A stretch of 30,996 nucleotides of DNA, taken from NCBI GenBank assembly GCA_015522685.1, contig WALU01000031.1, positions 1 through 30,996 of the forward strand, given 5' to 3'. The notes below the pieces were generated by a model, which did no database searches, was not told where the DNA came from, and saw only the letters and a program-made list of their open reading frames with translations. Positions 1-30,996 of the stretch are shown piece after piece (position 1 is the first letter of the stretch; every line of letters begins with the position of its first letter). Source of the stretch: Thermoproteota archaeon. Lineage in GTDB: Archaea; Korarchaeota; Korarchaeia; Korarchaeales; Korarchaeaceae. Position numbers and translations under genes: made by a program.

Positions 1-60
1 CTTGAAGGTTCTTGAATGTCTAATTAATATTTTTAACTGTATAATAGCTTTTTGTCGATA

Positions 61-76
61 AACAAATATATTTGTT
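61..76. promoter_or_regulatory. Perfect 16-bp palindrome over the likely TATA region; candidate operator
   Basis: AACAAATA|TATTTGTT is its own reverse complement and ends 27 nt before the ATG at 104, within AT-rich DNA. Confidence 0.5.
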
Positions 77-103
77 AACGTAAGATCATCGCATAAGAGG
101 CCT

Positions 104-1333
104 ATGGAGCAGCCGATAAATTTCCGTTCTGAGGAGGAATGGAGATCCTACTTCGGGAGAGATCTAGCTGATCTTTATGCTAAAGTTGCTGGTTTTCTGG
201 AACTCAGGTCGGAAGTAGAGGAGCTTGTGGATGAAAAGAACTTAGCAGAACTAATCGAAACCTCTAAGATCTGGGAGAAGGTATTCTTTGGTGGCCTGAC
301 TAGAGATGAGAATAATCCACTTGGGCCAAAAGCTCTAGCTAGATTTTATAGGAATATTTTCGGCTTAGGAGTTGATGATAAGGCGCTAGCCACTGTGATC
401 TCCTTGCTCAATCAAGGGTTTTCCTTAGAAAAGAAGACGTTGAGGAGTATCATGCCTAAATTTTTACTAGGAGTCGAAATAGTTCTTGAAGAAATTGCGA
501 AAAAATTGAGGAGAGTCTTTAACATTGTAAGAGATGTTGTGCCTGTACCTGAGCCAAAGAAGTACGCTATTGATGATCGATTATTTGGAATGACGGCCCT
601 GATGGATGTGCTGAACTCTTCAAAGAGGATCTTTCCCCTCTATAATCCCCTTTCCTTCTTCATCATGTCGACGTACTCGATTCCTAGGTTTTATGCTCTC
701 AAAGAATATCCTGAGTTAGAGGAAAAGGAAGTGAAGGATCTGCTCGAGAAGTTCGGGATATCAATAGTGAATATAATATATCCTGGTTTTCCAGACGAGG
801 AGATGAACAGAGAATTAGGTGTTATAGGTCACTCTGAGTGGAGCACGGGAGCACAAGTTAGAGATGTCATAATTCACCTTTATGCGCTCTTCCAATGGCC
901 TGAACTCAGCAATTTCTTTACATTAGAGGAGGAGTCGGATGAATTTTACAAATACGCTCGTCTCTATACTAGCAGAGCAAGGAGGGCTCTGGATTTGGAT
1001 ACCTTCAGCAAGGTTCTAAGTGAGCTTCACGCTCTTTCTACTTCCTATGGAGGAGGCATTGGCAATATTTTTCTACATAAAAGTGTTTATGAAAGAAATG
1101 AGGGTCTTAAATGGCCTAGGGCGAAGGAACCTCTCATGTTCAGGTATGATAATGTAAATATAGAGAAAGGCACGGTTCTTTTCAGAGGAGGCTCTGCAAA
1201 AGCCAATTATTCAGACTTCGTATCTCTACTCTCTCCGCTTGCATTTAGTGGATTATCTTATATCAGGCCAGCTCAAGAGAAGCCTGAAACCTATGTTCTG
1301 TGTGTTCTGACAGGGTGGGAGAGTGAGCGGTGA
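104..1333 (+). CDS. Hypothetical protein (409 aa), coupled to the downstream nuclease-domain gene
   Basis: Long ORF with genome-like codon use; its 3' end overlaps the GTG start at 1323. No motif recognised. Confidence 0.85.
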   Translation: MEQPINFRSEEEWRSYFGRDLADLYAKVAGFLELRSEVEELVDEKNLAELIETSKIWEKVFFGGLTRDENNPLGPKALARFYRNIFGLGVDDKALATVISLLNQGFSLEKKTLRSIMPKFLLGVEIVLEEIAKKLRRVFNIVRDVVPVPEPKKYAIDDRLFGMTALMDVLNSSKRIFPLYNPLSFFIMSTYSIPRFYALKEYPELEEKEVKDLLEKFGISIVNIIYPGFPDEEMNRELGVIGHSEWSTGAQVRDVIIHLYALFQWPELSNFFTLEEESDEFYKYARLYTSRARRALDLDTFSKVLSELHALSTSYGGGIGNIFLHKSVYERNEGLKWPRAKEPLMFRYDNVNIEKGTVLFRGGSAKANYSDFVSLLSPLAFSGLSYIRPAQEKPETYVLCVLTGWESER

Positions 1334-3110
1334 AAGTAAAGAACGTGAAAAGCCTAGTACCATGGAGGAGCTACTTGAGCAGAAGGCTCATAAGTCGGAG
1401 GAAGAACCTGAAGAAAAATCTGATGTAGAAGAGCCAGAAATAGTTTCTAAAGTTGAAGAAAATAAAGGAGAGAGCAGCAAGAATATTACAATTGGAGGAA
1501 ATGAGGAAAAGGACGCTATCAAGCATGTAAAACCTATAGAGGTTACCTTGCTTAGCACTTCGCAGATCTTTCCTAAATTCGACGATAAACTTCCAATAAT
1601 CTCTTCATTGGGTCTCGAGACCCTAGTAAGGCCAGTTACTCCAAATTTAGAGGAATTTCACATCTTAAATATCAAAGAGGAACTTGATAAAAAGGTACCA
1701 GCATCCCTTCAAGATGTTAGTGCAAGAATGGGGCTTGAGATCCTAAAGCCTAAGCTTGACAATATTTCAACTGTGAGCATTGGGGAGTTCGATGATGAAA
1801 TACCCACACCTGTCTCTTCTGAAAACATACCTAAGGTAGTGCGTCCTAGGTTTAGAGAGACATCTTATCTCTCTATAAAGAAGATTGATGAGGATATTCC
1901 ACCAGAGATAGCAAGAGCCTTAAGATCAGGCGAGGAATCATCCACCATCTTAAGAGAATTGGAAGTTGGGAAAGTCTTCCAAGAAGTAGATTTTGATCTG
2001 ATAAGGGAACTTTTCAAAGGAGGTAATCCTAAGGAGTTCTCAGAGAGACCTAAAATTGTACTGGCAGTAAGACCTCCTGATAAACAGCTCGATTACATCG
2101 AATTACTAAAGAGAATTATGAGAGAGATATACAGGATTAGATCTGGAGGTCTACCGGCTCCTAGACATATCTCACATGATTTTTCCTCTGTAGGATTGAA
2201 GTTGGAGGCTGGTAGCCGGATATATGTGATAGATCTAAGGGAAGCTAAGCCAGAAGATCTTGAGGGTTCTCAGAATTCTGAAAATTTCTTATCCTGCCTA
2301 AGAGATCGTATAAGGGAGATATATTCGCAGAAATTTGGATTTCTTGTTATATATGGAAGTGCTAAGCTCATCAATGAAGTAAAGGAGCTTTGGGGAATCT
2401 CGGTGATGCTAGAAGAAGGTAGAGCTTATCCAAAGCTACCACTGTTTACTGAATTGAATTTGAATACTAGTGATGTAAGAAAATTACTGGTGGTGACTAA
2501 TCTCCTGTTTGGTAAAATGAGGAAGGAGGAACTTAAAGCGAATCTCGATGATCACGTTCTATCTCTGGAGGATCATTTTTATCGTACCTTGGAGGATCTA
2601 TTAGAGGATCCAAGAACTCCCTTCTTGGTAAACCCCAGCAAAAGTGAGGATGAAGAAGGCTTAGGAGGCGAATCCTTCATTCACTATGCTACAAAGGCTT
2701 TTGTGGTGAGATATCTTCTAGATGAGGAGAAAGTGAAGCCCGAGCACATTAAAACCGAATATGATATAGGAGGCGGTGTGGTTGATGTCTATGTCCTTGA
2801 TCCCGAGAAGGGCGATGTAGCGATAGAAGTAGAGACCCTCTATGGCACATTCCTTCCCTTGTTGAAGCTAAAGGATCGAGTAGAATCTAGGGTATCGAGA
2901 GGCCTCAAGACTTGGATAGTAGTACCGAACCCTCAGTTCGTCATACATTTCAAGGAAATCTCTTACCTCAGGAGAGTGTATAAGAAGCAATACGGCGATA
3001 AAATTGAGTTCTACACCTTGGACGTTGATAGGAAGAAGCTGATATCATTCGAAGAAGTACGGATGTATTTAGCAGAGAAGGGCATTCTGAAAATTACTGG
3101 CTCCTCATGA
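1323..3110 (+). CDS. Hypothetical protein: acidic N-terminus, 4 internal repeats, C-terminal PD-(D/E)xK-like nuclease domain
   Basis: 595-aa ORF. The C-terminal ESFIHYATK...IKTEYDIGGGVVDVYV...VAIEVETLYG...WIVVP segment matches the restriction-endonuclease-like pattern (E..D..ExE variant). Confidence 0.75.
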   Translation: MSGESKEREKPSTMEELLEQKAHKSEEEPEEKSDVEEPEIVSKVEENKGESSKNITIGGNEEKDAIKHVKPIEVTLLSTSQIFPKFDDKLPIISSLGLETLVRPVTPNLEEFHILNIKEELDKKVPASLQDVSARMGLEILKPKLDNISTVSIGEFDDEIPTPVSSENIPKVVRPRFRETSYLSIKKIDEDIPPEIARALRSGEESSTILRELEVGKVFQEVDFDLIRELFKGGNPKEFSERPKIVLAVRPPDKQLDYIELLKRIMREIYRIRSGGLPAPRHISHDFSSVGLKLEAGSRIYVIDLREAKPEDLEGSQNSENFLSCLRDRIREIYSQKFGFLVIYGSAKLINEVKELWGISVMLEEGRAYPKLPLFTELNLNTSDVRKLLVVTNLLFGKMRKEELKANLDDHVLSLEDHFYRTLEDLLEDPRTPFLVNPSKSEDEEGLGGESFIHYATKAFVVRYLLDEEKVKPEHIKTEYDIGGGVVDVYVLDPEKGDVAIEVETLYGTFLPLLKLKDRVESRVSRGLKTWIVVPNPQFVIHFKEISYLRRVYKKQYGDKIEFYTLDVDRKKLISFEEVRMYLAEKGILKITGSS

Positions 3111-3888
3111 TCTCTTTAAGCATCTTCTCTACCTTATCTTCCCCAATAAGATCACAAGCCTGCCAGAATTCCCTTATCAGTTCCTTCCTCTTCCTTACTT
3201 TTTCCTTATACTCTTTGTAAGCTTTCTCTTTTAACTCTCCTAAGAATACTTTGTCCTCCTCAACTCTCATCAGCCAGCTTTCTCTGAGGAAAGAACCGAC
3301 AGTAGAGTCAATCTCACTCACAGAATCTATTATGAAAGCGGTCAACATTCCCAAATCCATCTCACCACTCCTACCTGGATCGTATCCCAGTAACTTAAGC
3401 AACAGATTACCCCCAGTGAAGAAGCCACTCCCTATCATAGCGAAGCCTGGATTATCATGAACTGGTTCAGCCAGTCCCCTGCTATCGAACAGATACATGG
3501 AAGCTTTGCCCTCCTTATCTACGCTCCCCAGCACCATCGAGAAGTTCACATCTAGGCCCATCTCCCTGAGCGATCTGAACCTTTGGACTAGGTAGCTCTC
3601 AATCTGCTCAATAGCTTCCTCAAATTCCTCGAAAGTTGGAGTTCTTCCCTCCCATCTACTTTCAGCTAGCTCAATCAGGATCTTCTCAGATGACCTGTAA
3701 GCCTGCTTGATCAGAGAAGCGTCGCCCGCTCCCCCTGCTATTGCAAGAGGAGTTTCTGGGTCATAGAAAATTGGATATATCTTTTTCGCTTCGTATGAGA
3801 GGGGTCCGAATGATACTTTAGAATCGGAAGACATGACAATGGCTTCTTTGTTACCGAAATACCATTTAAGGGCTAGTACCAGAGTCAT
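3094..3888 (-). CDS. Stand-alone proteasome-beta-like Ntn hydrolase (Thr1, no propeptide)
   Basis: M-T-LVLAL start (ATG at 3888). SSD, KKI, AGDA and IGSG correspond to T1/D17/K33/G47/S129 of the proteasome beta/HslV fold. Confidence 0.75.
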   Translation of the reverse strand: MTLVLALKWYFGNKEAIVMSSDSKVSFGPLSYEAKKIYPIFYDPETPLAIAGGAGDASLIKQAYRSSEKILIELAESRWEGRTPTFEEFEEAIEQIESYLVQRFRSLREMGLDVNFSMVLGSVDKEGKASMYLFDSRGLAEPVHDNPGFAMIGSGFFTGGNLLLKLLGYDPGRSGEMDLGMLTAFIIDSVSEIDSTVGSFLRESWLMRVEEDKVFLGELKEKAYKEYKEKVRKRKELIREFWQACDLIGEDKVEKMLKEIMRSQ

Positions 3889-4042
3889 CAAGAAGCATCA
3901 AACTCTTATCTTAAAATTTATTAGGCTAAGATCATATGAACTAAACACCATATTCTCTGGAGAATTTGTGTGAAAGCAAAAAATCTTTCTCCACTAAGCT
4001 TACATTCAAAATTCAGATTTCTCAAGATGAAGGAAGTAAGGC

Positions 4043-4150
4043 TCATTTCCTCCTCTCTATTTCTTCCTGCTCTTCCATACTTACGTAAGGTATTAGAGTC
4101 ATAAAGGCTCGGAGAAGAGCTTTTCTTACTGCTTCTCTAAATTTCTCGGT
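4043..4150 (-). pseudogene. Probable relic of a small archaeal antitoxin C-terminus
   Basis: Minus strand reads FREAVRKALLRAFMTLIPYVSMEEQEEIERRK*, resembling the LIPYVSxEEQxEIE tail I recall from small archaeal antitoxins. No intact start. Confidence 0.3.
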
Positions 4151-4378
4151 GAATACAATGCAAATATGCTGTTAGGCCATTAGGTCTTTCCTTTCCCTAT
4201 CTATATCTATAAGCCTTTCCTCTCTTGCTTATTTTTACAACAATTGTAATTCTCATCTCAACACCTAAGCGAAAAATGCCAAAAGAATATCTGAGAAGAG
4301 GACTAGGACTGGAAAGTCTAGGGGAGCTGGTACTGAGATTAATTTGGTCAGTAAAATCACAAATGCATCTTAACTGAA

Positions 4379-4876
4379 TCAGCCTGAGAGTTCTGGGTAC
4401 ATTTCCATCGTAACTTCCGCAGCTTTGACTCCTAGCTCCGTTAGGTAGAGGAGACCATTCGATTCTGCTAAATAGCCAAGCTCTATAGCCCTCTCAACCA
4501 CGTGGTTCCTCTTTATCCTAATTACGCTATCTACCACCTTAGATCTGAGATCTTCGTTCTTGGAAGTTAGTAGCATTCCCTGAGTAAACACAGAGTATTT
4601 GAAAGGCAAGGGAGCCTCGTTGAGCACCTGCACATCCAAAGGTATACCAATGTCTACGTTCACTGGGAACTTAATTACATAGTAAAATGATCTGGAAGGG
4701 TCCCTTAACCAGATGGCGACGTCAATGTCCCTAAAGAACTTGCGATTTATGAAGCTGCCATGGACGTAAGCGAACAATATGTCTTCCTCTCCCTCTAAAA
4801 GAAGCCTGATCCTATCAAGTATCCTATATTTTTCCTCTAAAGGGATCTCATAGTATCTAAACTTCAGCTCAATCAT
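4379..4876 (-). CDS. Minimal nucleotidyltransferase (MNT antitoxin) with an unrelated wHTH-like C-terminal tail
   Basis: FAYVHGSF...RDIDVAIW...LDVQVLNEAPL pol-beta motifs; the ATG overlaps the natural stop of the HEPN gene (ATGA). Confidence 0.85.
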   Translation of the reverse strand: MIELKFRYYEIPLEEKYRILDRIRLLLEGEEDILFAYVHGSFINRKFFRDIDVAIWLRDPSRSFYYVIKFPVNVDIGIPLDVQVLNEAPLPFKYSVFTQGMLLTSKNEDLRSKVVDSVIRIKRNHVVERAIELGYLAESNGLLYLTELGVKAAEVTMEMYPELSG

Positions 4877-5295
4877 AATTTGGCCTCCACGTAACTCCTG
4901 ATATTAGATACAAATTCTCTAAAGTCGCTTAAGCCATATTTCACACTTTCATACACTTTTCTTGTCGGAGATGGTCCAGTACCTGTGAACAAGTAGATTT
5001 CTCAGCCTGCTGCTGCTGAGAGTTTGAGAGCTAACTCTTTTGATACAATTCCTTTACTTCCCAGTCTAGAGAAGCATTCTGGATACCCTTCCGGCTTCTC
5101 ATTAAATACATTTAAGAGAAGATGAACGCATATGCTTGAAGATGCCTCTACTAGTTGGATAAGTAAGTATCTCATAGAGAGCAGTTCATGGAGCGACATC
5201 TCCTCATAATTCTTAGAGAGTAGTTGCTCCATCATTTCAATGGAGTCGTTGATTTCCCTAATTCTAGCTTCTAATAGTTCACGGTTTATGGACAT
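4873..5295 (-). pseudogene. HEPN (DUF86/HepT-like) RNase toxin disrupted by two compensating frameshifts
   Basis: DUF86-like N-terminus up to TGA at 5002-5004. RNLLVHRYW lies in a shifted frame (RNLLVH at 4985-5002). The original frame resumes with VYESVKYGLSDFREFV and ends at TGA 4873-4875 (141 codons in total). Confidence 0.85.
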
Positions 5296-5507
5296 ATACT
5301 AACCACTCTCTATCTATTAGGAGATCCGTCTATTAAGGAATTCTATATAGTATGTTATGGTGAGGAGATCACCTGAGCATAATGCTCGCTCATGAGAGCT
5401 CTCCTTTATCCTTCTTTCCTTAATAACCTCTCTAATAGAGGTAGATTCATACGTCCAAGCAATTTCATTTAAGGTTCAAAGAAGATAAAGAAATAGAAAG
5501 GGTAAAA

Positions 5508-5558
5508 GAGGAGCTGAAACATGCCTAAGCGTATTAATGGGGAATTCATTCTTGATAT
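5508..5558 (+). repeat. Relic MNT/HEPN gene junction, diverged copy of 11860-11910
   Basis: 41/51 nt identical by manual ungapped alignment; encodes EELKHA*/MPKRINGEFILD versus EELEYV*/MSKRGDRGFILD. Confidence 0.75.
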
Positions 5559-6021
5559 ACTCTCGCGAAGGCAATACGACCTCGCGAGGTAAGTATGCTT
5601 GACTCTCATATCACATACCTAGATAAGAAGAGTTAGTTGGGATTATCCTACCTAGAAGAGCACTTCTCTAGAAGACCCTTCGCATTAAGGAAGAAATATA
5701 GCGTGGCATGTCACCTAATTACTTTACTTATTTAGGATCACCCGAACCTCCTTACTTGGATCCCATTCACCAGGGCTAAGAAGCGAGTAGCATAACCACA
5801 TATCCTGTGATCACGATGAGGGGGCCCGATCCAGCTCTTATAAAGCCATCTAGAGCAAGAATGGAGGAATTTCTTAAGGGATTGAGGATATGAGCATCAA
5901 TACAGATATTAGGAAGGAAGAGCCGCTTTCCTTCACGACCTGAAAGTGCTAGTGAATCGTGAAATGCTTATACCACCAGAGGCAAATTAAGCTTAAAAGG
6001 TGTCCTTTAACTACCCTATTG

Positions 6022-6474
6022 ATGAAGAGGAGAATCGTGATAAAGGGAGAGAAAGTACAGGACGTAGGGTATAGGCTGTTCCTCTTGGAGCTAACTGAAC
6101 AGCTGGGACTGAGGGGGTTTCAGGCTAAAAATATCGGGAACCACGTTGAATGCGTGATTGAAGGTGAAGAGGAGAAGGTAAGGTCCTTCTTAGAATTCAT
6201 AAGGTCTAATCACCCTGAGTTCGCCTCTGTGAGGGATATTATCGATGAGGAGTATCAGGGTAACGTGATGTCGGTTGAGGGATTCTACAGGTTGCTCAGC
6301 CTGCAGCAGCTTGTTAAGATAGTGAACGCCGGGTTGGGGATGCTTGAGAAGCAGGATGAGACTATCGAGGAGATTAAAGCACTGAGGTATGATCTGAAGG
6401 CGTGGATGGATGAAAGGTTCTCTAGGATTGAGAGGGAGATATCTGAGATAAAGACTAGGATAGGAATGAGCTGA
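6022..6474 (+). CDS. Acylphosphatase-like domain with C-terminal coiled coil
   Basis: MKRRIVIKGEKVQDVGYR...LGLRGFQAKN...VECVIEG matches the AcyP fold. The ATG at 6022 fits the domain start better than the GTG at 5959. Heptad-like tail follows. Confidence 0.8.
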   Translation: MKRRIVIKGEKVQDVGYRLFLLELTEQLGLRGFQAKNIGNHVECVIEGEEEKVRSFLEFIRSNHPEFASVRDIIDEEYQGNVMSVEGFYRLLSLQQLVKIVNAGLGMLEKQDETIEEIKALRYDLKAWMDERFSRIEREISEIKTRIGMS

Positions 6475-6830
6475 TAGCGAGAGAGCCGATCCGCCGGAAC
6501 AGTCTTATGTCGTTGAATCATGGAGTGAGTATTTAGATATCCAATTTCGTATATGTTCCTAATGAGCGATCTGCAGCGCCTCCAATGGCTTTCTCGCGCT
6601 CTGCTGGCTCACCTATCTCAGACGTGGATTGACTACTTGCATGTAAGAAAAAGATCTGCCTCTAGGCTCCTCTTTAGATACTCCGTATCTGGATCATACA
6701 GGGCCCAAGAGCGTTTCTATAGCTCAATACTGTCTACAGTAAAATATGATCGATTCTCAGCCCACTTTCTAATATCTTGAATTCTTCCTTTCATCAGTTT
6801 ATCGATTCTACCAAATTTCCTTTTCTAAGA

Positions 6831-7171
6831 TTACTGAGCAAGAGCGGGCCTAAGAGACCCGAAAACTAATCTAGGGTTATACCCTCCAGATCTTCTGGCT
6901 TGAAAACCAGAACTGGATAGACTCTCTCGACTGGAATGCCTTTTTCCTATTACCTCCATTACGGACTCGATATCAGGAGCCTCCCAGAGGCAGTAGGCCT
7001 TGTTGTACATGCGTCCGGTTTTTGGTCTGTCTGATATTATCTGTGCCCACACTTTCAAGAACTTCATCTTGCCTAGCGCCTTTGCCTGCTCCCTTCCATG
7101 GATGGTCATTTCCTACGCCTCTTTCCTCGTCACAGGTATGAGGAGGCATGAATAGATACGAACTTTCCCAT
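6831..7171 (-). pseudogene. Degraded DUF4242-like (dimeric alpha/beta-barrel) gene
   Basis: GGAGAG then ATG at 7171 gives MGKFVSIH; a frameshift and an in-frame TAG follow, then ...KVW...AYCLWEAPDIESVMEVI. The 3' boundary is uncertain. Confidence 0.45.
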
Positions 7172-7470
7172 ATTCTCTCCTCTCACCATTCAGTGGTTAG
7201 ATGCTGATGCTTGAACTCCATATGCTGGGAAAAGAACAGTGAAATTCGATGTTAGAGGAAGGCCTCTTTTTAATTATTCGGTAAATCAATTTAAGTCAAT
7301 TTAAAAGTTAGATTAATGATTTACGAATTGATGTTATGTACCAAAAATATAATAAATAAGAATTCATCGTAGATATGATTATTTTATACATTATATATAA
7401 AAGTAATGTTAAAATTGAGTAGCTCCTGCTCTAACACGATCCTTATTTATTAGAATGCAGAGCTTTGATA

Positions 7471-7603
7471 ATAAGGGAGAGACCTCGGAGATGAGAAGCG
7501 AAACCTTGAGAGGGCCTGAGAGAGATGTATTGCTCTCTTGCCTATCCATTCTCTCAGATTTAGTGGGAGGTTATGATAAGCTTAAGTCCATAAACTTCCC
7601 TCT
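7471..7603 (+). pseudogene. Truncated 5' end of a homologue of the DNA methyltransferase at 14876
   Basis: 7528-7561 is identical to 14919-14952 (34 nt). Both encode LLSCLSILSDLVGGYDKL...FPL, and both have GGGAGAGAC upstream of an ATG. Confidence 0.85.
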
Positions 7604-7728
7604 AATCGAGGAGTCTGGAGGGATCAACTTCGCGAGGAGGGCTAGGTTGATGGTACCAGCGGCGCTTATTTAGACTTTAAATCGTGGGGCTCCTATTATA
7701 TGGAGGCCTTCGAATATGACTGGTATCC

Positions 7729-7962
7729 ATGGCTATAAGTGGGTGGCTTGAGGTGGTTCCAGGTAGGAGAGGTGGCAGGCCCACAGTTAAGGGTACCCGC
7801 GTCACGGTTGATGATATACTCGACCTGCTCGCATCAGGCTGGACACCGGAGGAGGTGGCTGAGGATCTAGATATAGCTGTTGAGGCAGTCTATGAGGCGC
7901 TGATATTTGCCCGCGACGCCGTGAGGAGGGCCGCTATAATTGCTGAAGCTTCTAGCGGATGA
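7729..7962 (+). CDS. DUF433 family antitoxin
   Basis: GGRPTVKGTRVTVDDILDLLASGWTPEEVAEDL signature. Confidence 0.9.
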   Translation: MAISGWLEVVPGRRGGRPTVKGTRVTVDDILDLLASGWTPEEVAEDLDIAVEAVYEALIFARDAVRRAAIIAEASSG

Positions 7963-7990
7963 GAACATCCCAAAAAGGTTGGTGTTGTGA
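7940..7990 (+). pseudogene. DUF5615 PIN-like toxin truncated after 16 codons
   Basis: A TTG start overlapping DUF433 gives MLKLLADENIPKRLVL*; (K)LLADEN is the usual N-terminus of the DUF433 partner. Confidence 0.75.
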
Positions 7991-8130
7991 AAAGGAATGA
8001 AGTAAACCTAGAGAAATTCAACAAGATACCCATCTTGAAGAAGGATCTCATAAGGAGGCGATTTTCAGAGCTTCTATCTTCTAGTCCTATAATCTCTGAG
8101 TGGTATTATCAAATTTCCGGAGAGATCTAG
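7987..8130 (+). pseudogene. Internal fragment of a phenylacetate-CoA ligase (PaaK/CapK)-like gene
   Basis: Reads VNLEKFNKIPILKKDLIRRRFSELLS...WYYQISG, like the P-I-L-x-K-x-x-I-R segment that precedes the TSGSTG loop in that family. Confidence 0.5.
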
Positions 8131-8737
8131 GAAAGCTTAAAATCTAGATAGATCGCATGTTTGGGATGCCCAAGGATCCAAGGCCCGTTAACTCAATTAA
8201 AGGAGCGTTTTCCATTTAGAGGGATGTAGCCGGTGAGATTGAAGAAGCATGTAGATTCTTGGAAAGGATTAGGGAAGATATCTAGGCGAATCGAATCCGA
8301 CCACCTTATCGACGGCATCTCCTATCAATTCCTGGCATCGTCGTGCTTCAAGCTCATGGACCTAATCCTGAAGACTGTTCTCTCTAATCTCTCATTTAAC
8401 AAGCTGCATCCGTACTTTATCACCGCTCATAATCTCGTATCAGTTCCGGATATTCATATCCATCTGGCATCCCTCTTAACTTCTCGAAGTCCACCTCGCC
8501 TTTCCTGAAGTATAAGATCGTGAAAGCGCCTGTGAAGGACTATCCGGAGATGTAGCCTACCACGCATGATTCCTGGGTCTCGACGAAAATCTCATTCAGT
8601 CCAGTTTAGGATTATAAACATAAACATTTATTGATTGCTGACTTACAAAAAGTTGGTTCCTAGAGCTTTATCATAGCATGATACCAATGACATGAAGTTT
8701 TTGAATTAATTTGGATTGAACTAATAGAGGAGTTTTC

Positions 8738-9691
8738 ATGATAGGGCTGAGGGATGTTTTAAGGGCAAAGAAGGAGATCAGCAAATATCTCTCCAGAACT
8801 CCGCTCGTATATGCGCGAAATATTTCTGAGTTGATGAATTGCGATGTATACCTAAAGCTAGAGAATCTACAGCCGACCAAGGCATTCAAGGTTAGAGGGG
8901 GAGTATATTTTGCTCTATTGAGGAGGGGGGAAGCTCAGAAGAGAGGTCTTGTTGCAGCATCGACCGGGAATCATGGTCAATCCATCGCTTATGGAGGCAA
9001 CCTTATTGGAGCTGATGTGATCATAGCTATGCCCCATGGAGTGCCTGAAGTGAAGATCAAGAGGGTAAAGGATCTGGGAGCTAAAGTAATCTTCCATGGC
9101 GAGGTATATGAGGAAGCCAGTGATTATGCCGAGAGACTTGCCAAGGAGAAAGGCATGATCTTCGTTCATGGAGTGAATGAACCTTTGCTTTACGCTGGGG
9201 TAGGCACCATGCATCTAGAGAACCTAGAGGATCTTCCAGATGTGGATGTGATAATAAATCCTATAGGAGGAGGATCTGGCGCTGTAGGAGCAGTTACTGT
9301 AGCGAAGACAATGGATTCATCAATAAAGGTGATTGGAGTGCAGGCTGAAGGTGCTAAGAGCTTCTATCTGTCCTGGAAGTCAGGCAAGCTGGTCTCGACG
9401 GGTAGAGCTGATACAATAGCCGAGGGCCTAGCCACGAGCAAGGCATATGAGCTTCCTTTCTCGATACTGAAGGACAAGCTAGATGACGTAGTGCTCGTAT
9501 CGGATGATGAAATAAGGAAAGCGATGAAAGTGCTACTGGAGGAGGAAGGTCAGGTGGCTGAGCCTTCCGGTGCAGCTGCTATGGCAGCAGTTACGAAGAT
9601 GAAGGAGAACCTTCGAGGGAAGAAGGTTATTGCAATGATCACCGGAGGAAACGTGGATCCCAGCATGTTGAAGGAGGTAATAGAATCTTAA
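8738..9691 (+). CDS. PLP-dependent threonine/serine dehydratase (no regulatory domain)
   Basis: RTPL, KLENLQPTKAFKVRG (PLP lysine), ASTGNHG, PIGGGSG, TIAEGL, EPSGA and TGGN motifs. Confidence 0.93.
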   Translation: MIGLRDVLRAKKEISKYLSRTPLVYARNISELMNCDVYLKLENLQPTKAFKVRGGVYFALLRRGEAQKRGLVAASTGNHGQSIAYGGNLIGADVIIAMPHGVPEVKIKRVKDLGAKVIFHGEVYEEASDYAERLAKEKGMIFVHGVNEPLLYAGVGTMHLENLEDLPDVDVIINPIGGGSGAVGAVTVAKTMDSSIKVIGVQAEGAKSFYLSWKSGKLVSTGRADTIAEGLATSKAYELPFSILKDKLDDVVLVSDDEIRKAMKVLLEEEGQVAEPSGAAAMAAVTKMKENLRGKKVIAMITGGNVDPSMLKEVIES

Positions 9692-9749
9692 CATAGCATA
9701 TGGGTCTCATCAATTTCTTCATGGAGACCTTGTGGGGAAAAAGTGTACC

Positions 9750-9985
9750 ACGTACCTCATTGAAGACGAGCTCCTCTGAGCTTAATCTGTGAGTTGTCTA
9801 TTCCTTCTCTCTGGGCTTACCCATGGTTATTATGGCAACGGGAATCCTGTCTTTAGACGCATTCACCATACTCAAGACTTTTTCATCATCGAACGCTCCT
9901 ACCCAACAAGTTCCATAACCCAAAGCATGAGCTGTGAGTATTGAAAAGGTTGTCGCTATCGTTGCATCCTGTATGGCGTGCGTAT
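9750..9985 (-). pseudogene. C-terminal half of a nitroreductase-family gene
   Basis: Minus strand: HAIQDATIATTFSILTAHALGYGTCWVGAFDDEKV...PVAIITMGKP, in-frame TAG at 9798-9800, then RLSSEELVFNE. N-terminal half absent; boundaries approximate. Confidence 0.8.
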
Positions 9986-10163
9986 CCTTAAATTCTGATA
10001 AAAAGAACCTAATTTATATCAAATAGCTAATTATGCTAGAAATAGCGCTCTTTTAATTAGTATATATGAAAAATCGGAGGATATCCAATGCTTCTTTAAT
10101 GAAACTAGTTAACTTTCTAGAAGCTCTCTAAGGACTTCTCCATCCTGTGAGCAATTAACTATA

Positions 10164-11417
10164 ATGATTATTAGTCTAATAATGGTTAGACTAATTATGG
10201 TTAGTATTCGCAGAGAGACAGATATCGAGAGGTTCAAGAACACTGGAAGGTGGGTCTTGGTTTATGGCAGGAGAAAGATAGGCAAGAGCTACTTCGTGAG
10301 GAACTACGCTGAATATGACAGGTATTACTTCATTGGAAGAGGTGGAGCTATATTCGAGGAGGATTCTAGGATAAGCTACGATACCTTCAGAAGGGAGGTC
10401 CTTCGAAGTTTGGATAGGGGAGAGACCATTGTTCTTGACGAATTTCAGCGCCTGCCAGATGAATTCTTCGACCTGTTGCACATGAGGGGAGTGGCTGGAA
10501 GGCTAATAGTAATCTCTTCTACTCTTTGGCTAACCAAGAAGCTCGTTGGCACTAAATCACCGTTACTCGGGCTCTTCTCGGAGTTCAAGATGGGATTGAT
10601 CGATGAGAGAGATATCCTGATCAACCTGAAACAATTCATTAGTGATAAGAGGAAATTACTAGAATATGCGATATTTCTGAGGGAGCCCTGGCTCATTCCT
10701 CTTTTGGAGAGAGCGGAGGACTTCTTAAAGGCATTGCCGGCCACGTTGAGGTTAGCTGTACCCTCACTTATAGGGGAGATATTCACCGAGGAAGAGAGGA
10801 CCTTCTCTCGAATATATGAGGGAATTCTAAAGGCTGTGGCTGATGGAAAGCGTGTATCGACGGAAATAGCTTCTCAGCTCTACTCATACAAGCTTATACC
10901 GGCCCAAGATCCTAGCTTGGTACATCCCTATCTCAGGGTGTTGGAGGGTGTGGGCATATTGGAGAGGGTCAAGCTCCACGGGAGGAACAAGTACTATTAC
11001 AGACACGCTTCTCCAGTGACCGATTATTACTACTACTTAGATGCAAAGTATGGGATCAGTGAGAGGGGAATGAGGGAGGAGCAGGCTGAGAAGATCCTCA
11101 GGGAGAGGATACCCTTTTACATCGAGCAGTTCCTGGCCAAGTTCCTAGCCAAGACCATGGGGTTATGGGATGAGAAGATAGCCCACAGGGACTATGAGAT
11201 CGATATAGCCCTGACGGATTTTAGGAGGCTTTCAGTTGTCGTCGAAGTCAAGTGGAAGAATAGAATCAAAGGGAGTGAGCTTAAGCGAGCAGAGGAAGTC
11301 TTGGGCAAGTTCGATTGTAGGAGGATCCTTTTCGTGCCTGAAGCAGATGCTCTGCCGAGGGAACCGAGGAGCCTAGAGGTGTGGGATGTCAATACACTCC
11401 TTAAGGCGATTGCCTAG
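10164..11417 (+). CDS. Archaeal P-loop ATPase (ATPase + wHTH + C-terminal PD-(D/E)xK, DUF234-like)
   Basis: Walker A VYGRRKIGKS, Walker B IVLDEFQ, C-terminal EIDI...VVEVKW. The start may be 10182 or 10197. Confidence 0.9.
   Translation: MIISLIMVRLIMVSIRRETDIERFKNTGRWVLVYGRRKIGKSYFVRNYAEYDRYYFIGRGGAIFEEDSRISYDTFRREVLRSLDRGETIVLDEFQRLPDEFFDLLHMRGVAGRLIVISSTLWLTKKLVGTKSPLLGLFSEFKMGLIDERDILINLKQFISDKRKLLEYAIFLREPWLIPLLERAEDFLKALPATLRLAVPSLIGEIFTEEERTFSRIYEGILKAVADGKRVSTEIASQLYSYKLIPAQDPSLVHPYLRVLEGVGILERVKLHGRNKYYYRHASPVTDYYYYLDAKYGISERGMREEQAEKILRERIPFYIEQFLAKFLAKTMGLWDEKIAHRDYEIDIALTDFRRLSVVVEVKWKNRIKGSELKRAEEVLGKFDCRRILFVPEADALPREPRSLEVWDVNTLLKAIA
10171..10205 (+). repeat. 15-bp tandem repeat over the ATPase start
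   Basis: TTAGTCTAATAATGG TTAGACTAATTATGG TTAGT. Confidence 0.7.
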
Positions 11418-11577
11418 TCCAAAGATTTCCATGCTCCTCCTCAGACCTACGGGAAGTGATTATTGATCTATTAGGAGCCTCTTAGAGGCATTAGAGGGGA
11501 AAGCATTTTAAGAGAACCTTTAAAACAGTGCTTCATAAACTGATGAGTAGAAGATAGGAACTTAAAGAGGTAGAGGT

Positions 11578-11880
11578 ATGAATAAGGGAGAAGTAATTGA
11601 AAAAATAAGGGAAAACAAGATAAAAATAAGGAGCTTCGGAGTGAAAAGAATAGGAATTTTTGGATCTGTTGTGAGAGAAGAAGCAAGAGAGGATAGCGAT
11701 ATTGACATAGTGGTTGAATTTGAAAAAGGGAAAGCTACTTTTAAGAATGTTGCTGGACTCGTAGATTTCCTCGAAAGTCTTTTCGGTAGAGAAATAGATC
11801 TTCTAACACCAGATGGAATCGAATCTATAAGAATAAAGCACGTGAAAGAGAAAATAAAGGAGGAGCTGGAATATGTCTAA
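11578..11880 (+). CDS. Minimal nucleotidyltransferase (MNT) antitoxin
   Basis: IGIFGSVVREEAREDSDIDIVVEF...LESLFGREIDL. Confidence 0.93.
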   Translation: MNKGEVIEKIRENKIKIRSFGVKRIGIFGSVVREEAREDSDIDIVVEFEKGKATFKNVAGLVDFLESLFGREIDLLTPDGIESIRIKHVKEKIKEELEYV

Positions 11881-12217
11881 GCGTGGTGATAGAGGATTTA
11901 TTCTTGATATGATGATCGCATGTGAGAGAATGTTAGAGTACACTGAGCAACTTTCTTATGAAGATTTCAGCAAAAACCAGATGGCTATCGATGCGGTCGT
12001 GAGAAACTTAGAAATCCTGGGCGAGGCCGCTAAAAACGTGTCGAATGAATTGAAAAGTAAATATCCTGAGGTTGAATGGCGGGAGATCGTCAGAACAAGA
12101 GACAAAATCATTCATTCATATTTTGGTGTTGATATAAGTATTATTTGGGATATTCTCGCCAATGATATCCCAGTATTAAAGAATAAGCTTCAAAACCTTG
12201 TAAAATCTGAAGGCTAG
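11873..12217 (+). CDS. HEPN/DUF86 RNase toxin (intact)
   Basis: DAVVRNLEILGEA...YPEVEW...RDKIIHSYFGVD (Rx4H motif); overlaps the MNT gene. Confidence 0.93.
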   Translation: MSKRGDRGFILDMMIACERMLEYTEQLSYEDFSKNQMAIDAVVRNLEILGEAAKNVSNELKSKYPEVEWREIVRTRDKIIHSYFGVDISIIWDILANDIPVLKNKLQNLVKSEG

Positions 12218-12222
12218 AAAAT

Positions 12223-12477
12223 ATGAAGCTCATGACAGAGAAAAGAGTTGTGGAGATAGAAAGGAACCCGTCAGGCAATTTCATTGCGAAATATGGATGG
12301 GAGTGGTATCAAGTCAATGCATATCCAGCGAGGCTAATGAAGCTTATGGCAGAAGGGATCCTAGAAATAGAAATAGCTTACAAGAGTAGGAGGTACACGC
12401 ACTACAAGCCAAGGATAGACAAGCGGTTGAGAGGGGCGGTAAATGCGCGCGACGATAAGGTTCGGGAGTTAGAGTAA
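12223..12477 (+). CDS. Small wHTH-like hypothetical protein, possibly a degraded fragment
   Basis: GWEWYQVNAYPARLMKLMAEGILEI..YKSRRYTHY looks like helix-helix-wing; contains a 6-nt duplication (GAAATAGAAATA). Confidence 0.5.
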   Translation: MKLMTEKRVVEIERNPSGNFIAKYGWEWYQVNAYPARLMKLMAEGILEIEIAYKSRRYTHYKPRIDKRLRGAVNARDDKVRELE

Positions 12478-12502
12478 GACCTCCCTCCTCTCGCTTACCT
12501 AA

Positions 12503-12546
12503 TTTGTTGATCTAGGTTACAATTATGTATTACCTAGGTCAATAAA
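12503..12546. promoter_or_regulatory. Inverted repeat upstream of the AbiE-type operon (candidate AbiEi operator)
   Basis: TTTGTTGATCTAGGT-N14-ACCTAGGTCAATAAA, 13/15 complementary, ending 6 nt before the ATG at 12553. Confidence 0.6.
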
Positions 12547-12552
12547 GAATAT

Positions 12553-13167
12553 ATGCATAAGAAAATACCTTTGATTAGATTCCTCAAAGGGAACATGCTC
12601 AAAATAGCCGAAATGCAGGATTTGCTCGTTTTAGAACTCTCAAGAGAGGTAGATTTCGTGGTTCATGGAGGAACGGCAATATGGAGAATCTATGGAGGTA
12701 AGAGTCTCTTGTGATGTGGACATTTACAGTCAGGAGTTGAGAGGATCCCAGAGGTGATCTCACCCATCTTCAGGGTGATCAAGGTCAAGCTTACCCCCTC
12801 CTTGTACATGAAAATTGGTGATGAGGCTGTGGTTGATCTTGAAGCCTCTCCCATGCTCAAGGAGAGGGAGATTACTGAGGAGAGCTTCTGGTTGATTGAT
12901 GGGAGCTCGATAGTTGTGAAAACCTTGACTCCTTGCTCCCTTCTAGAGGAGAAGGTTGATGCTTACCTGAGCAGAGGGAAGGTGAGAGACCTTTACGATA
13001 TTTACTACCTCTCAGATCTGTGCGAGGAGAAAAAGCCCTTAAAAAGGCTTCTTCTACACCTGAGAGAGCCTCCCAAAGACTTTCATATCTTGAGAGAATT
13101 GATAATTGCGGGAGTACCGCCTAGCTTCAGCACAATAGTTGAGAAGGTGAAAAGGACTGCCCACTAA
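12553..13167 (+). pseudogene. AbiEii-family nucleotidyltransferase toxin disrupted by compensating frameshifts
   Basis: MHKKIP...VVHGGTAIWRIYGGK, then TGA at 12712-12714. SCDVDIY lies in the +1 frame (12707-12727). The original frame resumes to EKVDAYLSRGKVRDLYDIY. Confidence 0.85.
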
Positions 13168-13765
13168 ACATTCTAGACTTCTTAACAAGTTGAGAGCTTC
13201 CTCCTTATTCACTTATAGGCTAGTTGAGAGTTCAGTCGGGAGCTACGCCAAGGTCCTGCTTCATAACCTGAGGAGGAAAGGAGAAATTGTAGAGCTTGTT
13301 AAGGGGGTCTACACGTTCAAGAAGTCTCCTTACATGATGGTCAAGGTGATTCCCATGGCTTACATAGGGTTAGGATCGGCCGCCTTTCTTCACGGAGCTT
13401 GGAACCAAGTAGTTGCTATAACAGTCCTCTCTCCCCTAGCCTCTAAAGTCGTCAGGCCAGGAGAGAGAGTTGTAGCTGACTTCAAGGTCATAGTGAGGAA
13501 GATATCGGAGAAAATGTACTTCGGCTATGAATACGTTTACATGGAGGATATAGGGGAGTGGATAAGGGTCTCAGATCCTGAGAAGACCTTGATAGATCTG
13601 GTATACTTCAGGCATCCGGCAATTGATGAAATGGTCGATCTTCTTGAGATAATAGATCTGGAGAGGGTTAAAGCTTACTTAGAACTAATGAATAAGAGGA
13701 GGGTTAGGGGAAGGAAGGAAGTCAGAAAAAGGATTGAGGAACTTATTGGCCTTACTGAAGTGTAG
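13157..13765 (+). CDS. AbiEi-family (type IV TA) antitoxin
   Basis: GEIVELVKGVY, YIGLGSAAFLHG, FGY, VSDPEKTLID. The frame is open back to CTG 13157 (LPTKH), which follows GGTGA; TTG 13190 is the alternative start. Confidence 0.8.
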   Translation: MPTKHSRLLNKLRASSLFTYRLVESSVGSYAKVLLHNLRRKGEIVELVKGVYTFKKSPYMMVKVIPMAYIGLGSAAFLHGAWNQVVAITVLSPLASKVVRPGERVVADFKVIVRKISEKMYFGYEYVYMEDIGEWIRVSDPEKTLIDLVYFRHPAIDEMVDLLEIIDLERVKAYLELMNKRRVRGRKEVRKRIEELIGLTEV

Positions 13766-13779
13766 TTGCATGTATCCTC

Positions 13780-14175
13780 TCAGGGAAGTACTTCTACGCC
13801 TTCCGCCCTAGCAGCCTTAGCCTGTTTCTGATCCAATGTCAATAGTGGAAGGGATTCTTGGAGGGCTTGTGCTATATAAATGGAATCATAAATAGTAATT
13901 TCATGCTTCAAGGCCAGTTCGAACGCGTTGTCAAGATATTTAAACTGAGGCTTAGTCAGAATGTTTCCTTTGAATAACTCCTTAAGTATTGAGAAAGCCT
14001 CAACACCCTCTGATTTAGAGAGCCTATTGGAGAAAACTGCCGACCAGATTGCATTTGAAGCTTCCTTTAAAACTAGATCTACAGATAAGAATACATCAGA
14101 TTGATCAAGAAGATCCTCCCATCCCTCCTCCTTGAGAATTATCGCTACCAAGGCAGAAGCGTCAATGACTATCAC
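13780..14175 (-). CDS. vapC: VapC PIN-domain toxin
   Basis: IVIDASA...KEASNA...ITIYDSIYIAQA...LLTLD conserved acidic PIN residues. Confidence 0.93.
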   Translation of the reverse strand: MIVIDASALVAIILKEEGWEDLLDQSDVFLSVDLVLKEASNAIWSAVFSNRLSKSEGVEAFSILKELFKGNILTKPQFKYLDNAFELALKHEITIYDSIYIAQALQESLPLLTLDQKQAKAARAEGVEVLP

Positions 14176-14395
14176 GATCTCCCCTCACTAGGACTTTGGA
14201 GGTTCCTTTGAGAGTAGACCAGCTTGTCGTCTTCAGTCTCTCCTTTATCCTTTTCTTGCTCTTTTTCGCCTTCACTTCCATTATCTTCAATTTCACGAAT
14301 CTTCTTAGCTCTTCTGGCCAGTTTACCTCATCTTTTAGCTTTTCCATTTCCTTCTTTATCTCTTTTCTGACCTTGAAGGAAACTACTTCTGACAT
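14162..14395 (-). CDS. vapB: VapB ribbon-helix-helix antitoxin
   Basis: MSEVVSFKVRKEIKKEME...VNWPEELR...VRGDRDSH; overlaps vapC. Confidence 0.88.
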   Translation of the reverse strand: MSEVVSFKVRKEIKKEMEKLKDEVNWPEELRRFVKLKIMEVKAKKSKKRIKERLKTTSWSTLKGTSKVLVRGDRDSH

Positions 14396-14763
14396 ATGGA
14401 AGTCTACCTCATTCCGGATTTAATGTTTACCATATAGTTTACAGCAGATGCCTTTAGATAAGCTTATTAGATTTACCATTTTTAACATATCCCAATAATT
14501 CATATATTTATATGGTAGGGAATTTGCAGATATTGCGAAAAATAACGGTAAGCATAACAGATCTTATGATGAACTTACAGAGTAGTATCCAATATATATG
14601 ACCATATGTAGAGATATGTCTAGGAGTCTTTACTTCGGTAACTTGAAATGTGAGGCACTTCTCTAGGGTTACAAGACTAATTATAGAGAGTTATTAAGCT
14701 GCCGCTAGTCTTAGTTAGTTATCTAGACGATGGTTCAACGTATGATATCCCTTGAGACGCCTC

Positions 14764-14786
14764 CATAACTACATAATATAGTTATG
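14764..14786. promoter_or_regulatory. Perfect 8-7-8 inverted repeat upstream of the methyltransferase
   Basis: CATAACTA-CATAATA-TAGTTATG. Confidence 0.4.
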
Positions 14787-14875
14787 AAAAACGCATCAGG
14801 ATTAGGCCTTATCCTTTCATAATCCTTGTTTATTAGAAATATAGGGGTTTGGTCATGAGGGGAGAGACTTCAGAA

Positions 14876-16840
14876 ATGGGTGAATTGAGTTTAGTTAAAA
14901 GAAGGCCCGGGAGGGTAATATTGCTCTCTTGCCTATCCATTCTCTCAGATTTGGTAGGAGGGTACGATAAGCTCATGGATCTAAGTTTTCCTCTTGCTAA
15001 GGAGCTGAAGTTTCTCCCTTCCCTTCCAGATCCGGAGAATAGTCTATCCTTGGAAGAGTGCCAGGTCAAAGCACAGGAGATCTTAAGCAGTAAGGTAAGA
15101 AAGCTGTATGCAGTTTATTATACGACAGACGATGGAGCGGAGATCATTTCCTCCAGGGCCTCTCTGCATGAAGGTTCTAATCTAGTGGTAGCCGATCCCT
15201 TCGTTGGATCCGGCCGCTTGCTAGCCAAGACCGTTGAGAAAATTGGAATAGATAGGATATCCTTAGTGTGGGGCATCGAACCTCTCTCATTACAGGCCCT
15301 CGTGGCATATACCTCCTTAATGAAAGTACTTAGAGATCCTTCCAAAGTGAGGATTGTAGATGATGATGCATTTTCTCTCATTACCAGCTTTTCAGGTCTT
15401 CCGGATTTTCCAAGGGCCGACATAATAGTTACAAATCCCCCTTTTACGAGATGGAAGCTCTTATTTGCGCAATACAGGAGAAAGCTCCTCGCACTTATGG
15501 AAAGGTTAGGATATTCCAGCTATATTACAAGAAGAGAATTGGGGCTTCAAATAGCGTCGATGTTTTTAGTTGATTATGCATTGAAGGAAAATGGTTTCTT
15601 GGGAACAGTCCTTCCAGCATCTACCTTCTATACAATATATGGGAGAGGGTATAAGGAACTGCTCTTAAGTAAGTACTATGTAGAAGCCCTAATTGAAAGT
15701 TCAAACACGTCCTTCTCTAGGGGTAGCGGCTTTAAAGAGTTGATACTACTGGCGATAAAGGCTAAGATGAATCACAGAACCTTGATAGCCAAATTCGATG
15801 GTCATCTAAGGAAGCTAGATGAGATAAATTTAGAGAAGCTCCCAAAGTTCCTACAAACTAATTGGTTGTCTTTATTCAATCCTTTAAGGAGCTTAGTAAC
15901 CCAAATTTTTGAGGAAGGATTAAGTAAAGGAAGTCTTGGATACTGGAGACAGGTTCTTAGCCCTAATATCGTCAGAGGGTTGGAGATGTATGGTCCTGAG
16001 TTCTTCTTCATTCCCAACAGGTATTGGAGTATTGTGGATGAAGGAAAAGAAGGCTTAGTTATTGCTAAGGGGGGTATGGAGCTGTTTATAGGAAGAGAAT
16101 TTCTAGTTAGAGCTCTTAGGAAGCCAAGCATCTATGCACGGAAGATAAAGGTGAAACCGGAAAGTTACATGCTTTCTATACCTCCCATTCCATTAGAGGA
16201 ACTACCGGGGGATCTCAGGAGGTACATTAAATGGGGGGAGAGATCTGGGAGCGCTGCTTCCGCCATCAGGGCCTTTGGTAAGAAGTGGTACTCGCATGTT
16301 CATGCTCAGATATCATCGAAACATCCTTTTGGTAGAGTCTTTATCCCAGATAAGATAGATATCATGTTCAAGAGGAGGGGGGTTTTCGCTAACTATTCAA
16401 GGGAGCCTGTAGCTGCCTCCAAGAACTTTTACATAATCAAAGATGATGAAGATAGTGCGAAGGTTATTGCCGCATGGCTCAACTCGACCATTTTCTTAGC
16501 AGTCCTTCACCTCATGGGCAGACGCATTTCTAATACTTGGACTAGGCTATTAGAAGATGATTACTTGGAACTACCCATGATACATCCGAGGGGAGATATG
16601 AAAGAAGTAAAAAGAGCTCTAGATTCCATAAAGGAGAGGGAATTACCTCCCATGTGGGAGCAGTTAGGAAGCAGTTATAGGAGGAGTTTAGACGTATCCT
16701 TCCTTGAATGGATAGGCCTAGATACAGATTACTTAGAGGAGATATATTCCACATTGGAAGATCTAATTAATAATAAAGGAGAGGAGAGAGAAATAACCTA
16801 TGTTAATGGTCAATGGCTTATTAAATGTCCCTTTATTTAG
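14876..16840 (+). CDS. N6-adenine-type DNA methyltransferase with C-terminal target-recognition domain (orphan in this window)
   Basis: YYT (motif X), DPFVGSG (motif I), IVTNPPF (motif IV), gamma-class order; AWLNST in the C-terminal domain. Start may be 14849 or 14855; ATG 14876 is also conserved in the relic copy. Confidence 0.88.
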   Translation: MGELSLVKRRPGRVILLSCLSILSDLVGGYDKLMDLSFPLAKELKFLPSLPDPENSLSLEECQVKAQEILSSKVRKLYAVYYTTDDGAEIISSRASLHEGSNLVVADPFVGSGRLLAKTVEKIGIDRISLVWGIEPLSLQALVAYTSLMKVLRDPSKVRIVDDDAFSLITSFSGLPDFPRADIIVTNPPFTRWKLLFAQYRRKLLALMERLGYSSYITRRELGLQIASMFLVDYALKENGFLGTVLPASTFYTIYGRGYKELLLSKYYVEALIESSNTSFSRGSGFKELILLAIKAKMNHRTLIAKFDGHLRKLDEINLEKLPKFLQTNWLSLFNPLRSLVTQIFEEGLSKGSLGYWRQVLSPNIVRGLEMYGPEFFFIPNRYWSIVDEGKEGLVIAKGGMELFIGREFLVRALRKPSIYARKIKVKPESYMLSIPPIPLEELPGDLRRYIKWGERSGSAASAIRAFGKKWYSHVHAQISSKHPFGRVFIPDKIDIMFKRRGVFANYSREPVAASKNFYIIKDDEDSAKVIAAWLNSTIFLAVLHLMGRRISNTWTRLLEDDYLELPMIHPRGDMKEVKRALDSIKERELPPMWEQLGSSYRRSLDVSFLEWIGLDTDYLEEIYSTLEDLINNKGEEREITYVNGQWLIKCPFI

Positions 16841-17046
16841 AGATCTTCTTTAGAAATGCTAGGGATTCCTCCTAGGTATCCCCCAGTAACCATCTTATCA
16901 GGACATCCTTCTCCATATCCCTCAATGCCATCCGTTGTCTTGATGACGACGAAACTTCCATGCGCGTGAGTATATGTGCCGAAGGATATTGAGAACGGTT
17001 CTGATAGTATTATATCCATCCTATATGGAATAACTTTCTTTATCAA
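16837..17046 (-). pseudogene. N-terminal fragment of a dipeptide epimerase / mandelate racemase-family gene
   Basis: LSEPFSISFGT...VVIKTTDGIEGYGEGCP..MVTG capping-domain motif; stops after about 70 codons, with no TIM barrel. Confidence 0.8.
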
Positions 17047-17197
17047 GACCAAGCAGGTCCCCTCAACGATAATAGCCATGCAACTTGGTATTCTTTAAAT
17101 GAGTTGGTTCCTCATAGAGGCACCATTACACTTTAGAAAAGGAAAAAGAGGAATGATTACCTTTATTTCTAGTGAAAACCTGATTCAGGTGGGTATA

Positions 17198-17695
17198 ATG
17201 CGAATAAGCTCTCTGAGGAAAATACCAGGCAGACCGAAGTTATTTAAGAGTGATTATGGGTATATCCTGGTTGTTGGCCTTGAGCATCCACCTGATCATA
17301 TGGCTCATGAATTGTCTGCAATAGTTCCATCCGATATAGTTGCCTCCCTCAGGCATCTTGTCTTGGCAGCCCTTAGAGCTAGCCGCTCTCTAAAGAAGGG
17401 AGTTAATATCGCAGATGTTTTTGCCTACGAGCTAGGCATATGCCTCACAGGTGATAGAGAGATTTCTAAAGTAATTAGTGTCATAAGGAGAAGAGATTAT
17501 CGTAAGGGGTATACTCTAGTAGCCGTTTGCGAAAATCCACTTGAATGTAGATCGATGCTTATGAATATCCTAATGAGAGGAGCTATGCTAGGCAACGTGA
17601 GAGCGCTATATGAACCGGAGAGCTTTCCTATCTGTTCAAATATCGAAGATATCCCAGCAATGGGGAAGGGAGCTTTGGTTGAACTAGATAGATGA
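17198..17695 (+). CDS. cgi121: KEOPS complex subunit Cgi121
   Basis: RHLVLAALRA...GVNIADVFAYELGICLTGDREISKVI pattern. Start uncertain (17099, 17152 or 17198). Confidence 0.7.
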   Translation: MRISSLRKIPGRPKLFKSDYGYILVVGLEHPPDHMAHELSAIVPSDIVASLRHLVLAALRASRSLKKGVNIADVFAYELGICLTGDREISKVISVIRRRDYRKGYTLVAVCENPLECRSMLMNILMRGAMLGNVRALYEPESFPICSNIEDIPAMGKGALVELDR

Positions 17696-17736
17696 ATATC
17701 TTTTAAAGGATTATCTATTGAAAATAAGGGATCAAG

Positions 17737-18060
17737 ATGTCATCGGAAGAATTTATTCAGACAAAAGCTGAGGAACTTCTTAATCAGCTTAATCAGGTTG
17801 TAACTCAATTAACTAATCTCAAGGCTGAACATGATTCTATTAATGAGGCTTTAAGCAGATTAGAGAAATTAGAAAACATTAAGGAGGTATTTGAGAGAGT
17901 AGGTGTTGTTTACGTGAAGAGAGACCGTGAACCAGTCATAGTTGAGCTTAAGGCAGTGAAAGAAGCTTTAGAGACGACAATACAGAGCTTAGAGAAGAAG
18001 GAGAGGGATATTAGAGAAACTTTGAATAGGATGCTTCAATCTAGCCCTCAAGGTAGCTGA
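17737..18060 (+). CDS. pfdB: Prefoldin beta subunit
   Basis: Coiled coil - VFERVGVVYVKR hairpin - coiled coil, 107 aa. Confidence 0.85.
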   Translation: MSSEEFIQTKAEELLNQLNQVVTQLTNLKAEHDSINEALSRLEKLENIKEVFERVGVVYVKRDREPVIVELKAVKEALETTIQSLEKKERDIRETLNRMLQSSPQGS

Positions 18061-19432
18061 ATAGTGCTTTTTCGAATATTTCCTTTCTTTCCCTTGGTAT
18101 TTGGGCACCTGCGGCCATCTTATGTCCTCCTCCTACTCCTCCAGCCTCTTTCGATGCCATTCTCAACAATTCATCTAGATCTATCAATCTATCACTTCCA
18201 GATTTAGTCAATCTGGCTGATATTTTGATTATACCTTCATCGGAGTTAGCATAGCCTATTATCACATCAGCGTTCTTGAAGGATTTGGAAAGAATTGAAG
18301 CTATTGTGCCTATCATCGTATCTCTAGCTTGGCCCTCATCTATGAATGCCACTCTGCCTGAAATCCTTACCTTAACCCTTCTTAGTACTTCTGAGAGAGT
18401 TCTTCTATATAATTGAAGGAACTCCATCGCTCTAGCTAGGGTTCCTTCCCTTAGACCTGATGCCAGGAGAGCTCCTACATTACCTCCGCCCATTCTTCCA
18501 CATGCATTGAGTAAAGTAGCGAAGCTGCTTAGGTCTCTTAGAGGAGATCCCTTTGGTTCCTTAAGGTATATATAAACATTTCCTATCAGATATTTGGCCT
18601 TCTCAAGGCTTCCAACTCTCTTTACAAGCTCGTTAGCTAGATCCCTCTTCTGCTCCTCTGTAAGATCCGATAGTGTTGTCCATCTGTCGCCTATCTTTAT
18701 AGGTATCCCTAACTTCTCGACTAATGTTAGGGCACCAGATGAGCTATCTGATATACCCTCTATCAATGGATCAACTGTCCTCTCTAGGGAGGATACTAGT
18801 GGATAATTTGGCCCGCCAAAAAGCTTTAGATCTGGTCTTACTTCCACATAACCTTCTCTTATAGCTAAATTTAGTATTTCTTTATTGATTCCCATAAATC
18901 CATTTCCTTCTTTCTCCTGTAAGTCACCCAGCGCCCCAACAAGGGATATTGGAGCCATTGAAGGATCACCAAGCATTTCGTAATAGAGGAGAAAAGACAT
19001 TCCAGCTCCACTAATCTCAATATCCCCATTCAAACCTGCTAGGAAGGGATTTAAGACATTTACCTCATTATCAAGCGATGAAGGTTTATGATGATCCACT
19101 ATGAAGATGCGCTTTCTAGAAGAACTTAATGTTGAAAGGAGCTCAATGTCACCAGATCCGAGATCGGAGAATATGTAGGTGGCATAGGACTCCTGTCTCA
19201 GTGATTTTATGAGAGGCTCATTGAGATATTTAACTATTGATAAGTGAAAAGAGATATTCAGTTTCCTGAGAAGAGATATTAATACTCCAGCGGAACTCAG
19301 TCCATCCGCATCTAAGTGACTTATTAGCCTAATGGGAGGGTTAAGGGAGGAGTAGAAATCGTGAGCAAAAGACCTAAGGATATCTTTTAGCGGACCAAGG
19401 TTCAATTTCGCTCCTTCTTCCTTAAGAGGCAT
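18041..19432 (-). CDS. RecJ-like DHH phosphoesterase (rps15-linked)
   Basis: SHLDADG, SDLGS, VDHH, LLNACGR and GGGH motifs; lies directly downstream of rps15. Confidence 0.92.
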
Positions 19433-19877
19433 AGAGTTCAGCTATTTCGGGGCTATAACGCCAATCTTTAGGAAGTTTTCCGATTCTCTTGTAATATTTA
19501 ACTAGCCTGCTTATTTTAGATTCCGTGAGAGCGAGACCCCTTTTAGCATGAAAGTCTTTTCTGTTTTCTTCTATATGCTTTCTTATGTTATAAGCCTTGC
19601 TTATGAGTGCAAGAAGATCTTCTGGTATTGGAGGAGCTATATCATGTTCTTCTAATACCTTGCTTATCTTCTTACCCAGTATTCTCTTGACAAGAGGTAC
19701 ACCATACTCATTCCTCAAGATCATACCTATTTGACTAGGTGGAACCCCTCTTTTACCTAGTTTAACTATTAGCTCTTCTATTTCCTCTCTAGATAGAGGA
19801 ACCCAGTCTAAGGGAGTATCTCGAGGCGGTCTGGTTGATTCAGACTTACCTCTTTTCCTGCTATGTATCCTAGCCAT
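19422..19877 (-). CDS. rps15: 30S ribosomal protein uS15 (S15P/S13e)
   Basis: [12 protein letters not shown]..., [24 protein letters not shown]. Confidence 0.97.
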
Positions 19878-20474
19878 TTATTCACCCTTCTCTCTCTGCG
19901 ATCCACTCATCGTTTTTAAATAATTCCCCTTGGCCATCAGGAACTTCCTCAGTTCACCAGCTGACCTACCTCTATGAGAAAATCTGTCCTTATCTTCACC
20001 TAATTCTCCAAATGCGAGCCCATTAGATCCCTCTGGGATGAATATGGGATCAAAGCCCCATCCTCCTCTTTTCTTCTCTTCAGCTATATATCCAGCTACT
20101 CTACCCTCGAAGGTTATAATAGAATTTCTTACATATAGTGCTATTATTGATGAAAAGACTGCTTTCCTCTCTTCTATCCCTGACATAAGCTTCAATATTC
20201 CATCATTTCTCAAGCTATTGAAGATGTAGGAGGAGTATGGCCCTGGAAATCCATCTAGGGCTTTAATAAAAAGTCCAGCGTCCTCTAAGAAGAAAGGTTC
20301 AGGAAAATATTTTGAGAGCCATAGAGCTGATGTGATAGCTACTTCCGCCAGATCATCTGATTGGGGCTCCAAGTACTCTACTTGGAGCCATCTGAGATTA
20401 ACTAGATCCTCAAGCATCCTCCTAAACTCTAGAAACTTATGTTTGTTCGATGATGCGAAATATAGTGTGATCAT
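19878..20474 (-). CDS. rdgB: Non-canonical purine NTP pyrophosphatase (RdgB/Ham1)
   Basis: FASSNKHK, EDAGLFIKALDGFPGPYS, GWGFDPIF, SHRG. Confidence 0.95.
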   Translation of the reverse strand: MITLYFASSNKHKFLEFRRMLEDLVNLRWLQVEYLEPQSDDLAEVAITSALWLSKYFPEPFFLEDAGLFIKALDGFPGPYSSYIFNSLRNDGILKLMSGIEERKAVFSSIIALYVRNSIITFEGRVAGYIAEEKKRGGWGFDPIFIPEGSNGLAFGELGEDKDRFSHRGRSAGELRKFLMAKGNYLKTMSGSQREKGE

Positions 20475-21061
20475 TTGTACCTACCTCTAGCTTCTACAAC
20501 TACTAGCCTCTTTATTACCTTGCCAAATAGTTCCTGGCAGCTCTTATATCCTCTTAAGAAGGACTTCCATAAGGTTTCCCATTCATCAGTTAGGGATATT
20601 AGGGATCTCTTAAGGACGTATAAGTCCACAGCATAATCTTCTATTTTATGAGTGTACGCAGCGAGCCCGAAATCTATTAAACAGATTTTATCATCAGGAG
20701 TTACCAGCGCATTATAAGGGGTAAGATCGTTGTGAGCTATACCAGATGAATGAAGTTTACATGCTATTCTACCGAACTCCGTCATTAAACTCGAGCCTAA
20801 GGAATTAGCGAGCTTGCTCCCTTCAATATATTCTACCATAAGTGAGTCATTCCATACATCTAAAATGGCTGGAACAGGTACCCCCCCAAGTAAGGCTCTC
20901 CTCATTAGCCTAGCTTCTTTACGAGTGCGTCCTCTTCTCAGTCGAATATCCAACGAGGGATTTCTGTAGCTCTTCTTTATTCTTCTCTTAATTATGATAG
21001 GTAAGCCAAGAAGTTCCGCTTTATATATCTCGGCTTCTGCTCCTTTATATATTAATTCCAC
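20471..21061 (-). CDS. bud32: KEOPS kinase/ATPase Bud32
   Basis: KGAEAEIY, RTRKEA, HNDLT..N, LIDFGL, AVDLYVL, RGRY. Confidence 0.93.
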   Translation of the reverse strand: MELIYKGAEAEIYKAELLGLPIIIKRRIKKSYRNPSLDIRLRRGRTRKEARLMRRALLGGVPVPAILDVWNDSLMVEYIEGSKLANSLGSSLMTEFGRIACKLHSSGIAHNDLTPYNALVTPDDKICLIDFGLAAYTHKIEDYAVDLYVLKRSLISLTDEWETLWKSFLRGYKSCQELFGKVIKRLVVVEARGRYK

Positions 21062-21720
21062 CCGTATCTACCTCTCAGAGGGACGAATACGACCTCGGTC
21101 ACCTTTTTCCTAAATATCTTACCACTAGACCTCTCTACAAGAAGGAGATCTTGTCCAAAGAATCCTGGATTTCCAACAGGTATGACCATTTTTCCTCCCT
21201 CCTTTAAGAGGTTAAGGAGAGGCGGAGGCACATCAGGAGCGGCAGCAGTGACAAGTATCCTATCAGCTTTTGTTCTTAGGGGAACGCCATCGCTCCCATC
21301 CATGTTAATAACATGAACCCTATCAGAGTAGCCAGCTTCTCTCAGGTTAAAATAGGCTTGAGTTGAAAGTACTGAGTTTATCTCTACTGTTATAACAGTC
21401 CCCCATTTGTGAGGAAGCTCGCTTGAGGGAGCGACTATCTCAGCAATAGTTGCAGTATGATATCCACTCCCTGTTCCTATCTCAATTACTAAATGACCCA
21501 GTTTTAAGTCTAGTAGTTCATCCATTATGAATACCATGTGAGGAGCGCTTATTGTCTGGCCTTCGCCGATGGGGAGAGGAGTGTCGGCATATGCCATACC
21601 CTCATACTTCCCTGGGATAAACATTTCCCTTTTAACAACTTCTGCAGCTCGCCTGACCTTCTCTGTTTTTATTATCCCTAGCCTCAAAAGCCTCTCCACT
21701 AATGATTTATGGTTCCTCAT
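21052..21720 (-). CDS. pcm: Protein-L-isoaspartate O-methyltransferase
   Basis: AYADTPLPIGEGQTISAPHM, EIGTGSGY, ILVTAAA, FVPL. Confidence 0.96.
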   Translation of the reverse strand: MRNHKSLVERLLRLGIIKTEKVRRAAEVVKREMFIPGKYEGMAYADTPLPIGEGQTISAPHMVFIMDELLDLKLGHLVIEIGTGSGYHTATIAEIVAPSSELPHKWGTVITVEINSVLSTQAYFNLREAGYSDRVHVINMDGSDGVPLRTKADRILVTAAAPDVPPPLLNLLKEGGKMVIPVGNPGFFGQDLLLVERSSGKIFRKKVTEVVFVPLRGRYGWN

Positions 21721-21732
21721 CTAAGAATAGAT

Positions 21733-22143
21733 ATGCTTGAAGAGATAATAGCTTATGGGCATCCTAATATAACGGCCAAGCACAGGACTACGATGGAGGT
21801 AACTAAGGATTCAAGCATTACTTTCAGAGCAGATTGTGTGATAGGGGTTAGATCAAGCAAGGCAGTATCAGATCTCTCAGAAGAGCTGAGGAGGCACTTA
21901 ATAGAGGGAGGTTCTGTTCAGATTAATTTAGTTGTCCGAGACATAACTTTTTCTCTTCTAGCATGGGGAGATCCCCTACTTAGGTTAACAAATAATATTG
22001 ATGCAGTAATTAGGAAATCTACTTATGTAGATGATCGAACTTTAGCAGTAAAATCTAATTTTGCAGCAAGAGATATTCCCAGGCATATGGTGAAGGCTTT
22101 GAGGAACCCCAAAGCAATGCTCATGATAGAGGTAGTATTCTAG
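21733..22143 (+). CDS. DUF371 domain protein
   Basis: GHPNITAKHRTTMEVTKD...DCVIGV...IRKSTY.D.RTL signature. Confidence 0.9.
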   Translation: MLEEIIAYGHPNITAKHRTTMEVTKDSSITFRADCVIGVRSSKAVSDLSEELRRHLIEGGSVQINLVVRDITFSLLAWGDPLLRLTNNIDAVIRKSTYVDDRTLAVKSNFAARDIPRHMVKALRNPKAMLMIEVVF

Positions 22144-22155
22144 TTTCATATTACG

Positions 22156-23250
22156 TTAGATAAAACCTTGGGCCTCTGGATCTAAGGGTTTTAGCAGTTC
22201 TCTCATATAGGATGTTGCATACATACCTGATTCTAAGAAGAAGGATACTATAGCATAGCTAGATCTTCCCAATATTCTAGTGCTTAAAGCTCTCCCTACA
22301 GCCTTTCTTAAACCCCCAAGAGCGCTAATTTCCGGGAGCTCCCTAAAAAGGAACATTTCCTTAGATATCCCCTCATCTCTAAGCAGCTTTCTCACCTCCT
22401 CTTTAAGCCATTCTCCTTTTTCTTTGCTCATTCCTCCTATTAGAGGAAGTAAAAGCTCTCTCCTCCCCCCTGAGTATAACTCTATTTCTCTATTATATTT
22501 CAATACGAAATCTCCTAGTTCAGGTTTTAAACTGTGAAGAATTCTCCTAGAGAGTAGCACATTGAAGAGATATGATTGATAAGAATGTATATAAAGTCTC
22601 AGTAGATCTATCCCTAGCGAGCCAGCTAGTTGCTTAAGACTTCTAACTGATCCTACCTGATAACCTTGACGCTCTATCAAATCTATGGCTTCTTTCAGAG
22701 ATCTTAAAAGCATAGCTTTCCCTATTTCATAGTTGAATGGTTCCTTAAAGCCAAACCTTTGATAAGAAAAGAAGTTAGGAAACTCCGATGATTCAGGGAG
22801 GGAGCTTACTCCTCTCACAACTAAGGTAAAATAGTTCCCATCATTCACTCCTCTAGATATCGGTTCTACGTACTTACCAACAGGTTTTACCAGAAAACCA
22901 TTTTTCAGGCTCATAATCTTGTGCCTACCTTCTATAGAGAGAAATTGGAAGGATATCGAATTAGAATCCTTAAGACCAGCATATCTTACCTTACCACCCA
23001 GTATATTGCTTATGCGTGAGACTAGCTTCCTTGTATTCATCCTAGTAAACTTAGCTGCGACTAGGTAGTGAAACGGCCCATTATTTGGGAAAATTTCTTT
23101 TCCTAAGAGGACTTTAGAGGCTCTTTTACCCATAAGTACTTCGTCCACTATGAAATCACTCAATTTTCCCCTCAGCTTGCCTCCAAGCCTAGGACTTGAT
23201 GTTAGATATATCAGCATCCCCAATTTAACATCAATACTTGGTGGTATCAC
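22156..23250 (-). CDS. truD: tRNA pseudouridine(13) synthase TruD
   Basis: DFIVDE, YAGLKD, GNYFTL, FPNFFSYQRFG, YQSYLFN, GMYATSYMREL. Confidence 0.93.
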   Translation of the reverse strand: MIPPSIDVKLGMLIYLTSSPRLGGKLRGKLSDFIVDEVLMGKRASKVLLGKEIFPNNGPFHYLVAAKFTRMNTRKLVSRISNILGGKVRYAGLKDSNSISFQFLSIEGRHKIMSLKNGFLVKPVGKYVEPISRGVNDGNYFTLVVRGVSSLPESSEFPNFFSYQRFGFKEPFNYEIGKAMLLRSLKEAIDLIERQGYQVGSVRSLKQLAGSLGIDLLRLYIHSYQSYLFNVLLSRRILHSLKPELGDFVLKYNREIELYSGGRRELLLPLIGGMSKEKGEWLKEEVRKLLRDEGISKEMFLFRELPEISALGGLRKAVGRALSTRILGRSSYAIVSFFLESGMYATSYMRELLKPLDPEAQGFI

Positions 23251-23603
23251 CTGTAGAGCTTCAACCTCCCTGTGACTCTATCTATCAACTCATTTTCATG
23301 GGGGCCTATACCCACAGCTGTTAAGGTACCTGGCTCTAGCTCTGTTAAACCAGCATCTTTTATGAGAACAGCTATTAATTCTCTTTTGAGGGCCTCTTGG
23401 TATAACTCCATTAACTCACTTTCACTATCAACCTGAACAACTACCTTCTTAGCTCCTTCCTCTCTCCACTCCTTATATATGTCAGGTATCCTTCTCCTAG
23501 CCTCCTCTGCAGCTTCTAGTGAAGCATGAGCCACTTGAACTGCTAGCTTGCCACAACTCATACCGAGATCTTTCCTCACAATTATTACCTGCTTATACCT
23601 CAC
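23247..23603 (-). CDS. pth2: Peptidyl-tRNA hydrolase Pth2
   Basis: KQVIIVRKDLGMSCGKLAVQVAHAS, DAGLTEL.PGTLTAVGIGP. Confidence 0.96.
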   Translation of the reverse strand: MRYKQVIIVRKDLGMSCGKLAVQVAHASLEAAEEARRRIPDIYKEWREEGAKKVVVQVDSESELMELYQEALKRELIAVLIKDAGLTELEPGTLTAVGIGPHENELIDRVTGRLKLYR

Positions 23604-24664
23604 TAAACCACCTCATTAAATAACTCCATGTATTCCTCAGCTACATGCCTCCAAGTTCTCTTTAGAGCTCTTTTTCTACCTTTCTCACCCATTTCATTCC
23701 TTATATCTTTATTTTCCAGGAGAATTAATATCTTAGATGCAAATTCATAGGGATCCCGCTGGACTAGGAAGCCATCTATTCTATCTCTCACAACATCTCT
23801 CAGTCCCCCTGTATTTGTAGCTATTACAGGAGTACCAGCAGCTAATGATTCTAAGGCTACCAACCCATATCCCTCGTATCTAGCTGGATGGAGGAGAGAA
23901 TCAGCTGCTCTATAGTAAAGAGCAGTTTCATGCAGAGGTTTTTTTCCTACAAACCTTATTTTATTATCTAAGCCAAGTAATGAGACCTCTCTCCTCAATT
24001 CACTTAAAAGCGGCCCATCTCCTACCAAGATGAATTTTACGCTTATCTCCTTGTTCACTATAGAGGCTATGATAGGTATCATGTCAAATCCCTTAGCATG
24101 AGTAAATGTCCCTACCGATAGGACGACGTGGCCATCTAGGCCCAGCATCTCTTTAGCTTCTTCTCTTGAGGGAAGATCCCTGAAAATGTTTGGGTCTACC
24201 CCACCTGGTATAACTCTGTTCGCATTTATGCCTAAACTGTTTAGCTCCTCCTTTATCCAGCTGCTTACCGATATATTGGCGCTAGATCTAGATGCAGCTA
24301 ATCTAGATAATGTCTTGCTTAACCTGAGATCGCTCCCATGAAACGTAACCACATATTTCTTGCCAGTAAAGCTTGCAAAGAACCCTGCTAACCCCGATGT
24401 AAGAGCATAGTGAGTAGATGCTACATCAAATTGTTCTCTAGCCAGAGAATAGGTAGAATATAGTACGAAGGTAAGACCTTTTACCCCATGAATTGCTATT
24501 CTAGGAGCTCTTTTAACTTTCTCTCCAAGCTGAGGAGAGGCATTGGCATAAGAGATCACAGTTACTTCATTCCCCATTTTCATCAATTCTCTGGCTAGAT
24601 ATGTCATGTATATCTGAACCCCTCCAGCGTCTGGGTAGTAGGGCCCAACTAAAGCTATCTTCAT
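23603..24664 (-). CDS. Glycosyltransferase family 4 (GT-B)
   Basis: MKIALVGPYYPDAGG (ATG 24664), TFHGSD, KGFD, EGYGLVALESLAAGTPVIA. Confidence 0.92.
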   Translation of the reverse strand: MKIALVGPYYPDAGGVQIYMTYLARELMKMGNEVTVISYANASPQLGEKVKRAPRIAIHGVKGLTFVLYSTYSLAREQFDVASTHYALTSGLAGFFASFTGKKYVVTFHGSDLRLSKTLSRLAASRSSANISVSSWIKEELNSLGINANRVIPGGVDPNIFRDLPSREEAKEMLGLDGHVVLSVGTFTHAKGFDMIPIIASIVNKEISVKFILVGDGPLLSELRREVSLLGLDNKIRFVGKKPLHETALYYRAADSLLHPARYEGYGLVALESLAAGTPVIATNTGGLRDVVRDRIDGFLVQRDPYEFASKILILLENKDIRNEMGEKGRKRALKRTWRHVAEEYMELFNEVV

Positions 24665-24750
24665 CTTATGAGAAAATCGGCTATGTAAAATAAAGGTGCT
24701 TAAGGCTGAAGATTTAATTCGGAGAATATTACATATGCTCATGACCCTTC

Positions 24751-25779
24751 ATGGGAGTTAAGATAGGTGATATCGTCACTGGTAGGTTAGAATTGAGGTT
24801 AAAGAATCTGTCTGGGAAAAAGATCGCTTTAGATGCCTTTAACGCGCTGTATCAGTTCCTAGCTAAGATAAGGCAGCCGAATGGAACTCCTCTCATGACA
24901 AGCAAGGGTGAAATTACCAGTGTTCATTCAGGCATTTTCTATAGAACGGCTAACTTGCTAAAGGAGGGAATTATACCCATATATGCCTTCGATGGTGAAA
25001 AACCGGAGTTCAAAGCCAAAACTATTGAAGAAAGGATAAGAGTTAGAGAAGAAGCCGAAGAGAAGTGGAAGGCAGCTCTTGGGAGAGGAGAATTGGAGGA
25101 AGCAAGGAAATATGCCCAAGCAGCACTTAATGTAACTGACGAAATGATCAAGGATGCCAAAAGGATATTGGAGTTAATGGGTATACCTGTTGTACAAGCG
25201 CCAAGCGAGGGAGAAGCCCAGGCTGCATACATGGCTGCCAAAGGATCTGTGTGGGCTGCTGGATCGCAAGATTATGACTCTCTTCTCTTTGGGGCACCAA
25301 GACTTATCAGAAATATAACAATAACAGGGAAGAGAAAGATTCCCAGGAAGAACATCTATGTGGACGTGTATCCAGAGCTTATAGATCTAGAGAAGGTTCT
25401 TAGGGAAGATGGAATAACGAGAGGACAACTTATACTAATAGGGATACTTGTAGGATCAGATTACAATCCGGGAGGAGTTAAGGGTATCGGGGCTAAGAAG
25501 GCCCTAGAGTTGGTAAAGAAGTTCAAAAAGCCGGAAATTCTCTTCTCAAAGGTGAAGTGGGAATTTGATGTAGATCCTATGGCTATATATGAATTCTTCT
25601 TGGACCCTCCCACCACCGATGAATATAATGTTGAGATAAGGAGGCCTGATAGTGAAAATCTAATCAGGTTCATGGTGGAGGAACACGAGTTCTCTGAGGA
25701 TAGAGTTAAAAGAGTAATAAATGAGATAGAGGAATCTTACAAGATGATAGCCGGTGGCGGGCTAGAGGCTTGGTTTTGA
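24751..25779 (+). CDS. fen: Flap endonuclease 1
   Basis: [40 protein letters not shown]-terminal LEAWF. Confidence 0.97.
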
Positions 25780-26031
25780 TTATTCCTCATCGGGAGCTAA
25801 GTATCTTCTCTCTCCAGAGATCTCTATAAGAAGTTCTCCCTTCTTACCGCTAGAAGATGCTACAATTTTTCCCATCACTTCAAGCTTCAGAAGGGCCTCC
25901 TCTATCTGGGAAAAAGATACTCCTGGTATGCTAGATGATACAAGATCATAAAGCTCCCTATCTTTTATAGCACCTTTACTCTTAACTATATCATAAATTA
26001 CGGTAATCAAAGGAAGAGGAGCTTTTGCCAT
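25780..26031 (-). CDS. Small winged-helix hypothetical protein
   Basis: IYDIVKSKGAIKDRELY...IEEALLKLEVMGKI; abuts the EF-1beta stop. Confidence 0.75.
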   Translation of the reverse strand: MAKAPLPLITVIYDIVKSKGAIKDRELYDLVSSSIPGVSFSQIEEALLKLEVMGKIVASSSGKKGELLIEISGERRYLAPDEE

Positions 26032-26301
26032 TTAACCCGCCCTACTTACTCCTTCTAGCTCAGCGCTACTAACTCCCTTGACTTTCTGCACGGCATCCAT
26101 TATTTTATCAGTAATGTCATCTTCCTCGGGAGCTGTAAGCACTATGCTTAGGGCAGTTATTCCGAATCCAATAGGCTTCTCCTCGTACTTCTCTAAATTG
26201 CCGTTTATGGAGGAGATAACTTTTTTTAATCCTTGGATAGCCTTAGCTGATTCAACGCTGCCATCCAAGAGCACCCTAATTAATGCCATTATTCTAGCCA
26301 T
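26032..26301 (-). CDS. ef1b: Translation elongation factor 1-beta
   Basis: EEKPIGFGITAL...VKGVSSAE; follows the DUF1610 gene as usual. Start is 26301 or 26307. Confidence 0.88.
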   Translation of the reverse strand: MARIMALIRVLLDGSVESAKAIQGLKKVISSINGNLEKYEEKPIGFGITALSIVLTAPEEDDITDKIMDAVQKVKGVSSAELEGVSRAG

Positions 26302-26311
26302 TCTCATCACC

Positions 26312-26518
26312 TTATGGCCCAACAAACCCACAATTGGGACATATATATTCATTGGCCTGCTTTCTACACGTATTGCACCTAATTATTACTGCCTCTCCAC
26401 AATTTGGACAGCGAAATGCAACAAATCCCTTCTCATAGGTAACCTTTCGGCCACATGAGGTACAGAATGTCTCCTTATCAGGGGGCAGCAGAGCGAATAC
26501 TAGGTTCTCCTTTGACAA
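26312..26518 (-). CDS. DUF1610 / HVO_2753-like zinc-ribbon protein
   Basis: CTSC...FRCPNCG...RCNTCRK...YICPNCGFVGP. Confidence 0.93.
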   Translation of the reverse strand: MSKENLVFALLPPDKETFCTSCGRKVTYEKGFVAFRCPNCGEAVIIRCNTCRKQANEYICPNCGFVGP

Positions 26519-26564
26519 TTTCGCACACCACTATGGCATGGAAGTTGGCAATTTAAAGATGTCC

Positions 26565-27647
26565 TTAGCTTGTCTGAGACCTAAATTTATCAGTAAGCCG
26601 AATCAGGTAGGTTTTGCCCGATTTCTTTCTCTTAATAACCCTCCTATCGACTAATTCCTTGATAAGCCTGCTTATCTTCGGTTTTGAGAATCCAGTGAGA
26701 TTAGGAAGATCTTCCTGCGGGATCTCCTCTCTCTCCATTATGATATCTATGAGCTTCTTCTCATCCACTGTAAAAAAGTCCATTAAATCGATCTTTTCTT
26801 TCTTTTCATGTAAAAGATATATAAAAGATATATATGCAATTAAAACACCTATTATCAGACCGGTAGCTAGAGGAATGGGATCACTCAATTCTCTAAATAT
26901 ATAGGAGAGGGACCATCCTCCATATCTAGGCGCTGGAGCGCCGACTTCCTCTAAAACTTTTACTTTATATCCCTCAGATAATAGCTTCTTAATTGTATCC
27001 GAGTTCAGACTGCTGCCTATAATTATTATCGATTTAACAACCTTTAGGTGCTCTTTTAGGGAATTTATGAATCCTTCCGGTGGTTTTCCATCTTTCGTAT
27101 ATACTATAGGTGCACCCCTTTCAACGGCCGCTGAAAGCGCAACCATATAGTAGGATGAGTTCAAACCATCTACAAGTATAAGGGATTTACAATTACTCCA
27201 ATAGTTTACAGCTAACAAGAGGGATGTATCTAGCCTCGTGGCTCCTCCCACTCTACTAACTGATGCTCCTAAGCTTCTGACGCGGTTCTCGAACTCAATA
27301 GGTACAGCATTAGGAGCACCTATTATGAGAATACTCACACTTTTCTTGAATCTTATAAAGCCAGATAATAAACTAAGTACCTCTTCCTCATTGTTAGCTA
27401 CCAGATGAATAACCCAAGATCCATGAGTTATACCATAAGCCATAGCAATGGCCCAATCTGTGTATATATCTCCTCTAACCACTACAGCATCAAAATGAGG
27501 TTGCTGAGAGGAGACAAGTACAACTACCTGCGAGAAAGCTAAGAGTATAAGAAATAGAGCGATAGCGGGCCCGCCGGGACTTGAACCCGGGACCTCCGGC
27601 TCCGCAGGCCAGCGCTCTAATCCTTGCTGAGCTACGGGCCCGTTCAT
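26565..27647 (-). CDS. Membrane-anchored regulator: signal/TM segment, cell-wall-binding-repeat-2-like ectodomain, TM helix, C-terminal wHTH; codons 3-28 overlap tRNA-Arg
   Basis: ILIIGAPNAVP...SRVGGATRLDTS (CWB2-like); TM LATGLIIGVLIAYISFIYLL; DEKKLIDII..IPQEDL..TGFSKPKISRLIKEL (wHTH). AGGAGGT lies 6 nt before ATG 27647. Confidence 0.8.
   Translation of the reverse strand: MNGPVAQQGLERWPAEPEVPGSSPGGPAIALFLILLAFSQVVVLVSSQQPHFDAVVVRGDIYTDWAIAMAYGITHGSWVIHLVANNEEEVLSLLSGFIRFKKSVSILIIGAPNAVPIEFENRVRSLGASVSRVGGATRLDTSLLLAVNYWSNCKSLILVDGLNSSYYMVALSAAVERGAPIVYTKDGKPPEGFINSLKEHLKVVKSIIIIGSSLNSDTIKKLLSEGYKVKVLEEVGAPAPRYGGWSLSYIFRELSDPIPLATGLIIGVLIAYISFIYLLHEKKEKIDLMDFFTVDEKKLIDIIMEREEIPQEDLPNLTGFSKPKISRLIKELVDRRVIKRKKSGKTYLIRLTDKFRSQTS
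27566..27641 (-). tRNA. tRNA-Arg(GCG)
   Basis: GGGCCCG acceptor stem, GCTC/GAGC D-stem, CTGGC-CT-GCG-GA-GCCGG anticodon arm, CCGGG-TTCAAGT-CCCGG T-arm; no encoded CCA. Confidence 0.95.
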
Positions 27648-27653
27648 TCAAGA

Positions 27654-27660
27654 ACCTCCT
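27654..27660 (-). promoter_or_regulatory. Shine-Dalgarno AGGAGGT for ATG 27647
   Basis: Minus strand reads ...GAG-AGGAGGT-TCTTGA-ATG-AAC-[GGGCCC tRNA]. Confidence 0.7.
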
Positions 27661-27697
27661 CTCTAGAAGATACCTCATGATTGAAAAATATGATTGT

Positions 27698-27862
27698 TCA
27701 CTTTCTAACGAGTTTTGCCTTCTTAAGTCTTAGGCTCCTGCTTTTGCATCTCCTGCATCTTGTAGCAGAAAGGGGGTTCCTTGCTCCACATTTCCTACAT
27801 ATCTTATATCCTAAAAGGGCTTTCATAGCTATGCTTCTCTTAAATGGATCTTCAACGGGCAT
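27698..27862 (-). CDS. rpl40e: 50S ribosomal protein eL40
   Basis: MPVEDP...KICRKCGARNPLSATRCRRCKSRSLRLK; ATG at 27862. Confidence 0.95.
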   Translation of the reverse strand: MPVEDPFKRSIAMKALLGYKICRKCGARNPLSATRCRRCKSRSLRLKKAKLVRK

Positions 27863-27932
27863 TTTGATCTCCCAGCTTAGAAGCAACATAGCTTGATAAA
27901 ACTTTATGCTTAGAGGTTTCCAATATAGCATT

Positions 27933-28238
27933 ATGAGCTTAGAATTAAGGAAGAAGGTATTGAGGGAGCTAAATGAATCGGAGGTGCTACATATAAGGAA
28001 GCTTATTCACAGGCTTGATATCTCTACTTCTACATTGAAGCCTTTGCTAGCTGAGATGATAGAACAAGGTTTGATAGAGAAGTTCTCTCATGGAGGATAT
28101 ACATTTTATAGGATAACTAGTGAAGGTAGAGACTATCTTATGCAGTCGCATGCTGAAGAATCCGTAGAAATTAATAAAGAAGAGCAGGAAGAATCAAAAG
28201 AAGATAAAGAGAAAGAAAATATCAATGCTTCTTCATGA
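27933..28238 (+). CDS. Winged-helix DNA-binding protein with charged tail
   Basis: IRKLIHRLDISTSTLKPLLAEMIEQGLIEK...YRITSEGRDYL. Start is 27933 or 27906. Confidence 0.8.
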   Translation: MSLELRKKVLRELNESEVLHIRKLIHRLDISTSTLKPLLAEMIEQGLIEKFSHGGYTFYRITSEGRDYLMQSHAEESVEINKEEQEESKEDKEKENINASS

Positions 28239-29103
28239 TTTTCTCAAGTAGATGAGCTATTTCGAATGGAGTTTTAGCTATAGGGATTCCTGCTTCTCTA
28301 AAGGCTTTCTCCTTGCTTTCCACAGTTCCCTGTCCACTTGTGATTATGGCACCTGCGTGGCCCATCCTCTTCCCCGGTGGAGCAGCCCTACCAGCTACAT
28401 AAGCCACTACAGGCTTTGGATAATTGTTCTCTTTTATATAGTGAGCGGCCCTTTCCTCAGCATCTCCTCCTATCTCACCCACTAGTACAACAGCTTTGGT
28501 CTCTGAGTCATCTCTAAACATTTCCAACACGTCTATGAAGCTTAGCCCAGTTATAGGATCTCCTCCTATACCTACTGTTGTGCTAGATCCATAACCAGCA
28601 TTTTTAAGAGAGATCGATATTTCATAAGTGAGAGTGCCGCTCCTTGATATGATTCCAACAGGCCCAGGAGTAAAAGCATCAGCTGGCATAATTCCTATCT
28701 TCACCCTGCTTGGGGCTATTACGCCAGGACAATTGGGCCCGATTATTATAGCCCCCCTGTCTTTAGCATAGCTGACGAACTTGGCTGTATCATGGACAGG
28801 TATTCCCTCTGTTATCACGATTATTAGGGGTATCTCATTGTCTACTGCCTCTATCACTGCATCCAATGCAAAAGGAGCTGGTACAAATATTATTGAGGCA
28901 TCTATAGGACCTACCTCCTTGATGGAATCTTCTATGGTATCGAAGACCGGCACGCCATGAACCTTGCTTCCTGCTTTACCAGGAGTGACTCCAGCAACCA
29001 CATTAGTGCCATAGTTGAGCATTAATTTTGTATGTATAGTGCCCTGTCTACCTGTTATCCCTTGGATGAGAACTTTCATGTCCTCTCGAACGAGTATAGC
29101 CAT
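28222..29103 (-). CDS. sucD: Succinyl-CoA synthetase alpha subunit
   Basis: [36 protein letters not shown] (phospho-His). Confidence 0.96.
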
Positions 29104-29162
29104 GCAACCACTAACCTTGCCCGATGATATAATGATTAAAATTATTGGTGATAGGAGGTTAT

Positions 29163-30293
29163 ATGAGATTGCTGGAGTATGAATCGAAGAAGGTACTTGC
29201 TTCGAGAGGAGTGCCCATTCCTAGAGGAGAACTAGCAAGAACACCTAATGAAGCTGCTTACATAACAGAGAAGCTAGGAGGAAGATCTGTACTAAAGATT
29301 CAAATTCCTCATGGTCAGAGAGGCAAGGCAGGCGGAATAAAGATAGTGAGTTCTCCAGAAAAGGCAAAGCTCGTAGCCAAAGAGCTGCTCTCCAAGACAT
29401 TTTATGGATATAAGCCAGAATCTTTGCTTGTAGAAGAGCCGATAAATGTGAAGACCGAGATTTATGTTGGAGCTATAGCAGACAGGAACGTTAGAAGCAT
29501 GACCTTCATATCGACAGCATATGGAGGCATGGAGGTTGAGGAGATAGCTGCAGAACATCCTGGATCCATAGAAAAAAGATCAGTTCATCCTTTAATGGGG
29601 ATGGTTCCTTATATAGCTAGAGTTTTAGCTAAAAATGCGTCCATAAATGTACCTGACAAGCTAAGGAAAATCCAGAAAGTTATTTTAGCTCTATGGGAAG
29701 TAGTTAAGAATTACGATGCCATGATGCTTGAAACAAATCCGCTAGCCGTGACTAAAGATGATAGAGTCCTCGCACTTGATGCCAGAATAGAGGTTGATGA
29801 TAATGCTCTCTTTAGGCATAAAGACTTAGAGAATCGTTACTACGCGGTAGGAAATCCAAGAGAGGCGGAAGCTAGGAAGAAGGGAATAGCATATGTGGAG
29901 CTAGAGGGAGCTGTCGGCACGATGGCCAACGGTGCCGGGTTGGCAATGGCTACGATGGATTTGGTACATACATTTAGAGGCAAATCAGCTAACTTCTGCG
30001 ATGTAGGTGGAGGAGCATCTGCTGAGAGAGTTTCAGAAGCTCTAGAACTTGTTGTTAGCAATCCTAATATCAAGGTGGTCCTGATAAATACCCTATGTGG
30101 TATAACTAGCTGCATTGACGTGGCTGAGGGAGTAAGGATCGTTATGCAGAAAGGCCTCATAAAAGTGCCAGTAGTAGTTAGGATGTCAGGAAATAGAGCT
30201 GAGGAGGGAAAGAAGATCTTAGGAGAACTTGGAATAAAAGCTACGGAAAAAGCTGAGGAGGCCGTAGGGCACGCCATAAAACTTGCCAGATGA
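29163..30293 (+). CDS. sucC: Succinyl-CoA synthetase beta subunit
   Basis: MRLLEYESK, RGKAGGI, ALDAR, DDNALFRH, NGAGLAMATMD, ANFCDVGGGA; GGAGG lies before ATG 29163. Confidence 0.96.
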   Translation: MRLLEYESKKVLASRGVPIPRGELARTPNEAAYITEKLGGRSVLKIQIPHGQRGKAGGIKIVSSPEKAKLVAKELLSKTFYGYKPESLLVEEPINVKTEIYVGAIADRNVRSMTFISTAYGGMEVEEIAAEHPGSIEKRSVHPLMGMVPYIARVLAKNASINVPDKLRKIQKVILALWEVVKNYDAMMLETNPLAVTKDDRVLALDARIEVDDNALFRHKDLENRYYAVGNPREAEARKKGIAYVELEGAVGTMANGAGLAMATMDLVHTFRGKSANFCDVGGGASAERVSEALELVVSNPNIKVVLINTLCGITSCIDVAEGVRIVMQKGLIKVPVVVRMSGNRAEEGKKILGELGIKATEKAEEAVGHAIKLAR

Positions 30294-30334
30294 GGGAACT
30301 TTTTTATATCCTTCTATCTCTCTGTATGAGATGA

Positions 30335-30408
30335 GGGCCCGTAGCTCAGAATGGTAGAGCGCCCGGCTCTTAACCGGGAGGTCGAGGGTTCGAAGCCCTC
30401 CGGGCCCG
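30335..30408 (+). tRNA. tRNA-Lys(CTT)
   Basis: Cloverleaf with CCCGG-CT-CTT-AA-CCGGG and GAGGG-TTCGAAG-CCCTC; TTTTATAT box about 30 nt upstream; T-run downstream. Confidence 0.96.
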
Positions 30409-30491
30409 CTATTGCTATTTTTCAGTGAAATTGACTAAGGAAACTGAAGCTGAGGAGATGCAATTAGGCAGGAAAATGAAAAAATAAAAGG

Positions 30492-30564
30492 TAGCCCCGC
30501 CCGGATTCGAACCGGGGTCTCCGGGTCCAGAGCCCAGCGTGCTTGACCGCTACACTACGGGGCT
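30492..30564 (-). tRNA. tRNA-Gln(CTG)
   Basis: AGCCCCG acceptor (A1-U72, typical of archaeal Gln), CTGGG-CT-CTG-GA-CCCGG, GGTTCGAATCC; followed by T-runs on the minus strand. Confidence 0.95.
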
Positions 30565-30677
30565 TCAATATAGCATTTACGATACCGCGTTCATAAGCTT
30601 TACGGTGAGTTGCGCATCAAATATAGGAAATAAGGCCGTTGAGAAAAACAAGATAGATATTTCCAGAATAAGGCATC

Positions 30678-30996
30678 TCAGGATCGACATGACATCCTCT
30701 CCTTCATAGATTTTACTTTACTGATTATATCGCCTCCTTCTTCTATATGAGTACCAACCACCACAATATCGGCGCCGGCCTTAACAACTCTCTCTACCTG
30801 ATATGGCGATCTAAGGCCTCCTCCCACTATTATCCCTAAATTTGTCTTTGATTTCACAGCTGCAATAATTTCGACTGGTACATGTTCTTCAGCCCCGCTG
30901 CCTGCCTCTAAGTAAATCCACTTCATACCTAAGAATTCGGCGGCTAAGGCATAGGCTAGAGCTATTTCCGGCTTCTTTCTAGGAATGGGATTTACC
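30678..30996 (-). CDS. Geranylgeranylglyceryl phosphate synthase (PcrB family); 5' part lies outside the window
   Basis: Frame open to the window edge: PIPRKKPEIALAYALAAEFLGMKWIYLEAGSGA...IVGGGLRS...GADIVVVGT. Confidence 0.93.
   Translation of the reverse strand, partial: VNPIPRKKPEIALAYALAAEFLGMKWIYLEAGSGAEEHVPVEIIAAVKSKTNLGIIVGGGLRSPYQVERVVKAGADIVVVGTHIEEGGDIISKVKSMKERMSCRS

What the first reader, a model, noticed from the sequence alone, without database searches (positions are those of the whole stretch)
26565..27660. A complete tRNA-Arg sits in frame inside the 5' end of a membrane regulator gene: possible tRNA-or-mRNA switch
Seen: the minus strand reads AGGAGGT-6 nt-ATG-AAC, then all 76 nt of tRNA-Arg(GCG) with no in-frame stop (GPVAQQGLERWPAEPEVPGSSPGGP), then directly a hydrophobic signal-like segment (AIALFLILLAFSQVVVLVSSQ) and a coherent ectodomain-TM-wHTH protein. 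There is no in-frame ATG/GTG/TTG inside the tRNA or before the end of the hydrophobic segment; the next is a GTG in DAVV, which would discard the signal. Known: RNase P and tRNase Z cut at the tRNA ends. Inference: one transcript can either mature into tRNA, which severs the SD and start from the ORF, or be translated through the cloverleaf. That would tie production of a surface-sensing regulator to tRNA processing and perhaps to the upstream rpl40e transcript. A strong SD directly ahead of a tRNA has no purpose unless the ATG is used.
Basis: partly seen in the sequence, partly recalled or inferred. Interest (0 to 1): 0.88.

Follow-up and report, generated by a model that had tools for sequence, protein, structure and literature searches.

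The report
tRNA nested in-frame inside a gene
In a genus of uncultured hot-vent archaea, the only gene for one arginine tRNA lies in frame inside the start of a membrane regulator gene whose conserved start signals sit just before the tRNA, so the same RNA stretch seems to serve as both tRNA and protein code.

Summary
tRNA-Arg(GCG) (27566-27641, minus strand) lies inside the 360-aa ORF 26565-27647, preceded by AGGAGGT, 6 nt, ATG, AAC. The hydrophobic segment starts at the tRNA's 3' end.

The layout is conserved. In 17 of 18 same-genus loci that hold the tRNA (23 of 24 unique sequences after adding public contigs), an in-frame ATG lies 6 or 9 nt before the tRNA, with a G-rich Shine-Dalgarno (SD) box 5-8 nt upstream of it. 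Synonymous sites between these lineages are saturated.

Orthologues in other genera carry their own SD, ATG and M-K/R start after a tRNA. tRNA-Arg(GCG) loci in other genera lack the ORF and also lack the ATG. A chance look-alike in the same genome (tRNA-Thr/psmB) is open through the tRNA in only 4 of 21 genomes and keeps its own start.

Best reading (about 0.6): translation starts before the tRNA and runs through it. The tRNA-coded 26 residues form a disordered extension of a signal peptide, and tRNA maturation would destroy that mRNA.

The regulated "switch" is inference only, because no RNA or protein data could be obtained. I found no description of this arrangement in five literature searches.

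The parts
27698..27862 (-). rpl40e (ribosomal protein L40e), the gene directly upstream on the same strand. Its stop codon lies 50 nt before the ATG.
   Evidence: Pfam PF01020, 27.5 bits against cut-off 23. tblastn finds it directly upstream in all 35 genus loci that have enough upstream sequence, and in none of the outgroup orthologue loci.
27684..27691 (-). ATATTTTT, a TATA-like or oligo-T run at -50..-43 from tRNA +1. It could be a promoter placing the transcript start near -20, or the rpl40e terminator, or both.
   Evidence: 24 of 41 tRNAs with such a run have it ending at -21..-30, whereas here it ends at -43. The function is inferred, not shown.
27654..27660 (-). Shine-Dalgarno-like AGGAGGT, 6 nt before the ATG.
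   Evidence: A G-rich box is conserved at -18..-14 in 12 lineage representatives (information peaks at 1.0-1.6 bits against about 0.2-0.5 in the flanks). An SD-like box in -30..-1 occurs at 3 of 47 tRNAs of this genome.
27642..27647 (-). ATG start codon plus one codon (AAC). C at -1 is invariant and can pair with discriminator G73.
   Evidence: An in-frame ATG at -6 or -9 is present in 23 of 24 unique loci.
27566..27641 (-). tRNA-Arg(GCG), 76 nt up to the discriminator. In the ORF it covers codons 3-27 plus the first base of codon 28.
   Evidence: ARAGORN. Rfam 63.7 bits. Compensatory pairs in the anticodon and T stems. Its anticodon arm occurs once per genome in 5 of 5 genomes searched.
27507..27566 (-). 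Hydrophobic segment (residues 28-47, AIALFLILLAFSQVVVLVSS), the h-region of a signal peptide or signal anchor. It begins at the tRNA's last base.
   Evidence: Predicted helix 27-47. It aligns with the h-region of outgroup signal peptides. Substitutions by codon position 1/2/3 are 119/39/208.
26943..27494 (-). Ectodomain, an alpha/beta fold resembling CWB2 cell-wall-binding modules (residues about 52-235).
   Evidence: pLDDT 93-96. Foldseek best hits are Cwp6 (5j72_A, E 5.7e-07), Cwp8 and SlpA H chains. Pfam PF04122 scores 22.3 bits, below its cut-off of 24.9.
26808..26879 (-). Transmembrane helix (residues 257-280).
   Evidence: Predicted helix 257-280. This stretch is hydrophobic in all orthologues.
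26568..26786 (-). Cytoplasmic winged helix-turn-helix (residues 288-360), DUF7343/MarR-like. The stop codon is at 26565-26567.
   Evidence: Pfam PF24034, 31.7 bits against cut-off 27.6. Foldseek hits to MarR-family regulators and AspA.

Best explanation
This is one stretch of DNA used twice. The locus rpl40e - SD - ATG - one codon - tRNA-Arg(GCG) - regulator ORF yields the cell's only tRNA-Arg(GCG). It also yields, from the conserved SD/ATG 6 nt before the tRNA, a pre-protein whose first 27-28 residues are dictated by the tRNA sequence.

Those residues form a disordered extension in front of the hydrophobic core of a signal peptide. That signal leads a CWB2-like ectodomain, a membrane helix and a cytoplasmic winged-helix DNA-binding domain.

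The arrangement arose in the ancestor of this Korarchaeum-like genus. A regulator gene that normally sits a few nucleotides behind a tRNA, with its own SD and ATG, lost its spacer and its start, and the start moved to the other side of the tRNA.

A transcript whose tRNA folds and is cut by RNase P and the 3' processing enzyme loses the start codon. So any one RNA molecule gives either tRNA or protein. Only the minority of transcripts captured by a ribosome before processing, probably read-through from rpl40e, make the regulator.

Shown: the anatomy, the conservation, and the selection on the SD, the ATG, the tRNA structure and the coding frame. Inferred: actual initiation at this ATG, the transcript boundaries, cleavage of the signal, and the either/or outcome.
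For: 1. An in-frame ATG lies at -6 or -9 in 17 of 18 genus loci with a tRNA and in 23 of 24 unique sequences after adding public contigs. Thirteen of 21 genus genomes match ATG-NNC-tRNA exactly, and 3 more have ATG at -9 with TTG or CTG at -6.

2. Upstream information content peaks only at the G-rich box (-18..-14), at the ATG (-6..-4) and at -1. Meanwhile dS is 0.87-2.4, or too saturated to compute, and dN/dS is 0.05-0.20. Unconstrained sequence should therefore have been randomised.

3. Twelve of 17 loci have no ATG/GTG/TTG before codon 14 after the tRNA. Yet the 18 codons after the tRNA evolve with coding periodicity, 119/39/208, and FDAV...RGD is invariant.

4. Outgroup orthologues have their own SD, ATG and M-K/R n-region.

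5. None of the four outgroup tRNA-Arg(GCG) loci has the regulator ORF downstream. Two of them lie behind rpl40e. None has an ATG at -6 or -9.

6. Control: tRNA-Thr(GGT)/psmB is syntenic in 21 of 21 genomes. It is open through the tRNA in only 4 of 21, and always keeps a spacer of 17-24 nt with its own SD and start.

7. The tRNA is real and single-copy.

8. In G000 the TATA-like run lies about 19 nt further upstream than at most tRNAs, which leaves room for the SD and ATG in the transcript. In L019 the rpl40e stop is 12 nt before the ATG with no TATA-like run between, which implies co-transcription.

9. Residues 1-26 are predicted disordered and 27-47 helical.
Against: There is no expression evidence of any kind.

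The tRNA-coded n-region is net acidic or neutral (E, R, W/R, E, E) and has no K/R next to the hydrophobic core, unlike the outgroup signal peptides.

Five of 17 genus loci, and the P0012 lineage, do have a canonical start within the first 6 codons after the tRNA, so a downstream start is possible there.

In about half of the lineages (L010-L017, L050-L053) a TATA-like TTTATTAA ends at -21/-22. That is the normal position for a tRNA transcript starting at +1, which would leave the SD and ATG outside that transcript. The L016 group also has a T7 run 12 nt after the tRNA, which looks like an archaeal terminator.

SD-ATG alone is a weak predictor in this genome, 23% against 14%.

The 16S 3' end is not in the assembly, so the anti-SD is assumed.

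The one apparent natural experiment (L018) proved uninformative.
Confidence: 0.6

Rival explanations
1. Translation starts after the tRNA. The start would be a lineage-specific canonical codon or a minor codon (ATC, ATT, CTG) in the first codons of the hydrophobic segment, possibly on RNA whose 5' end was made by 3' processing of the tRNA. Under this reading the upstream SD/ATG serves another purpose, such as pre-tRNA leader function or coupling to rpl40e termination.
For: Five of 17 genus loci have TTG/GTG/ATG within 6 codons after the tRNA. P0012 has ATG as the second codon after the tRNA-coded part. NCBI annotation chose such starts for three relatives, giving 314-326 aa. The TATA-like box at -29..-22 and the T-runs in some lineages suggest the tRNA promoter transcript excludes the upstream ATG. 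C at -1 is invariant although synonymous changes were available, so RNA-level constraint on the leader does exist.
Against: No start position after the tRNA is conserved. Twelve of 17 loci have no canonical start before codon 14. There is no SD at a working distance. The only GGAGG-like boxes lie about 27 nt upstream inside the tRNA, or are the mismatched GGCGGG of the acceptor stem (read by eye). A processed 5' end would begin CUAUC, CCAUC or CUUUA, not AUG. This rival does not explain why ATG moves to -9, in frame, when -6 becomes TTG or CTG. It also does not explain why the ATG is missing at tRNA-Arg(GCG) loci without the ORF.
Confidence: 0.2
2. In this genus the protein is made without its signal segment, from the first canonical start beyond it (GTG in DAVV here, or the internal ATG chosen by JGI). 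The hydrophobic stretch and the frame through the tRNA would then be relics.
For: JGI and NCBI gene calls of 285-326 aa exist for relatives.
Against: The segment upstream of those starts evolves as coding sequence (119/39/208). FDAV and the residues after it are invariant across the genus and lie before or at those starts. Every outgroup keeps a signal peptide. dN/dS of 0.05-0.20 shows a selected protein. A CWB2-like ectodomain lacking an export signal would sit on the wrong side of the membrane relative to the wHTH.
Confidence: 0.05
3. Coincidence: a tightly packed genome put a gene against a tRNA, one of three frames happens to be open, and an ATG happens to lie upstream.
For: Six of 47 tRNAs in this genome lie in frames that stay open for at least 100 aa. 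tRNA-Thr/psmB even has an in-frame GTG at -3. GGAGG-N-ATG is common.
Against: The chance case is not conserved (4 of 21 genomes). This one is (17 of 18 loci, 23 of 24 unique sequences), across lineages whose synonymous sites are saturated. It also lacks what every chance case keeps, a spacer with its own SD and start.
Confidence: 0.03

Closest known systems
tRNA-mRNA co-transcripts cut apart by RNase P and tRNase Z (bacterial tRNA-tufB type operons, the mitochondrial tRNA punctuation model). Recalled; no paper read.
   Same: A tRNA and a protein gene lie on one transcript, and tRNA processing defines the mRNA ends. The same tight layout, with spacers of 5-50 nt and an own SD and start, is seen in this gene's outgroup orthologues and at tRNA-Thr/psmB in this genus.
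   Different: Here there is no spacer, and the start codon lies on the far side of the tRNA. Processing would not release a translatable mRNA but behead it. The tRNA nucleotides themselves would be read as codons.
tmRNA (SsrA). Recalled.
   Same: One RNA with both tRNA and mRNA character.
   Different: tmRNA has a tRNA-like domain and a separate short tag frame entered in trans. Its tRNA part is not translated. ARAGORN finds no tmRNA here, and this is a canonical elongator tRNA.
SSV-type archaeal integrase genes that overlap a tRNA gene through the attachment site. Recalled.
   Same: A protein-coding frame contains tRNA gene sequence, often tRNA-Arg, in archaea.
   Different: Those overlaps cover only the 3' part of the tRNA (about 40-50 nt as recalled), belong to mobile elements, and arise by integration. 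Here the whole 76 nt lies in the frame of a chromosomal, syntenic, non-integrase gene (Pfam; synteny).
Short tRNA/protein gene overlaps in animal mitochondrial genomes. Recalled; two listings seen, not read.
   Same: Same-strand overlap of a tRNA with a coding sequence in a compact genome.
   Different: As recalled, these are partial overlaps at gene ends, resolved by alternative processing. Here a complete tRNA is nested in frame behind the start codon.
Membrane-anchored one-component regulators with an extracellular CWB2-like module and a MarR-like wHTH (Pfam DUF7343 family; Clostridioides difficile Cwp6/Cwp8/SlpA for the ectodomain fold).
   Same: Domain order is signal, CWB2-like alpha/beta ectodomain, TM helix, wHTH. 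The family is widespread in archaea: 37 of 41 relatives searched.
   Different: Only in this genus is the N-terminus supplied by a tRNA gene. The ligand and DNA targets of the family are unknown.

Membership tests
tRNA (Rfam RF00005), elongator tRNA-Arg | Covariance-model score above the gathering threshold, full length | tested here: met
   63.7 bits against 29, model positions 1-71 of 71. ARAGORN gives anticodon GCG.
tRNA (Rfam RF00005), elongator tRNA-Arg | Cloverleaf maintained by compensatory changes | tested here: met
   Three of 23 pairs show double changes: CG/UA in the anticodon stem (3 sequences) and CG/GC in the T stem (5 and 1 sequences). No pair is broken in any of 12 sequences.
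tRNA (Rfam RF00005), elongator tRNA-Arg | It is the working gene, not a spare copy or pseudogene | tested here: met
   The anticodon-arm pattern occurs exactly once in each of 5 genomes, at this locus. In G000, ARAGORN lists one gene each for Arg tcg, gcg, ccg, cct and tct. Charging and maturation cannot be tested here.
Shine-Dalgarno-led translation start | Purine-rich box complementary to the 16S 3' end, 4-9 nt before an ATG | tested here: inconclusive
   The motif and spacing are present and conserved. However, the 16S 3' end is missing from the assembly (positions 4-828 only), and the motif alone predicts starts weakly in this genome.
Shine-Dalgarno-led translation start | Start codon conserved in frame with a selected ORF, and absent where the ORF is absent | tested here: met
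   17 of 18 loci and 23 of 24 unique sequences. None of 4 outgroup tRNA-Arg(GCG) loci without the ORF has it.
Shine-Dalgarno-led translation start | Ribosomes initiate there | not testable with these tools
   No RNA run is listed. No proteomics tool is available.
Sec-type signal peptide | Hydrophobic core of about 15-20 residues near the N-terminus, followed by a polar stretch | tested here: met
   Residues 28-47 are a predicted helix and align with outgroup signal cores, followed by (S/A/G)-Q-(Q/G).
Sec-type signal peptide | Short, positively charged n-region | tested here: not met
   The n-region is 27 residues long, has net charge about -1 to -2, and has no K/R within 14 residues of the core. 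Outgroups have M-K/R.
Pfam PF24034 (DUF7343 wHTH) | Score above the gathering cut-off | tested here: met
   31.7 bits against 27.6, residues 295-351.
Pfam PF04122 (CWB2) | Score above the gathering cut-off, and CWB2 fold | tested here: inconclusive
   22.3 bits is below the cut-off of 24.9. PF04122 is on record for several relatives. The fold matches Cwp6/Cwp8/SlpA at E 6e-07 to 5e-05, TM(query) about 0.4.
tmRNA | tRNA-like domain plus an internal tag-peptide frame | tested here: not met
   ARAGORN reports no tmRNA in the window.
Integrated element with SSV-type integrase overlapping a tRNA | Integrase homology of the overlapping ORF, and patchy, non-syntenic distribution | tested here: not met
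   No integrase family appears among the Pfam hits. The rpl40e-tRNA-ORF synteny holds in every genus locus with enough upstream sequence (35 loci).

The most novel reading that the evidence does not exclude
The rpl40e-tRNA-regulator transcript is a true bifunctional tRNA/mRNA. Ribosome loading at the SD/ATG, coupled to termination of rpl40e translation 12-52 nt upstream, would compete kinetically with folding and RNase P/3' processing of the nested tRNA. The amount of a surface-sensing transcription factor would then report the balance between translational capacity and tRNA-processing capacity. A further twist is that the frame through the tRNA contains a CGC or CGU codon read by this very tRNA, which would allow feedback from tRNA-Arg(GCG) supply onto the fate of its own precursor.
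Probability: 0.2. Interest if true: 0.92.

Novelty: new variant of a known kind. Interest (0 to 1): 0.74.

Why it matters
If translation really runs through the tRNA, this would be the first case I know of in which a complete, essential, single-copy cellular tRNA gene is also translated as codons of a conserved protein. It would be a natural test bed for how ribosomes and tRNA-processing enzymes compete for one nascent RNA in archaea. It would show how far an essential RNA's sequence can be co-opted as protein code: the peptide changes whenever a tRNA stem pair flips (EVPGSSPGGP, KVAGSSPAGP, EVGGSSPPGP). It would also show how start sites relocate in compact genomes.

There is a practical consequence as well. 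Annotation pipelines disagree on this gene. Calls that run through the tRNA give 348-361 aa, NCBI gives 314-326 aa and JGI gives 285 aa. The shorter calls delete the export signal.

Tried and rejected
1. RNA evidence. The look-up of sequencing runs listed no RNA holder, only one DNA holder and two runs of the same sample or study.

3. The search for related loci with the wide alignment A1 failed because it had no conserved stretch. A single protein and the genus alignment A2 were used instead.

4. L018 as a natural experiment. It carries tRNA-Arg(CCG) of 76 nt, a TGA directly upstream, and three start codons after the tRNA. I first took this as compensation for a broken frame and then rejected that reading. 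The same downstream sequence follows a normal GCG tRNA with SD and ATG in L053. G001 has no GCG tRNA at all. The pieces of the contig map to three places in a closed relative. It is therefore a rearranged or chimeric contig.

5. Leader-trailer pairing or an SD-sequestering helix around the tRNA (GGAGG before it, CCUCC after it, in some lineages). The consensus fold of 12 lineages shows only the cloverleaf plus the C(-1):G73 pair.

6. Excision of the tRNA followed by ligation of the flanks. Removing 76 or 77 nt changes the frame, and the 76-nt case hits a stop within 10 codons (worked by hand), so only read-through links the ATG to the ORF.

7. A Tat-type signal, suggested by the RR in SERRP. 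The RR lies about 15 residues from the hydrophobic core and is RW in the window itself.

8. The sigma-70 promoter and terminator scan is not applicable to archaea and gave nothing above the shuffles.

9. A second case in the same genome. tRNA-Thr/psmB, tRNA-Phe, tRNA-Leu(CAA) and the intron-bearing tRNA on C29 all have a start of their own after the tRNA.

10. Literature. Five searches returned listings and abstracts only. Nothing describes a tRNA nested in frame in a cellular ORF. No paper was opened. Supplements are closed.
Full report
**Observation.** The minus strand of the window reads AGGAGGT (27660-27654), TCTTGA, ATG (27647-27645), AAC. Next comes a 76-nt tRNA (27641-27566), and then without any spacer GCT ATC GCT CTA TTT CTT.... 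ARAGORN calls tRNA-Arg(GCG) and Rfam's tRNA model scores 63.7 bits against a threshold of 29. The ORF 26565-27647 is 360 aa. No ATG, GTG or TTG occurs inside the tRNA or in the hydrophobic segment. The next one is GTG at the 28th codon after the tRNA. The upstream gene is rpl40e. The downstream genes on the same strand are a small zinc-finger protein (PF07754) and aEF-1beta.

**The two genes are both real.**
- *The tRNA.* Its cloverleaf is kept by compensatory changes across 12 lineages, CG/UA in the anticodon stem and CG/GC in the T stem. Its anticodon arm occurs exactly once per genome in five genomes, always at this locus. G000 has one gene for each of five Arg anticodons. As I recall, archaea read CGU/CGC with a G34 tRNA, so this gene should be indispensable.
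- *The protein.* It is under strong purifying selection, with dN/dS of 0.05-0.20 in eight pairs. An AlphaFold model (mean pLDDT 82.7) gives a disordered N-terminus (1-26), a helix at 27-47, a confident alpha/beta ectodomain (54-232), a membrane helix (257-280) and a winged helix (288-359).
- *Its domains.* Foldseek matches the ectodomain to CWB2 modules of Cwp6, Cwp8 and SlpA, and the C-terminus to MarR-type regulators. Pfam gives DUF7343 above its cut-off and CWB2 just below it.
- *Its taxon.* Names attached to homologues in public records are 'Candidatus Korarchaeum sp.' and 'Candidatus Korarchaeota archaeon'. The genus is therefore Korarchaeum-like. The window's DNA is held by a hydrothermal-vent metagenome run.

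**Conservation within the genus.** The collection holds 21 genomes of the genus.
- The orthologue was found in 20 of them. G006, 63% complete, gave only a paralogue-level match.
- Two loci end at a contig edge. In G016 the contig ends inside the tRNA.
- In the other 18 loci a tRNA abuts the ORF. Sixteen are called Arg(GCG), one has the same body with anticodon GCT, and one is Arg(CCG).
- In 17 of these 18 the frame is open and an ATG lies in frame at -6. In three of them it lies at -9, with TTG or CTG at -6. A G-rich box sits 3-8 nt before the ATG.
- Adding 10 loci from named genome records and 11 from metagenome contigs gives 24 unique sequences, 23 of them with the in-frame ATG.
- rpl40e lies directly upstream in every locus with enough sequence (35 loci). 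Its stop is 12 to about 52 nt before the ATG.
- When sequences are anchored on the tRNA, the information content of the upstream 30 nt peaks at -18..-14, at -6..-4 and at -1, and is near zero elsewhere. Synonymous sites between the same lineages are at dS 0.9-2.4 or saturated. The SD box and the ATG are therefore being kept by selection.

**The hydrophobic segment is translated.** In within-group comparisons, the 18 codons after the tRNA change 119, 39 and 208 times at codon positions 1, 2 and 3. Its length varies between lineages only in whole codons. The FDAV(I/V)VRGD motif just after it is invariant. In 12 of 17 loci no canonical start exists between the tRNA and codon 14. In 5 of 17 a TTG, GTG or ATG occurs within six codons, which is unremarkable for a Leu/Val-rich stretch, and its position is not conserved.

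**Outgroups.**
- In ten loci from other genera of the family, order, class and phylum, the orthologue begins with its own SD-like box, ATG, and an M-K/R n-region followed by a hydrophobic core.
- In eight of those ten a same-strand tRNA ends 5-50 nt before that ATG. These are Ile(GAU), Arg(CCU) and, by my reading of the intron-bearing sequences, Lys(CUU).
- None of four loci from other phyla has such a tRNA.
- Conversely, tRNA-Arg(GCG) in four outgroup genomes is not followed by this gene. In two of them it still lies behind rpl40e. None has an ATG at -6 or -9. One shows an ordinary TATA-like box at about -32..-24. In two of the four, frame 1 of the tRNA contains a stop.
- The SD/ATG thus goes with the ORF, not with the tRNA or with rpl40e.

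**Controls for chance.**
- In G000, 6 of 47 tRNAs lie in a frame that runs on for at least 100 aa. In every other case a credible start with an SD follows the tRNA after 14-42 nt.
- The best look-alike is tRNA-Thr(GGT)/psmB, with an in-frame GTG at -3. I followed it through the genus. It is syntenic in 21 of 21 genomes, but the frame through the tRNA is open in only 4, and all 21 keep a spacer of 17-24 nt with an SD-like box and a start.
- GGAGG-N4-10-ATG by itself is weak evidence in this genome (717 sites, 23% at long ORFs, against 14% for any ATG).

**Transcription (inference only).**
- Most tRNA genes in G000 have a TATA-like run ending at -21..-30 (24 of 41 with such a run). That implies very short leaders.
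- At this tRNA the run ends at -43, which would place the transcript start near -20, at the SD.
- In the L010-L017 and L050-L053 lineages, TTTATTAA ends at -21/-22, so the SD and ATG sit between the box and the tRNA. The L016 group has a T7 run 12 nt after the tRNA.
- In L019 and L054 there is no AT-rich box at all between the rpl40e stop and the ATG.
- The common denominator is read-through from rpl40e. An internal tRNA promoter may exist in some lineages.

**Mechanism.** The most economical account is as follows. Ribosomes start at the SD/ATG, most simply on rpl40e read-through transcripts, and translate through the unfolded tRNA sequence. They produce a pre-protein whose long, disordered n-region is a by-product of the tRNA sequence. 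That region is probably removed with the signal peptide at the conserved (S/A/G)-Q-(Q/G) site; the cleavage is inferred by eye. If a transcript's tRNA folds first, it is cut at +1 and at the 3' end, and the ORF is left without a start. This makes the two products mutually exclusive per molecule, and it would keep the regulator scarce relative to the tRNA. Whether the partition is regulated is unknown.

**Origin.** A likely route is recombination between the nearly identical 3' halves of Arg tRNA genes. That would have moved the regulator from behind tRNA-Arg(CCU), where it sits in three sister genera, once with only 5 nt of spacer and in frame, to behind tRNA-Arg(GCG). The spacer was then lost. 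This is inference.

**Weak points.**
- No expression data could be obtained.
- The n-region is acidic and atypical for a signal peptide.
- Some lineages have possible starts after the tRNA.
- Some lineages have promoter-like and terminator-like runs that bracket the tRNA alone.
- The 16S 3' end is not in the assembly.

**Comparison with what is known.**
- The locus works like a tRNA-mRNA co-transcript, and its own relatives show the ordinary form of that.
- It differs in that the start codon and the body of the ORF lie on opposite sides of a complete tRNA.
- It is not a tmRNA.
- It is not an integrase/attachment-site overlap.
- Five literature searches found no description of such a case (listings and abstracts only, no paper opened). 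The comparisons to tmRNA, mitochondrial punctuation, tufB-type operons and SSV integrases rest on recall.
- I rate it a new variant of a known kind. The probability that translation runs through the tRNA is about 0.6, and the probability that there is a regulated competition is about 0.2.

Noticed in passing
L021-L030 (outgroup orthologue loci): The regulator family habitually sits directly behind a same-strand tRNA. In 8 of 10 Thermoproteota outgroup loci a tRNA ends 5-50 nt before the start, with at least three other tRNA identities: Ile-GAU, Arg-CCU and Lys-CUU. None of 4 loci from other phyla shows this. It suggests dependence on tRNA promoters, or relocation by recombination between similar tRNA genes.
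   Followed up: partly
L008 (G020) and L039, tRNA at L008:2478-2556: The same tRNA-Arg body carries anticodon GCT instead of GCG (ARAGORN calls it 'Ser'). The two loci have identical sequence over the region compared. This is either an error or an anticodon mutation that would misread AGC/AGU.
   Followed up: no
L018 / L057 (G001:C25): In this contig, sequence that lies near the 16S gene in relatives, a tRNA-Arg(CCG) and the regulator gene are joined. In a closed relative these three pieces lie at three separate places, and G001 has no tRNA-Arg(GCG). It is probably a chimeric assembly or a recombination at the shared tRNA 3' half.
   Followed up: partly
G000, all 47 tRNA genes: TATA-like A/T runs end at -21..-30 for 24 of 41 tRNAs that have such a run. 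Pre-tRNAs here would then start at or within a few nt of the mature 5' end.
   Followed up: no
window 27642 and 27566: C at -1 is invariant in 12 lineages, although T (for AAY/AGY) or any base (for GGN) would be synonymous. It can pair with discriminator G73, extending the acceptor stem to 8 bp, which might slow or shift RNase P cleavage.
   Followed up: no
window 27612-27614 (codon 12 of the ORF): The frame through the tRNA contains CGC (CGT in some lineages), a codon read by tRNA-Arg(GCG) itself. Translating the tRNA gene would therefore need its own product.
   Followed up: no
L016, L017, L050-L053, 12 nt after the tRNA: A run of seven T (CTG ATT TTT TTA ATT) lies inside the ORF just after the tRNA. 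L015 has five T. Such runs resemble archaeal terminators and would attenuate read-through into the regulator gene.
   Followed up: no
G000:C35:88455-89147; C13:2714-2800; C29:15005-15141: Other genes sit 14-18 nt behind a tRNA with their own SD and start: psmB behind tRNA-Thr(GGT), an ORF behind tRNA-Phe, and an ORF behind an intron-bearing tRNA that ARAGORN labels His(atg). Tight tRNA-gene packing is general in this genome.
   Followed up: partly
P0001-P0027: Public gene calls for this one gene disagree. Twenty clusters run through the tRNA (348-361 aa), NCBI calls give 314-326 aa, and JGI calls give 285 aa labelled 'uncharacterized membrane protein'.
   Followed up: yes
L026, L027: ARAGORN labels an 87-nt tRNA as Leu(taa). 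By eye it reads as Lys(CUU) with a short intron after position 37, like L029. Intron-bearing tRNAs are mislabelled by the default call.
   Followed up: no
window 27906-28238 (+): A small wHTH protein (110 aa, DeoR/MarR-like hits) is divergently placed next to rpl40e.
   Followed up: no
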